A DNA stretch of 63,202 bases, counting the filler. It is 7 parts of 7 records of this genome, joined end to end, with 100 filler letters (N's around TTAATTAATTAA, not from the genome) between each part and the next. Parts side by side here need not be neighbours in the genome. Positions count along the whole stretch, not along the records: positions 1 to 13,569 come from SRR31147125_13505; 6 more parts are not named here. One strand, written 5' to 3'. Shown piece after piece: positions 1-63,202 of this stretch. The translations under genes were made by a program, and so were the position numbers. Under the pieces are notes generated by a model that worked only from the letters and a program-made list of their open reading frames with translations, was not told where the DNA came from and ran no database searches. How positions within the stretch are numbered: the first letter of the stretch is position 1; the number at the start of each line of letters is the position of its first letter.

Positions 1-1
1 G

Positions 2-677
2 GACGCCATAGACACCAGGATTGCTTATAATGAAAAAGACATCGTCCTCATTGATACAGCTGGATTACGAAGAAAAGCCAGGGTAAAAGAAAATATCGAA
101 TATTTTAGTAATATAAGAACGATGAATGCTCTCAGAAGGTGCGACGTTGCCATTATTTTTCTGGATGCTGTCGAGGGCATTACGGATCAGGACAAAAAAA
201 TCATCTCAAGTACTGTGAGTGAAGGAAAGGGCATTGTTCTTGGTGTGAACAAGTGGGACCTTATTGAAAAGGATACCATGACAGCGCGAAAATTTGAACT
301 GGATATTCAGGAAGCCATCGCGAATATGTCATATATTCCTATTATGTTTATATCTGCTTTAGTCAAGCAACGAATATTTCGTTTACTTGATCTTGCCATT
401 TCTGTTTATAAAGAACGTCAACGCATAATAAAAACGGCCGAGTTGAATCAATTACTCAGATTAGCTGTGTCCAGAAATCAACCCCCTTCATATGGCAGTA
501 AACATGTGAAAATTAATTACGTGACTCAGGCTCGTGCAGAACCTCCAACCTTTGTTTTTTACAAACGAGCCAAAAGGGATAAAAAAGAATTATAGAAATT
601 ATCTGGAAAATCAGATTCGTAAGCAATATGGTTTTTTGGGCGTGCCAATCAGAATGAGTTTTCGTCAAAAGAATTAG
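2..677 (+). CDS. der: Ribosome biogenesis GTPase Der/EngA, C-terminal part (5' truncated; frameshift at ~560)
   Basis: Frame from base 2 reads DAIDT...DTAGLRRK (G3) and NKWD (G4) of the second G domain. After the T-run at 551-560 the KH-like tail continues in another frame: TNEPKGIKKNYRNYLENQIRKQYGFLGVPIRMSFRQKN*, stop 675-677. Confidence 0.93.
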
Positions 678-718
678 GCTTACTCATATTCATTTGTTAT
701 CAGGAGAAAACCAGTCAG

Positions 719-2500
719 TTGATTTATTACAAACCTTTTGCTGTTTTAATATCAAAAGCCATTTATATATGTGTTATTGTGATTCTCTTGCTGGGAGGTA
801 AAGGAAACGGAAAGACACAAAAGACGCTTCAGCATGTTTTGCAGGAAGAATTGGGTCAGAATAAAATTACCGAGGCTGAGGCTATAACTTATAAGCTTAT
901 GGCGATTCAAAATTCTGATTTACTGCCAGACTTTTATAAAGAGCTTGAATCACCGTTAATGAGATCAGGAACAACGCTTAGATTTAAAGCAAAAGCAATG
1001 TTGCCCAAATTGGCCGGGCAGGATAAAAAGAATTTGATATCGTTACTTTTACGTCCCTCCAGAGAAAAACTGCCGGAAGAATTGATTAGCCCTAAAGGTT
1101 ATTTTAAAATTCATTATGCAACTGAAGGGAGGGATGCGGCTACAATGGACTACATCGAGGAAACAGCCAGAACCTTTGATGCTGTTTACGAATTTGAGGT
1201 AAATAACCTGGGGTTCGCACGTCCGCCTGATGATTACGATGTTGATGGTCCTGAATATGACGTTTATGTTCTTAATATTTATGAATATGGCTATACAACT
1301 GCTGACAGACCGGTTGTTGAAACATCTCATGATGATTACACAAGCTGGATTGAAATTGACAATGATTTTACCCACACTCCAACCACAGGTTTGGATGCAA
1401 TGAGGGTAACCGCTGCACATGAGTTTTTTCACATGATCCAAATTGGTTATCGATCCTATACAGAGACCATCCTGAACGCCATTTTTCTTTTCGAGTCCAC
1501 TGCCACATGGATGGAGGATGTTGTATTCGATAACGTTAATGATTATTACAATTATTTGACAAAATTATTTTTACCAAATAAAGATTCAAATATATCCTTT
1601 TCGACTGAAAATGGGGAGCATGAATATGGGCTGTCGCTGTATCACCATATGCTCGATAAAAAGTATGGACATCAGGTCATAAGGCGAATGTGGGAGATTT
1701 TTAAATTCAAAGAAGTTTATGAAGCTATGGATGCTGCTTTAATAGAGTATGACAGTAATTTTTCAACAGAATTGGTGGAATTCAATATATGGAATGTTTT
1801 TACGGGGGAAAGAGCGGATACCGTTCTATTTTATAACGAGGGCGTTCATTATCCCATGCTGGAACCGATAGAGATATTTACTTTTGAAGATTTAATATCG
1901 TTTGATGGGGAGATGGGAGAGCTTGCCAGCCATCCTTACAAACTAGTTCCTAAAATTTCCAGTGATTTTTCGATTCAACCAACCCTGGATGAACCTTTTG
2001 CCTGGTCTTATGGTATTGTTACCAGATCTGGGGCTGGGGATAATGATTATTTCGTTTGTAATGGTGACTATGCAAAGAATCTACCCCATATAAAGGCAAA
2101 CTCTGAAATATGGCTCCTTCCGACAAACACCACTATTCCGCAAACAAATAACAGCTTTAATAAATTAAACTTCAAGTTTGATATCAAAAAGGGCAAAACT
2201 GCTAATTTGGCTTCCAGTATTATGCTTGTTGCACCTAATCCTTTTGTACCCTTGCAGCATAATCAAATTCAAATTAAATTTAACAGTGACAAATCAGCTG
2301 CAAAAGCTGATTTAATTATTGTGACTGAGAGTGGCAAAGCCATCAGAAAAATATCACACGGATCCATAACTGATGGATTGAATATGATATCATGGGACGG
2401 GCGAGATGAAGATGGAGAAATCATGCCATCCGGAATCTATTTATTTTATATTGAATCAGATGAGATCATCGGTCCTGGCAAATTGGCACTCATTAACTAG
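719..2500 (+). CDS. Secreted zinc metallopeptidase (MXAN_6640-like) with C-terminal FlgD-Ig-like domain
   Basis: N-terminal hydrophobic segment; VTAAHEFFHMIQ (HExxH) followed by ESTATWMED; C-terminal PNPF...WDGRDEDGEIMPSGIY motif typical of FlgD-Ig/FCB secretion tails. Confidence 0.75.
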   Translation: MIYYKPFAVLISKAIYICVIVILLLGGKGNGKTQKTLQHVLQEELGQNKITEAEAITYKLMAIQNSDLLPDFYKELESPLMRSGTTLRFKAKAMLPKLAGQDKKNLISLLLRPSREKLPEELISPKGYFKIHYATEGRDAATMDYIEETARTFDAVYEFEVNNLGFARPPDDYDVDGPEYDVYVLNIYEYGYTTADRPVVETSHDDYTSWIEIDNDFTHTPTTGLDAMRVTAAHEFFHMIQIGYRSYTETILNAIFLFESTATWMEDVVFDNVNDYYNYLTKLFLPNKDSNISFSTENGEHEYGLSLYHHMLDKKYGHQVIRRMWEIFKFKEVYEAMDAALIEYDSNFSTELVEFNIWNVFTGERADTVLFYNEGVHYPMLEPIEIFTFEDLISFDGEMGELASHPYKLVPKISSDFSIQPTLDEPFAWSYGIVTRSGAGDNDYFVCNGDYAKNLPHIKANSEIWLLPTNTTIPQTNNSFNKLNFKFDIKKGKTANLASSIMLVAPNPFVPLQHNQIQIKFNSDKSAAKADLIIVTESGKAIRKISHGSITDGLNMISWDGRDEDGEIMPSGIYLFYIESDEIIGPGKLALIN

Positions 2501-2580
2501 GGACTGGATGATCTTTAAAGTGTGGCAAATATGTCACACAATGTTGAGCTAATTTTAAAAGTGTTAAATAATTGAACAAA

Positions 2581-2615
2581 AAGCGCTTGACAAAGCGCTT
2601 TTTTATTTTTATCTT
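2581..2615 (+). promoter_or_regulatory. Sigma70-type promoter whose -35 is overlapped and flanked by two AAGCGCTT palindromes
   Basis: TTGACA (2587-2592), 17-nt spacer, TATCTT (2610-2615); AAGCGCTT at 2581-2588 and 2593-2600. Confidence 0.55.
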
Positions 2616-2974
2616 GCATGTAATAAAAGGATAGTTTTAGTAAAAATTATTTAATTCTCATTTTAAAATTATATTATTTGTATCCATGAATTGAGAATCT
2701 GTATATTATTTTTTTATGGCTAATTAATCAGGAAAAGACGATTCATAATTGGTCTATTTCGAGACTGTGTTTTTAATGAATACAAAATTGAAATTGGATT
2801 GAATCCTTATCTGTTATATTACTGTTTTGTTTTAATTCGAATATACACGGATGCATATTAAAAGCAGTTTATTATTGATTTAAGGCTATTAATTATAAAA
2901 GTTTAGATTGTTGTTTTTTTTGTCTGGATTTAATATTATTGGATATATTAAATTTATACAAATTTTTAGGTAAT

Positions 2975-2990
2975 TTGGCATAGTGATTGC
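2975..2990 (+). promoter_or_regulatory. Sigma54 (-24/-12) promoter
   Basis: TTGGCATAGTGATTGC = GG-N10-GC, close to the TGGCAC-N5-TTGC consensus, about 50 nt upstream of the ATG at 3042. Confidence 0.7.
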
Positions 2991-3041
2991 CATTGTTGTG
3001 ATGACAAAAATAATAATGTTGTGAGAATTTGAGCGTTTATA

Positions 3042-3566
3042 ATGGAAGAATTTTATTATTTTACAACAATTGATGTTCTGATCAGGACAGAATATGCGGC
3101 AGATGCAAACTCATTACGCTATGTCACACATTGTTCGATTACTGCTGAAGAGAGACAAACAATTGAACGATATATCCTTACTAAAGTAGGACCTAAAACG
3201 AATTATTATAAACACTCTCCATCTGTACTCATATATAGAGGGATTGATACGAAACTCGAAAAAGAGTTGAAATTCTACCGACTACAGGAATCTATTAAAG
3301 ATTTGCTCAATCAAAAATCCTTTATAGACGAAAAAGTAGAAGAATGTATCAATGATTCCCTGAGTGCTTATTATTTCGAGCGAGTAGGAGACGAACTTTT
3401 AAGGCTTCGAAAGATGTTATCAACAAACACGTGTGATAATCATCATGTTGAAAAATGTATTAACCGTATTAGCATTTTATTGGAGGCTTATAATCAAAGA
3501 TCGGGGGAGAATTTTTCAATGGATGCTATTTTACCGGAAGAATATCTCGGAAGTTATCATTATTAG
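3042..3566 (+). CDS. Hypothetical cytoplasmic protein (174 aa)
   Basis: Open ORF with protein-like composition directly downstream of the sigma54 motif; no motif recognised. Confidence 0.65.
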   Translation: MEEFYYFTTIDVLIRTEYAADANSLRYVTHCSITAEERQTIERYILTKVGPKTNYYKHSPSVLIYRGIDTKLEKELKFYRLQESIKDLLNQKSFIDEKVEECINDSLSAYYFERVGDELLRLRKMLSTNTCDNHHVEKCINRISILLEAYNQRSGENFSMDAILPEEYLGSYHY

Positions 3567-3679
3567 GTTGAACTTTATTTACAATAGTGCTTTTTATATT
3601 ATAAACGTCAATAATCAACTGTTTTCAAAACTAATTAATAATAGTATAGATTAGCCTTTTAAAAGGGGAGAACTTTAGG

Positions 3680-5023
3680 ATGGGTGTAATTAAAACTACT
3701 ACAAGCATTTTTCTCATTTGTTTTCTTCTCGTGAGCTCTGTAGTTGCACAAGAGTCGGACAATTCTTCGAATTTTGCTATTGGAATGAATCTGGGTCTAC
3801 AGAAACCATTTTGTGATGTCTTACATACTGGTGCCGGCCTTGCAGGTGAATTTATGGTGAAATTTCTTCTGAACGATCGTTTTAATCTTTCAGGAGCTCT
3901 TGGGTATGGAATACTTAATGATGGGTTTAGTAATAATACCTTTGAGACTAATCTTATCACTGGTGATCTAAAAGCGAATATCAATCTACTCGCTCCCGGA
4001 AAATTTAATCCTTATGTATTTGCTGGAGTTGGTCTCTTTAGTTTCTCTTATGATCGTACTTCGCCCGGTGCGATTGGTAGTCCAGCGCTTGTAGGTGAGC
4101 GATACTTTGATGGATCCTTTCTTTTTGGCGGTGGCGCTGAATATATGGTCTCACCAAAGATAGCTATTAATGCCTTTGCTGATTATCGTCATACAACCGG
4201 AGATGACCTGGATGGAGCAGCTATTGGCAGCAGCAAAGATGGTTATTTAAATGCACGTTTGGGTTTTACGTATTACATGGGTGAACGTTCTCTCGATTCT
4301 ATGCCAGAAGATGAGGATTTATTGGCACTTGAAAGAATCGAATCAGAAGAATTGGATGAGACATTACTTTTTGGAGAGGATGAATTTTCTGCCGACGGTG
4401 ATGACAAACTTGCCATGTTTGAAGCGAAATTAGACAAACTTGATGCTTCTGAGACGGAAATGTCTATGGAACAATATGTGCGTCTTAAATCCAGAATTGA
4501 TGAATTATCTGGTTTAATTGAGAATAAAGAACAGGAACTTGAAGAACTGCGCACTTCATTGGATTTTAAAGATCAGCGTATCGTTAATCTTGAAAAAGAA
4601 TTACAGCATACTTCGGGTGGATATGTACCATCGACATCTGCACCTGTTTATGACAATTTTACTTCTGCTTATGAAAATGCATTAAGAAGTTATTATGCTA
4701 GAGATTATCAGACAGCTATAAATAATTTCACGAATTTGAAAAATTCATTCCCACATCACAAATTATCCAGTAACTGTCAATATTGGATTGGTGAATGTTA
4801 TTTTGGATTAGCGGATTATTTCAGAGCAGCAGAGGCTTTCCAGTCTGTGTTTGACTTTGGTTTGTCCTATAAAAAGGATGATGCCACGTTGATGTTAGGT
4901 CGCTGCTATTACAATTTGCAGGACTTGAGTCGCGCTAAAAGTTACTTCCAGGGGCTCATAAACGAATATCCGGATAGTGAATATATTGAAAAAGCACAAC
5001 AATGGCTATCCCGGATTAGCTAA
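3680..5023 (+). CDS. OmpA-type beta-barrel + acidic linker/coiled coil + CpoB(YbgF)-like TPR fusion protein
   Basis: Signal peptide; OmpA-like strands (FNPYVFAGVGLF, GGGAEY, LNARLGFTYY); heptad coiled coil; YbgF-type TPR (YQTAINNF...NCQYWIGECYF...KKDDATLMLG...LINEYPDS). Confidence 0.72.
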   Translation: MGVIKTTTSIFLICFLLVSSVVAQESDNSSNFAIGMNLGLQKPFCDVLHTGAGLAGEFMVKFLLNDRFNLSGALGYGILNDGFSNNTFETNLITGDLKANINLLAPGKFNPYVFAGVGLFSFSYDRTSPGAIGSPALVGERYFDGSFLFGGGAEYMVSPKIAINAFADYRHTTGDDLDGAAIGSSKDGYLNARLGFTYYMGERSLDSMPEDEDLLALERIESEELDETLLFGEDEFSADGDDKLAMFEAKLDKLDASETEMSMEQYVRLKSRIDELSGLIENKEQELEELRTSLDFKDQRIVNLEKELQHTSGGYVPSTSAPVYDNFTSAYENALRSYYARDYQTAINNFTNLKNSFPHHKLSSNCQYWIGECYFGLADYFRAAEAFQSVFDFGLSYKKDDATLMLGRCYYNLQDLSRAKSYFQGLINEYPDSEYIEKAQQWLSRIS

Positions 5024-5094
5024 TATTACAGGCAGGACCTTGTATTCAGGGTAACTTTGAAATAATGTAATAGCAAACTGTCAATATTATTTAT

Positions 5095-5140
5095 AACCAT
5101 AAAAAAAGGCTGTCTTATTAGACAGCCTTTTTTTATGGTT
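5095..5140. terminator. Bidirectional intrinsic terminator
   Basis: AACCATAAAAAAAGGCTGTCT-TATT-AGACAGCCTTTTTTTATGGTT hairpin with U-tracts on both strands, between convergent genes. Confidence 0.85.
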
Positions 5141-5224
5141 TTTAAATATTTTTGGTGTTGCAACACAGAAGCTGATTCAGTAGTAATCCACTTTTGAGAT
5201 GTATAACAAATCTTAACAAATTTA

Positions 5225-7342
5225 TCATTTTGTTTTAAAATCATAAACCCCATCCCAGTTAACTGGCGGGGAATTTTCTACAAAATCAAGGCATCTGACT
5301 GTATATACTTTGGATGGACCGTCAGTCGGATAATAGCGTAAAACTTTGCGAAATTTCACCAAAGCCTCAGACCATCTTCTTTCTCTATAAGCATTCAATC
5401 CTTCTGTATATACGTCAATCAGGTAATCCTGCTCATTTTGTTGTATACTGTCCATACCTAGTAGTTCAAATATTCGTATGGGATGTGATTTTCCGACAAC
5501 CCGGACGAAATCCAATTCTCGAACTTTGGCCCGTGCTTTTACAAGCTCATACGTGCTTTCACTTAATATGACAGTTGTCTGGTACTCTTTATTAGCACTT
5601 TCAAGTCGTGCACCAATATTAACATGATCCCCAATAACTGTATAGTCAAACAATTGACTGGAACCCAAATTACCTACAATCACTTTTCCAGTATTAATAC
5701 CAATGCCAACATTAAAAGAATCTTTACCGTTTTGTGATGCCCATTTTTCTTTTAATTCTTTGAGTTTGGCCTGCATTTGTAATGCCGTAATACATGCTCT
5801 TTCCGCATGATCTTCAAAAAAATAGGGCGCACCAAACAAGGCCATTATTTCATCACCCACAAATTTATCCAGCGTACCACTATGTTTGAAAATAACCTCA
5901 ACCATTTCTGTCAGATATTCGGAAAGTCGGGAGACCACTTCTTCAGGTTCATGCGATTCTGAAAAGGAAGTGAATTTGCGGATGTCCGAAAAAAGAATTG
6001 TTAACGTCCTTCGTTCGCCACCATAAGATGGAACTTCACCGGTGCTCAACATTTTTTCTACCACAGCCGGAGATACATATTGCTGGAATGTTTTACGAAT
6101 ACGATTTTTTTCTCTGCGCTCTATAAATGCCTGGTACACCAGTCCAATAATAAATGAAAACATGATTCCAAGGGTGGGTGTCGTTGTTGTACAAACTATA
6201 TTATAATGAGAAAATAATATATATATTAGTGCAAACACGGATACAATTTCTGTAGAAATAGTCAGGAGTGCAATCCAGGGCCGAAGTTTAAGAGTAAAAA
6301 GTATCGCAAGTACAACTAGTAAAAGTGTAAATAAAATATGCAGCCTTGAATCTAAATATTTTATAAAGTCACCTTTGATAATTGTGCTAAGAGCATTTGC
6401 ATGCATCTCTACACCAGGTATTTTTTGTTTTTGTCCGCCATAATTGAAAAAGGGGGTATATTTATTGTCCTGTAATTCATCCGCAGTAGCCCCTACAAAT
6501 ACAATCTTGTCTTTAAATGTACCCCATTCCAGATGTAAATCAAATATATCCGTGTCTTCATCGGCTTTTAGGCTAAAAGTCGAATCATCAAGAACACTTG
6601 CAAGAGAATATGTACGAAATGTTTGTGACGGACCCCGATAATTAATTAGCATAGAATTGGGTGTTACTTTGGGTATGATTTTATCCCCAACCTGGAATGT
6701 TGGAGAATAAGGATCCTGTTCCTGGGAAGGTTCGCTTTTTTCCAGCGTCTTTATGGCCTCAATCGCTAGAGGATAATAGTTTTTATTATTGACAGTTTGA
6801 AAGAGGAGATAACGGCGAAGAAAACCATCTTCATCTTCAAGTATATTAACCAATCCCCAATTGGCGAAACTTCTGAGCAAGGGGGCAATCGGTTTTACAA
6901 CATATGTATTTTGTGTACTGGAACTACCTACTTCATACACGATTTTACCTGCAAGTACGACGTTCCTGGCATCGGTTACAGCGCGGGCAAAAAATAAATC
7001 AAACTCTGGATCCTTGGTATTCTCTTCAATGAATTCAATATCAAATACAATTAATTTTGCTTCCGCTTTGACTAAATTATTGACTAATTTTGCATAAAAG
7101 CTGGTTGGATAAGGATATTTAATCGGCATACTTTCCATTGTCATATCATCAATAGCGACAATTACAATGGATGTGTCAGCAGGTGACAATGGACCGCGCA
7201 GATTAAACAAGCTATCGATAGATTTGTGCTGCAGGTTTTGCACAATTGGCAGAGAAGAAATAATAAAAGCTAATACGATGGAAACAAAAATAATCGAAAT
7301 CTTGATTGCGAGTTTGGAACTTTTGAAATTATTAAAGGTCAT
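5225..7342 (-). CDS. CHASE2-domain class III adenylate/guanylate cyclase
   Basis: CHASE2 motifs (IVIVAIDD, FDIEF, DEDGFLRR, KIVFVGATA, PGVEMHA), three TM helices, cyclase motifs LFSDIRKFT, DKFVGDEIMA, DYTVIGDHVNIGARLE (Lys/Asp pair suggests ATP specificity), C-terminal TPR-like tail. Confidence 0.92.
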   Translation of the reverse strand: MTFNNFKSSKLAIKISIIFVSIVLAFIISSLPIVQNLQHKSIDSLFNLRGPLSPADTSIVIVAIDDMTMESMPIKYPYPTSFYAKLVNNLVKAEAKLIVFDIEFIEENTKDPEFDLFFARAVTDARNVVLAGKIVYEVGSSSTQNTYVVKPIAPLLRSFANWGLVNILEDEDGFLRRYLLFQTVNNKNYYPLAIEAIKTLEKSEPSQEQDPYSPTFQVGDKIIPKVTPNSMLINYRGPSQTFRTYSLASVLDDSTFSLKADEDTDIFDLHLEWGTFKDKIVFVGATADELQDNKYTPFFNYGGQKQKIPGVEMHANALSTIIKGDFIKYLDSRLHILFTLLLVVLAILFTLKLRPWIALLTISTEIVSVFALIYILFSHYNIVCTTTTPTLGIMFSFIIGLVYQAFIERREKNRIRKTFQQYVSPAVVEKMLSTGEVPSYGGERRTLTILFSDIRKFTSFSESHEPEEVVSRLSEYLTEMVEVIFKHSGTLDKFVGDEIMALFGAPYFFEDHAERACITALQMQAKLKELKEKWASQNGKDSFNVGIGINTGKVIVGNLGSSQLFDYTVIGDHVNIGARLESANKEYQTTVILSESTYELVKARAKVRELDFVRVVGKSHPIRIFELLGMDSIQQNEQDYLIDVYTEGLNAYRERRWSEALVKFRKVLRYYPTDGPSKVYTVRCLDFVENSPPVNWDGVYDFKTK

Positions 7343-7380
7343 TTTTATTTTGGAATTGTGAGTGAGTTAGAGTGATTTTA

Positions 7381-9879
7381 TTATAAGTAATAGTCATATC
7401 GTAGCCGAAAAATTGTGTCTGTATAGGATATCTTGGTGCTCTTGTCATCAAGAGATAAAATATTCGCGTCCAGGGAGATTGTGTGCCGTGGCTGAATTTG
7501 AAATAAAGCTCCCAACCGGAAATGATTGCGTGTATAGTCGATAACCGTTCCAAAGCTCGATGTACCTGTGGCATTTGTAAATCTCATCTCACCAAATGTT
7601 GAAAATCGATTTTCCCAGAAAGAATAATTTGCACCAAATCCAAACATATCATACTTGAAATCAGATTGACCTCCTGAAATCATGTTTTTATTGTAAGCAT
7701 AACTAACGGTTGTTTGTAAAGGAATATTGTATTTTGTTTTAAGGGTAAATAAACGGATATCCGAAGAATTTTCATTTATCGTTCGATTATAATTATCCAT
7801 TCTGTCTGCTGTTATATAATTAAAACTCAGCGTATGCATTAACTGGAATAGCTGAATATCATAACCAACCTGGACAGAAATATCTCTGGTTAACTGATCC
7901 TCTCTGAGATCTCTTTCCAGTGTATCCAGAGTTGTGGAACTTGTGTAATAAATCTCCTGCTCAATATCTTCCTCATCATTGTCTCTGTAATGATTACGCA
8001 CACTTATATTGACATTTGGCAAACCATTTCCGGGATAATAGGAAATAGCATAGTTTAGTGTTTTTAGGGATAATTCAGGATCTGTGCTGCTCTTAGAAAA
8101 GTGATCTGTATAATCCTCATAACCAAGAGTTAAATATAATTTGTTTTGTAACAGTCGCATTCGGTCTGAAAAGTAAAATCCTTTTATATCTTTACGAATC
8201 CAGTAGTTAGCCAGAGAAAAATACTCTGAGCCAATAGACTTGTAACCGACTCGTAACATATTACGGAAATAATTCAGTTTGAGGCTTATATTGTGCGCAA
8301 CAGAGGTTAATTCAGTTGGATCTAAAGGGGTCGTGCTATCATTAATGATAAGCCATTTTTCAAAGTCACCAGGATTAAAGGGAATATCCACCTCTTCACC
8401 AACAACCTCTTCAATATCCTCCTTGTCTAAAGGACCGTGAGTAATATTATTTGTTAGAAAACTTATTGCACTTGTCGCTTTAATGACAAATCGTCCGCGG
8501 TCGAAAGATAATTTGAGATCCGGACCGAAAACCAGATTATCTTTAGGATTGGAGGAGAATTTTATAGAATTCTTATCATCTTTTGTTTTGACGAGACTAA
8601 AACCCAGTTGAAATTTTTTTCCACTGCCAAAACTTGGACGAATGCCAAAAATGTTTTGTTCATAGGTGCCATAGCGTGAGATAGATGTTTGTAACGAATC
8701 AGTTCCAAGATTTGTTTTAAGGGTATCTCCCATAAAGGTTACAGGCGAGGTTTTTACAGCGCCTTCTATACCACGATATGTTTGTCCAAAAACGACGTCC
8801 ACATTAAAAAAGCCCAAGTGAACATAACCAGATAAACCGCGTACACGTTTGCCCCACAAGATCAAATCATTAAAGTATGGATTTGTATCTCCAGCTTCGA
8901 TGCCGACATATTTTGTCTGGACCCCAAATTTGAAACGGTTCCGGGGTTGATAACTGTTATCCTCCAGAGAGGTGATAAACATGCGTCCATTATATCGAAT
9001 GCCACCGTATTCTCCGTTGAAATCGGCTCCGCCCATTGCAAATGATTCATTTTCTTCGCTGATTTGTTCTTGCCTGAGGTCAGAAAAAATATGGCCTCGA
9101 AATTGAGAGGGCCCGCGTTGCTTTTCTTTTTTACTCATCACTGTAAATGAAAATTCAACAGGAGGGAGGGGATTTCCTTCCATATCCTGAGCTGTTACTT
9201 TTAAGCGATGGCGCCCGGATCTGACCAAACGAGGCGATAGAGTGAGCAAATAGGATGAAATAGTCGCCTTTGAAGTAATATTTATTCCATCCAGGTAAAG
9301 TCTAACTGAGGAAGAATCCACCTGAATCTCCCGGCTGTTAAAAGAAACAGCGAAAACAACTTCGTCTTCCTTCAGGGCTTCATTGGGCTCTGGTGACAAG
9401 ACCATCAATGCGGCACTTTCATCCAAAAACGTTTCCGTCAGGATATCTTCAGTTTTATCCGTAACAGAGGTTTGTTCAGGTGGGGTGGCTAAGATGGTAA
9501 TGTCCTCGGGTTCATTGTATGGATTTATTGCCGGATAAGAAATAATGGTCTCATTGAGTAGAAAAGCAGATAAAAAATATTGTAAACGATCCCCATAAAC
9601 TTCAGAGGCGGGAATGGTACCGACCCACTGATCAACGTCCGGATTCATCTCTTCATAACGAAAAGATTCCTGTTCATTATGTCTATAATAAATGCGTATA
9701 TATCCCGCTCTTGTGAAAGCACCCTCTATTTTTACCGACATTGAAATTTCCTGACCCTCATAGGCTGTCGTAACAGGAAAATGGACGAGCCTTTCCTGCG
9801 CATATAAATCAGAGTGAAGGGATGCCAGAACGAGCAGGATAATAATCACGCTCACTGTGCTTAACGTTGTTTTTTTCAT
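7381..9879 (-). CDS. Putative outer-membrane beta-barrel protein with N-terminal Ig-like domains (832 aa)
   Basis: Signal peptide; beta-sandwich-like N-terminus (YIRIYYR...WVGTIPA...LQYFL; LYLDG...GRHRLKVTAQD); C-terminal ~570 aa of alternating amphipathic strands ending RLRYDYYL (beta-signal-like). Confidence 0.65.
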   Translation of the reverse strand: MKKTTLSTVSVIIILLVLASLHSDLYAQERLVHFPVTTAYEGQEISMSVKIEGAFTRAGYIRIYYRHNEQESFRYEEMNPDVDQWVGTIPASEVYGDRLQYFLSAFLLNETIISYPAINPYNEPEDITILATPPEQTSVTDKTEDILTETFLDESAALMVLSPEPNEALKEDEVVFAVSFNSREIQVDSSSVRLYLDGINITSKATISSYLLTLSPRLVRSGRHRLKVTAQDMEGNPLPPVEFSFTVMSKKEKQRGPSQFRGHIFSDLRQEQISEENESFAMGGADFNGEYGGIRYNGRMFITSLEDNSYQPRNRFKFGVQTKYVGIEAGDTNPYFNDLILWGKRVRGLSGYVHLGFFNVDVVFGQTYRGIEGAVKTSPVTFMGDTLKTNLGTDSLQTSISRYGTYEQNIFGIRPSFGSGKKFQLGFSLVKTKDDKNSIKFSSNPKDNLVFGPDLKLSFDRGRFVIKATSAISFLTNNITHGPLDKEDIEEVVGEEVDIPFNPGDFEKWLIINDSTTPLDPTELTSVAHNISLKLNYFRNMLRVGYKSIGSEYFSLANYWIRKDIKGFYFSDRMRLLQNKLYLTLGYEDYTDHFSKSSTDPELSLKTLNYAISYYPGNGLPNVNISVRNHYRDNDEEDIEQEIYYTSSTTLDTLERDLREDQLTRDISVQVGYDIQLFQLMHTLSFNYITADRMDNYNRTINENSSDIRLFTLKTKYNIPLQTTVSYAYNKNMISGGQSDFKYDMFGFGANYSFWENRFSTFGEMRFTNATGTSSFGTVIDYTRNHFRLGALFQIQPRHTISLDANILSLDDKSTKISYTDTIFRLRYDYYL

Positions 9880-9903
9880 ACTGCAAAAGTCTCCTAAAAG
9901 AGA

Positions 9904-10592
9904 TTATTGCTTTTCATAATCAATGTTTAGTCGTTTTTTTACACTGCCTGATTCGTCTTCAAATTCGATCTGAATATTTCCGGTCCCATCTCCTGAATCC
10001 GCCCAATCATCCAAGTTTTCTGTTTTTGTTAATGTGGGTTTGCCATCTTTAGGAAGAGTGCCTGTCTGTCCTTTACCGACAAGAACCTGACCATATTTAT
10101 TAAACAGGGCTACAATACCATCGACACCAATGATGGTTGTGTTTCCATTGGAGTCAACCAGAGAATAAAATTCTGTTCCCCTGACAGCTGCAACTCCTGA
10201 AGGTGTTTCCAGGCTGAAACCAGCTCCCTGTGGATTGATTTTAGCCCAGAACTGGCCAAAATTCATCCGCAATTTCTTGATAATCCCGGCCTTTTTCTTT
10301 CACCTCTAAAGGTCACCTCTGAATCGGACCGAATTTTCATCATACTGCGGTCGTCGGTAAAAATAACCGAAACAATGGATTCGTTTCCAGTCTTGACCTG
10401 ATCTCCGCTATTAAGATGCCGCCCTTTTTTTAATTTGTTCCAGTTTCTACGACCGGATTTATGCTGTGCGTCACCACTCACCTTTAATACGATAGCAATA
10501 TCCTTTGAAGAAGCTGATTGACTGTCAGAATGAAGACCAAGACAAATCAGGCAAATCAGGATAATATAGCTAGTATATTTTAAATGATCCAT
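9904..10592 (-). CDS. FecR-domain periplasmic protein (one gene split by a frameshift at ~10290-10300)
   Basis: ORF 10263-10592 has a signal peptide and LNSGDQVKTG...FTDDRSMMKI; ORF 9904-10272 continues LETPSGVAAVRGTEF. The frames join at the A-rich run, giving ...GIIKKLRMNFGQ. Confidence 0.82.
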
Positions 10593-10713
10593 AATTGGAT
10601 TCCTTATAAAATGTTCTTATTCGGATTAGTTCGGTAAAAAATGAAATAATAAAATTTATTTTGTTATATTCCTGATAGTACGTGACTGTATCAAAATAAT
10701 AACAAATAGATTG

Positions 10714-11853
10714 TTAATCGATTGCCTCTATTTCATTTGTAATCTGTAATTCACCATTTTGAAATTTCAGAACAAGATCCCGAAATGTATCCAGAGATAT
10801 AGCCTGACCATTTAAATAAAGAACACCAGTGGGTTTGAAATTAAAAAGTTCTCCTCCGCTCTCAAAGAGCGCATCAAACCGATCTCCAAGTAATAGTCTT
10901 AATTGATTAACAATTTGTATCTGCTCAAATGACATGACCCCGCCTTCAAGACTACCGATTTTAAACGCCCAGATCTCACTGGGTAACTCTACCGGAGCGC
11001 CTGAACTTTGTGCAATGCCTGTTATTTGCCAGATATAAGTTCTACCTGGTTGTAATGGAAAGGCTCCTGCAGCAGGATATTGAAAGGCTGTGGTACTAAT
11101 AACATTTTCAGCCAAAACTGCCGGATCTGAACTGACTCTTAGTGTTTTGTCAAAGATGATTCTGTCACTGAGGATTTCTTCAGGGCTCATGTTTTCATGA
11201 ATGCCTGCTAATTTTTCGGCAATAACAAGGCGGAATTCTTCCATATTGGATTCCCAGCGGAAGAATGGCTGTAATGAGAAAATGTGCTGAATCTCTTCCG
11301 TATTTGCATCAGATCCCGGTGAGATCAGATCCAGGGTCGTTGGATTGGTGACATCAATGCTAAATCGTTCTGTACCAATAATATTCGTTTGTTTCGTCAG
11401 GTTGAATTCAAAATCATAAATGTCACTTGGTAATTTCCCTGTCTCAAGTATCTTGTTAATCAGATCTTCACCACCTTGTTCAATGCTATATTCTTCCAGG
11501 GAGAATCTATCGGACTGACTAAACAGGTTTTGATTGGTAATGAGGATATGTTCATTGGGTTTAATTTCGAAAGGATTTGTGCGTCCAAATGCCAGCTCAC
11601 CTTGCGTCCGGCCCACAATACGCATATCCATTATACATGTTTCTGTTTGTGGTGAAAAACTTGTAATTTCAATCTGGAACAGGTCTGTGCCTACAGAGCC
11701 TTTTCCGGTTAGGTTAAAATCATTTAAAAAGAAGACGCTTAAATCAGGATTTGTCAGTGTAACTCTGATGACAATATCTTGTGCGTTCGACGTCGAATAA
11801 ATTAATGTTAAAACAATCCCCTGTATCAACAGAGAAAAAAGACGACGTTTCAT
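10714..11853 (-). CDS. Secreted hypothetical beta-sandwich protein (TANFOR/DUF928-like motifs)
   Basis: Signal peptide ending AQ; TGKLPSDIYDF, LDLISPG, PFFRWES, YPAAGAFPLQPGRTYIWQI, SEIWAFKI. The family resemblance is from recall and has not been searched. Confidence 0.6.
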   Translation of the reverse strand: MKRRLFSLLIQGIVLTLIYSTSNAQDIVIRVTLTNPDLSVFFLNDFNLTGKGSVGTDLFQIEITSFSPQTETCIMDMRIVGRTQGELAFGRTNPFEIKPNEHILITNQNLFSQSDRFSLEEYSIEQGGEDLINKILETGKLPSDIYDFEFNLTKQTNIIGTERFSIDVTNPTTLDLISPGSDANTEEIQHIFSLQPFFRWESNMEEFRLVIAEKLAGIHENMSPEEILSDRIIFDKTLRVSSDPAVLAENVISTTAFQYPAAGAFPLQPGRTYIWQITGIAQSSGAPVELPSEIWAFKIGSLEGGVMSFEQIQIVNQLRLLLGDRFDALFESGGELFNFKPTGVLYLNGQAISLDTFRDLVLKFQNGELQITNEIEAID

Positions 11854-11900
11854 AGGACACTCCTTTCAAAAGAAAGACGACGATATTATAAGTACTTGAT

Positions 11901-11917
11901 GGCAAAAAAAGTGCCAG
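11901..11917 (-). promoter_or_regulatory. Sigma54 (-24/-12) promoter of the 11853->5225 operon
   Basis: Minus strand CTGGCAC-TTTTT-TTGCC is a perfect TGGCAC-N5-TTGC, about 48 nt upstream of the ATG, which has an AAAGGAG RBS. Confidence 0.8.
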
Positions 11918-12001
11918 CATTAACAGGCCATATTGACCGTCTGTTATGCTCAAAATGCAGGATAAATGTATCAAAAGAGGTAATGATTTGTCATTTATTG
12001 G

Positions 12002-12028
12002 TATACTGTCTCACTTGATAACAGTATA
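12002..12028. promoter_or_regulatory. Inverted repeat, candidate enhancer-binding-protein site
   Basis: TATACTGT-N11-ACAGTATA, ~85-110 nt upstream of the -24 box, the usual position for a sigma54 activator site. Confidence 0.4.
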
Positions 12029-12386
12029 ACTATTTAATTTTCATTTGATAAAAAGCTGAATTTTGTCAGTTTCTTATACCAGGTTTAGAGTCACGTATTA
12101 CTATATGTTACAAATTAACTCATTTTTTGGTATAAACCAATCATGTTCCGCTAAATTTTTTGTTCTTTTGTTAATAACAACCAATGAGAGTATAAAACTT
12201 GATAATACCGTTTTTAATTAAAACGGAATTTAATAAAAATAATTCATCATTTTTAATATATGGGTAGGAACCATATTAAAGATCTTTGAAAATGTGCTTA
12301 TTCCCACACAAAATCAAAGATCCTAATGGTGTTAAAAAGTATGCCTTTTAATAATATGCAGTTGATATTATCAGGGGTGATGTTAA

Positions 12387-13569
12387 TTAAAAGTAATACC
12401 AAATTGATCTATAGTCTTGGATATTTTCACCCCGCTGTTCCAATTCTTTGAGATAGTCATAAATAGAAACATCCGTATCAATAAATGAATCTGCAAGAGA
12501 AAGATTTTTTTCCCAGGGGTGAAATTCATATACTCGTCTGCCATCTGGTAATAATGTTAATAAACGATGATGCTGTTGTGCACGGATATAATTTTTCCCT
12601 AATTTTGGAACATTGTAAACCGGTTCGTCAGTACGAAGAAGTCCAGGGATTAGTCTGGCTTCTTCTTTAACCTCCTGCTGCAATCTGGCCAGAGGAACAC
12701 GATATGCCTTGGTTTCTTCCTTACCTTTTGTATTAAAAGTATAATATGGATCAACCCCGATTAAACGCAATTTTTTACGCAATGCGACCAATTCAAACCT
12801 TCTGCTGTTTTCAAGTGTAAAAACAGTTTGATTATAAACAGACATGCCTCGTTTGCGAAATTGCTGAACAGCCTGCATGGACTGTGGTGTTATTTCATAA
12901 GGATGTTCAAAATGTGTCACCAATGCAATTTCACGTTTTCCTGGTACATGATGTTGAGATATTATATTCATCAGGTTATCTGTCAACCTGGACGGTAAAA
13001 CCACCGGTGTTCTCGAACCAATTCGAATTCGTTCAACATGATCTATTTCGGAAATCTTTGACAAAACATAATCAATGCGCTCATCATTCATGACAAGAGG
13101 ATCGCCGCCAGTGACCAGCACTTCGGTGATGGCAGGATGTTCCCTTAACCAATCGATAGCTGTATTTATTTTCTCTTTTGATGCTAATGCCTGTGGAAAC
13201 AAGACATCGTCAATTTCCCAATTGCGTTGGCAATAAACGCATATTTGGCTGCACGTGTTATAAGGTTTAAAGATGACGATGTTAGGGTAGCGTCGTGTAA
13301 TGAGATCGATTGGCGATGTGTCATGTTCCAGCATAAAATCACACGAAATATCGCTTTGTCCTGATTTAGCGAGCATTGCTTCAACGTAACTTAATGGTGG
13401 GATGACCTGGGCTCGGACAGCATGATCATTGCGACGATCAGCTTCAAAATCCATTAATGAGACATAGTATGGGGTTATTCCAAATGGTAATTTTGCTTCT
13501 TTAGCAAGATCAATAGCCTTTTTTTCTTCATCTGATAATTGAACTAGAGATGCAAGCTGAGAGGAATTT
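12387..13569 (-). CDS. KamA-family radical SAM protein (5' truncated at contig edge)
   Basis: CSQICVYC (CxxxCxxC), RRYP, LVTGGDPL, RIRIGSRTP, THFEHP; the frame stays open to the contig edge (LPFGITPYYVSLMD). Confidence 0.88.
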
Positions 13570-13669
13570 NNNNNNNNNNNNNNNNNNNNNNNNNNNNNNN
13601 NNNNNNNNNNNNNTTAATTAATTAANNNNNNNNNNNNNNNNNNNNNNNNNNNNNNNNNNNNNNNNNNNN
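13570..13669. other. Artificial contig-joining spacer
   Basis: 44 N + TTAATTAATTAA (stops in all six frames) + 44 N. Confidence 0.99.
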
Positions 13670-13697
13670 TTTTCCAAAGTTTTAAAACTTTGGAAAA
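13670..13697. repeat. REP-like perfect palindrome
   Basis: TTTTCCAAAGTTTTAAAACTTTGGAAAA, 28-nt self-complementary, at the contig end. Confidence 0.7.
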
Positions 13698-13714
13698 GTT
13701 GAAAAGAATTAGAA

Positions 13715-14698
13715 ATGATTAAAAAAACATTATTCCTAATAATTACTATTCTTGTTGCTCAGTTTGTAAGTGCTCAAACAGTAAACGAACTAATAAACAA
13801 TTATTCGGGCAAAGTCCAATGGAATGAAGAAGTTGGAGAACTAATTTTTACAACGGCTGGAGTAATTACTTTCGAAAATAAGGGCGAGCCCAAAAAACAC
13901 TTTTGGAATGTTCCGAGCGAGGTAAAGTTAATTACCATCAACGCCGATGTGCGCGTGGTTGGCGCATTTCATACCCGGGGCGATTGTACGATAAGAGGCA
14001 AGCACCGAAAAACATCGATGGTGTATGGCACCGATATTCAAAAATGGGCACAAACCATGGGAGTAAAAGCTTTTCGGCATTGCCAATTTCAGAATCTTGG
14101 AGGGGTGTTAACTATTCAAAAATTAACATCGCTCAATCCCTTTGGTTTTCATGTGCGTGGCGAAGGAAATGTGGTAATGGTAAGCGATTGCGATTTTATT
14201 GATAACCGTGGTGGCGCCGGCAACCACAGCGATGGTATTGAGGGTGGCGATGGTTCGGTTATAGATAATTGCTACTTTGAAACCGGCGACGATGTGATTA
14301 AAGTTTATCACGATTTAACGGTAAAAAACTGTACCATTAATATGGTGCAAAATGCGGTTCCTATTCAGTTAGGCTGGGGAAATACCGGCAACGATGTGGG
14401 GACATTTATCAACTTTACAATTATTGGCGATAGTGGACGTGGTAATGATGACCGTGCCATAATTGTTGGGCGCAACGGAGTCTACACCAAAACCATTAAT
14501 ATTTATGGTTGTAACATCAAAAATCCAAATGCCAGCTGGATAAGTTTACGTGGCAACGAAATGGTGGTAAATGGCGAAGTTACCAATGCTAATATTGATA
14601 TTGAAAAGTATTGGTCGAAGTATGCCAATGGGAAAAGTAATATGATAATTTGTGGAGAGAAAAATGAAAGTAATAAGTATGAATGCAATAAAAAGTAA
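13715..14698 (+). CDS. Secreted right-handed beta-helix protein (pectin-lyase fold, GH28-like)
   Basis: Signal peptide; NHSDGIEG...DNCYFETGDDVIKV resembles the GH28 NTDG/GDD motifs; repeated I-x-N-C-x-I turns. Confidence 0.62.
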   Translation: MIKKTLFLIITILVAQFVSAQTVNELINNYSGKVQWNEEVGELIFTTAGVITFENKGEPKKHFWNVPSEVKLITINADVRVVGAFHTRGDCTIRGKHRKTSMVYGTDIQKWAQTMGVKAFRHCQFQNLGGVLTIQKLTSLNPFGFHVRGEGNVVMVSDCDFIDNRGGAGNHSDGIEGGDGSVIDNCYFETGDDVIKVYHDLTVKNCTINMVQNAVPIQLGWGNTGNDVGTFINFTIIGDSGRGNDDRAIIVGRNGVYTKTINIYGCNIKNPNASWISLRGNEMVVNGEVTNANIDIEKYWSKYANGKSNMIICGEKNESNKYECNKK

Positions 14699-16748
14699 AA
14701 GAACAGGATTGAATTTGATTATCCTGATATTATCTGTTTTTAGTTTAAATGCGCAAACAGAAACGTTTCGGGCACCCTCGTATCCATTAATCACTCACGA
14801 CCCGTATTTCAGTATTTGGATGAATAATGAGGTGCCAACAAATTGCGAAGCCGGCCACTGGACACAAAAACCAATGCCCATAAGAAGTATGGTTCGAATT
14901 GATGGAAAAGCTTATCGTTTAATGGGCGAATCTCCGGCTTATGTTCAAGCTGCAAATTATATTGAAACCAAACTTTCGGCAACCCAAACAACTTTTGTGT
15001 TTCAACAAGATGGATTAGAGCTAAAACTGAATTTCCTGTCGCCTCTTTTGGTTGACGATTTGGACCTGGTTTCGCGACCTTTAAGTTACATCAGCTGGAC
15101 TTTAAATTCGCTTGACGGGAAAAAGCACAATGCCGAGCTTTATTTCGATATTTCAGGTTATGCCTGCATCAATCAAAAAGGGCAAAAGGTTGAATGGGAA
15201 AGTAAAAGTAAAAATGGACTTCAGGTATTGAAAATGGGTACGAAAGATCAACCCATTTTGCAACGCTCGGGCGACGATGTTCGCATTGATTGGGGGTATT
15301 TGTATTTGGCGGCAGCTACATCCGAAACCAATGAAACCTACAATGGAAGAAGTGAAGAAGCAATGGATGCCTTTGTTCTTGCTCAAAATTTTCCTGCCGA
15401 AAAGAAAGCTGACCGGGATTTACGCTTTGTAAATTACAATCCGGTGCTGGCAACAACTTTTAAGTTTGAAGTTGCGGAGGGCGAGACAGTACAACGAAAA
15501 GTGATGCTGGCTTACGACGATATTTATTCGGTTGAATATTTTAATGAAAAATTGGAGGGCTACTGGAAAAAGAAATTCGAAAATATGGAAGAATTGCTTG
15601 TTGCTGCCCAAAAGGAATACGATGATGTTAAAACAAGATGTGCGAAGTTTGATAAAGAATTAAACGATAATGCCACAAGCCTTGGTGGAAAAGAATATGC
15701 TGAAATTTGTAATTTGGCCCATCGTCAGTGTATGACTGCGCATAAAATTGTAAAGGATAAAAATGGAGAGCCACTGTGCTTTTCAAAAGAAAATTTCAGC
15801 AATGGCTCAATGGGAACGGTTGATGTTTTTTATCCGGCAGCACCTTACTTTCTTTATTTGAATTCGGAGTTAATGAAAGCACAAACTACGCCCATTTACG
15901 ATTATGCGGAATCGGGACGCTGGCCATGGCCGTATGCACCTCACGATATAGGGAAATATCCGCTTGGTAACGGGCAAAAATATGGGGGAGGCGAACAAAG
16001 CGAAGACAGCCAGATGCCCGTTGAAGAGTGTGGTAACATGTTAATTTTAGCAGCAGCCACTGCCAAAGTTGATGGCAATGCCGATTATGCAAAAAAATAT
16101 TGGAGCACAATGACAAAGTGGGCTGTGTACCTGAAAGAAAAAGGTTTCGACCCTGATAATCAACTCTGCACCGACGATTTTGCAGGGCATTTGGCACACA
16201 ACGCTAACCTGTCGGTAAAAGCGATTATGGGTATTGCTTCGTACGCTATGCTTTGCGAAATGCAAGGATTAAAAGCCGAGGCAAAAGAATACCAAAAGCT
16301 TGCCGAAAATATGGTGGAGGACTGGATGAAAGCTGCCGACGATGGCGACCATTATCGTTTGGCATTCGATAAACCGGGTTCCTGGTCGCAGAAGTATAAC
16401 ATGGTTTGGGACAAGTTGCTTGGTTTTAACCTATTCCCTGATGAGGTGATAAACAAAGAAATTGCTTTTTATCTGAAACAACAAAATCGTTACGGTTTGC
16501 CGCTCGACAGTCGCGAAACATACACCAAACTCGACTGGATATTATGGACAGCATCGATGGCTAGTTCAAATGAAGAATTTAAAGCATTAATTGCTCCTGT
16601 TCATACTTTCTTAAACGAAACGCCCAACCGCGTACCCATGACCGATTGGTACTGGACGAAAAGTGGCGAAATACGTGGTTTTATTGCCCGTTCGGTGGTT
16701 GGCGGTGTTTATATGGAATTGTTGAAAGAGAAATTACAAGCCCCCTAA
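14679..16748 (+). CDS. GtaA (glutaminase A)-family protein, DUF5127/DUF4965/DUF1793-type
   Basis: Signal peptide; RAPSYPLITHDPYFSIW, FSKENFSNG, TVDVFYP, APHDIGKYP, MPVEECGNM, NQLCTDDFAG, WSQKYN, YTKLDW, ARSVVGG. Confidence 0.85.
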   Translation: MNAIKSKRTGLNLIILILSVFSLNAQTETFRAPSYPLITHDPYFSIWMNNEVPTNCEAGHWTQKPMPIRSMVRIDGKAYRLMGESPAYVQAANYIETKLSATQTTFVFQQDGLELKLNFLSPLLVDDLDLVSRPLSYISWTLNSLDGKKHNAELYFDISGYACINQKGQKVEWESKSKNGLQVLKMGTKDQPILQRSGDDVRIDWGYLYLAAATSETNETYNGRSEEAMDAFVLAQNFPAEKKADRDLRFVNYNPVLATTFKFEVAEGETVQRKVMLAYDDIYSVEYFNEKLEGYWKKKFENMEELLVAAQKEYDDVKTRCAKFDKELNDNATSLGGKEYAEICNLAHRQCMTAHKIVKDKNGEPLCFSKENFSNGSMGTVDVFYPAAPYFLYLNSELMKAQTTPIYDYAESGRWPWPYAPHDIGKYPLGNGQKYGGGEQSEDSQMPVEECGNMLILAAATAKVDGNADYAKKYWSTMTKWAVYLKEKGFDPDNQLCTDDFAGHLAHNANLSVKAIMGIASYAMLCEMQGLKAEAKEYQKLAENMVEDWMKAADDGDHYRLAFDKPGSWSQKYNMVWDKLLGFNLFPDEVINKEIAFYLKQQNRYGLPLDSRETYTKLDWILWTASMASSNEEFKALIAPVHTFLNETPNRVPMTDWYWTKSGEIRGFIARSVVGGVYMELLKEKLQAP

Positions 16749-16765
16749 ATCCCCCGGGGGACTTT
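16741..16765. repeat. REP-like C/G-rich palindrome overlapping the stop codon
   Basis: CCCCCTAAATCCCCCGGGGGACTTT; resembles, from recall, a Bacteroidota CCCCCTAAATCCCCC..GGGGGACTT repeat. Confidence 0.5.
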
Positions 16766-17263
16766 TATATCTTGAATTGAACAAAGCATTTTTTTCTGTA
16801 TAATGAAGGATAAAAGTGTTGCGCATGGGTGACGAAATAATCTTTGTGCGCAAAAGTGTTCGTTATAAATGACAAAAAGTGACAAGTTTTGAAGGAATAA
16901 AACACCTGCCGTTAAAGAATTTTTCATACAATTTTAAATAAAAAGTGAAGAGATGCAATACTTGCTTTTATAGCCTGTTTGGTAGTTAGCTGCGTTTATA
17001 TGTAATTGTTAAAAATTAGTACTAATTGGGAATTAGTAAAAAGTGCCTTAAGTGTTAAACGGCAGTTAGTATTATCGTACTGTTTTGTTAATTTGGAATT
17101 AGGATGTTTAATGAAATAATAGGTATTAGTATTTCTGAAAATATTGGAAAGGACAGAAATGCATAGTTTTTAACAGCACAGTACAACTCAACAAATACTC
17201 CGAACAAAACAATCAGAAAAAGAAATACATTCTCATTTAATTTGTTGTATAGAAATTAAAACA

Positions 17264-18379
17264 ATGAGAATAATAGTCTTTTCTGTAATCGTTTTTATGT
17301 TTTTTGCCTGTAACCCAAGCAAAAAACAAGCATTCGAATACCAGAACCCAATTTCAAACGGAATTGATGAAAACGGTTTGCGCGATTGCCAAGTGCTTAG
17401 TGATGGCGATTGGTGGTATTTAACAGGCACATCGTATCCGCACTGGAGCCGTCAGGAAACCGGTGGGAAGCTGAATAAAGGTGTGGTTTTATATAAATCG
17501 AAAGATTTGCTGAACTGGCAATTTGTGGATTACATTGTTAAACGCCCGGCGATAGACAAGTGGTACCACCGTCGTTTTTGGGCTCCTGAGATTCAAAAAG
17601 TTGGCGGTAAATATTATGCACTATTTAATTGCAGAAACGATAGTTTGGGCTATGTTGGTCAGCACCCTGGATATGCCGTAGCCGACAACATTGAAGGACC
17701 ATACACAGTTGTAACAGATGACAAACCGCTTTGTAATGGCAATGACCTAACCTTTTTCGAAGACGACGATGGAAAAGTATGGGTATTTTGGAACCAGGGG
17801 CGAAAGTTCGGAATTGGTTTTGCACTAATTGATTTGGAAACAGCGACGTTTTTAACTGAGCCACAATCTGCCATTCAACCGGGTAAAGTTGATTACGAGT
17901 ACAAGGAGGACGGCTTAATTGCTCAAACTCCGGGGTACGATGGCAGACCAAAAAATAAAGTCTTAAAATACCACAGTTGGGATGCAATAGGTATCGAAGG
18001 TGCTTATGTAATCAAAAACAAGGGAGCCTATTATCTGTTTTACTCAAGCTGGACACGTGGCTACGAAATTGGTTATGCCACAGCATCCAAAATTACCGGA
18101 CCATGGACAAAACATCCCGACAATCCGTTTTATGGTGCAATGAATAAAGCTACCAGCGAAAAAAATGGCTTCGAATGGAGTGGCGACGAAAATAATCCTT
18201 TCAACCAGGTGGGACACAACGAAATCTTTAAAGGACCCGATGGACGCTTTTGGCTGTCGTGCCATGGCATTCAGGAAGACGGTGTGCCTAAATTGGTAAT
18301 CGACCCGATTTGGTTCGATGAAAAGGGGAACCTTAAATCTTCGGGACCAACTTATTCGAAACAGGTGGTTGAGTGGTAA
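17264..18379 (+). CDS. Glycoside hydrolase family 43 lipoprotein
   Basis: Lipobox-like FFAC; LRDCQV, WAPEI, GPY, ND..FEDDDGK, IEGAYV, GHNEIF five-bladed propeller motifs. Confidence 0.88.
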   Translation: MRIIVFSVIVFMFFACNPSKKQAFEYQNPISNGIDENGLRDCQVLSDGDWWYLTGTSYPHWSRQETGGKLNKGVVLYKSKDLLNWQFVDYIVKRPAIDKWYHRRFWAPEIQKVGGKYYALFNCRNDSLGYVGQHPGYAVADNIEGPYTVVTDDKPLCNGNDLTFFEDDDGKVWVFWNQGRKFGIGFALIDLETATFLTEPQSAIQPGKVDYEYKEDGLIAQTPGYDGRPKNKVLKYHSWDAIGIEGAYVIKNKGAYYLFYSSWTRGYEIGYATASKITGPWTKHPDNPFYGAMNKATSEKNGFEWSGDENNPFNQVGHNEIFKGPDGRFWLSCHGIQEDGVPKLVIDPIWFDEKGNLKSSGPTYSKQVVEW

Positions 18380-18383
18380 GGAT

Positions 18384-18402
18384 CTGCGGTTTCTAACCGC
18401 AG
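18384..18402. repeat. Short REP-like hairpin
   Basis: CTGCGGTT-TCT-AACCGCAG just after the stop codon, no U-tract. Confidence 0.45.
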
Positions 18403-18421
18403 TTATAATAACTAATTAAAT

Positions 18422-19018
18422 ATGAAAATTATGCGACCAAAGTTATATCGAGTATTGTTTCTAATAACCTTACTTGTTGTCGGGAAACTATCATCAGCTC
18501 AGCAGCCTAAACTTTTAATGGTAGTTCCTCCCGATAATTTTCACGACTCAGAGTTTTCTGATCCGATGATAGCTCTTGACTCTGCAAACATTCAGGTTAC
18601 AATTGCCAGTTTAAAAACCGGAAAGATTGGAGGTGTTCATGGCGATACTATTCAGGCAACCATACTCCTTGATAATACTGAAGCTTCAAATTTCGATGCT
18701 ATTTGCATAATGGGCGGGAAAGGAACCGGGAAATATTTGTGGGAGAATCAAAAAGTAAATCAATTAATAAACGATTTTCAAAAAGAAAAAAAGCTGGTTA
18801 CAGGAATTTGTGCCGGAGCCGTATCATTGGCACGGGCGGGTGTTTTAAAAGATAAAAAAGCAACCACTTATCCCGTAAAAGGATTTATTCGGCAGTTGGA
18901 AGAAAACGGTGCCATTTATTCCACAGATTCGGTTGTAATTGATAGCAACATTATAACAGCAAACGGACCGGAGGGGGCGCGAAAATTTGGTCGTGTAATT
19001 GTTGATCATCTTAAATGA
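18422..19018 (+). CDS. DJ-1/PfpI family protein with signal peptide
   Basis: FHDSEF, MGGKG, GICAGA nucleophile elbow, ITANGP. Confidence 0.9.
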   Translation: MKIMRPKLYRVLFLITLLVVGKLSSAQQPKLLMVVPPDNFHDSEFSDPMIALDSANIQVTIASLKTGKIGGVHGDTIQATILLDNTEASNFDAICIMGGKGTGKYLWENQKVNQLINDFQKEKKLVTGICAGAVSLARAGVLKDKKATTYPVKGFIRQLEENGAIYSTDSVVIDSNIITANGPEGARKFGRVIVDHLK

Positions 19019-19022
19019 AAAG

Positions 19023-19140
19023 GAACTCTGAAGGAGTTCAATAAAAATAGCCCCCGGTTTTAACCGAGAGTAAATAAGTAGCGTATGAACAAGGTGCATC
19101 CTATGCATCTAATCAAGGCACAAAAACAACCATGCACCGC
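19023..19140. repeat. Composite multi-hairpin intergenic element, copy A
   Basis: GAACTC-TGAAG-GAGTTC; CCCCCGGTTTTAACCG; GGTGCAT-N32-ATGCACC. Similar to 21247-21370. Confidence 0.6.
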
Positions 19141-19271
19141 AAATTGTACTCTCCTTCAAAATGTATATTTCAAATATTATTAGCGTCTTATCGCCTTTGC
19201 GAGATGTTCTTTTCTGTACAATCGTGTTAAACTTGCGTACCATCAGAAAAGTACAAACGCTTCAAAAAACA

Positions 19272-19279
19272 TAGATTTG
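19272..19279 (+). promoter_or_regulatory. Bacteroidota -7 promoter element
   Basis: TAGATTTG matches TAnnTTTG, 35 nt upstream of the ATG at 19314. Confidence 0.45.
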
Positions 19280-19313
19280 CCATCAAATAATTAACTAATT
19301 CGAATTTATTGTT

Positions 19314-21179
19314 ATGAGTCAAATACGACTTTCTATTTTCATATTCTTGTGCACATTTTCTTTGGCACTAAATGCCCAATTTCTGGTTCATCTCGATTAC
19401 GATGCCCAAGCAATCGAACCTTTGGTTGAGGGCTTATCGCATCCGCAAGTTTGTGTGGCACCCGATGGCTGGTATTATCTAACCGGAACTGTTGGCGAAC
19501 AAAAGAATCATTTCGAAAATGATGGAATTTACATGTGGAAATCGAAAGATTTAAAAAGCTGGCAGGATTTGGGAAAAGTTTTTGATGTATCGGAAATAAC
19601 CTGGCAGAGGCGGGGAGAACCGATTTACGGAACCCATCATTCAAAACGAAGAATGGGATGCCGGGGAGCAGAACTTCATTTCATAAAGGGAGAATATTAC
19701 TTGGTTTATTCAACGGTTTATCAATCAATAGGAATTATAAAAAGTAAAAGCGGTAAAGCTGAGGGACCTTACGAAGATTGGTCGAAACTTTTGCCCTGGG
19801 GTTACGACCCATCGCTTTTTGAAGATGAAGATGGTAAAGTATATCTGAGTTGGAACGGTGGAATAATCGCTCGTTTAACAAACGATTTAAAGGAATTGGA
19901 TGAAAGTCCACGACAAATAATACCCGAAATTTATCCTCCAAAAGGCTGGGGAGAATATCCTGTTTTGGATAAAGTGGGAACAGCGGGAGCACACATTATA
20001 AAACTAGACGGAAAATATTGTTTGGTTGCAAGCGACAAACAACACCGTTTGGGAACCTTATGTGACGACTTATTTTTAGCCGTATCGGATGGTGATATTT
20101 ACGGACCGTACCATCGCCGCGAGTTTGTGGTGCCACATGCATCGCATGCAAGTATTTTTCAGGATAGAGATGGGAATTGGTGGAGTACTTTCTCTGGAAA
20201 TACTGACGATAAATATGCTATGTTTTCCGGTTCAACAGGAATGTTGCCTTTGGTTAAAGGAACAGAGTTTCGTTTAAAACCAAAATCAAAAGTTATTCTC
20301 GAAAAAGGCGTAATTGGTAGTATGCATCCTGTCAAATCAGTATCCGATGTTTTTATGCGCGACCCAAGTATTTGTGTTGGTCACGATGGAGCATATTATT
20401 GTGTTTCTACTTTAGGCAAACCCTCGCAACCTCCACATGGCGGATTAAAAATGTGGCGCTCAACCGACCTCGAAAACTGGGAAGCATTGGGTTACATTTG
20501 GAATTGGGACAAAGATGCCACCTGGCACCTCAATCGCAAAAAAGACGACCCAACCAAAAAAGAATTCCTTTGGGCGCCTGAAATAGCGTACATCAACGGA
20601 ACCTACTGGATTTGTTTTAGCCACAGTATAACACCACGCGTAACTTCATTAATTAAAAGTAAAACCGGCTTGCCCGAAGGTCCGTACATCGACCCGGTTG
20701 GAGGTTCAATCAGTAGTGGAATTGATGGTTTTCTATTTCCGGATGATAATGATGAAATTTATTATTTGTGGGCTGGCGGACAAATGGCTAAAATGAAAAA
20801 AGACATGAGCGGTTTTGCCGAAAAATCCATTGAGTTGTTGGCAGGAGGATGGGAGAGAATGGGTTACGAAGGTTGTTGCTTAATAAAATACAAAGGCAAG
20901 TATATTTTAACGGGCTCAGACCATACCGGCGACCACAACGGAACCTACAACTTAATGTACGCCGTTGCCGATAAAATTACAGGTCCATACTCTGAACGAC
21001 GCTTCGCAGCCGGACACGCCGGGCATGGAACCATTTTTAAAGGAGTCGATGGCAAATTGTATTGCACTGTTTTTGGCAGCGATTCGCACAGTCCGGTTCA
21101 ACGGCAGCTTGGAATTATTGAAATTGATTTTGATGATGAATTCAACTTCATAATTAAAGACACGAAGATTGGGTATTAG
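19314..21179 (+). CDS. Tandem two-domain GH43 glycoside hydrolase
   Basis: Signal peptide; two propeller modules (SHPQV/GAELHF/YDPSLF/TAGAHI and MRDPSI/WAPEI/IDGFLF/YEGCCL/GHGTIF). Confidence 0.87.
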   Translation: MSQIRLSIFIFLCTFSLALNAQFLVHLDYDAQAIEPLVEGLSHPQVCVAPDGWYYLTGTVGEQKNHFENDGIYMWKSKDLKSWQDLGKVFDVSEITWQRRGEPIYGTHHSKRRMGCRGAELHFIKGEYYLVYSTVYQSIGIIKSKSGKAEGPYEDWSKLLPWGYDPSLFEDEDGKVYLSWNGGIIARLTNDLKELDESPRQIIPEIYPPKGWGEYPVLDKVGTAGAHIIKLDGKYCLVASDKQHRLGTLCDDLFLAVSDGDIYGPYHRREFVVPHASHASIFQDRDGNWWSTFSGNTDDKYAMFSGSTGMLPLVKGTEFRLKPKSKVILEKGVIGSMHPVKSVSDVFMRDPSICVGHDGAYYCVSTLGKPSQPPHGGLKMWRSTDLENWEALGYIWNWDKDATWHLNRKKDDPTKKEFLWAPEIAYINGTYWICFSHSITPRVTSLIKSKTGLPEGPYIDPVGGSISSGIDGFLFPDDNDEIYYLWAGGQMAKMKKDMSGFAEKSIELLAGGWERMGYEGCCLIKYKGKYILTGSDHTGDHNGTYNLMYAVADKITGPYSERRFAAGHAGHGTIFKGVDGKLYCTVFGSDSHSPVQRQLGIIEIDFDDEFNFIIKDTKIGY

Positions 21180-21230
21180 TTCCTTTGTAACTCTGACAGG
21201 GTTTCACCCCCTGTCAGAGTTACAAAGGAA
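21180..21230. repeat. Long hairpin (REP-like, possibly terminator)
   Basis: TTCCTTTGTAACTCTGACAGGG-TTTCACC-CCCTGTCAGAGTTACAAAGGAA, perfect 22-bp stem right after the stop codon. Confidence 0.75.
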
Positions 21231-21246
21231 AGACATAACACTAAAT

Positions 21247-21370
21247 CACCAAGCTAAAGCATGGTGCAAAAGATTGAATACCCCCGGGTTTTAACCCGGG
21301 GAAAAGAGTGAGAATAAAAACAAGGCGCATCCACGCACGTTCCAAAAAGAACAAAAGTTGCATGCGCCGA
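21247..21370. repeat. Composite multi-hairpin intergenic element, copy B
   Basis: CACCAAGC-TAAA-GCATGGTG; CCCCGGGTTTTAACCCGGGG; GGCGCAT-N31-ATGCGCC. Confidence 0.6.
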
Positions 21371-21396
21371 AAGCAAAAATTTAGATTGAATTAACA

Positions 21397-22782
21397 ATGC
21401 GAAATTTATTTATTATCCTAACTGTTTTTGTTGCTTTTGCAGCATCTGCCCAACAAAAAACTGATAGACTGAGCTTGTCGAAGTCAAACGTCCTATTCTT
21501 AATAGTCGACGACATGAACGACTACGGTTTTTACGAAACTGTTCCGGGTATAAAAATGCCTTATCTCGATAAGTTTAAACAATCGGCGGTGGTTTTTGAA
21601 AATGCTAATTGTGGTTCGCCCGTTTGTACGCCGTCGCGCACCGCAGTTTTTAGCGGATTATTTCCACACACCACCGGAGCGTATTTTAACGGTTGCGACC
21701 CGTGGAACAAATCGGAGCGGCTGAAACAGCAGGAAACCTTGCCCGAAATGTTCAAACGAAATGGTTACGAAACCTTTGGGCGCGGAAAATTGTATCATGC
21801 AAAAATGAACGATAACAGGGAAGAAGAGAATTTTGATAACCGTCCGCTTTATGGTGGTGGTTTTGGTCCATTCCCCGATGAAGAGCACCAGATAAAAGGA
21901 AAATTCTGGGGCATTCAGGCTTTCGAAGATGAGGAATTCCCGGATGTGAAAAATGCCGATGCTGCAATTGATTTTCTTGAAGAAGACCACGAAAAGCCTT
22001 TCTTTTTAGCTCTTGGTTTGTGGCGCCCGCACACACCATTTACTTGCCCTCAACGTTTTTACGATATGTACAGCATTAACGACATAGAACTTCCGAAAGG
22101 TTACGATGAGAATGATTTAGATGACATCCCGGAGATTGCAAAAGAGTTGCTCGATCCTTTTGGGCGTTTTAATCCTGAAAATAAGCAGGAGTGGAAAGAA
22201 TTACTTCGGGCATATTACGCTTGTACAAGTTTTGCCGACTGGAACATTGGCCGTGTAATTGAAGCACTTGATAACAGCAAGTACGCTGAAAATACCATTG
22301 TGGTTTTTTGGAGCGACAATGGCTATCACTGCGGAACGAAGAACCATTGGGAGAAAAATACGCTTTGGGAGCAGGCAGCCAAAACACCAATGGCAGTGCG
22401 TGTACCCAACTCACCCGAGAATGGAAAAGCTTGCAAACGCCCTGTCAATTCTGTTGATTTGTATCCAACTTTAACCGAATTATGTGGCTTAAATCAGCTA
22501 AGTAAAACCGATGGCAAAAGCCTAAAACCACTTTTTGAAAATATTGCTGCAAAATGGCAGCCGGCTATAACAACATTTGGCAAAGGCTTTGTTTCTGTTC
22601 GTGGCGAGCGTTTTCGTTACATCCGCTACTCCGATGGCAGCGAAGAATTGTACGACCATAACAACGATCCTTATGAATTGAATAATATTCAGGATAAACC
22701 AAAATTCAAAAAAAATAAAAAGAAACTGGCAAAATATATTCCTGAAACATTTGCAGAAGAAATACCGGGAAGAAGGAACTGA
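21397..22782 (+). CDS. Formylglycine-dependent sulfatase (S1, iduronate-2-sulfatase-like)
   Basis: NVLFLIVDD, CTPSRTAVFSG (CxPSR), GKLYH, RPHTPF, WSDNGYH, LWEQAAKTP. Confidence 0.92.
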   Translation: MRNLFIILTVFVAFAASAQQKTDRLSLSKSNVLFLIVDDMNDYGFYETVPGIKMPYLDKFKQSAVVFENANCGSPVCTPSRTAVFSGLFPHTTGAYFNGCDPWNKSERLKQQETLPEMFKRNGYETFGRGKLYHAKMNDNREEENFDNRPLYGGGFGPFPDEEHQIKGKFWGIQAFEDEEFPDVKNADAAIDFLEEDHEKPFFLALGLWRPHTPFTCPQRFYDMYSINDIELPKGYDENDLDDIPEIAKELLDPFGRFNPENKQEWKELLRAYYACTSFADWNIGRVIEALDNSKYAENTIVVFWSDNGYHCGTKNHWEKNTLWEQAAKTPMAVRVPNSPENGKACKRPVNSVDLYPTLTELCGLNQLSKTDGKSLKPLFENIAAKWQPAITTFGKGFVSVRGERFRYIRYSDGSEELYDHNNDPYELNNIQDKPKFKKNKKKLAKYIPETFAEEIPGRRN

Positions 22783-22793
22783 TGTGCTCCGAT

Positions 22794-22854
22794 GTCATGC
22801 TGAACTTGTTTCAGCATCTATAATATTGAGATTCTGAAACAAGTTCAGAATGAC
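22794..22854. repeat. REP-like inverted doublet
   Basis: GTCATGCTGAACTTGTTTCAGCATCT-N9-AGATTCTGAAACAAGTTCAGAATGAC; each arm is internally palindromic. Confidence 0.75.
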
Positions 22855-22874
22855 GCATTAAGGTCGACATTAGT

Positions 22875-22882
22875 TATATTTG
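22875..22882 (+). promoter_or_regulatory. Bacteroidota -7 promoter element
   Basis: TATATTTG (TAnnTTTG) 36 nt upstream of the HTCS start. Confidence 0.5.
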
Positions 22883-22917
22883 AAGAATTGACTAAATAAA
22901 GTCAGAAAAAGAGGGAT

Positions 22918-25847
22918 ATGAAAAGGATTTGGATAACATTATTTTTAGTATTAGCCGTATTGTTTTTGAACGCGCAAAACAACAAGCGTTTCCGCCATTT
23001 AGACATTAACCGTGGGTTGGTGCATACCGATGCTACTGCGGTTACCGAAGATGAACAGGGATTTATATGGATTGGAACAAATGCAGGAGTGCAGCGTTTC
23101 GACGGACAGCAAACCAAGTTGTTTTTTAATACCACATCCAAACAAAATCAGGTTTACAATAACCGGATAACAACGTTATACTCCGAAGGGAAATACCTGT
23201 GGGTTGGAAGCGAGGGAGGTCTGCATCTTTTAAATCTCGAGAACGAGAAACATGTTCCTTTGACTTATTCGGGGTTCGATTTTAATACCACACCGCAATT
23301 GGTTTCCAGAATAGTTGGTTTAAATGGTTATTTATGGTTGGTGTGCAATGGCGATTTATATCGTGCCATTTTGAATGAGGAAAACAATGAATTAGAAATC
23401 GAACCTATTTCGAAATTGGTAAGTGCCCCTGAGGCTTTTAAAACCAGTGAAAAGATTTCGCTGGAAACAAATGGCGAAGATATTTTGTGGGTAGGCACCA
23501 ACATGGGAATTGCAAGTTTACAATTGAACAATGAAAATGTTGAACTTCTGGAATTTACAGGTGAGCGTAAACAAGATTTAGGATTTGTGCAAAACAGGAT
23601 TAATCACATTCGGTTTTACAAACACCAGTTATGGCTTGTAACACCAAACTATTTGCAGGTTTATTCGCTTGAAAACAACAGTTTTAAGTTACGCAGCTTG
23701 TTAAAAACCATTTGTTTAGATGACATTTTTATTGGAACTGAATGGGGATTTGTTAACCGTAGTTTGAATGATTTTTTGGTAGATGGAGAGAATAATTTCT
23801 GGTGTGCAACCAGCGCCGGATTGGTTTTTATAAACGAACCATTAAGTCAGAATCCGCAATTCCAAACGTTCAATTATTCGCAGTATAATCCCTTTTCTAT
23901 TTCATCAAATAATGTTTCGCAACTTTTACTCGACCACTCGAATTGTTTGTGGGCTTCAACCTGGGCTGGCGGTTTGTCGTTTCTCGATTTAGAGCAAAAA
24001 CAGTTTAACTTGTTGGTGAAAGACCCGAGCCGCAAAGGCTATTCATTAAGCGATCCGTTTGTACGCGCCATTACACAAGATAACAAGGGACGAGTTTGGG
24101 TAGCCGGGCAAAACGAAGGAATTGATTTTTATAATCCTGAAACCGGAAGATGCCAGCCGTTTCGAATTGGTTCGATAACAAACAAGTCGCTGACAAGTAC
24201 CCGTGTAAGGAGTTTGAAATTTCATAAAAATAAAGTTTATGTCGGAACTACCGGAGGTTTAGATATAATTGATTTAACTACAAAAAAAATATACAACTAT
24301 CCTGAATTATTTGGTACTGTAAATCCAATTTATTCGATGGATTTCGACCAGTACGAAAACTTGTGGGTAGGAACGTGGCGAGGTGGTTTGTTTCAGGTGA
24401 AACTTGAAAACAATAAGCCGGTTAAAATAGTAGAGATTAATGAAAACAAGAATAATCGTTTGTCGCTAAGCTCTAACCAGGTAAACTACGTTTTTGTTGA
24501 TAGAACCAAAAACGAGGTGCTGGTTAGTACAAAAAAAGGACTGAACCGCTTGTTGCTTGGCGAATATGGTTGGGTAAATAATATTATTTACTACCGCAGT
24601 AACGAAACCGAAACATCTTTTAGCAGCGAGTATGTGTGGCCTGTTCAGAAAGAAAGCGATACGGTATATTGGGTAGGAACACTTGGTGGAGGATTGAATC
24701 GTTTTGTTTTACTCGACGGATGGGACGAGAATAACTATGGGAACTACAAGGCTACTTCTTTTGCGGTAGAACAGGGCGCACCGGCTAACGACATAGAATC
24801 GTTATTAACCGATGATGATGGGAATTTATGGATAGGATCGAAAGGCTTGTCGGTATTTAATCCTAAAAACCACGAATTCTGGAATTTTGATGTGAATGAT
24901 GGTTTGCAGTCTAACGGATTTAAAATTGGATCGGCCTACAAAAATGAAGATGGCATTTTGTTTTTTGGTGGTATTAACGGAATGAATCATTTCGATCCTA
25001 AAAACATAAAACGTAATGAAATAAGAACCACGATTGTGTTGAATGGTTTGCATATTCGAAATACGAAAATAGCTCCGGGACAAGAGGTAAATAATCGTGT
25101 TTTGCTTGAATCCGGCTTGTCATACACCAACAAGTTAACCTTGAATTATAAAGAGAATGATTTCTCACTTTCGTTTGCTTCGTTGCATTATGCCAATCCC
25201 GAAAAATGTAGTTACAAATACTTGCTTGAAGGTTACGATAAAGAATGGCACCACATTCCCGGAGAATATCCTGTGGCAAGCTATTCGAATTTGAAATATG
25301 GCGATTACACCTTTAAGGTTGATGCCACCAATGGCGATGGTTTATGGAGCAATAATCCCACTGAACTGAAGATTCATATTAGTCCTCCATGGTGGTTAAG
25401 CGGCTGGGCATATTTTGCGTATGTCGTTTTGTTTGCGGCGCTTTCAGCAGGTGTATTCTTTTATACAAACCGCTGGATGAAACTTAGAAATGAATTAAAA
25501 TTGGTTGAAGCCGAAGAGCAGAAGAAAGAAGAATTGCACCAAATGAAATTGCAGTTCTTTATGAATATTTCGCACGAATTTAAAACACCTTTAACGCTGA
25601 TTCTTACACCGCTCGAAAAATTGAAAAGCATGCAAAATACCGATGCCGAGCAAAGTAAAATGTTGCAGTTAATTTCGGTAAATGCCAACAGGTTATTGAA
25701 GTTGGTAAACGAGCTTATGGATTTCAGAAAAGCCGAAGTTGGGCATTTAAACTTGCAGGCCACAAAAGCTGATCTTAAGGAATTTGCAGGAAAGGTTTAC
25801 CAGCAGTTTGTACCACTTTGTCAGAAAAGTGCCATCGACTATTCTTT
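22918..25847 (+). CDS. Hybrid two-component system sensor (3' truncated)
   Basis: Reg_prop beta-propeller repeats (WIGT..G), Y_Y_Y domain (YKYLLEGYDKEW), TM helix after PPWW, HisKA FFMNISHEFKTPLTLI. Confidence 0.93.
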
Positions 25848-25947
25848 NNNNNNNNNNNNNNNNNNNNNNNNNNNNNNNNNNNNNNNNNNNNTTAATTAAT
25901 TAANNNNNNNNNNNNNNNNNNNNNNNNNNNNNNNNNNNNNNNNNNNN
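25848..25947. other. Artificial contig-joining spacer
   Basis: 44 N + TTAATTAATTAA + 44 N. Confidence 0.99.
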
Positions 25948-26476
25948 GGGGGAACAAGGTGCAATAAATGCTACACTATCCATAATGGCTGGTGGAAACA
26001 CAAACGACTTAAAAAGATGCTATCCAATATTAAAAACGCTAGGAAAAAGTATAGTTCATACTGGCGAAATTGGAAGTGGAAGCATGACAAAACTGGCAAA
26101 CCAAATTATGGTAGCGCTCAACATAGCAGCAATGGGCGAAGCTATGGTACTAGCTGCAAAACTAGGGCTAGATTGCGAAATAATGTACAACGCAGTAAAA
26201 GACGGAATGGCAAAGAGCGCAGTACTGGATGGCAAGATAAATAAACTTCTTATTGCCGACTATAGTCCAGGGTTCTATCTTGATTTGCATATAAAAGACC
26301 TGCAAAATGTGTTAAATACTTGCAATGAAAACAATGTTAACTTGCCTTTAACAGAAAGAGTGTTAGAAATAATGAAAGAGCAAAGCAAAAATGGCTTCGG
26401 TAAAGAAGATCATAGCTCAATAATAAAATACTACGAAAATAAAATAGGAGTTAGCATTAAAGATACGAAACAGTAA
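25948..26476 (+). CDS. 2-hydroxy-3-oxopropionate reductase / beta-hydroxyacid dehydrogenase (5' truncated)
   Basis: GEQGAINATLSIMAGG, GSGSMTKLANQIMV, PGFYLDLHIKDL, GKEDHSSI. Confidence 0.85.
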
Positions 26477-26590
26477 AATTGATTAACGGATTTTTCACTT
26501 AAGTTTCGAAGTCTTATGCAACAATAACTTTGCAATTGGTCTATATGTAATGTAGAATAAATAATAATAAAAACTAATAATACTAACTAT

Positions 26591-27787
26591 TTGGAGATCG
26601 CTTTGATAAGTAAAATTGGACAGTTTACCGATTCGTTTCCTCCAATCACTGATGGGGTTTCGAACGTGGTAGAAAATTATTGTAAATATTTAAATAACAG
26701 TTACGCAAATTGTATTGTAGTAACCCCTGGTGACGCTGATGAAATAGATTGCACAAAATACTCCTACGAAGTAAAAACCGTTAAGTATATAGATGTACCG
26801 TTTAGAAACGAATATAAATATGGCTTAGGAACACTAGATAGAAAAGCATATAAAGATATTCAAGCGACCAACTTTGATATTATCCATACACATTCGCCTT
26901 TTTCTGCTGGAATACTAGCACGAAAGATTGCTACCAATAAAAAAATACCAATGATTGCAACGTTTCATTCAAAATACAAAGATGATTTCATGCAAGCCCT
27001 AAAAAGTAATATGATAGCTTCAACTGCAGCCTATTTTATTAGTAAATTCTATGAAAAAGCAGATGAAGTATGGGCAGTTACGAAATCATCATCACAAGTT
27101 TTAAAAGATTACGGATACAAAGGCGAAATCTTCGTAATGCAAAACGGATGTGACTTTGAACCCCAAAAAAACGATACCAAGACAAACGAAAAAATCAACG
27201 AAATGTATAAAATATCTTCTGACGAAAAAATTCTACTATATGTAGGTCAACAAATATGGCAAAAAAACCTAAACTTATTATTAAAGTCAGTAGCAAAACT
27301 AAAAGAAACATATGGTAATTTCAAATTATTGATGGTAGGTGGCGGAGTAAACGAAAACGAAATAAAAGATTTAAGCCTAAAACTGGGTCTAAACAAAAAC
27401 ATTGTATACACCGGACGTATATCCGACCGTAAATTGCTGCAAAACATCTATTCACGAGCCGATTTATTCTTGTTCCCATCGTTTTACGATACTTCAGGCA
27501 TCGTTGTTAAAGAAGCTGCTGCATCTTTTACTCCTTCTCTGCTAATGAAAGGTGCAAATGCCGCGGATGACGTAATAGATGGATATAACGGATTTTTGTG
27601 CGAAGATAATACAATTGAATGCTATACAGCCAAACTATGCAAAATAATTGATAACCAAGAAACATTGGTAACTTCTGGCGAAAACGCTGCAAAAACACTC
27701 TGCACACATTGGAAAGACGTAATGGAACAAGTTTATCAACGCTATCAACATATCCAAGAAAAATTTTCGAAAGACATCCAAAAATAA
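26591..27787 (+). CDS. GT4 glycosyltransferase (diacylglycerol glucosyltransferase-like)
   Basis: FTDSFPPITDGV, DIIHTHSPF, ATFHSKY, ADLFLFPSFYDTSGIVVKEA. Confidence 0.87.
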   Translation: MEIALISKIGQFTDSFPPITDGVSNVVENYCKYLNNSYANCIVVTPGDADEIDCTKYSYEVKTVKYIDVPFRNEYKYGLGTLDRKAYKDIQATNFDIIHTHSPFSAGILARKIATNKKIPMIATFHSKYKDDFMQALKSNMIASTAAYFISKFYEKADEVWAVTKSSSQVLKDYGYKGEIFVMQNGCDFEPQKNDTKTNEKINEMYKISSDEKILLYVGQQIWQKNLNLLLKSVAKLKETYGNFKLLMVGGGVNENEIKDLSLKLGLNKNIVYTGRISDRKLLQNIYSRADLFLFPSFYDTSGIVVKEAAASFTPSLLMKGANAADDVIDGYNGFLCEDNTIECYTAKLCKIIDNQETLVTSGENAAKTLCTHWKDVMEQVYQRYQHIQEKFSKDIQK

Positions 27788-27848
27788 ATAGATTACATGA
27801 TCAAACAGGATCATGTTTTTCTATGCAAACCTTTATATAAATAAAAAC

Positions 27849-27875
27849 ACGCTGATACAAACATTGTATCAGCGT
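27849..27875. terminator. Terminator hairpin between convergent genes
   Basis: ACGCTGATACAA-ACA-TTGTATCAGCGT. Confidence 0.7.
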
Positions 27876-27890
27876 ATAAATATTTAATTT

Positions 27891-29000
27891 TTAAAACGGA
27901 CGTCGTCCACAAACAAAGTTCCTAGTCCAGTATGAACTTATGCTACTTACAACAACCTTACCATTACCAGAAGAAGCATGAACGAAAGTTCCTCCACCTA
28001 AATATATAGCAGTGTGACTAACACGAGAACTTTTATTAGATCTAAAGAACATAATATCTCCACGACGCAACCCACTAACGCTGCTGATTCGCTTCCATGA
28101 AGAAACTTGGCTGAATCCTGCTGCATTATATCTGGGCATCCGCTTACCTGCCTTATTCAAGCAGTAATAAACCAATCCCGAACAATCAAACGATCCTGGA
28201 CCAGTAGCACCCCAAACATATGGATCACCACGCTGAGCAAGAGCAATAGAAACAAAACTTTCAGCACCAGAGCCACCTGAAGAACCACCACTAGAAGAAG
28301 ATGTGGTTACAGCCTTAGGTGCAGCTTTAGCATTAGGAGAAAATAAAATATCCCGAGACTGTGTGCCTACCTTCCCATCAACAACCAGACCGTTGCGTTT
28401 TTGGAAAGCACGAACAGCCTTTTCAGTCCCTTCTCCATAACTACCATCAGCAGATCCCGTATAATATCCAAGCTCTTGCAGCCTCTTCTGCATATTCTTA
28501 ATATCTAAACCCATATTACCAGGATAAATAGTATATACCTTAGCCTCATCAGAGAATAAAAGCTTAAGCGTCTCCTCACCTGCTATACCATCAACCTCTA
28601 AATCATGTGACCGCTGAAATAGCTCGATAGAAAATTTGGTAATAGGTCCATAATAATTCGTAACCCTATCGTTTTCAAAATACTCAAGTTCCATCAACCT
28701 AGTTTGTATACTTGCCACCAAAGGACTATTAACTCCTTCTTTAATCAATCCCCCATAAAAAGCAGAGCTAATCAAACCCTCTTGATCCTCAACTTTTGAA
28801 GGAATATATACACTAACCCCAGGAAGAAACTCAAAAGTATTCTCATCTTCGTCATCAACGACATCAACATCAACATCCTGATTATCAGTAGTTGGCGAAG
28901 GCGACGGTTCTGCACTTACAATACCAAAAGGCAATACAAAAAACACAGCCAACAAAACGGCAATAAAAGTATTAAAGTTTTTCAATTTATTTCTATTCAT
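27891..29000 (-). CDS. Peptidoglycan endopeptidase: two PG-binding domains + NlpC/P60
   Basis: Signal peptide; two FQ...L.VDG..G..T PG_binding_1 repeats; YVWGATGPGSFDCSGLV and HTAIYLG...FVHAS catalytic motifs. Confidence 0.92.
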   Translation of the reverse strand: MNRNKLKNFNTFIAVLLAVFFVLPFGIVSAEPSPSPTTDNQDVDVDVVDDEDENTFEFLPGVSVYIPSKVEDQEGLISSAFYGGLIKEGVNSPLVASIQTRLMELEYFENDRVTNYYGPITKFSIELFQRSHDLEVDGIAGEETLKLLFSDEAKVYTIYPGNMGLDIKNMQKRLQELGYYTGSADGSYGEGTEKAVRAFQKRNGLVVDGKVGTQSRDILFSPNAKAAPKAVTTSSSSGGSSGGSGAESFVSIALAQRGDPYVWGATGPGSFDCSGLVYYCLNKAGKRMPRYNAAGFSQVSSWKRISSVSGLRRGDIMFFRSNKSSRVSHTAIYLGGGTFVHASSGNGKVVVSSISSYWTRNFVCGRRPF

Positions 29001-29124
29001 TAATTATCCTTTATTCTTTGACTGCAAAGAAGCAAATCAATTATTAAGAAAGTATTACATTAATATCATTATACCCAATTAACTTGTTAATCACAATAGT
29101 TTTTTAAAAGCCACAATAAGATAC

Positions 29125-29156
29125 AAAAAAGCAGTGAGCGATTTTCGCTCACTGCT
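29125..29156 (-). terminator. Intrinsic terminator after fprA
   Basis: AGCAGTGAGCGA-TTT-TCGCTCACTGCT stem followed by a U-run on the minus strand. Confidence 0.8.
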
Positions 29157-29168
29157 AAAAACCTATAT

Positions 29169-30359
29169 TTAAGAATCTAACTTACTTGCAATATCATCAG
29201 CTAATGCAGAAGCATCAGCAAGTTCATCACTATTAGGATTCATCTTTGCCCTACAAATACCAACAGGCTTCATACCAAGCTGTTCCATACGCTGAACAAT
29301 AAACTTTGTAGCCTCGCCACTCCATCCATAGCTGCCAAACGCAGCTGAAACCTTACCCTTACACCCAATTGCAGAAAGATTACTTAATACTTCCCATACA
29401 GGTTCAAGAGCATCCCTATTCAGTGTAGGCGAACCCAAGACAATCGCATCAGCATTTGATGCCAGTTTTACAGCATCTGCAACAGACATCTCAGCTATAT
29501 CAAAAACTTCATTGGTAACACCCAACTCACTAAGCCTTAAAGAAATTGCGTGAGCAAGCTTCCCAGTAAAACCATAGCAAGAAACATAACCAATAAACAC
29601 AGATTTTTCTGACTTAGGCTCAACAGTTGCCCACTTTTCATACCTATCGATCGCTCCAATAGGATCATCATCTAATACAGGCCCATGAGCAGGACAAATC
29701 ACAGAAATATCAAGTGCTCTTGCCTTTTTACAAGCATCTAATACAAAGTTTTTGAACGGGCTCATAATAACATCAAAATAATATTTTTGAGTATCTAACA
29801 ACTCAGACCCAGAATAAGCCTTTTCGAAAACTTCTGGCCAGTGATGATGAAAACCAAATACATCGCCCGAAACCAAAGCCTTGCGCTCTGGGATATATGT
29901 AAACATAGAATCAGGCCAATGCAAAAACGGCGTAGATAAAAACTCTAGCGTCATGCCGCCTAAATCAATTTTATCGCCCTCATTAACTACTTTTATATTC
30001 ATGGGACGATTAACAATTTCTTTGATAAAATTTGACGCCGCACGAGAACAAACAACTACAGCCTGTGGAGAATACTCCAACAACTGATGAACAGCTCCAG
30101 TATGATCAGGCTCAGTGTGATTCAAAACAATATAATCAATGTTTGAAATATCAGCGCCAGCATCTTCTAACCTGGATTTCCACTCATCAAAGAATCCATC
30201 TTTTGTGCCCTCAATTATGGCACAAGCATCTTCCCCCTGAACGAAATAAGAATTATAGCTTGTCCCAAACTCTGTTGTCATAATAACATCAAAAACTTTC
30301 AAGTCATGATCTTGTACTCCAACCCAGTAAAATCCATTATCAATCTTACGCGATTGCAT
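29169..30359 (-). CDS. fprA: Flavodiiron protein (A-type flavoprotein)
   Basis: GTSYNSY, NHTEPDH, LHWPDSM, PAHGP (MBL diiron domain); flavodoxin SCYGFT, GSPT, FGSYGWSGEA. Confidence 0.92.
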   Translation of the reverse strand: MQSRKIDNGFYWVGVQDHDLKVFDVIMTTEFGTSYNSYFVQGEDACAIIEGTKDGFFDEWKSRLEDAGADISNIDYIVLNHTEPDHTGAVHQLLEYSPQAVVVCSRAASNFIKEIVNRPMNIKVVNEGDKIDLGGMTLEFLSTPFLHWPDSMFTYIPERKALVSGDVFGFHHHWPEVFEKAYSGSELLDTQKYYFDVIMSPFKNFVLDACKKARALDISVICPAHGPVLDDDPIGAIDRYEKWATVEPKSEKSVFIGYVSCYGFTGKLAHAISLRLSELGVTNEVFDIAEMSVADAVKLASNADAIVLGSPTLNRDALEPVWEVLSNLSAIGCKGKVSAAFGSYGWSGEATKFIVQRMEQLGMKPVGICRAKMNPNSDELADASALADDIASKLDS

Positions 30360-30364
30360 AAAGT

Positions 30365-30526
30365 CTAATTCTCCTTCTCAAATTCATCTTTTGAAACACC
30401 GCAAATTGGACATACAAAGCTGTCATCCAAATCAGCAAAAGGTGTCCCTGGAGCTATCCCTTGATCTGGCAATCCCTCCGCTTCATCATATACCCATCCA
30501 CAAACCTTACATACATACTTATCCAT
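30365..30526 (-). CDS. Rubredoxin (53 aa; absent from the ORF track)
   Basis: [61 protein letters not shown]; directly upstream of fprA. Confidence 0.95.
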
Positions 30527-30701
30527 AATAATCCCTCCATATCCTAATATTAATCCCGAGTTATTTTATAGTGTTCCCCTGTTATTAGTATACCCCAAAC
30601 ATCAAGTAAACACAATGAAAGGCAACAATATATTAAGGGTTGTAACAAACATATAACTACTAGTATACTGTAAAGTGATGAAATGGAAAGGAACAACAAA
30701 A

Positions 30702-30953
30702 ATGACAAAGCAAGAAGCAAGACAAGAATTAATAGATACAGGAATATTTGGAAAAGAATTCGTAACAATATGGGAAGAAACTTACGAAAAAGCCGAAGGT
30801 GAACTTGAATACAGAATAAGACAAGCAACTATAGATACCGTACTAGTGTTAAACGATAACTATCAAATAGAAGAAGGAATAGGTTACGACCTAGCAGATC
30901 ATACCATAATAACACACGCGTTTGTAAATTATACAGGCTATATAATGAAGTAG
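30702..30953 (+). CDS. Small hypothetical protein
   Basis: ORF with GGAAAGGA RBS, ending 10 nt before the next gene. Confidence 0.55.
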   Translation: MTKQEARQELIDTGIFGKEFVTIWEETYEKAEGELEYRIRQATIDTVLVLNDNYQIEEGIGYDLADHTIITHAFVNYTGYIMK

Positions 30954-30963
30954 GAGAAAATTA

Positions 30964-31839
30964 ATGAAAAAGCTAACTCTGCTCCTATGCTTATTAATAA
31001 TCATATTTGGACTAAGTGCATGTTCGTCAATAACAAATGCTGTTGATAACGAATTATCAACACAAGCTGTCCAAACAACCGAAGTATATGGCGACTTAAT
31101 GGTTCATTTTATCGACGTAGGACAAGCTGACTGCATCTTTATAGAACAAAATAATCACTATATGTTAATTGATGCAGGGAACAACGCAGATTCAGAGTTA
31201 GTCACTAATTACCTTGCTAATTGCGGGGTTGAAAAACTAGATATTGTAATAGGGACACACCCCCACGAAGATCATATTGGCGGATTAGATAAAGTAATAG
31301 AAACGTTTCAAATAAAAACACTAATCATGCCCAACATTGTACATACGTCAAAAACTTTTGAAGATGTAATAGATGCAATAGAAACTAAAGATTTAATGGT
31401 AACAAAACCAGAAGTCGGCAAAGAATATTACTTAGGAAAAGCGATAATCACCGTATTATCCCCATTTGATAAAGAATACGATAATCTAAACGAGTATTCA
31501 GTCGTTGTACGATTAGATTATGAAGAAACCTCTTTCTTATTTACAGGCGATGCAGAATCAGCAAACGAAGACGAAATGATTTCAACCAATGAAGAATTAC
31601 TTGACGTAGATGTGTTAAAAGTGCCGCACCATGGAAGCAACTCATCTAATACACAACGATTCTTAGACCAGGTCTCTCCAAGCATCGCAGTAATAATGGT
31701 TGGTACCGACAATAAATATGGGCATCCTCATGAAGAAGTCATAGCTAGGCTCAACAAGATGAATATACCTATATATAGAACAGATGAAAATGGAACAATA
31801 ATCATAACCAGCGATGGTAAAACAATAAAAGTAAAGTAG
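30964..31839 (+). CDS. ComEC/Rec2-like MBL-fold metallo-hydrolase lipoprotein
   Basis: Lipobox LSAC; HFIDVGQAD, THPHEDHIGG, FLFTGDAE, KVPHHGS, YGHPH, RTDENGTI. Confidence 0.9.
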   Translation: MKKLTLLLCLLIIIFGLSACSSITNAVDNELSTQAVQTTEVYGDLMVHFIDVGQADCIFIEQNNHYMLIDAGNNADSELVTNYLANCGVEKLDIVIGTHPHEDHIGGLDKVIETFQIKTLIMPNIVHTSKTFEDVIDAIETKDLMVTKPEVGKEYYLGKAIITVLSPFDKEYDNLNEYSVVVRLDYEETSFLFTGDAESANEDEMISTNEELLDVDVLKVPHHGSNSSNTQRFLDQVSPSIAVIMVGTDNKYGHPHEEVIARLNKMNIPIYRTDENGTIIITSDGKTIKVK

Positions 31840-31848
31840 GATAAAATA

Positions 31849-32064
31849 TTGAAAGTCGTTATTGATAAAATAGAACAAAACATAGCGATATGCCAACGCC
31901 TAGATAACAAAGAAATACTGGAAATAACAGCAGATAAATTACCACAACATGCTAAAGAAAGTGATGTTTTAATAATATGCAATCAAAACGTCATTATTGA
32001 CAAAGAGTATACAGAAAAAAGAAAGCAAGAACTAAAAACACGAATGAAAAACAAATGGAAATAG
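31849..32064 (+). CDS. DUF3006-like protein
   Basis: VIDKIEQNIA...LPQHAKESDVL...ID...TEKRK; this family typically follows ComEC-like MBL genes. Confidence 0.78.
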   Translation: MKVVIDKIEQNIAICQRLDNKEILEITADKLPQHAKESDVLIICNQNVIIDKEYTEKRKQELKTRMKNKWK

Positions 32065-32069
32065 TTTCA

Positions 32070-33848
32070 TCATATCCTATTACGATAGTTTTCAATTCTA
32101 ATCACAACCGTGACAATAGCTGCAAAAAGCATTAAAAATGAAATCCCGCTATAATCCTGTCCAGTCATAGGAAGCACAGAAGGGCTCACTGTGTAATATA
32201 ACCTAGTAACCTGAGTATCACCTTCGTATTCAACAGAATATTCAACCCAGCCCCCACCAGCACCAAATAGACTAAGAATAAGCTCATCCCCATCAATACT
32301 ATATGATGCAGTTTGATCATAAACGCTCCACTTACCTCCTTGAATATTTGTTTTCAACCTATATTCAGCTCCAGCAAAAACAATCATATTCTCAGGAATC
32401 CCAAATATTTCAAGAACAGGCGGCTCAATATTAATCACTACCTCAAACTTTGCAACCGTACCGTTTTGTGCAGTTACATTTATCTTAACAGGACTAGAAA
32501 AATCAATAGCTTGTCTCTCTTCAATAGAAATGCTTTGTCCCTCAAAATCAATTATCGGAATAAGAGAAGTAACATCTTTGCCAAACGGAACAACCGCTGA
32601 AAAAATATTCTCCTCTCTAGTAAAAACTATATCCGGCATAGAATCAATTGCAATAGAACGTATTTCACAAGCAGCACTAATATCACTCACATTAACCACA
32701 ATCGAAACAAACACATTCCCTCTATCCTGCCTCAAAATCACGTTTGACCGTCCAGTATCCATAGCCTTTATGCTAGCAGTGCCAGCACCATCTTCTTCAC
32801 CTTCACCAAATTCACCAACAGAAACAATATTGCTATCACTAGACTCAATCACCATTTTTATCTCTTCAGGATAAAACGCAATAACCTCAGCCGTTTCAGA
32901 AATATCCAATCCACTTGAATAAACAGAGTTATTAATATGCAATCGTACTATACTATTTAAATATGCAGAATTAAGTGCAATATCATCACCAATATTATAT
33001 TCTGTTCCACACTTATTCTGATTAATTTCCGAGCCTTCTAATTCAAGGACACCTGCCAAAATACTAATAGCCGCCCCTGCATAATCAGCATTATTTATTT
33101 TGAAACAACAATTAGTAGCCAAAACACACGGAGCATTAGCAGCAATAGCACCCCCATGCCCATCCATATTGATTACAGAATTTTCTGTAAAAGTACAACC
33201 ATTCATATTAATAGCGCATGATTCATCTATTCCGTAAACAGCGCCACCACAAAACTTTGCTTCATTTTGTTTGAAAACTGTACTGCTTATATCAAAACAA
33301 GCCTTAGTATTATTTGTTGATAAAAAACACACAGCTCCTCCATACACATCAGCAGAATTACCTGAAAAACTACAATTTTTAATGTGCAAATTTGAATCAT
33401 AAGTATAAACTGCTCCACCCGAATTAGAAGAAGAATTATTTAAAAAAGAGCAATCCTCCAGACTAATGCTAGAATCTACTGCAGCAATACACATACCACT
33501 ATCAGAACCATTATTAGAAACAAACCCATCAAATGAGATTCCTTTAAAAGAAACAGTAGCATTTTTTATTATAAAAGCCCGACCATTATAACCGCTTTGA
33601 GGAAAAATTTGAATATTAGTTTCACAAACAATAGAAATGTCCTTTTCAATAATTATTTCGCTATCAGCAACAAGATTTTTATCAATTACAATAATATCAT
33701 TAGGGGAAGCAATATCCATGGCAAGAACAAGATCATTCCATGACGAAACAGTAGTTTGAGCTTTTGATGTCGACATAAAAAAACAAACCCAAAATATAAA
33801 GGTAATAATAAAAATTATTATAAGCTTTTTATTGCGCAAAAACTTCAT
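32070..33848 (-). CDS. Cell-wall-anchored beta-helix surface protein with Pmp-like repeats and LPxTG sorting signal
   Basis: Signal peptide; repeated FxxN...GGAV/GGAI; C-terminal LPMTG + hydrophobic helix + basic tail. Confidence 0.75.
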   Translation of the reverse strand: MKFLRNKKLIIIFIITFIFWVCFFMSTSKAQTTVSSWNDLVLAMDIASPNDIIVIDKNLVADSEIIIEKDISIVCETNIQIFPQSGYNGRAFIIKNATVSFKGISFDGFVSNNGSDSGMCIAAVDSSISLEDCSFLNNSSSNSGGAVYTYDSNLHIKNCSFSGNSADVYGGAVCFLSTNNTKACFDISSTVFKQNEAKFCGGAVYGIDESCAINMNGCTFTENSVINMDGHGGAIAANAPCVLATNCCFKINNADYAGAAISILAGVLELEGSEINQNKCGTEYNIGDDIALNSAYLNSIVRLHINNSVYSSGLDISETAEVIAFYPEEIKMVIESSDSNIVSVGEFGEGEEDGAGTASIKAMDTGRSNVILRQDRGNVFVSIVVNVSDISAACEIRSIAIDSMPDIVFTREENIFSAVVPFGKDVTSLIPIIDFEGQSISIEERQAIDFSSPVKINVTAQNGTVAKFEVVINIEPPVLEIFGIPENMIVFAGAEYRLKTNIQGGKWSVYDQTASYSIDGDELILSLFGAGGGWVEYSVEYEGDTQVTRLYYTVSPSVLPMTGQDYSGISFLMLFAAIVTVVIRIENYRNRI

Positions 33849-34009
33849 AAAACTTCACCTTTCGTCAACTATTTACTTATTTTACCAAAATAAATTTACT
33901 AAGCGCAATAAAAAATGAACAATAATGAATATAATTGCAAATAAAACAGTTTTATTAATCTAAATTATTATGGTAGAATGTTTTAACATGAACAAAGGAG
34001 GACACATAT

Positions 34010-34180
34010 ATGTCTGATTTAAATATTGAGTTTTTATTGTGCTGTGGAATTGCATCGCTTACCTGTCCTGAATGCAACAAAGAAATAAAAGCAACAACTG
34101 ACGAAATATTTTCTGAAGAAACCCCATTTGCCTGCCCACATTGTTCAGCAAAAATCACCGTAGATGAAGATGACATGTAG
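34010..34180 (+). CDS. Small zinc-ribbon protein (56 aa; absent from the ORF track)
   Basis: MSDLNIEFLLCCGIASLTCPECNKEIKATTDEIFSEETPFACPHCSAKITVDEDDM; AAAGGAGG RBS; TGGTAGAAT extended -10 at 33971-33979. Confidence 0.8.
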   Translation: MSDLNIEFLLCCGIASLTCPECNKEIKATTDEIFSEETPFACPHCSAKITVDEDDM

Positions 34181-34237
34181 TTTCTTACTTTGCATAAAAA
34201 ACCTACATATGTAGAAACTAATTGTGGAGGTGACTTG

Positions 34238-34360
34238 ATGCAAAAAAAAGAAATCACAGCACAGCAGAAAAAGAAGTCTAAGACTGCTGTTAAAAGTATC
34301 TTTACCCAAAGTACAGGCAAAAAATATTTAGAGCCTGAACAAGACGTAGATGATCTGTAA
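34238..34360 (+). CDS. Small 40-aa protein (absent from the ORF track)
   Basis: MQKKEITAQQKKKSKTAVKSIFTQSTGKKYLEPEQDVDDL; GGAGGTG RBS; followed immediately by a terminator. Confidence 0.65.
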   Translation: MQKKEITAQQKKKSKTAVKSIFTQSTGKKYLEPEQDVDDL

Positions 34361-34365
34361 AACTT

Positions 34366-34400
34366 AAAACAGCTATCCAAATTATGGATAGCTGTTTTTT
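34366..34400. terminator. Bidirectional terminator
   Basis: AAAACAGCTATCCA-loop-TGGATAGCTGTTTTTT. Confidence 0.82.
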
Positions 34401-34419
34401 ATTCTAAATAATAGTTTGT

Positions 34420-35531
34420 TTAAACATATCTTGAAATAACCTGACCAAGTATCTTAATACCCTTATCAATGGTATTGCAATCTGAGGCAGAAAAATTGAG
34501 TCTCAATGTATTATCATGACCACCTGCGCTGTAGAAATGAGTACCTGGAATAAACGCAACATTTTCAGTAACAGCCTCTTTAAGTACCTCTAATGCATCT
34601 AATCCATCTGGTAATTCACACCAAATAAACAACCCACCCTCTGGTCTTGTAAACTTTGTTGAAGAGGGAAAATGCCTTTCAATAGCTGCTATCATAGTAC
34701 TTAATTGCTTTGAATAAAGCTTGATTGCTTTTGGCAAATTCTCTTCCAACAATCCTCGTTTAATATATGTATCAACAATAGCTTGAACTAAGTTAGGCGA
34801 ATGCGTATCAGCACACTGCTTTGCAATAGTCATCTTCTCCAAAATAGGCTGAGCAGCTACAGCCGCCCCAACTCGTAATCCAGGAGCAATTATCTTAGAA
34901 CAGCTTATAAGATGAATAACCATACCACTCGTATCAAAAGACTTAATCGTAGGCAACGGATCACCAGAATGCCTTAAATCGCCGTACGGATCATCTTCAA
35001 GTATAATAACATTATACTTTTCAGCAAGCTCAACAAGCTTCTTACGACGCTCTAACGACAATGTTAATCCAGTAGGATTTTGAAAAGTCGGAATAATATA
35101 AAACATCTTTGGCTTATACTTCTTCATCTTTTCTTCTACATCAACTAAAATAACGCCTTCATCGTCCATCTCTACGTCAACAAGATTAGCCTCATAAGAA
35201 TTAAATATCTGCAAAGCCCCCAAGAATGTAGGTGATTCAACCAAAACAGTATCACCTTTGTTTATCAAAGACTTACATGCAACATCAATCCCCTGAGTAG
35301 CTCCAGATGTCATAATAACTTCGCTAAGCTGACAATCTATCCCACGCTTTTTAATTAAATCATGAGCCGTCTCACGGAAAGGCGCATATCCTTCAGTGAT
35401 ACCATATTGAAGCATAGCGTTGCCATTGTCTAGTAAAAGCTCACTAGATATCTGAGCTAATTGCTTAGTTGCAAACGTTGTAGGATTAGGTGCACCACCA
35501 GCAAAACTTATTATGTCAGGATTAGCCAAAA
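34420..35531 (-). CDS. PLP-dependent aminotransferase class I/II (LysN/ARO8-like; 5' truncated)
   Basis: IISFAGGAP, IPTFQNPTG, EDDPYG, SCSKIIAPGLRVG, PEGGLFIW, LRLNFS. Confidence 0.9.
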
Positions 35532-35631
35532 NNNNNNNNNNNNNNNNNNNNNNNNNNNNNNNNNNNNNNNNNNNNTTAATTAATTAANNNNNNNNNNNNN
35601 NNNNNNNNNNNNNNNNNNNNNNNNNNNNNNN
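35532..35631. other. Artificial contig-joining spacer
   Basis: 44 N + TTAATTAATTAA + 44 N. Confidence 0.99.
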
Positions 35632-36378
35632 GGAAAATCGGAATTGCCCATTTTTCGCAAATCCTTTCCACTGATCCAGCAAATCCAATGTCAGACTTCT
35701 GGCATTGCCTTCACATGCAAGCAAGACATCCTTTTTTGCCACAGCAAACGCGAAACCGGGAACACCTTCGACATTTTTATTTGCCGTGCAGGCGAGCCAG
35801 TCTATCTTTAATGCATCAAGATCCATTTGAAAAGCGCCAAAACTACTCATCGCATCCACAAAATAGATTTTGTTATATTTTTTAACAATGTCGCCAATTT
35901 CTTTTATGGGATTGACCATTCCGGTGGTTGTTTCATTGTGTACAACAGCAACATGGGTGATCTCTTTATCCTCAGAAAGGACGTGCTCAATTTCTTCAAG
36001 ATCAGGTAGACTATTCTCAGCGTACTTTAACGCCGTTTTTTTAATTTTCAAGATATCGATAATTTTAGAAATACGAGCACCATAAGCGCCATTTTCAATA
36101 ACCAGCCATTTTCCATCCTGAGGCGTCCCGGTAGAAATAACAGCTTCCACAGCATAAGTGCCGCTTCCCTGTAACAAGATAGCTTCATAACCTTTACCAT
36201 CAACCTGACCGATCTCTAATATCTTTTTCCGCACATCTTTAATGGCCTGGATAAACTCAAAATCACGATGACCCACATCTCTCAACATGGCCTGCTTCAC
36301 AGCCATACTCGTTGTTAACGGACCCGGGGTGAAAAGAACTTGCTGTTTCCAATTACTAATCTGATTCTGGTTACTCAT
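35632..36378 (-). CDS. phnW: 2-aminoethylphosphonate-pyruvate transaminase-like (3' truncated)
   Basis: LFTPGPLTTS, QGSGTYAVEA, NGAYGAR, VHNETTTG, VDAMSSFG, ANKNVEGVPGF, GQFRF. Confidence 0.85.
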
Positions 36379-36435
36379 TTAATCTACCTCTCCATGTTGA
36401 TATAAATAATCTCTCTGGGTTACAACCTGTTTATG

Positions 36436-37930
36436 TCAAAAAATGATGGTGTTTAATTCATCCGAATCAAACCACCGTTTTAATATCACTTTTTTCTTTG
36501 TAAAAAAATCGATTCCTTCATTGCTTTGGACATGCAAATCGCCAAAAAAGGAATCTTTCCAACCTGAAAACGGAAAAAGACTCATGGGAGCAGGCACACC
36601 CACATTGATTCCAACCATGCCACATTCAGCCCGATTTTGTACTTCCCGAGCTGCCTTGCCATTATTGGTATAAATGACAGCCGCATTCCCATACGGACTT
36701 TTATTCAATTGATCAATAGCTTCATCAAACCCGGACACCCTCATGATCGATAAAACAGGTCCGAAAATTTCTTCCTTTGCTATAGTCATTTCAGGAGTAA
36801 CATTATCGAAAATTGTGGGACCAACAAAAAAACCATCAGGAGCATCCCTGACTATAGGATTTCTTCCATCAAGTATACAATCAGCACCCTCATCCAATCC
36901 GGATTGAATATAATCCTCAATACGCTTTTTATGTTCCGGGCTAATAACAGGGCCCAAATCCGGCATGACATCCCCGTCTGTACGCCCCAATATCATTTTT
37001 TCTGCAGCTAATTTAAGAGCCGGCAGGATTCTATTAATCGCCTGATCTGTTCCAATGACCATACTGGTGGCCATGCATCTTTCACCGGCAGAGCCAAAAA
37101 CAGAGGAAATAAGGCCATTTACTGTATTATCAATCGGAGCATCCGACATGATCACAGCGTAATTTTTCGCTCCACCAGCAGACTGGACACGCTTTCCTGC
37201 ACTCGTTCCGGTTTGATAAATATATTTTGCAACAGGTGTTGAACCTACAAAAGAAACAGCTTGCACATCAGGATGGACTAATAACGCATCTACAACATCT
37301 TTGCCCCCGTGTACGAGATTCAAAACACCAGCGGGTACACCCGCCTCGAGAGCCAATTCGACTAACCTGCTTGTAGTCAAAGGAGTCTGTGGTGATGGCT
37401 TTATTATGAATGTATTACCACAGGTAATAGACAGTGGAAACATCCATAAAGGGATCATTGCTGGAAAATTAAAAGGTGTTATACCGACACAAACGCCCAA
37501 CGGGAATCGATGTGTCTCATAGTCAACGCCTCCCCACATTTCTGAGAGTTTCCCCTTTAAAAACAGCCGGTAGACTACAAGCTAAATCGACAACTTCAAT
37601 GCCCCGTCTCAGGGATCCTTTAGCTTCATTAACAATTTTGCCATGTTCAAGACTTAAAAGCCGGGCAATTGCCTCAAAATTCGATTCAAGCAATTCTTTA
37701 TATCGAAACATAATCTGTGCTCGTTTGACCACAGGTGTATGCGCCCATTGCTCAAAGGCCTTTTTGGCAGAAGAAACAGCATCGTCCACAACCTGTTCAT
37801 TACCCGCAGGCACTTTAGCGAGCAATTCACCAGTAGATGGATTCAAATGGTTTAAGCTGGTATCAGTATCACAATTCACCCAGTCACCGTTTATTAAATG
37901 CTGACAGTTAATCGTTTTGGAAGAATTCAA
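36436..37930 (-). CDS. mmsA: CoA-acylating (methyl)malonate-semialdehyde dehydrogenase (frameshift at ~37530)
   Basis: Two adjacent ORFs join at a G-run; ITPFNFPAMIPLWM, SFVGST, GGAKNY, GSAGERCMA, EEIFGPV, GINVGVPAP..FPFSGWKDSFFGDLH are MmsA/IolA signatures. Confidence 0.87.
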
Positions 37931-38085
37931 TTTAAACCTCGGAAATTAATTTAAAGTAAGAATAGGATTAAATCATCAAAAAGAAGAATTGTATTTAAAT
38001 CCCATATACATAAATCAGGCAAAAAAAATGGTATATAGGGAAGTGCTTTTAAGAGCAATTGCAAGTTAAAATAAAAGAGTGGTCC

Positions 38086-38168
38086 AGGTGCCAACTCATT
38101 GGCACCTATATTAAAACATTCAAATGTTCATACATTTGAACATTAAAAAAAAATAAATTGAATGTCAA
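38086..38168 (-). promoter_or_regulatory. Promoter/operator region of the mmsA-phnW operon
   Basis: Minus-strand TTGACA (38168-38163)-N17-TAATGT; overlapping inverted repeats AATGTTCA-N6-TGAACATT and TCAAATGT-N4-ACATTTGA; leader hairpin AGGTGCCAA-CTCA-TTGGCACCT. Confidence 0.5.
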
Positions 38169-38482
38169 TAACTATTAATATGAATGCAAAAATAATCCGA
38201 CATTTGCTGAATACAATTTTTGTCTCACAACTATTTCACCTTGCACAGAAATTATAAAAGCATCCGGGCATATTAGCTGCATTGTAAATGTAAAAAATGA
38301 TAACAATTAACAATTTCAAAACAGTTTTTATCGTTAGATATCCACCAGTAACACAAGCAAAGCTCAACTGTGTTCTCATGATTTACGAAGAACAAACCAC
38401 CTTTAAAAAAGTAAAGATATTTTTCAGGTTATGTTACGAGAAATCAATCCATCTCTTTCCCGTTAAAAAAAACGTTCTTTTT

Positions 38483-39586
38483 TTATTTCTGATTATTGCT
38501 TAATGGTAAAACAGATCTTTTTTCGGATAAATACGATTCAAGAATGATTTGTTGATAGTTATCAGTATGATTAATAATACGATCCATTAAAAGAGCCATA
38601 CACTTTTGCCCCATTTCGTAAATAGGCTGATGAACCGTAGTCAACTCAAAAAAAGGAGTATATGAGTAGGGTAAATCATCATACCCAACCAGAGAAATAT
38701 CGTCCGGTATTTTTATCTTCATTTTTTTGGCTTCAGAATAAAGAGCACCTGCCATTCTGTCATCTCCAGAAAATACGGCTGTAATTTTTCGGGCATGACT
38801 CAGAATAAGTCTTGCGTATTCATAATAGGTTTTTTCAGTAAATCGTTCATTATTCGTAAAAATAAAGGTCGGATCAACAGGAATATTGGCATCTTTTAAT
38901 GCCTGTTTATAGCCAGCCAGTCGCTCTCTTGATGTATTAAAGAGTGTTGTTGTCGAAATAGCAATTTTTCGATGCCCTTTGGATATCAGATAATTCGTAA
39001 TATTGTATGCACCCTGAAAATTATCGGTAATCACGTTATCAATTTCCAGATCCTGTATCTGTCGATCTGCGACAACGACTTTGATATCTTTTCTTAAAAA
39101 TTTTTGTACCAGCATGCGATTTTTATCGTCAGAGGCAGCTGTGGGTACGATGATGACGCCACTCACATTATGCTCTAAAAGTCGGTCAGCATGCATATTC
39201 GCATTTACGTAAGAATCATCTGTATTACATAGAATAATACTATAATTATTTTTAACGGATTCATCCCCGGCACCTCTTATTAATTCCATGGCATAGCCAC
39301 TTTTGTAAAAATTAACAAGAATACCGATAATATTCTGTCGTGTTGGTTCGTTTATTTTCCTACTTACAAAAGTTCCCAGCTTTCGCTTTCGAACCACATA
39401 TCCTTTGTTAACCAAATTTTGAATGGCATGACGAATAGTGGGTCGGGATAGACCCGTCATATTAACAAGTTCTTCTTCGGTGGGTATTTTATCATCTTGC
39501 GTATACACACCCTGATCGATTTGCTCTTCCAACCAACTTTCCAGCTGAAAGTATTGTGGTACAGGGCTGTTTTTATCTATAATCAT
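38483..39586 (-). CDS. AraR-type regulator (GntR HTH + LacI-type sugar-binding domain)
   Basis: PQYFQL...IPTEEEL...SRPTIRHAI...GTFV; DNFQGAY, RERLAGY, IPDDISLVGYDD, LTTVHQP. Confidence 0.9.
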   Translation of the reverse strand: MIIDKNSPVPQYFQLESWLEEQIDQGVYTQDDKIPTEEELVNMTGLSRPTIRHAIQNLVNKGYVVRKRKLGTFVSRKINEPTRQNIIGILVNFYKSGYAMELIRGAGDESVKNNYSIILCNTDDSYVNANMHADRLLEHNVSGVIIVPTAASDDKNRMLVQKFLRKDIKVVVADRQIQDLEIDNVITDNFQGAYNITNYLISKGHRKIAISTTTLFNTSRERLAGYKQALKDANIPVDPTFIFTNNERFTEKTYYEYARLILSHARKITAVFSGDDRMAGALYSEAKKMKIKIPDDISLVGYDDLPYSYTPFFELTTVHQPIYEMGQKCMALLMDRIINHTDNYQQIILESYLSEKRSVLPLSNNQK

Positions 39587-39604
39587 ATTTTCTCATTTTT
39601 GTTA

Positions 39605-39646
39605 TATTGTACTTACAATAATACAAATAGACCCGTTAAAAGTCAA
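39605..39646 (-). promoter_or_regulatory. Promoter with AraR-like operator
   Basis: Minus-strand TTGACT-N17-TATTAT; near-palindrome TATTGTACTTACAATA (39605-39620) overlaps the -10/+1 region. Confidence 0.65.
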
Positions 39647-39673
39647 GCATTTTTATGTTTTTTTTATTTGCCG

Positions 39674-40390
39674 TCAAACTCTATCTACCAATTCATTAAG
39701 ATTTTCTATACTTACATTGACATGTGGAGGGTCTCCAAGCTCGCAAACAACCAGATCTCCTTCAGATGTATTTTCTTTCTCTGTGTAACCATTTGTAGTA
39801 ACAATACATTTTATACCTGCCGCTTTGACAGCCAACAATCCATTACGGCTGTCTTCAACAACAACACATTCTTCTGGCTTTAGATCAAGTTTTTGCAAAG
39901 CCAGATTGTATATTTCCGGATCAGGTTTCTTTTTCGAAACAACATCTCCAGCAAAAATAGAAAAATGATGACTGCGTTCCGGCCCAAGCAATTTCTCCAC
40001 GATCAAGGTGACAGCTCTTTCGTTTGACGTTGAACAAACAGCCAAAGTCAATCCGGCCTGAATCGCCTCGTCAACAAGCCGGGCAACACCGGGCCTGAGC
40101 GATAAATCACCTGATTCAATAATGTGCATAAACAGATCGGTTTTTAGTTTATGCATTTCTTTAATAAAAGCTTCTTTATCGTCAACATCTGTTGGCCAGC
40201 CAATCTTATTAAAATAGTGCTTCATGCGTTCTTTACCACCCGCTATTTGAAGCAAGTCATGGTATTTTTCCACGCTCCATTCATAATCGTATCCTTTAGC
40301 AGCAAATGCATGATTAAAGGCAACGCGATGGCCATCCCGTTCCGTGTCCACAAGCACACCATCACAGTCAAAGATCAATGCTTTTAACAT
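39674..40390 (-). CDS. HAD-IA phosphatase, CbbY-like
   Basis: LIFDCDGVLVDTERDGHRVAFN, GGKERM, KKPDPEIY, VEDSRNG; AAAGGAG RBS supports the start at 40390. Confidence 0.9.
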   Translation of the reverse strand: MLKALIFDCDGVLVDTERDGHRVAFNHAFAAKGYDYEWSVEKYHDLLQIAGGKERMKHYFNKIGWPTDVDDKEAFIKEMHKLKTDLFMHIIESGDLSLRPGVARLVDEAIQAGLTLAVCSTSNERAVTLIVEKLLGPERSHHFSIFAGDVVSKKKPDPEIYNLALQKLDLKPEECVVVEDSRNGLLAVKAAGIKCIVTTNGYTEKENTSEGDLVVCELGDPPHVNVSIENLNELVDRV

Positions 40391-40461
40391 TTCTGACTCC
40401 TTTCCCTTTGCGATATATAAATTCAACTGATTTTTTTAATCTTGTCAATTTTCCTGCTTTT

Positions 40462-40695
40462 TCAAATAATGACAGAAAGCACATCTGACAAACAATTACA
40501 GTCTGCATATAAGAAAGGGCGCACGCCACTGGCCGCTATATTTCCACCACTCACACCGATAGCCGGAAAACCAGCCAATCTGATGGATATAATGCCAGCT
40601 GACGAGTCCTCAAGGCCAATAACTTTGTGCCTTTTATCCATGTCTATTCCCAATCCGATACGGGACGTTTCCGCGTACAACCACGGGTGGGGTTT
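40462..40695 (-). CDS. HAD-family hydrolase C-terminus (5' truncated)
   Basis: KPHPWLYAET...GLEDSSAGIISIRLAGF (HAD motifs III/IV). Confidence 0.75.
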   Translation of the reverse strand, partial: KPHPWLYAETSRIGLGIDMDKRHKVIGLEDSSAGIISIRLAGFPAIGVSGGNIAASGVRPFLYADCNCLSDVLSVII

Positions 40696-40795
40696 NNNNN
40701 NNNNNNNNNNNNNNNNNNNNNNNNNNNNNNNNNNNNNNNTTAATTAATTAANNNNNNNNNNNNNNNNNNNNNNNNNNNNNNNNNNNNNNNNNNNN
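40696..40795. other. Artificial contig-joining spacer
   Basis: 44 N + TTAATTAATTAA + 44 N. Confidence 0.99.
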
Positions 40796-40796
40796 C

Positions 40797-41081
40797 ATTG
40801 CCCCCTATGAAAAGACCCGGCGCCAGATCCGGCAGAGCATTGAGGCCCACGGGGGGTTTTTCGAGGTCCACGTGGCCACCCCCATCACCATCTGTGAAAA
40901 ACGGGACCGAAAAGGGATGTATGCCAAGGCAAAGGCCGGCCTGATCAAGGATTTTACCGGGGTGGACGACCCTTACGAGATTCCGGATGACCCTGAGATT
41001 TCCATTGATACCACCAACCTGACGCCGGATGAGGCGGTTCAGGAAATATTGCTGCTTTTAAGCGAAAAGGGGTTTGTGTAA
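40797..41081 (+). CDS. cysC: Adenylyl-sulfate kinase C-terminus (probably a sat-cysC fusion; 5' truncated)
   Basis: IAPYEKTRR...FEVHVATP...CEKRDRKGMYAKAKAG.IKDFTGVDDPYE.P. Confidence 0.88.
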   Translation: MAPYEKTRRQIRQSIEAHGGFFEVHVATPITICEKRDRKGMYAKAKAGLIKDFTGVDDPYEIPDDPEISIDTTNLTPDEAVQEILLLLSEKGFV

Positions 41082-41665
41082 TGAAAGATGTGAGCCAGGC
41101 AATGGCGGTTCTGTTCTGCGTCTTTGCAGGCGTTTTAGGGCTTGCAGGATGCGGGTCCGGCCCGGTGGGGGATGCTGCGGACACCGCCATTCAGGTCAAC
41201 GATGTCACCATTTCCACCGAAGAGTTCAACGCCTTGATCAAGATCCAAGCCTATACCGACCCGGAGATGAATATTTCCCGGGAGACCCGGCAGGAATATG
41301 TGGATTACCTCATCCGCAAGGAATTGATGATCCAGGAGGCCATCCGCCTTGAGATGGACCGGAAAGAGGAGTTCATCAATACCATTGAAACCTATTGGGA
41401 ATCCACCCTTATCAGAAGGCTTCTGGATCATAAAACCGCAGAACTGAGAAAAAGGGTCCTGATCAACGAAGACGAGATTCAGGCCTATTATGCCCGGCAC
41501 CAGGATGAGTTCGGCGGTCAGCCCTACGATGAGGTGAAATCTGCCGTAAAAAGCATTCTTGAGTCCGAGGCACTGGAAGCTGAGCTGGATGCCTGGACCA
41601 AGGCGCTTCGGGCCCAGGCTAAAATCAGCATTGATCCTTCCCTTGCCGGGACAGGAAAACCATAA
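41081..41665 (+). CDS. SurA N-terminal-like (EpsD/PrsA-type) lipoprotein
   Basis: Lipobox LAGC; VNDVTIS, LIRKELMIQEAIRL, EDEIQAYY, LRAQAKI. Confidence 0.75.
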   Translation: MKDVSQAMAVLFCVFAGVLGLAGCGSGPVGDAADTAIQVNDVTISTEEFNALIKIQAYTDPEMNISRETRQEYVDYLIRKELMIQEAIRLEMDRKEEFINTIETYWESTLIRRLLDHKTAELRKRVLINEDEIQAYYARHQDEFGGQPYDEVKSAVKSILESEALEAELDAWTKALRAQAKISIDPSLAGTGKP

Positions 41666-41679
41666 AGGGAGATAAGGAC

Positions 41680-42194
41680 GTGAATCCCAGGAAAAAAAGC
41701 AGACCGCCTTTAAACGCCGCCAATATTTTATTAAAAAGGATTTCCAGACCCGGTTTATCATCCAGTTTGTCCTCATCCTTGTGGCCGGAGGGCTCTTGTC
41801 CGTGGGCCTGACTTTTTTAAATACCCAGGGGTCTTTAACGGCGGTGTATGCCAACTCCAAGCTGACCATCCAGAACACCTCCCTTGCCATCATGCCCTCG
41901 GTGGTCTTTACCACTTTGATCACCACCCTGGCCTTGGGGGTCGTGGTTATTGTGGTCACCCTGCTGGTCTCCCATAAAATCGCAGGGCCCATGTTCCGCT
42001 TTGAAAAGGATATCAACCGGATTGCCCAGGGGGACCTGAAAAGCAGGATCAATATCCGCAAGGGGGACCAGTTTCAGGAAATGGCCATGGCCCTGAACAC
42101 CATGCTTGAGTCCATGGCCGACAGGCTCAATGCGGTCAGGGACGCGGCAGATGACCCGATGCGCAGCCGCATTGATGACCACTTCAAACTCTAA
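41680..42194 (+). CDS. Two-TM HAMP-domain membrane protein (frameshift in A-run near start)
   Basis: The frame of ORF 41781 extends upstream to KRRQYFIKKDFQTRF but has no start; GTG 41680 with RBS lies in another frame before an A7 run; SHKIAGPMFRF...RKGDQFQEMA HAMP motif. Confidence 0.72.
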
Positions 42195-42202
42195 CCGGCC
42201 CC

Positions 42203-42772
42203 ATGCTGAAAAAAACCTTTACAGCATATCTTCTGATCACCGTTGCCGCACTTATGGGCGCGTCCCCGGCCCTGGCCGCGCAGTGGAAGACCCTGAAAAC
42301 AAAATACCTCAACCTTCACTATCAGAGTGAGGGGCATCTAAATACCTTTGACAAAAAAATCGAGCCTGTGGAAAACCTGAGCAGCTTTTCCAATTTTTCC
42401 TCGGGCAGTTTTTACACGGGACCCCGGGGGGATCTTGCCAAAAAAGTGGATACCCTGGTGGAAAAAGTCCAGCTCATCCTGGATATGCGAAAACCCGTTA
42501 AAATCAACGTTCGCATTTATCCGGACAAAGAGAGTCTGAAAAAAGCCTACTTCCAGGTCTATAAAAAAAACAAAGATCTTCGGGCCTGGTATATCTTTGA
42601 ATACAACACCGTCTACCTCCAGGTGGGAGACCTGTTCTCCGGCATGCTGGCCCATGAAGTGGCCCACGCCGTTGTTGACCACTACCTGGATGTCCGCCCC
42701 CCCAGGGCCACTGCAGAAATTTTGGCCCGGTATGTGGACGCCCACCTTAACAGGGATGCCAAAGTCTATTAA
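42203..42772 (+). CDS. Secreted protein with HExxH motif (zincin-like)
   Basis: Signal peptide (ALA-AQ); GMLAHEVAHAVV...ATAEILA. Confidence 0.65.
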   Translation: MLKKTFTAYLLITVAALMGASPALAAQWKTLKTKYLNLHYQSEGHLNTFDKKIEPVENLSSFSNFSSGSFYTGPRGDLAKKVDTLVEKVQLILDMRKPVKINVRIYPDKESLKKAYFQVYKKNKDLRAWYIFEYNTVYLQVGDLFSGMLAHEVAHAVVDHYLDVRPPRATAEILARYVDAHLNRDAKVY

Positions 42773-42948
42773 AAAAAAGGTAAACCTTTAAGGGTTTCCC
42801 CGATAGCATTGCCTGAAAATCTGTGATCTATATCGGTATGGAAAATGCATCACTCTTCAACGTGCCCATGTTGATGTTACGATAAATTACGAATCAAATT
42901 ATTTCTATAAAAGAAATGAGAAAAGAAACTATTTCCAAGGAGGAAAAG

Positions 42949-43617
42949 ATGAAAGGTCTCAAACACGTCATTGTTATTTTATCCATGATTTTACTGGTCG
43001 CAGCACCCGGATTCTCAGCAACGGTATTAACCGATGCACAGATTGCCGAAATTGCGACCGTTGTAGAGGCCGGCGGGGATGTGACCCAGGCGGCCCAGGA
43101 TATGATGGCCGGAATCACCGCTGACCTGATTGCCCAGGGACTGACAGGAGATGAACTTCAGGCTCAGGTCTCGGCTGCCGTACAGGAAATGGCCTCAGGC
43201 CTTGATGCCGGGGCTGCCGGTTTTGCATCTGCCCTGTCAGGCATTGTTCAGGGCGCAGCCAGCGGCGCTGTCCAGGGGGTCAATCAGGCGGCCGGTAGTG
43301 ATCCCAACCTGGATGCAGGGGCTTTGACCGCCTCTGTTTCAAGCGGAACCGCAGGGGCTGTGTCAGCCATCGGGGCTGCCAATCCGGGGGTTGACACCGC
43401 AGGGCTTCAGGCCGCTGTAAACCAGGGGCTCTCGGAGCAGGGTGCTGATCCGGCCGAGCCCGAAGCCTTTGAACCGGCCGGCGATACCGCTGGCGATACC
43501 GGCGGTGACACTCCTGTGGTCACCCCAACGCCGGTAACCGCGCCCCAGGCCCCCACAATCGCTGATGCTCCGGCTGTAGAAACCCCTCCCACAGGAGATG
43601 ATATCGCCAGTAATTAA
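42949..43617 (+). CDS. Secreted acidic Ala/Gly-rich protein
   Basis: AAGGAGG RBS; signal peptide; the mature part has no Lys/Arg and ends in a Pro/Thr/Asp-rich tail. Confidence 0.7.
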   Translation: MKGLKHVIVILSMILLVAAPGFSATVLTDAQIAEIATVVEAGGDVTQAAQDMMAGITADLIAQGLTGDELQAQVSAAVQEMASGLDAGAAGFASALSGIVQGAASGAVQGVNQAAGSDPNLDAGALTASVSSGTAGAVSAIGAANPGVDTAGLQAAVNQGLSEQGADPAEPEAFEPAGDTAGDTGGDTPVVTPTPVTAPQAPTIADAPAVETPPTGDDIASN

Positions 43618-43651
43618 GAATTAATTCTAAGCAGACTCTAGAGGGAATACC

Positions 43652-44881
43652 ATGTTATTGAAAGACCGATCCATTCAAATTGTATACACCGCAGGGATGT
43701 TTATTCTGTTGACCCTGGTATTCAGCGGCGTTGCTTTTGCCCAGGGACGCGTTGTGATCAAACCCCATGTGGAAACCGGCTGGCAAATGGACAGCAACTT
43801 CCATAAATCCCAGACCAATGAGCGCAAGGTGGACACCTATTATGTCAAACCCGGTTTGGAACTGGGGTATACCACGGACAAGAGCTTGATTACTTTTGAC
43901 TATTGGGCAAAGGTTCTCTGGTATGACGACAGGGACGACAATGTGCCGGTCACCCAGAGAGCTGATGAGTACGATTACACCGAGCACATGGCTGATTTTA
44001 CAGCCCAGACCCAGGCCACGGAGCGGCTTTTACTGGGTATTGACAATATGTTCTGGAAAACCCGGGACCCGGCCAATGCCGATGACGACTCCAATGCCAC
44101 AGACCGGTATGAATATACCCTGAACAAGTTTACCCCCAGAATGCTGTATAATTTCGGGGATAAATTCGGACTGGGCCTTAAATACACCAATTTACTCACC
44201 GACTATCAGGACGATGCCACGGGCCAGGGAGAAGACTCCGACGAAAACCGGGGGACCCTGACCTTTTACTATTATTTTAACTCAAAAACCTCCTTTGACC
44301 TGGATTACCAGTATTGGCAGAGGGATTACGATAAGACCACGGAAGATTACGATGCCAACCAGATCATGGTCAATGTGAACAGACAGTTCAACTTTTTTAC
44401 CATGGGGGCCGGGGCCGGTTACCAGAAAAGGGATTTTTCCAATGCCGCCAACGTGGCCAACGGTGATATGAGCCAGTTTGTATGGAAAGCCTATGTCATG
44501 GGCCAGAATCCCCCGGATGCCGTATCCAAGCCCAGAAGCTATATGTATGTCTCCGTGGGCAACGACCTGAACGACAATGGAACCGGCAACAGCTATTATG
44601 CGTCCACCCGGGTGGATGCCGTGTTTTCCTATCTGTTCATGGAGCGCTTAAAGTTCACCCTGGACGGATATTACCAGCAGGCGGACTATGAGACCTCCAC
44701 CAGGGAGGATGACCGCTGGTACGCCGCCCTTGGCCTGGATTATTTTATGTTCAACGATATCTTGAGCATCGGCGTCAAAGGCGGGATGGAAGAGCGGGAT
44801 TCCAACGATAATACCAAGGATTTTGACAATGATTTTGTCATGGTCAATATAAAACTCGCCTACGATATGGGGTCTAAGTAA
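43652..44881 (+). CDS. Outer-membrane beta-barrel of EPS loci (BBP2/EpsL-like)
   Basis: Signal peptide; IKPHVETGWQMDSNF, KPGLELGY, RDSND...FDNDFVMVNIKLAY; lies directly upstream of wza. Confidence 0.75.
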   Translation: MLLKDRSIQIVYTAGMFILLTLVFSGVAFAQGRVVIKPHVETGWQMDSNFHKSQTNERKVDTYYVKPGLELGYTTDKSLITFDYWAKVLWYDDRDDNVPVTQRADEYDYTEHMADFTAQTQATERLLLGIDNMFWKTRDPANADDDSNATDRYEYTLNKFTPRMLYNFGDKFGLGLKYTNLLTDYQDDATGQGEDSDENRGTLTFYYYFNSKTSFDLDYQYWQRDYDKTTEDYDANQIMVNVNRQFNFFTMGAGAGYQKRDFSNAANVANGDMSQFVWKAYVMGQNPPDAVSKPRSYMYVSVGNDLNDNGTGNSYYASTRVDAVFSYLFMERLKFTLDGYYQQADYETSTREDDRWYAALGLDYFMFNDILSIGVKGGMEERDSNDNTKDFDNDFVMVNIKLAYDMGSK

Positions 44882-44908
44882 GATCTGAACCCGGTTTGTA
44901 GAATCTTG

Positions 44909-44949
44909 AAAAATAATGGTGCAAATTCAATTTTGTACCATTATTTTTT
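44909..44949 (+). terminator. Hairpin with U-tract between the barrel gene and wza
   Basis: AAAATAATGGTGCAAA-loop-TTTGTACCATTATTTTTT. Confidence 0.5.
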
Positions 44950-44976
44950 GTTCAAATTGCCAGAGATGGAAGGCCC

Positions 44977-45887
44977 ATGTCTAATTTTTTTAAAAAATAA
45001 AGTCCTTAAGCGTTTTTATTTCAGTCCTTTTCCTTGGCGCCACTGCCCTGTTTGCGGCAGGGCCGGATGATGCCGGTTACCGCCTGGGCCATGACGATAT
45101 TCTGGTTATTTCCATTCTGGCCGGCGGGGAAGAGCAGGTCAAAACGGAAATGGTGGTGGGGACCAACGGCAGCGTTAATGTGCCCTTTATCGGCAAGATC
45201 AAGGCCAATGGCCTCACCCTGGACGAGCTGGAGCATGCTGTTATGCAGCCTTTGGAAAGGGATTTTTTCGTGGATCCCCAGGTGCATCTTCAGATCAAGG
45301 AGTACCACAGCCTGCAATTTTTTATCTCCGGGGCCGTAAAAAACCCGGGCAAGTTCTCACTGGACTATACCCCCAGGGTCATGGATCTTGTGGCCAATGC
45401 CGGCGGGGTGCTGCCCGAGCGGGGGAACCTGGCCTATATCCTGCGGGGGGTAAAAGAGTACCAGCTAAACGAGCAGGAACTGGACCGCATGACCGAGAAT
45501 GCACAGGGTGGTCCCATTAAAATCGATCTGATCCGGCTTCTGGATAAAGGGGATATGACGGAAAATATCCGCCTTGAATCCGGGGACACCGTGTATATCC
45601 CCCTGGGCACCAGCCTGAACCAGGCCGCCACAAAGGTCTATGTTCAAGGAGAGGTCAAGGAGCCGGGAATCATTGACTACCAGCCAGGCCTGACAGCGCT
45701 GGCTGCCTGCATCATGGCCGGGGGCTTTGATAAATTTGCCGCCCCCAACCGCGCCAGGATCATCCGCAAGACTTCGGGCGGACAGGAAACCATCAAGATC
45801 AACCTGGACAAGGTCATTGCAGGGGACATCCCGGACCTGCCCCTTAATCCCGGAGACCGCATTCATATCCCTGAATCCTGGCTGTAA
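44977..45887 (+). CDS. wza: Polysaccharide export protein (Wza/OPX, Poly_export + 2 SLBB; frameshift in T7A6 run near start)
   Basis: The frame of ORF 45150 extends upstream through a signal peptide and YRLGHDDIL; ATG 44977 with GGAAGG RBS is out of frame; GAVKNPG, GEVKEPG, LNPGDRIHIPES. Confidence 0.85.
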
Positions 45888-45903
45888 TCATTTAGGAGCA
45901 CCA

Positions 45904-47390
45904 ATGGAAGACGACCCCATCCTGGAAAAAGAGATCCATATCTCAGACTATCTCATGGTCCTGCTCAAGCGGCGGACCATTATCATCGCCTTTTTCATAT
46001 TTACCTTGACTGCGGTGGTGCTCTTCACCTTTTTAAGCACCCCCATCTACCAGAGTACGGCCAAGCTCATCATTGACAAGGAGAGTTCCTCCTTCTCCCA
46101 TCACCGGCGAGCTGGGTGGACTATGAAAATTATATGTCCCAGTCCATGACCTTTAACACCCATTTCAAGCTTATCCAGTCCCTGCCGGTCATCGATAAAA
46201 TGATCGACACCCTGGACCTGGAAAATGAGGCAGAAGATCTTCAGGTCAATCCGGTCAAAGAGATGGTGGCTCAGTTCAAGGCCAATATCAAGCTGCTGCT
46301 CAAGTCCGGGCCCGAAGAAATTTCCCCCCATGAAAAGCGGATGCAATTGGTGGAAACGGTCAGGGAAAAGATCAATATCGGCCAGGTCCGGGACACCCGG
46401 CTTCTGACCATCAACGTCAAGGATAAAAATCCAAAACTGGCCTCAGACATGGCCAATACCCTGGCCGGTAAATATATTGAGTTTAACCTGGCCAATAAGA
46501 TGGAGTCCTCCAAGCAGACCCTGGCCTGGCTCAACGACGAGCTTTACGGCCTGAGGAAAAAGCTGGAGGATGCGGAAAAAGCCTTTCTGGAGTATAAGCA
46601 GGCCAATAAGGTTTTTTCCATCACCGGCAAGCAAAAGGTGGCTGAGCAAAAGATCCAGGAGTTCAACAATCGCTATCTTGAGGCCAGAAACCGCCGCCTG
46701 GAGCTGGACGCCAAAATCACGGAACTGACCGCCCATATCCGCAGCAACAAGGGCCTGGCCAATGTCAGGTCATTGGTGGACAATCCCATGATCGACACCA
46801 TCTATGCCAAGATCGTGGACCTGGAGCTGGATCTGACCCGCAAATCCAAGGTCTTCAAGTCCAAGCATCCCCAGATCGTCCAGCTGAAAAGTGAGCTTAC
46901 CAAAAGCCGGACCCGCCTGAAAGAGGAGATCCTAAAGGAGTTGTCCAACCTCAAATCCGAGCGCAAGGTCCTGTTAACCCGGGAGCGCACCATGGAAAAG
47001 ACCATTTCCGATTTTGAGTCCGACGCCCTGGACACCTCAAGCAAGGAGCTTAAATACACCATACTCCAGCGCAACGTGAACACCTCCCAGAATCTTTACG
47101 ATCTCATGGTTTCCAAGGTCAAGGAGTCCAATATCCTCCAGACCAGCGACACCTCCAATATCCGGATGGTGGAGGCGGCCCAGTTGCCTGTGGATCCGGT
47201 CTCCCCCAAGAAGATGAGAAATATTCTTCTTGGCGCGGTTCTTGGGCTGTTCGGGGGGATCGGCCTGGCCTTTTTCCTTGAATATATGGACCAGACCGTG
47301 CGCAAGGAAGACGATATCCGCCAATACTTTAACCTGCCGGTGCTGGCTGTGGTTCCCGAAGCAGACCGGTCTGAAACCTACGGAGCCTGA
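45904..47390 (+). CDS. Polysaccharide co-polymerase (Wzc N-terminal/GumC-like; frameshifted at ~46093-46115)
   Basis: EIHISDYL..LLKRR, TM, PIYQSTAKL in the first frame; coiled coil, HPQIV, PVSPKK..N, TM, LPVLAVVP in the second. Confidence 0.87.
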
Positions 47391-47395
47391 ACCTG

Positions 47396-48625
47396 ATGTT
47401 TTCCAAATCCAAAGAAAAAGAATTGCTCCAGGATAAAGAAATTCTTTTAAGCCAGTTTCCCTCCTCCTCCAGATTTGCCGAATCCTACCGGACCCTGAGG
47501 ACCAATTTGTTTTTCTCAGTCATGGAAAAGAACCTGAGCGCCGTTGTGGTGACAAGTTCCGTGGAAGGGGAGGGCAAGACCACCACCTGCGTGAACCTGG
47601 GGTACTCCGTGGCCCAGGCCGACCGCAGGGTGCTTCTGGTGGATATGGACCTGCGCCGCCCCCATTTAACCAACCTCTTTGGCATGAGAAAGGAAACCGG
47701 GGTCTCGGACCTGGTCACCGAGGTGTTCGGCACCCATTTGACCCAGGGGGTTTTAGAGTCCTTTTCCATAGACGATCTCATCGAACTGACCCGGCTGCAG
47801 GCCCGGACCTGCCGCCTGGACCTGGACGGAGAAAAAAACCAGGTGGCCGTGTTCTTTGATAAGGGAAAGATCGTTGATATTTATTGGAAAAACCGGCCCG
47901 ACACCAAGAAACTGGCCAACAGCCTGATCCGGGACGATCTTCTCTCGGAAAAAGAGGCCCGGGTGGCCCTGGGACATCAGAAAAAATCCATCCAGCGCCT
48001 GGGCACCATTCTCTACACCATGGGCTTTGTCTCCAAAAAGGATCTTGCCAAGGCCCTGTCCATGCACACCATTGAGGCCATCAAAGCCTTGAGCGGTATT
48101 GAGCAGGGGCATTTTGCCTTTTCCCAGATCTCCCGGGAGGAACTGGGCCTGTCCATCTCCCAGAACCTGGATTTTCAAAAGCTTTACATGGAGTTCAACA
48201 TCGGCAGGGGGGAAAAAGGCTATATCCGAACCGCTGTTGAGGCTGCCGTGCGTCCCACGGGAATCCCCAACCTCTCCCTGCTGCCCGCAGGATTTGTCCC
48301 CCCCAATCCGGCCGAGCTGGTGGGGTCCGAGCGGAACCGCTTTCTCATTGACCTGCTCAAGGAGATGTATGATTTTATCATCATTGACACCCCCCCGGTC
48401 ATGCCGGCCACAGATGCGGTGCTCATCTCTCCCAGAACCGACGGCACCATTTTGGTTATCCGCTCAGGCCATGCCGAGAAAAAAATTATCCAGGACTGTC
48501 TGTCCCAGTTTGAAACCGCCAATACCCCGGTCATAGGCTCTGTGCTCAACCGGGTCAATATGAAATCAGAAGGGTATTATAGATACTATAAAAAGTACTA
48601 TGCCTCCTACTATGGGCAAAATTAA
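47396..48625 (+). CDS. BY-kinase (CpsD/CapB family) with internal DUF4388-like insertion
   Basis: AESYRTLRTN, Walker A GEGKTT, DMDLRRP, Walker B IIIDTPP, Tyr cluster YYRYYKKYYASYY; ~165 extra residues between A' and B. Confidence 0.88.
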   Translation: MFSKSKEKELLQDKEILLSQFPSSSRFAESYRTLRTNLFFSVMEKNLSAVVVTSSVEGEGKTTTCVNLGYSVAQADRRVLLVDMDLRRPHLTNLFGMRKETGVSDLVTEVFGTHLTQGVLESFSIDDLIELTRLQARTCRLDLDGEKNQVAVFFDKGKIVDIYWKNRPDTKKLANSLIRDDLLSEKEARVALGHQKKSIQRLGTILYTMGFVSKKDLAKALSMHTIEAIKALSGIEQGHFAFSQISREELGLSISQNLDFQKLYMEFNIGRGEKGYIRTAVEAAVRPTGIPNLSLLPAGFVPPNPAELVGSERNRFLIDLLKEMYDFIIIDTPPVMPATDAVLISPRTDGTILVIRSGHAEKKIIQDCLSQFETANTPVIGSVLNRVNMKSEGYYRYYKKYYASYYGQN

Positions 48626-50165
48626 AAGAATCGCAAAGATAGCCTGCCTGGGATTTCTCTGCGGTTTTTTATTTTTCCACAGCTTTTTATTTGCCGCCAG
48701 ATTGCTCTACCAGTCCGGGGTCAACAGCATGCACGATGAGCAGTGGGACAAGGCCTTGACCGCTTTTGACAGGGCCCAGGCCTGCCTGCCCTTTTTCATT
48801 CCAAAGGCCTATACCCTTCAGGACCGGTTCAGAATTCTCGGGAAAACAGGCCAGGCCCTCAATGAAAAGGCCCTGGCCAGCCTCAAGGAAAAGGGGGTGA
48901 CCATCTGGGCCTTGACCACCTACCGCCAGTCAAAAAAGGCCCTTGAACAGGCTGTGGCCATCAATCCTGAGGTCTATGTCCCGGCCTATTGGCTGGCCAG
49001 GACCCAAAATTCCCTGGAGCTGCTCTACCCCATGCTTTTCCCGGGAAAAGAAAATCCCTACAATGCCGATCCCTACTATAAAAACGCCATCCGGCTCTGG
49101 CCCAACGGCATCACCGGCCATTACTCCTATGCCAGATACCTGGCTGCCACAGGGCAGCAGGCCGCCCTGTCCGCCACCTTGACCCGCATGGCCGAAATTT
49201 TCCCCGCCTCATACAATTATTTGAAAAAAGAGGATTTTTTCACCTTTGATCTTATGCTGGATATGGAAACAGGGCTTAACAAGGCCCTGGCTGACAACAC
49301 CAATCCCAGAGAAGCCCTCCAGGCCCTGGCTGATATTTATTCGGAAAAAAAGGAAAATGAAAAGGCGGTCCAGTCCTATGAAAAAAGCCTGTCCATCCGG
49401 CGCTTTGCCAATACCCCAAGAAATTTCATAAGAATGGGGCAATTGCTGCTCAAGGCGGGCCGGGGCAATGAGAGCACCCCATGGTTTTTCAAGGCCCTGA
49501 AAACCTCTCCGGAGTTTGAAAAGACCCTGAACAGGGTGTTTCATATCCATAAAAGGCAGAACCATCTCAAGGCCTTTATCAAATTGGCCCTGGATTATAA
49601 AAAGCATTCCACTGCTGAATCCCCCCTGGAAATCGCCATTGCCCGGGCCTGGATGGCCCTGGATAATCCGGGCATGGCCAAGGTCCACCTGGTCAGGATG
49701 AATGAAAAAAAGGAAACTGCCCGGGCCTCTTATCTGCTGGCTAAAATTGCCGAGCAGGAAAAAGACCTGGACCAAATGGAGCTTCTCTCCCAGAGGGCCT
49801 TGGTTCTGGACAAGGAAAACCCGGATTATGAGTATCTTTTTTCCAGGGCCTTATATGCCCAGAAAAAATATGATGCCGCCCAAAACGCCGCCACCCGGGC
49901 TATAGAAAAACTGGACAAGGCCAATCCCTGGTATTTCAGCCATCGGGCCTGGACCCGGTGGCAGCTAAAGCAATATGAAAAAGCCATTGTTGACTGGAAA
50001 AGGGCCTTTGACATCAAAAAGGATTATGCAGCCTATCCCTTTTGGATCGCCCGGGCCTATGCCAGGGAAGGCATGAAAAAAGAAGGGCAACGCTATATCC
50101 AAAAAGCCCTGGCCCTGGACCCTGACAACCCGGACTTTATAAAATTGGCAGAAAACTTGAGATAA
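48612..50165 (+). CDS. Membrane-anchored TPR protein
   Basis: N-terminal TM; many TPR-like repeats (AVAINPE, ALVLDKEN, ALALDPDN). Confidence 0.82.
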   Translation: MGKIKRIAKIACLGFLCGFLFFHSFLFAARLLYQSGVNSMHDEQWDKALTAFDRAQACLPFFIPKAYTLQDRFRILGKTGQALNEKALASLKEKGVTIWALTTYRQSKKALEQAVAINPEVYVPAYWLARTQNSLELLYPMLFPGKENPYNADPYYKNAIRLWPNGITGHYSYARYLAATGQQAALSATLTRMAEIFPASYNYLKKEDFFTFDLMLDMETGLNKALADNTNPREALQALADIYSEKKENEKAVQSYEKSLSIRRFANTPRNFIRMGQLLLKAGRGNESTPWFFKALKTSPEFEKTLNRVFHIHKRQNHLKAFIKLALDYKKHSTAESPLEIAIARAWMALDNPGMAKVHLVRMNEKKETARASYLLAKIAEQEKDLDQMELLSQRALVLDKENPDYEYLFSRALYAQKKYDAAQNAATRAIEKLDKANPWYFSHRAWTRWQLKQYEKAIVDWKRAFDIKKDYAAYPFWIARAYAREGMKKEGQRYIQKALALDPDNPDFIKLAENLR

Positions 50166-50170
50166 AAAAC

Positions 50171-51430
50171 TTGAGCAAAAAAGAAACTAACCCATACCCC
50201 TTGCGAAAGGCAGCCTTTTGGATCATGTGCAGCCTGATCCTCTTTCTGCCCCTGGCAAGAGGAGCCATGCATCCCTGGGCCTGGACCATCATGCAGATGG
50301 GGGTGGGCACCTGCCTTATGCTGCTTTTGATCCAAAGCTTTGTATCCGGCTGTCCAGTGTTTGAGAAAACCCCGTTGACCCCTCCCTTGATCGCCTTAAT
50401 GGTCCTGGCCACGGTGTCAGCGGTTTTTTCCGATTATAAGCTTTACGCCTGGGAAGGGTTGCTACTGCTTTTTACCTATGTGGCGGCTTATTTCACCGCC
50501 CATACCGTGGTTCAAACCCGGCAGCAGCAGCGCATTCTGGTCTATACCATTGTGGGCACCGCCTTGATCCTCTGCATCATCGGCCTGCTCAAGCGGTTTG
50601 ATCTGAATCCCTTTGCCTTTTGGGATTATGATGAACTTAATTACAGCCCCACCTGGGTGGCCGCCACCTATACCAATCACAACCATCTGGCAGGCTTTCT
50701 TGAGATGGCCATCCCCTTTGCCCTGGCCCTTTTCCTCATCCGCCATAGAAGCCTGGGGGGAAAATTGCTGCTGACCTATATTGTTTTGATCCTTGTGGTC
50801 ACCCAGGGCATGACCTTATCCCGGGGGGGATGGGCCAGCACCATAATTTCCCTGGCTTTCATGGGGATTGTCCTGCTGCGGCAAAGGCAGTTCAGAAGTA
50901 AAAAAGTTATCTTAGCCCTGGCCGGGACTGCCCTGGCAGTCTCAATATTTGCCATAGCCTCCACCCCTGTGGTGGAAAGGGCCTTGTCTCTGGAAGAGAA
51001 GGATGAGTCAGCCAGTATGGAGGGCCGCCTCGAAGCCTGGAAGGGGACTGTTGATCTGATTAAAACCTCTTTCTTGATCGGTACTGGCCCCGGTACATAT
51101 GAGGCTTTGTTTACAAAATTTCAACCCTTTGGTTTAAGGCCCATGTTCATCCAGGCGCATAATGATTATTTGCAGGGGATTGCTGATTTAGGAATATTGG
51201 TCGTACTGATATTTTTCTGGACAATGGTTCTGTTTTTAAGAGCGTTTTGGAAAAGGCAAATTTCTGATGGCCGGCAGAGAAGGGGTTTTTTGTTGGCTGT
51301 GTTTGGAGGGGTGGTGGTTGTTTTCGTGCATAGCACGGTTGATTTTAATATGCATATTCCTTCTAATGCGTTTGTGTTTGTCGTTATTGTTAGTTTAACG
51401 AACATAAAACTGCCCTCATCCCCTCGATGA
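50171..51430 (+). CDS. O-antigen ligase/Wzy_C family membrane protein
   Basis: Multiple TMs; TYTNHNHLAG, LSRGGW, GTGPGTY, AHNDYLQ, HSTVDFNMHIPSN. Confidence 0.88.
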   Translation: MSKKETNPYPLRKAAFWIMCSLILFLPLARGAMHPWAWTIMQMGVGTCLMLLLIQSFVSGCPVFEKTPLTPPLIALMVLATVSAVFSDYKLYAWEGLLLLFTYVAAYFTAHTVVQTRQQQRILVYTIVGTALILCIIGLLKRFDLNPFAFWDYDELNYSPTWVAATYTNHNHLAGFLEMAIPFALALFLIRHRSLGGKLLLTYIVLILVVTQGMTLSRGGWASTIISLAFMGIVLLRQRQFRSKKVILALAGTALAVSIFAIASTPVVERALSLEEKDESASMEGRLEAWKGTVDLIKTSFLIGTGPGTYEALFTKFQPFGLRPMFIQAHNDYLQGIADLGILVVLIFFWTMVLFLRAFWKRQISDGRQRRGFLLAVFGGVVVVFVHSTVDFNMHIPSNAFVFVVIVSLTNIKLPSSPR

Positions 51431-51958
51431 AATTTTGTTTCAAATGGTTAGGCGAATTTTATTTCGTTTTCTGTTAATTTAAAGAATATTTGGGAAAGTT
51501 TGATTAGTATGGGGACCAAATCTGGGGAAATTGATATCCCAGTATTTTTAGATCCCAAAAAGATTGACTGGTCTGTTTATAATGGTGCCACTTGTGTTAC
51601 GCCGAGTTTGAAAGGATTTTATAAGGCTTGCGAACAGATGCAGGTGGGCGCAAGGGATAAAGACCTTACTGCCGATGAACTTCAGACCCACTATAAGCAG
51701 GCCACGGGCGTCCTTTCTTTTAGTTGAGGATGGAATTAAAGGCTCTATCCGGGTCTATTGTGTTTTTGAGAGTTCCATCCCAATTGAATGCTATATCTCT
51801 CAAGAAAAATATAGATTTATTTTTGAGATACGCTCTATTCAAAGGAGGAGTCTACACGCCTGAGACCGGGTCTGAGCGATTCAGGTTAAAGAATGGAGAG
51901 GGAGCGTGCAGATTATTCCACGGATACCGAAAAAAGCACGACCCCCATTGTCGAAAAA

Positions 51959-52058
51959 NNNNNNNNNNNNNNNNNNNNNNNNNNNNNNNNNNNNNNNNNN
52001 NNTTAATTAATTAANNNNNNNNNNNNNNNNNNNNNNNNNNNNNNNNNNNNNNNNNNNN
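51959..52058. other. Artificial contig-joining spacer
   Basis: 44 N + TTAATTAATTAA + 44 N. Confidence 0.99.
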
Positions 52059-52150
52059 ATTGCGAGGCTAAAAGCCTCGCAATTCCTTGACCTGTTCAGT
52101 TCCCATAACCGTAGGTTAAAACCGGCAGCTTGCCTCAATAAACCGGGGGC
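52059..52150. repeat. REP-like hairpin cluster at contig end
   Basis: ATTGCGAGGCT-AAA-AGCCTCGCAAT (perfect 11-bp stem), followed by GGTTAAAACC and AAACCGGGGG. Confidence 0.55.
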
Positions 52151-52630
52151 AAAAGACACCGCAGTTTTTCACACAGACTTTAATGTTTCGGTGCAAATCT
52201 CAGAAGTCACACTAAATCGCGATTTTCAAATCGCCACATCCTTATCCCCGAACTATGGTTTATAATAAATCAGAAATTTGCTAAAAGAAGACATCCGCAT
52301 TTGCACAAATGCAACAATTCTACCAATAATTGCATCATAACTTCTAATAATAAAACGCGATCGTATTTAATTTTGTGTATCCTTTAAAAAGGAAATTCTA
52401 TTGAAATAAATGTCGGATACAAAAGAGGACTTCGGCAATTCAATCAGAAACAAAATAATTAATTAAACGAAACAGAAAACCTGCACCGTTCTTCTACCTC
52501 AATCTTTTTTACAAATAATAGTCAGTTACAAAGGCTTTTTTTTGATGAAAATTCTTTTATAAAAAGATGCTATTTCCGATTTGTAGCGTTTTCTGTAGTG
52601 ATTAAAGAACTAACCAAAATTTATACTGAT

Positions 52631-53314
52631 ATGAACCTGAAAAAAATTATAGAATGCCTCTCGCTTTTCGTATTTATATGCTGGCTCCCGGTTTTGGCTC
52701 AAGCCCAGGAAAAAACTATAAAAGGCAAAGTAACAGCTTTCGATAGTATTCCGTTAATACACGCCGAAGTAAAAGTTTTAAGCACAAAACAAATTACGCT
52801 TACCGATACTCTTGGTCGGTTTGAAGTAAGCTGCTTGCCTAAGGATAAGTTAAAAGTTAGTGCCAAAGGTTTTACCTCCAGAAAAGTTAAGATTGATGAA
52901 AAAACGAAATTGGCATTGGTTAATTTAAGCTTTAAACCAGGTTCTAAAAACGTGGAAGTTGCTGTAGGCTATGGGCATATTAACGAGAAGGATAAGCTTT
53001 TTGCCATATCATCGCTTCAAAATGAAGAAGATAATTTTTCCAGTTACTCGAATATCTATGATCTGATAAGAGGAACAGTTCCCGGAGTCCAGGTAATTGG
53101 GCGCGAGATTACTATTCGCGGTGATAATTCCGTTAACAATTTAAGTGTGCTTATTGTGGTTAACGGAGTGGAGGAAGACGCGAGTGTGCTCGATAGCTTG
53201 TCGCCATTCGATATAAAAAGTATTGATATACTAAAAGATGGTGCTTCGGCAATATACGGAAACAAAGGGGCTGGTGGAGTAATAATTATTACCACGAAAA
53301 AAGGGGGCGAATAG
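52631..53314 (+). CDS. Short TonB-dependent plug-domain protein (CarboxypepD_reg-like + plug, no barrel)
   Basis: Signal peptide; IKGKV, TDTLGRF, VAVGYG, VPGVQV, IKSIDILKDGASAIYGNKGAGGVIIITTKKG, then stop. Confidence 0.85.
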   Translation: MNLKKIIECLSLFVFICWLPVLAQAQEKTIKGKVTAFDSIPLIHAEVKVLSTKQITLTDTLGRFEVSCLPKDKLKVSAKGFTSRKVKIDEKTKLALVNLSFKPGSKNVEVAVGYGHINEKDKLFAISSLQNEEDNFSSYSNIYDLIRGTVPGVQVIGREITIRGDNSVNNLSVLIVVNGVEEDASVLDSLSPFDIKSIDILKDGASAIYGNKGAGGVIIITTKKGGE

Positions 53315-53369
53315 CAGGGGTTGCAATTCGAAGAGGAAAATAACGTAAATAAATTTTTAGAATAAAATT

Positions 53370-54098
53370 ATGAACAACAGGAAAATTAGATATTGTTTTT
53401 TGTTGATACTGGCCGTGATTTTTTTTCCGATTCAGCTTTACAGTCAGAATTCTGCACAACAACCGGCGGCAGGCGATGAGCTTTACAAGTTGGTAGAGCA
53501 GAAATATGGCGTTGATGAGATTCTTGTAAACGGGAAACATTTCGAAAATTTGTATGTCCACGATTTGGGGCATCCGTATTACGGAGAAGATGAATATAAA
53601 AATGGTTACTTGCTTGTGCATAATCAGAAGTTTGAAGGTTTGATGTTAAAGTATAATATTTTCGAGCAAACCATTGTGGTTCAATACCCCGGAAAAGCAA
53701 ACTCCCAAACCGAATTTCTTCCTCCGTTAGATTTTATTTCGGAATTTACCCTTGCCAATCATAAGTTTAAGAAATACGATTTTGCTAAAACCGGAGAACA
53801 GTTTTTCGAGGAGGTTTATGTGGGCGAAATAAGTTGTTTGTGTTTGTGGCGAAAAACCAGGGATAAATCAGACCACAATCTAAATTTTATGGCTCATAAG
53901 TTTTCGGAGCCCGACAAAAAAATATTTCTGGTTATCGACGACAAATCCTATCATTTAAAAAGTAAAAAAGATTTGATAAAACTATTTCCAGAGCACAAAA
54001 CAAGCATTGTAGAATATATAAAAGAACATAAAATAAAGCTTTACAAATCGCCGGACGAGAAGGTTGCCCAATTAATTGGCTACTGCGAAAACCTGTAA
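53370..54098 (+). CDS. Secreted hypothetical protein
   Basis: Signal peptide; LVNG..F...GHPY, LKYNIFEQ, KSKKDLIKLF. Confidence 0.7.
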   Translation: MNNRKIRYCFLLILAVIFFPIQLYSQNSAQQPAAGDELYKLVEQKYGVDEILVNGKHFENLYVHDLGHPYYGEDEYKNGYLLVHNQKFEGLMLKYNIFEQTIVVQYPGKANSQTEFLPPLDFISEFTLANHKFKKYDFAKTGEQFFEEVYVGEISCLCLWRKTRDKSDHNLNFMAHKFSEPDKKIFLVIDDKSYHLKSKKDLIKLFPEHKTSIVEYIKEHKIKLYKSPDEKVAQLIGYCENL

Positions 54099-54135
54099 AA
54101 ATAATTAAAATAAAACGCTGAAAACGATACTATCT

Positions 54136-56922
54136 ATGAAAAAAATTACAATAACCTTTCTCTTCTGTCTCATGTTTGGGGCTGTTTATTCGCAGCAGGA
54201 GGGTTTAAAATTTTCAGGCCGTTTTGAAAATGTCAACTTCGAAGAATTTATTGCTTCAATCGAACAACAGACTTCTTGTCGCTTTCAATATAAAAAGGAG
54301 TGGATAGATGATGTGAAAGTAACTACATCAGGAGAAAATCTTGATCTTTCTTCATCACTCAAAGAGATTCTTAAGCAGACCGGCTTAAATTTTTATATCG
54401 ATAACAACAAAAATGTAATTCTCTATCCGGGGCAAAAAATAGTTGAATCGCTTCCCGTGTATGTTCCCGAAGTTGCTTTAACTAATGTAAGCGAAATTGA
54501 TGTTGACACAGCATTAGGGCTTACCACAGTTGAAAAGAATTACATTGAAGGCAAGAAAGAAATTAAGGCAACTGTAATAAAGGTTGGGCGTGGTACTAAG
54601 TTTACCAATGGAAAAAAGAGTGCAATCCGGGGGAAAATAAGCGATCAGGAATCGGGGCAGCCACTAATAGGTGCAACTATTTATATTGAAGAAACCGGCA
54701 GCGGGGCAGCCACCGATTTGGATGGATATTTTAACATGGTTTTAAAGCAGGGCGAATACCAGGCCATTGTCCGCTCAGTGTCAATGAAAGAAAAAAGTTT
54801 TTCCCAAGTTTATTCCGATGGAGAACTTTCCATTTCCATGGAAAAAGAAGTAATTAGTTTGAACGAAGTGCGTGTTGTGGCCGATAAAAACGATAATGTG
54901 GTAGGAATGCAAATGGGTTTCGAGCGCATGACCAGTAAAAGTATGAAAGAGATTCCGGCAGTACTTGGCGAGAAAGATATACTAAAGGTTGCGCAAATGC
55001 TGCCGGGAGTGCAAAGTGCCGGCGAAGGATCCTCCGGGCTATATGTGCGGGGCGGAAGTGCCGACCAGAATATGTTCTACATTAACAAAATACCGGTGTA
55101 CAATACCTCGCACCTGTTTGGTTTCTTTTCGGCTTTTAGCTCCGACATCATTAATTCTTTTTCGCTTTATAAAAGCAATATTCCGGCACAATACGGAGGC
55201 CGCTTGTCGTCAGTTTTCGATGTAACTACCCGGCGCGGTAATAAAAAAGAATTTTATGGCAAGGGAGGAATAAGCCTGGTTACCGGACACGTTGCCCTGG
55301 AAGGCCCGGTAATAAAAGATAAAACCTCGTTTGTGCTTAACTACAGGGGCACCTATTCCGATTGGTTGTTAAAGAAGGTTGACGATGTAGACATTCAAAA
55401 CAGTAACGCTATGTTTTACGATGTTAGTGCTGCTCTGAATACCGAAATCAACAAAAATAATTCATTAAAAATATTCGGATACAGGAGTCAGGATGAGTTC
55501 TCGCTGGCCTCTACCAACGATTACGACTATTCAAACACGGGAGCCTCAATAAACTGGCAGCACTTGTTTTCTTCGGCCTTTCATGGCGATTTTGCCTTGG
55601 TGCACAGTCAATATTTCAATGGTCATAACAGTAAAAGTAATGTGTCGGAAGCTTACAGGCACGAGTTCGAGCTGGGACATTCCGAGATTAAGGGTGATTT
55701 CCGATATCATTTAAAAAACGATCATCAGTTAGCTTTTGGACTCGACGCCATTTATTACAATAACCAAAGGGGAGAATTGCTGCCTTACGGCGAGGAATCC
55801 ACAAGAATTTCGATTGATTTGGGCGAAGAGCAGGCAGTGGAGTCGGCAGTGTACCTAAGCGATGAGTTTAACCTGACGGGCAGATTGCGTGTACTTGCAG
55901 GCTTGCGCTACAGCCGTTACTCCTTGTTGGGATCGCAGGATGTTAATATTTACTACGAAAATTCTTCCATCGACGAGAATAACATAAAAGAGGTTCAGTC
56001 GTTTGGTTCGGGCGAGATTGTTAAAACCTATTCCGGTTTGGAGCCGCGGCTTTCGCTGAATTACGATTTGCGCTTGCATAACTCATTAAAAGCATCGTAC
56101 AACAGAACAAAACAGTACATTTTTATGTTGAGCAATACCGTGGCAATTTCGCCAACCGATATGTGGAAACTCTCAGATTATCATTTAGAACCGCCTGTTT
56201 GCGATCAGCTTTCGCTGGGCTATTACCACAACTTTCCGGAACACGGGCTGGAAACTTCGGTTGAGATATACAAAAAATGGATAAACAATGTTGTTGAGTA
56301 CAAAGATGGCGTTGATTTTCTTTCGGGCGATCCCACAGAAATGCTCTTACTTCAAGGAACACAGGATTCGCATGGGCTGGAGTTTATGCTGAAAAAGAAA
56401 ACCGGCAAACTATCGGGAATGATGTCGTATTGTTATTCGAAATCGATGGTGCAGGTAAAGAGCGACATTGCAACCGAACAAATAAATAATGGCGTTGCAT
56501 ATCCTTCGAATTATGACCGGCCTCACAGTTTTAACCTGGCAGCCACTTTCAAAACAAATATGCGGGTAAGCCTTTCAAGTATTGTTGAATACAGTACCGG
56601 AAGGCCGATTACCTATCCAATTACCTCATATTATTCTAATGGTCAGGAGATTTTGTATTACTCCGATCGTAATGCCTACAGGATACCCAATTATTTCAGA
56701 ATGGATTTTTCGATTAACGTGGAGGGAAACCTTAAAAAGAAGAAGAAAATTCATAGCTACTGGATGCTGAATGTGTATAATATTACCGGACGTAAAAATG
56801 CCTATTCTGTTTATTACGAGTCGGATAACGGAAAAATGAAGGCCTATAAACTTTCTATTTTCGGACAGCCAATAGTTACCCTGTCGTGGAATTTTAAATT
56901 TGGAAATTATACCAGCGAATAA
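54136..56922 (+). CDS. TonB-dependent receptor
   Basis: PLIGATIY, TDLDGYF, plug (GEKDILK...LPGV...VRGGSADQN...YGGRLSSV), barrel (EPRLS, YDRPHS, YNITGRKN). Confidence 0.92.
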   Translation: MKKITITFLFCLMFGAVYSQQEGLKFSGRFENVNFEEFIASIEQQTSCRFQYKKEWIDDVKVTTSGENLDLSSSLKEILKQTGLNFYIDNNKNVILYPGQKIVESLPVYVPEVALTNVSEIDVDTALGLTTVEKNYIEGKKEIKATVIKVGRGTKFTNGKKSAIRGKISDQESGQPLIGATIYIEETGSGAATDLDGYFNMVLKQGEYQAIVRSVSMKEKSFSQVYSDGELSISMEKEVISLNEVRVVADKNDNVVGMQMGFERMTSKSMKEIPAVLGEKDILKVAQMLPGVQSAGEGSSGLYVRGGSADQNMFYINKIPVYNTSHLFGFFSAFSSDIINSFSLYKSNIPAQYGGRLSSVFDVTTRRGNKKEFYGKGGISLVTGHVALEGPVIKDKTSFVLNYRGTYSDWLLKKVDDVDIQNSNAMFYDVSAALNTEINKNNSLKIFGYRSQDEFSLASTNDYDYSNTGASINWQHLFSSAFHGDFALVHSQYFNGHNSKSNVSEAYRHEFELGHSEIKGDFRYHLKNDHQLAFGLDAIYYNNQRGELLPYGEESTRISIDLGEEQAVESAVYLSDEFNLTGRLRVLAGLRYSRYSLLGSQDVNIYYENSSIDENNIKEVQSFGSGEIVKTYSGLEPRLSLNYDLRLHNSLKASYNRTKQYIFMLSNTVAISPTDMWKLSDYHLEPPVCDQLSLGYYHNFPEHGLETSVEIYKKWINNVVEYKDGVDFLSGDPTEMLLLQGTQDSHGLEFMLKKKTGKLSGMMSYCYSKSMVQVKSDIATEQINNGVAYPSNYDRPHSFNLAATFKTNMRVSLSSIVEYSTGRPITYPITSYYSNGQEILYYSDRNAYRIPNYFRMDFSINVEGNLKKKKKIHSYWMLNVYNITGRKNAYSVYYESDNGKMKAYKLSIFGQPIVTLSWNFKFGNYTSE

Positions 56923-58046
56923 GAAACTATTCAAAAGACATAAGGAAATGTTAAATTGTAAACATATAATTTTGGTAAAGAATATTGTTCTCAAAAGAAG
57001 CTATTTAATTTTCGTTTTGGTGGTCTTTGGGGGACTTTTTACGCGCTGTATTGAAGAGTATAACCCCAAAATTACAGAAAGTACTGAACTATTGGTAATC
57101 GATGGCAGTATAATAAAAGGAAACAGTTTTCAAACCATAAACATTTCGTATTCCACTCCGGTAGATGAAAGTTACTATAATCCGCTTTCAGGCTGTGCTG
57201 TTTGGGCAACCAACGGGCAAGGTGTTGAATTTACCTTTGAGGAAGGCGTAGATGGCGAGTATAATGCCATAATTGAAGAGCAATACCTGGCTTACGGAAG
57301 CGAGTTTAAAATAACGGTTATTACCCCCAACGGCAACGAATACGAATCGGATTACGAAACAATTTACGAAAGCAGCCAGATAGATAGTTTGTATTATCAA
57401 GAAGATAGTTATCAGTCTTCAACTATATTGAGCGAGTTAGGGCTGCAGTTTTATGTAGACCTTAAAGCCAACGAGAACTCAACAACAAATTACCGTTGGG
57501 TGCTTGAAGAAACATGGGAAACGCGTACCCTATATCCCAAAATGTATTCTTACTGGTCGAACGAACTGTCGTATGTGATAACTGAGCTTGACGGAACTTA
57601 CGACAGCCTTTCGGTGTGTTATAAAACGGAAGACCTGGCTGATGTATACATTGCATCGACAGAAAACCTGACAACAAACGAAAAGAAAAATATTCCGTTG
57701 GTTTATTATGCCGAAACGAGTTCCAAATTAAATTACAATTACAGTGTGTTGGTAAAACAATACGCCCTTACCGATATGGCCTATGTGTATTGGAATAAAG
57801 TAATGGCAGCTTCAACCGAAAGCAGCGGGATGTATCAAACTCAGCCCAGTTCAGTGGTAAGCAATATTTGTAATATTAACGATCCGGATGAGGTGGTTGT
57901 TGGTTTTTTCTGGGCCAGTTCATATTCCGAGAAACGCATAAATTTTAACGGACCATTAACCGAATACCACGACGCACACAGTTGTGGTTTGGTAGAACTC
58001 GATCTTTCAGAAGATTATCCTCCCGCAAATCCTTACGAGCCAACCT
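56900..58046 (+). CDS. DUF4249-like lipoprotein (3' truncated; start uncertain)
   Basis: TRCIEEYNP lipobox-like, LVIDGSI, YRWVLEETWE, YSVLVKQY, SNICNINDPDEVVVGFF. Confidence 0.82.
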
Positions 58047-58146
58047 NNNNNNNNNNNNNNNNNNNNNNNNNNNNNNNNNNNNNNNNNNNNTTAATTAATT
58101 AANNNNNNNNNNNNNNNNNNNNNNNNNNNNNNNNNNNNNNNNNNNN
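58047..58146. other. Artificial contig-joining spacer
   Basis: 44 N + TTAATTAATTAA + 44 N. Confidence 0.99.
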
Positions 58147-58635
58147 GGAAAAACTGTATATTTAGCTCAATTTGGAAAAGGTGTTACAGCTTCTGAGTTA
58201 AACTTCTCAACTATCTCTGACCCAGATGATAGCGCTAGTAGATTAGCTCTTTCAACTGAATATCTAGGTAGTATCTGGACTATTGAAGCTGATGCTCTTA
58301 TAGAAAGCACTAAAGATGACTCTGCAAGCACTACATATACAGAACTTTCAGCTGCTTCTAGATTTACAAAAGCTGTTACTAGTAACCTATCAATGATATA
58401 TGAGTTAAGCGCATCTAACAAAACGAACGTTAATTTAAATGGTGATTTAGGTAGCGAAAATGATGGATTAGTATACAAAGTTGCAGCAGGTCCCGCTATT
58501 CAATTAGAAGCTTCACCATGGGTGAGACCAGTAATTAGATTGTCAGCAGCTATAATTGGTGGAGATAAAGTTATAACTGGTTTTGAGGATGAAAATGAAA
58601 TCAGACTTGGTGCTCAATTTGAAACTTGGTTTTAG
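58147..58635 (+). CDS. LamB/maltoporin-like carbohydrate porin C-terminus (5' truncated)
   Basis: Frame is open from the contig edge; WVRPVIRL and terminal LGAQFETWF resemble LamB RPAIR...GAQMEIWW. Confidence 0.72.
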   Translation, partial: GKTVYLAQFGKGVTASELNFSTISDPDDSASRLALSTEYLGSIWTIEADALIESTKDDSASTTYTELSAASRFTKAVTSNLSMIYELSASNKTNVNLNGDLGSENDGLVYKVAAGPAIQLEASPWVRPVIRLSAAIIGGDKVITGFEDENEIRLGAQFETWF

Positions 58636-58665
58636 GCTTTAAATAGCATAATATCAAATATATTG

Positions 58666-58696
58666 AAAAGTCTTTGGAAATCCCAAGGACTTTTTT
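58666..58696 (+). terminator. Intrinsic terminator
   Basis: AAAAGTCTTTGG-AAATC-CCAAGGACTTTTTT. Confidence 0.75.
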
Positions 58697-58783
58697 AAAA
58701 ATTATAAATATTTTTTCTTTTTATAAGCTAAAATAAATATCACTATAAAACACTCTAACTTAGAAAAATAGAAGGAGCAAAAA

Positions 58784-61192
58784 ATGAAGAAAGAGATAGT
58801 ATTTTCAAATTCGAAGTTACCAATAGAATTGAATGCAATAACTACATCTGACATTTATGCTCAGTGGCATAGCGAACTTAAGATTATCTATGTTGCAAAA
58901 GGCAGTATATATGTAGATACAGGTGACTCAAATATTAAACTAAACAAAAATGAGTTTATTATCGTAAATAGCTTTGAGCTAGTTAGTATACAACCTAACT
59001 CAGCTGACAATGCTGTGTTTCTTGAATATCTAATTAAAGGAACTTTTTTAGATCGTTTATACGAAGGTTTTTCGAGCATTAAATTTAAATGCTGTTCTAC
59101 CGACAAAAATATCTCTGCAGAAAAATACGATTATATAAAAACTACGCTTTTCCAAATGATTGATGAAATCTATAATAATAAAAAAGAGAAAGATTTCCTT
59201 TTAACAAAGACAATTATAGAACTCTCTCTTTTCCTAATAAACAATTTTAAATTTGAAAATATATTCCCTAAAAAGAAAATATCAAATAAAGAGAGGTTAA
59301 TAAAAATCCTTGGCTTTTTAGAGAATAACTATGAAAACGAAGTTTTAACTGTTGATGATGTAGCAAGTCATCTCAACCTTAGTTCTCACTATGTGCTAAA
59401 GCTTTTTAAAGAGAATTTCGATTTGGGATTAATGAATTATTTGAACTCTTTAAGAGTTAAAAAATCGATAAATGATTTATTATATACAGATAAAAACATT
59501 CTCGAAATAGCTATTGATAATGGATTTACTAATACTAAAAGTTATCACAGGATATTTAAAAAGGTCTTCAACACATCTCCCGGAGTATATAGAAAAGAGC
59601 ATTTACTAGAGTCTCAGAGCGTTTCTGAAGAAGAAAATGAATCGATACAAAAATTACTTCAAGGATTATTAGCTAATAATTTAGCTTATGAATCAAACCT
59701 AGAAATAGATACCAGCACAGAAACTAAGATTATTGATCTCGAATTCGATAATTTAACTAAAGTTAAAGTTGCTCCATACTGGAAAAAGTTTATCTCTCTT
59801 GGAAAAGCTGCCGAAGGCTTAAAAGCTGATATCCAATATCAAATCAAAGAATTAAAAAGAGATATAAAACCCGAATATGTAAAATTCAACGGTATCTTTA
59901 ATGATGAACTCTATGTCTATAATGAAGACTCTAGAGGAAAACCAGTATATAATTTCTCCCATATCGACAAACTCTTGGATTTTCTAATTCAAAATGACCT
60001 AAAACCATTTTTCAACATTGGTTTTATGCCAAAACAATTAGGAAAAGAAGATAAATATATCCCTATGTCTTCTACAAACACCAGCTATCCAAAGGATCTA
60101 AAGATTTGGCTTGACATGGTTCGAAATTTCACTATTCATCTACTAAAAAGATATGGTCATGACGAAGTTAGTACGTGGTATTTTGAAATTTGGAATAATC
60201 CAAACTTACAAAACGTCTACTGGCACGAATCATTTGATAAATTCCTGCTTTTTTTCAAAGAAACGTTTTATTCTATAAAAAATGTAGCGGAAACTTTGAA
60301 GGTTGGAGGCCCGTCTGCTGTAATTGGTGAAAACAATAAATGGTATTTTGATTTTTTTGAATTCTTACTAGATAACAATCTAAAGCTTGATTTTTTCTCT
60401 TTTCATAGCTATTATATCAAAGATACAAACTCTAGCGGCAGTGTCAACTTTGACCCCACTGTTGTTCAGATTGATTTAAGTGATAAGGAAGCAAAAGTAA
60501 AAAAAATATATTCAAAATTAAAGCAGGATTTTGGACATAAACCTGAAGTTATACTAAGTGAATGGAATCTCTCTCCATTTGCACACACTACTTTTGATAC
60601 ATGTTTTATGAGTAGTTTTATCGTAGAAAACTCATTAAAAAACCATGCTACTTTTGACGGTATCATATATTGGACATGTACAGAAAACAAAATAGGTACT
60701 AGAGCTTTTTATGGAGGTTTAGGTTTATTTACTACAAACAACCTAAAAAAAGCATCATATAACGCCTTTGTTTTACTTGATAAATTAGGGAATGAGTGTA
60801 TCTCAAAAGGGTCAAATCACTATATTACGCAAACAAATGATGCCATACAGATTATGCTTCACAACAATCAAAAGAATATTGACCCAGAACATCAAACTAC
60901 AAATTTTGAAACTCCAAAAGAAATTCAGGTCAATCTCAAAAAATTAGAACCAGGTGAATATTTCATCACAAAGTATTACTTAAACAAAAATAGCGGTTCA
61001 ACTTACGATGCATGGCTAAACATGGGGGCTCCAAAAAAGATAAGCCCTGAGATTTTTGAATATCTCAAATCAAAAGAAAAAATGGCTATTAAAACAGAAA
61101 ATATAAAAATTGATGATACTTTAATAATTAGCGAACATATTGATTTAAACGGAGTAGTTTTTATAGAAATAAATAAAATTAATATTTTTTAG
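58784..61192 (+). CDS. AraC-family regulator fused to a GH39-like domain
   Basis: Cupin (QWHSELKIIYV), AraC HTH (EIAIDNGF...FKKVFNTSPGVYRK), GH39 (YNFSHIDKLLD, GFMP, WYFEIWNNP, KVGGP, DFFSFHSY, SEWN, FYGGLGL). Confidence 0.88.
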   Translation: MKKEIVFSNSKLPIELNAITTSDIYAQWHSELKIIYVAKGSIYVDTGDSNIKLNKNEFIIVNSFELVSIQPNSADNAVFLEYLIKGTFLDRLYEGFSSIKFKCCSTDKNISAEKYDYIKTTLFQMIDEIYNNKKEKDFLLTKTIIELSLFLINNFKFENIFPKKKISNKERLIKILGFLENNYENEVLTVDDVASHLNLSSHYVLKLFKENFDLGLMNYLNSLRVKKSINDLLYTDKNILEIAIDNGFTNTKSYHRIFKKVFNTSPGVYRKEHLLESQSVSEEENESIQKLLQGLLANNLAYESNLEIDTSTETKIIDLEFDNLTKVKVAPYWKKFISLGKAAEGLKADIQYQIKELKRDIKPEYVKFNGIFNDELYVYNEDSRGKPVYNFSHIDKLLDFLIQNDLKPFFNIGFMPKQLGKEDKYIPMSSTNTSYPKDLKIWLDMVRNFTIHLLKRYGHDEVSTWYFEIWNNPNLQNVYWHESFDKFLLFFKETFYSIKNVAETLKVGGPSAVIGENNKWYFDFFEFLLDNNLKLDFFSFHSYYIKDTNSSGSVNFDPTVVQIDLSDKEAKVKKIYSKLKQDFGHKPEVILSEWNLSPFAHTTFDTCFMSSFIVENSLKNHATFDGIIYWTCTENKIGTRAFYGGLGLFTTNNLKKASYNAFVLLDKLGNECISKGSNHYITQTNDAIQIMLHNNQKNIDPEHQTTNFETPKEIQVNLKKLEPGEYFITKYYLNKNSGSTYDAWLNMGAPKKISPEIFEYLKSKEKMAIKTENIKIDDTLIISEHIDLNGVVFIEINKINIF

Positions 61193-61208
61193 TTATAATT
61201 ATACACAA

Positions 61209-61242
61209 ATAAAAATACGATGCCTTGGCATCGTATTTTTAT
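61209..61242. terminator. Bidirectional terminator
   Basis: ATAAAAATACGATGCC-TT-GGCATCGTATTTTTAT between convergent genes. Confidence 0.85.
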
Positions 61243-61246
61243 ATAT

Positions 61247-62071
61247 TTAATATGATTTTAAGTATTGTTTTGGTGTAAGACCGTATTCTGCTTTAAAAAG
61301 TCTAATAAAATGAGAAATATTATCAAAACCAAGACGCATTGCAACCTGAGTTACACTACCTTCATAGAGCATATCTTTTGCACGCTCTATCTTAACATGA
61401 TTTTGATATTTTTTTGGTGAAATTCCAAACTCTTTTTTGAAGTAATAGTTAAGATTCGCCTGACTCATTCTAAGCATTTCGGCAACTTCCCCTATTGATA
61501 GATACTCATTACCAGGTTTTGATATTAGCTCTCTCGCAACCTCCGCTGGATTATAAGAGGAACAATTAACATCAATCAGCTTTCCGTTGTTATTATCTTC
61601 TATTAATCTATAAACAAGCTCTTGTGCATGCAAATCCATAAAAAATCTTGATTCTTTATCTAACTGATACATATTCATATTCAAACTTTTAATTGATGTA
61701 GAGAGTTCATTTGAGTAGTTATGTTTCTTAATATCTGCTTCTTCATTGAACTCTTTTTCCATTCTATCAGATATCTTATCAATAATATGATTATCAATCT
61801 CATAAACTACCGCTTTCGTGTGAGACGATATTGACATTTCTACACTTGAATTTGGTGGCAATAATATATATTCTGAATTAGAGTATGTAAATGCCTTGTC
61901 GCCATTTATTGACACTTTTTTCTTTCCTGTTAACATCGTACATAATCGATAATCTCCGTATGACTTGTAGATACCTTCATATCCCTTTTCCAAATCATAG
62001 TATAAAATTTTCAGGTGTTCAGACTCTATGTTATCATAACTCTCGGCAATCTTGTCAAAATTCTGTAACAT
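61247..62071 (-). CDS. AraC-family transcriptional regulator
   Basis: SVTQVAMRLGFDNISHFIRLFKAEYGLTPKQY; GGAGG RBS. Confidence 0.9.
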   Translation of the reverse strand: MLQNFDKIAESYDNIESEHLKILYYDLEKGYEGIYKSYGDYRLCTMLTGKKKVSINGDKAFTYSNSEYILLPPNSSVEMSISSHTKAVVYEIDNHIIDKISDRMEKEFNEEADIKKHNYSNELSTSIKSLNMNMYQLDKESRFFMDLHAQELVYRLIEDNNNGKLIDVNCSSYNPAEVARELISKPGNEYLSIGEVAEMLRMSQANLNYYFKKEFGISPKKYQNHVKIERAKDMLYEGSVTQVAMRLGFDNISHFIRLFKAEYGLTPKQYLKSY

Positions 62072-62524
62072 CTATTGACACCTCCATAAATTAAAACATT
62101 TGAGAAGCTCATATATAGTAGAATTATGTTACAATATTAGCACATTTATCGTTTTTTTTCAATGTTTTCTTTATAGTTTTAGTATACTTTTTCTTTTATC
62201 GTATATTTAGTTTTATTTATTGACACATTTCATATGGCTATATAAATTTTTTAATTTATATAATATCTAAATAAAAAAAGGAATTTTAAATAAAATTTAA
62301 ATATTATAAATAAGAACGAATCCTCTATTTTTATACCTTAATAGAGAGAAAGCTTTTTTTCTAAAAATTAATTCAATTTTTACAAAAAAACACTTAAATA
62401 ATTTTAAAATTTATTTATTTTTGTTCTTTATTTGAATTTTTCAAAAGAGTATACAGTATTAGATTGAATAGCTTTTTTATTATTTACAGTTTAATCTCAA
62501 TTACAATCAACTAAAAGGAGTAAG

Positions 62525-63202
62525 ATGATGAGCGAAAATATAATAACTTCTCAACCCTCTATTCTAATTGTAGATGACATCAAAGAAAATTTAAAGTTAT
62601 TATCAGAGATACTAAAGAAAAGCAACTATAAGGTGCATCCAGCTATCAATGCTTCTCTTGCTTTAAATTTTTTGGATATAAAAATACCAGATCTTATCAT
62701 TTTGGATATAAAAATGCCAGAAATAAGTGGAATAGAGCTATGTCAGACGATTAAAAAAAATCCAAAATTAAGAGATGTTCCAATAATTTTTTTAAGCGCA
62801 TTGAATAATATCGAAGATAAAATAAAAGGTTTTGATGTAGGTGGAGTTGATTACATAACAAAACCATTCCATGAAAAAGAAGTATTAAAACGTGTTGAGA
62901 TTCACCTTAAGTTATGGCAGCTACAAAAAGAGCTAAAAAGTAAAAACGAAGAGTTAGAAAAGGAAGTCAAAGATCGAATAAAAGCTGAGAAAACCTTAAG
63001 TGAAACTAATAGTAAACTAGAAAATCTAGTAGATAGCCGAACTGAAAAGCTAAAAAGATCAAATCTTAATCTTGAGAGAGAAATATTCGAAAGAAAAAAA
63101 TACCAAGAGGAATTAATAGAGTCCAAAGTTGTTGCTGAGGAAGCTAATAGAGCTAAATCTCACTTTTTAGCTAATATGAGCCATGAGATAAGAACGCCAA
63201 TG
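62525..63202 (+). CDS. Hybrid response regulator/histidine kinase (3' truncated; absent from the ORF track)
   Basis: [38 protein letters not shown] receiver; coiled coil; [21 protein letters not shown]-box at the window edge. Confidence 0.93.

Follow-up and report, generated by a model that had tools for sequence, protein, structure and literature searches.

We describe a four-gene cassette encoding an exported head protein of 379 aa, an exported FecR-domain protein, a predicted outer-membrane barrel of 832 aa and a CHASE2 class III cyclase. Because the head and the barrel are related to a pore and a giant protein that occur as a pair at other sites in these genomes, the cassette likely represents an undescribed export route that has been reused for cell-surface signaling. 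With slightly better than even confidence, we propose that the cassette acts as a relay, in which the head would occupy the barrel, the FecR protein would span the periplasm between the barrel side and CHASE2, and cAMP would be the output.

Organization of the locus

The window is the whole 63,202-nucleotide stretch that was analyzed, joined from seven parts of one genome; its relevant part spans positions 1-13569, and the first run of N begins at 13570. Four minus-strand genes lie in the same orientation, separated by gaps of 121, 24 and 38 nt (Table 1), and these measurements confirm the closely spaced, co-oriented layout described in the initial annotation of this DNA. That annotation also held that no ECF sigma factor adjoins the FecR gene, and no ECF sigma gene was found next to the cassette among the ORFs and Pfam matches of the locus. 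A hairpin of 20 pairs, with an A-run at one end and a T-run at the other, lies between the cyclase gene and a convergent gene at 3680-5023 and is likely a bidirectional terminator common to both genes. Most named homologues belong to candidate division KSB1; the more distant include Marinimicrobia.

Table 1. Features of the cassette and its flanks in the window
Feature	Position	Strand	Basis or remark
Head protein, 379 aa, exported	10714..11853	-	Fold model; HHalign to giant head
FecR-domain protein, exported	9904..10592	-	Pfam FecR; alignment of relatives
Barrel, 832 aa, predicted outer-membrane	7381..9879	-	Structure model; fold search
CHASE2 cyclase, 705 aa, membrane receptor	5225..7342	-	Pfam; catalytic residue alignment
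Sigma-54 -24/-12 consensus, exact	11902..11916	-	48 nt ahead of first start codon
Inverted repeat, 8-bp perfect arms, 11-nt spacer	12002..12028		Possible activator site (weak)
Hairpin with A and T runs at its ends, likely bidirectional terminator	5096..5139		Between convergent genes

Conservation of the cassette

A scan of species genomes yielded 37 barrel loci of the KSB1 type, ten of which were cut on one side. The head and FecR genes were upstream of the barrel gene in all 32 loci having upstream DNA, the cyclase gene was downstream in all 32 having downstream DNA, and every one of the 27 fully covered loci contained all four genes. A barrel match of some kind was present in 162 of the 167 genomes of the phylum, about 116 of them at E≤1e-60 by hand count. 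For a distant, Ignavibacteria-type barrel clade, with one member named Ignavibacteriaceae, the best 80 of 113 metagenome loci were used. Among these best 80, the FecR gene was upstream in 75 of 75 loci having upstream DNA and the cyclase gene was downstream in 65 of 71, while the FecR gene was preceded by an ORF of 340-400 aa that the head profile recognized in only some cases. The expectation that the four genes would co-occur in other genomes was therefore borne out in both clades. Identity correlations among the four genes (0.85-0.95, 24 loci) were set aside as expected from shared descent.

Six of the 71 distant-clade loci kept the head, FecR and barrel genes and carried unrelated genes at the cyclase's place. 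Because their flanks are near-identical, these six loci probably belong to one lineage. A second copy in genome G138 likewise has head, FecR and barrel genes without an adjoining cyclase gene. Additionally, KSB1 genomes encode CHASE2 cyclases without a FecR or barrel neighbor. The six loci and the stand-alone cyclases of the phylum would fit a model in which the cyclase merely shares a transcript with an envelope module of three genes and detects a small molecule on its own, as would a report that loss of smc02177, a FecR-domain gene beside cyaD1 in Sinorhizobium meliloti, left signal perception unaffected (PMC5498481, as far as its text was available). We consider such a passive association improbable, as the four-gene order is fixed in two distant clades while the flanks change, and as FecR and CHASE2 have been described side by side in systems whose outer partners and outputs are unrelated (PMC9239204, PMC5192318). 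The six loci, the smc02177 result and the stand-alone CHASE2 cyclases, together with the FecR proteins without a CHASE2 neighbor that the same genomes encode, also count against a relay.

The FecR protein

As assembled, the 689 nt of the FecR gene are split into ORFs of 109 aa and 122 aa; the gene is present as annotated, but the frameshift had gone unreported. Contigs from both runs that cover this site, X1 and X2, carry one extra T behind 10291; X1 is possibly the window's own sample, and X2 is a relative from another study with a contig depth of 3.5. The gene is intact in 30 of 30 aligned relatives, as one ORF of approximately 220-240 aa. Since both runs contain the missing base and the reading frame is unbroken in the relatives, the split reflects an assembly error. 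A programmed frameshift and a pseudogene were ruled out by the base in both runs and by a like error in the Der gene, where the X1 contig has two extra bases behind 554.

Allowing for the error, the protein has approximately 229 residues. Pfam recognized FecR on the C-terminal piece of the split gene (E 1e-5), and the FecR domain (PF04773) scored above cut-off in all four intact relatives searched. The N-terminus is signal-like, with only about 25-30 residues ahead of the exported part; neither a cytoplasmic anti-sigma part nor a membrane anchor was detected by Pfam or in the alignment of relatives, and a lipobox was found in none of the 30 relatives. The Gly-Thr motif is GT in 29 of the 30 relatives and GS in the other, and the C-terminal tail is hairpin-like and conserved among them. 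E. coli FecR has been reported to cleave itself at Gly-Thr (PMC12036975). The cassette resembles the FecA-FecR-FecI system in having a FecR domain with a Gly-Thr motif, but differs in lacking the cytoplasmic anti-sigma part, the transmembrane anchor, the ECF sigma gene and a plugged TonB-type receptor.

The barrel protein

The model of the 832-aa protein (pLDDT 84.8) places Ig domains at residues 28-130 and 158-248, followed by a predicted barrel of about 26 strands at 259-831, the strand number being counted from the secondary-structure list of this single model. No N-terminal plug or TonB-receptor domain was seen in the model or by Pfam, and Pfam gave no TPR match; its only hits, OMP_b-brl and Big_7, were both sub-threshold. 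The predicted barrel thus differs from a TonB-dependent receptor, which has a plug and 22 strands, and the structure model and fold search upheld the earlier description of the protein as a plug-less membrane barrel with Ig-like N-terminal domains. MtrB is a barrel of 26 strands that holds a partner protein in its lumen. The best fold match over the whole barrel was MtrB (6r2q chain B; Z 18.5, rmsd 5.1, 482 residues aligned, 11% identity), although the cassette contains no cytochrome partner. Since other large barrels in the same search scored Z 16-17, this match indicates size and fold and not kinship. A sequence search of the PDB returned only the Ig domain of a peptidylarginine deiminase, over residues 28-115 (E 3e-4).

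The barrel family, which is unannotated, has 884 representatives at E≤1e-30. The final residue is F or Y in 86 of 91 sequences, and an insertion placed at residues 481-530 or 476-527 is conserved. Feature-alike atlas clusters are dominated by Fidelibacterota, Bacteroidota and Balneolota, which may supply cultured hosts.

The head protein and the giant-protein loci

The 379-aa protein begins with a signal-like helix and has no passenger domain. Its model (pLDDT 86) contains beta-sandwich domains at residues 25-170 and 171-301 and a small C-terminal domain. Fold searches returned generic beta-sandwiches only (Ig/FN3, Z up to 9.4) and barely covered residues 302-379; the protein had no Pfam match, and a PDB sequence search gave weak PKD matches. 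The signal-like helix and the modeled sandwiches agree with the initial view of a secreted, beta-rich protein, but the homologies favor a dedicated partner of the barrel over an independent accessory.

The weaker barrel matches in KSB1 genomes are paralogues of 550-600 aa without Ig domains (HHalign E 4e-47), and these share operons with secreted giant proteins of approximately 1,100-4,200 aa. Over their first 270 residues the giants share homology with residues 25-304 of the 379-aa protein (HHalign 99.8%, E 4e-28). Judged by its sequence, the 379-aa protein is a copy of the giants' TANFOR-like head that carries no cargo. Among 32 head matches outside signaling loci, 18 had a barrel paralogue no more than three co-oriented genes away, with no adjoining FecR or CHASE2 match; five of these 18 giant loci had been reached through the barrel and used to seed the head profile, leaving 13 independent cases. 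In the other 14 no barrel was seen, 13 being at a contig end within two genes and one matching the second domain only. One further head match is a second signaling copy (G120).

Head and barrel identities co-vary across 17 giant-type pairs (Spearman 0.87, 0 of 2000 permutations; the G030 pair was excluded for its split barrel), as linked genes in general would be expected to do. On the head tree and the barrel tree alike, the two copies tested from G106 sit in different clades, and linkage alone could account for both results. Furthermore, the barrels and heads of signaling loci cluster apart from the giant-type ones, with the exception of the second G014 copy. Since the head travels with the barrel in giant loci, head and barrel would form a pair of their own, to which the signaling copy would have added the FecR protein, the Ig domains and the cyclase.

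These observations bear on two other models. In the first, surface reception falls to the barrel alone, as has been proposed for NsrA, while the 379-aa protein acts in soluble form in the periplasm as an accessory of FecR or CHASE2. Precedents are NsrA itself and MtxA, an exported Ig and TPR protein whose gene precedes that of a CHASE2 cyclase in magnetotactic bacteria, according to the text available to us (PMC4439547). The scarcity of lipoboxes among the 379-aa homologues (1 of 74) is consistent with a soluble protein, and the conserved insertion of the barrel could close its lumen. We nevertheless regard this division of labor as unlikely because the same head accompanies the same barrel family in 18 loci that have no FecR or cyclase gene, and because the head is retained with the barrel in the six loci that have no adjacent cyclase gene. 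In the second, the barrel still exports other TANFOR-like cargo, the short head being a placeholder or chaperone, and cAMP reports pore traffic or assembly state instead of an outside ligand. While the homology to the giant-protein loci and the presence of both locus types in several genomes (e.g., G052, G075 and G106) would allow for such traffic, giant loci carry their own barrel in every uncut case seen and, G014 aside, the signaling barrels and heads are separate from the giant-type ones, making a working exporter quite unlikely.

A database search with the head profile found 98 longer proteins with varied further domains. The TANFOR model TIGR02542 matched 4 of 23 long head relatives tested (E 5e-14 to 7e-5), the best at 52.5 bits against a curated cut-off of 67 bits. 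It did not match the 379-aa protein of the window, matched 4 of 74 of its homologues at E 0.0026-0.1, below the cut-off, and had no match above the cut-off in five genomes. TANFOR has been described at the N-terminus of large Bacteroidetes proteins, many of which carry a toxin domain at the C-terminus and for which type IX export was only hypothesized; the parts of that study available to us name no barrel partner among the enriched neighbors of TANFOR genes (PMC7073777). The giant paralogues share the reported layout of Sec-exported proteins in which a conserved N-terminal domain is followed by FN3 (PMC7073777), whereas the 379-aa protein lacks both passenger and toxin domains.

The CHASE2 cyclase

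The 705-aa protein contains CHASE2 at residues 22-345 (Pfam E 3e-50), four hydrophobic segments, a class III cyclase domain at 446-619 (Guanylate_cyc, PF00211, E 7e-25) and a short TPR-like tail, in line with its first description as a CHASE2 membrane cyclase. Class III cyclases use two metal-binding Asp residues, an adenine-selecting Lys with Asp, Thr or Ser, and transition-state Asn and Arg residues. The residues D453, K493, D497, T568, N575 and R579 were invariant in all 30 full-length cyclase copies, and the combination of Lys and Thr is one that we take to be specific for ATP. The protein therefore carries the residue set expected of an ATP-using class III nucleotidyl cyclase and is a putative cAMP producer. 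Domains that bind cNMP were found in all five carrier genomes tested and likewise in 10 of 14 controls. Many cNMP-domain proteins have also been reported in species without cyclases (PMC9239204).

Proposed mechanism

In the relay that we favor, a barrel-and-head export pair would have acquired FecR as an adaptor together with a CHASE2 cyclase, such that an event at the outer membrane would lead to a change in internal cAMP. We infer each contact in this scheme, as well as the direction of the signal; the support for a function is indirect and comes from gene neighborhoods, homology and one model per protein. Best supported is the step in which the 379-aa head would dock inside or on the barrel in the manner expected of the giants' heads, either replacing a plug or being displayed at the surface. 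Second in support, the two Ig domains of the barrel together with FecR and the cyclase would constitute an added periplasmic relay, since they are present in the signaling copies and absent from the giant-protein copies. Third, the FecR protein, whose C-terminal tail would hold it on the outer-membrane side, may touch CHASE2; ligand binding at the barrel, or docking or loss of the head, would shift or release FecR, possibly at the Gly-Thr self-cleavage site. Fourth, the cyclase would use ATP, and the cAMP would be read by cNMP-binding proteins encoded elsewhere.

A broader reading can be put forward only tentatively, at rather less than even confidence. The barrel and the TANFOR-like head may together be a two-partner system of FCB bacteria for export or anchoring, as yet undescribed, and thereby the missing route of the TANFOR giants. 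The cassette would then be its smallest form, in which a cargo-less head, sitting in the pore and encoded by its own gene, serves as plug and sensor and acts through FecR on a CHASE2 cyclase.

Comparison with known systems

The principle of signaling by FecR with CHASE2 is already known from NsrA-CyaK, Campylobacterota clusters and BiofilmReg. NsrA of S. meliloti combines FecR, TPR and barrel, its gene lies directly upstream of cyaK, and the protein is reported to be needed for CyaK signaling (PMC7529298, PMC13001267, both available in part). The two systems are alike in that a barrel gene adjoins the gene for a CHASE2 class III cyclase, with the FecR domain on the outer-membrane side. CyaK is 29% identical to the 705-aa cyclase over 90% of the latter and shares its catalytic set, with Ser replacing Thr568. 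In contrast, FecR, TPRs and barrel are fused within 1,200 aa in NsrA, while the cassette FecR is encoded by a separate gene in all 30 aligned relatives and the cassette barrel has Ig domains and no TPR match. The barrel-family profile did not match NsrA (probability 0.1%, a single NsrA sequence giving the comparison low power), and no TANFOR-like partner is annotated at nsrA. By analogy the cassette would work like NsrA-CyaK, yet we infer that it is neither NsrA nor a TonB receptor nor an anti-sigma system.

In Campylobacterota, genes for a CHASE2 cyclase, a phosphodiesterase, a FecR-domain protein and a TPR protein occur in clusters that have been proposed to form a single pathway (PMC9239204). 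These clusters resemble the cassette in joining a CHASE2 cyclase with a FecR-domain protein; the cassette differs in having no gene for a TPR protein or phosphodiesterase, a barrel of another family, and an extra head protein. Similarly, in the BiofilmReg operon of Burkholderiales an exported LysM-FecR protein is encoded directly ahead of a CHASE2 sensor histidine kinase (PMC5192318). An exported FecR-domain protein and a CHASE2 membrane sensor are common to both, but BiofilmReg has LysM fused to FecR and a histidine kinase as its output, and the portion of the report available to us mentions no barrel (PMC5192318).

The initial annotation knew of no description of the combination. This holds in part: FecR, a CHASE2 cyclase and an outer-membrane protein have appeared together in print (PMC9239204, PMC5498481, each available in part), but we did not find the outer-membrane module described. 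No description of the cassette, the barrel family or a TANFOR-barrel pair was found in a literature search covering few subscription papers.

What CHASE2 senses and how TANFOR proteins are exported have been treated as open questions, at least in the available text of the studies concerned (PMC5192318, PMC7073777). The cassette is the smallest object in which to ask both, with a head of 379 aa to handle instead of a giant of 4,000 aa, and its cAMP read-out would be usable in E. coli cya strains. The cassette occurs commonly among KSB1 genomes, and the barrel family is large and unannotated. If true, the two-partner reading would show that CHASE2 domains read FecR proteins and that secretion pores have repeatedly been turned into cAMP receptors.

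The promoter region

The cassette had been called a sigma-54 operon. An exact TGGCAC-N5-TTGC box is indeed present, with the GG-N10-GC consensus of a predicted sigma-54 promoter just 5' of the first gene. From base composition, approximately 0.01 exact matches are expected in the 13.6-kb piece, and an exact box at this place is unlikely to have arisen by chance; with one mismatch allowed, the window has 3 matches versus 3.7 expected. rpoN was found in five of five related genomes. The box does not appear to be conserved among relatives, however. Intergenic look-alikes occur in 6 of the 32 KSB1-type relatives having any upstream DNA and in 1 of 58 Ignavibacteria-type loci, and no box was found upstream in three of the closest relatives (L001, L009 and L020). 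An apparent enrichment (8/29 versus 9/137, Fisher p 0.003) was dropped, as four of the eight matches lay inside the coding sequence of the upstream gene, leaving 4 of 29. A sigma-54 promoter is thus plausible at this locus, but is at most a local feature of the system.

Approximately 100 nt upstream of the box lies the inverted repeat, whose arm length was matched in 25 of 300 shuffles. A similar TGT-N11-ACA element was present at the same distance in one of the six relatives with an intergenic box (L006).

Composition of related loci

Six related loci (L063, L069, L071, L078, L079 and L093) encode the head, the FecR protein and the barrel, with no cyclase beside them. Within L063, a divergent set comprising a GAF kinase, a GAF-SpoIIE phosphatase and a STAS gene is located upstream of these genes. 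Second copies were also identified. The L131 copy (genome G138, contig C291, 7068-11710) lacks the cyclase, encodes a barrel shortened to 704 aa and is accompanied by a divergent, stand-alone cNMP-binding gene. At L185 (genome G120, contig C96, 1404-7176), a divergent four-gene signaling set represents a second copy within one genome.

The Pfam family DUF7354 matches the N-terminal part of the FecR protein (window 9904-10592, E = 2e-8). This overlap suggests that DUF7354 itself has a FecR-like fold.

A further case of a secretion pore adjoining a CHASE2 cyclase was found in Azospirillum (L039, 5208-9854), where a ShlB/FhaC-type barrel lies on one side of the cyclase and a hypothetical gene of 241 aa on the other. 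The loci L201 (725-13456), L187, L188 and L183 encode giant proteins that carry the head, are 2,800-4,200 aa long and have scarcely any Pfam annotation; the proteins encoded next to them contain putative-Ig/PKD repeats, FN3 or TPR.

Genes flanking the cassette

Upstream of the cassette, on its strand, lies the Radical-SAM gene, which resembles lysine 2,3-aminomutase; this arrangement recurs in 8 of 37 relatives. On the other side, the OMP-TPR gene is convergent with the cassette and adjoins it in 10 of the 37 KSB1-type loci; the 174-aa gene accompanies the OMP-TPR gene in several relatives. The FlgD-like Ig domain of the metalloprotease is similar to a type IX sorting tail.

Features flanking the cassette in the window
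Feature	Position	Strand	Basis
MXAN_6640-family HExxH metalloprotease with C-terminal FlgD-like Ig domain	719-2500	+	Domain matches
Second sigma-54-like site, one mismatch	2976-2990	+	Consensus match
174-aa gene, no family	3042-3566	+	ORF 3' of second sigma-54-like site
OMP beta-barrel domain, acidic coiled coil and CpoB/YbgF-like TPR, 447 aa	3680-5023	+	Domain matches
Radical-SAM gene, incomplete at end of piece	12387-13454	-	ORF/neighborhood

Sequence errors and composition of the window

At the start of the window, the gene for the GTPase Der (EngA) has a broken frame, as does the FecR gene of the cassette. Since the sequencing run X1 carries two additional T at position 554, within the Der gene, we conclude that the first piece contains homopolymer errors. 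The remainder of the window (13570-63202) consists of six more N-joined pieces, with GC varying from about 24 to 57% per kb; these pieces probably derive from other organisms.
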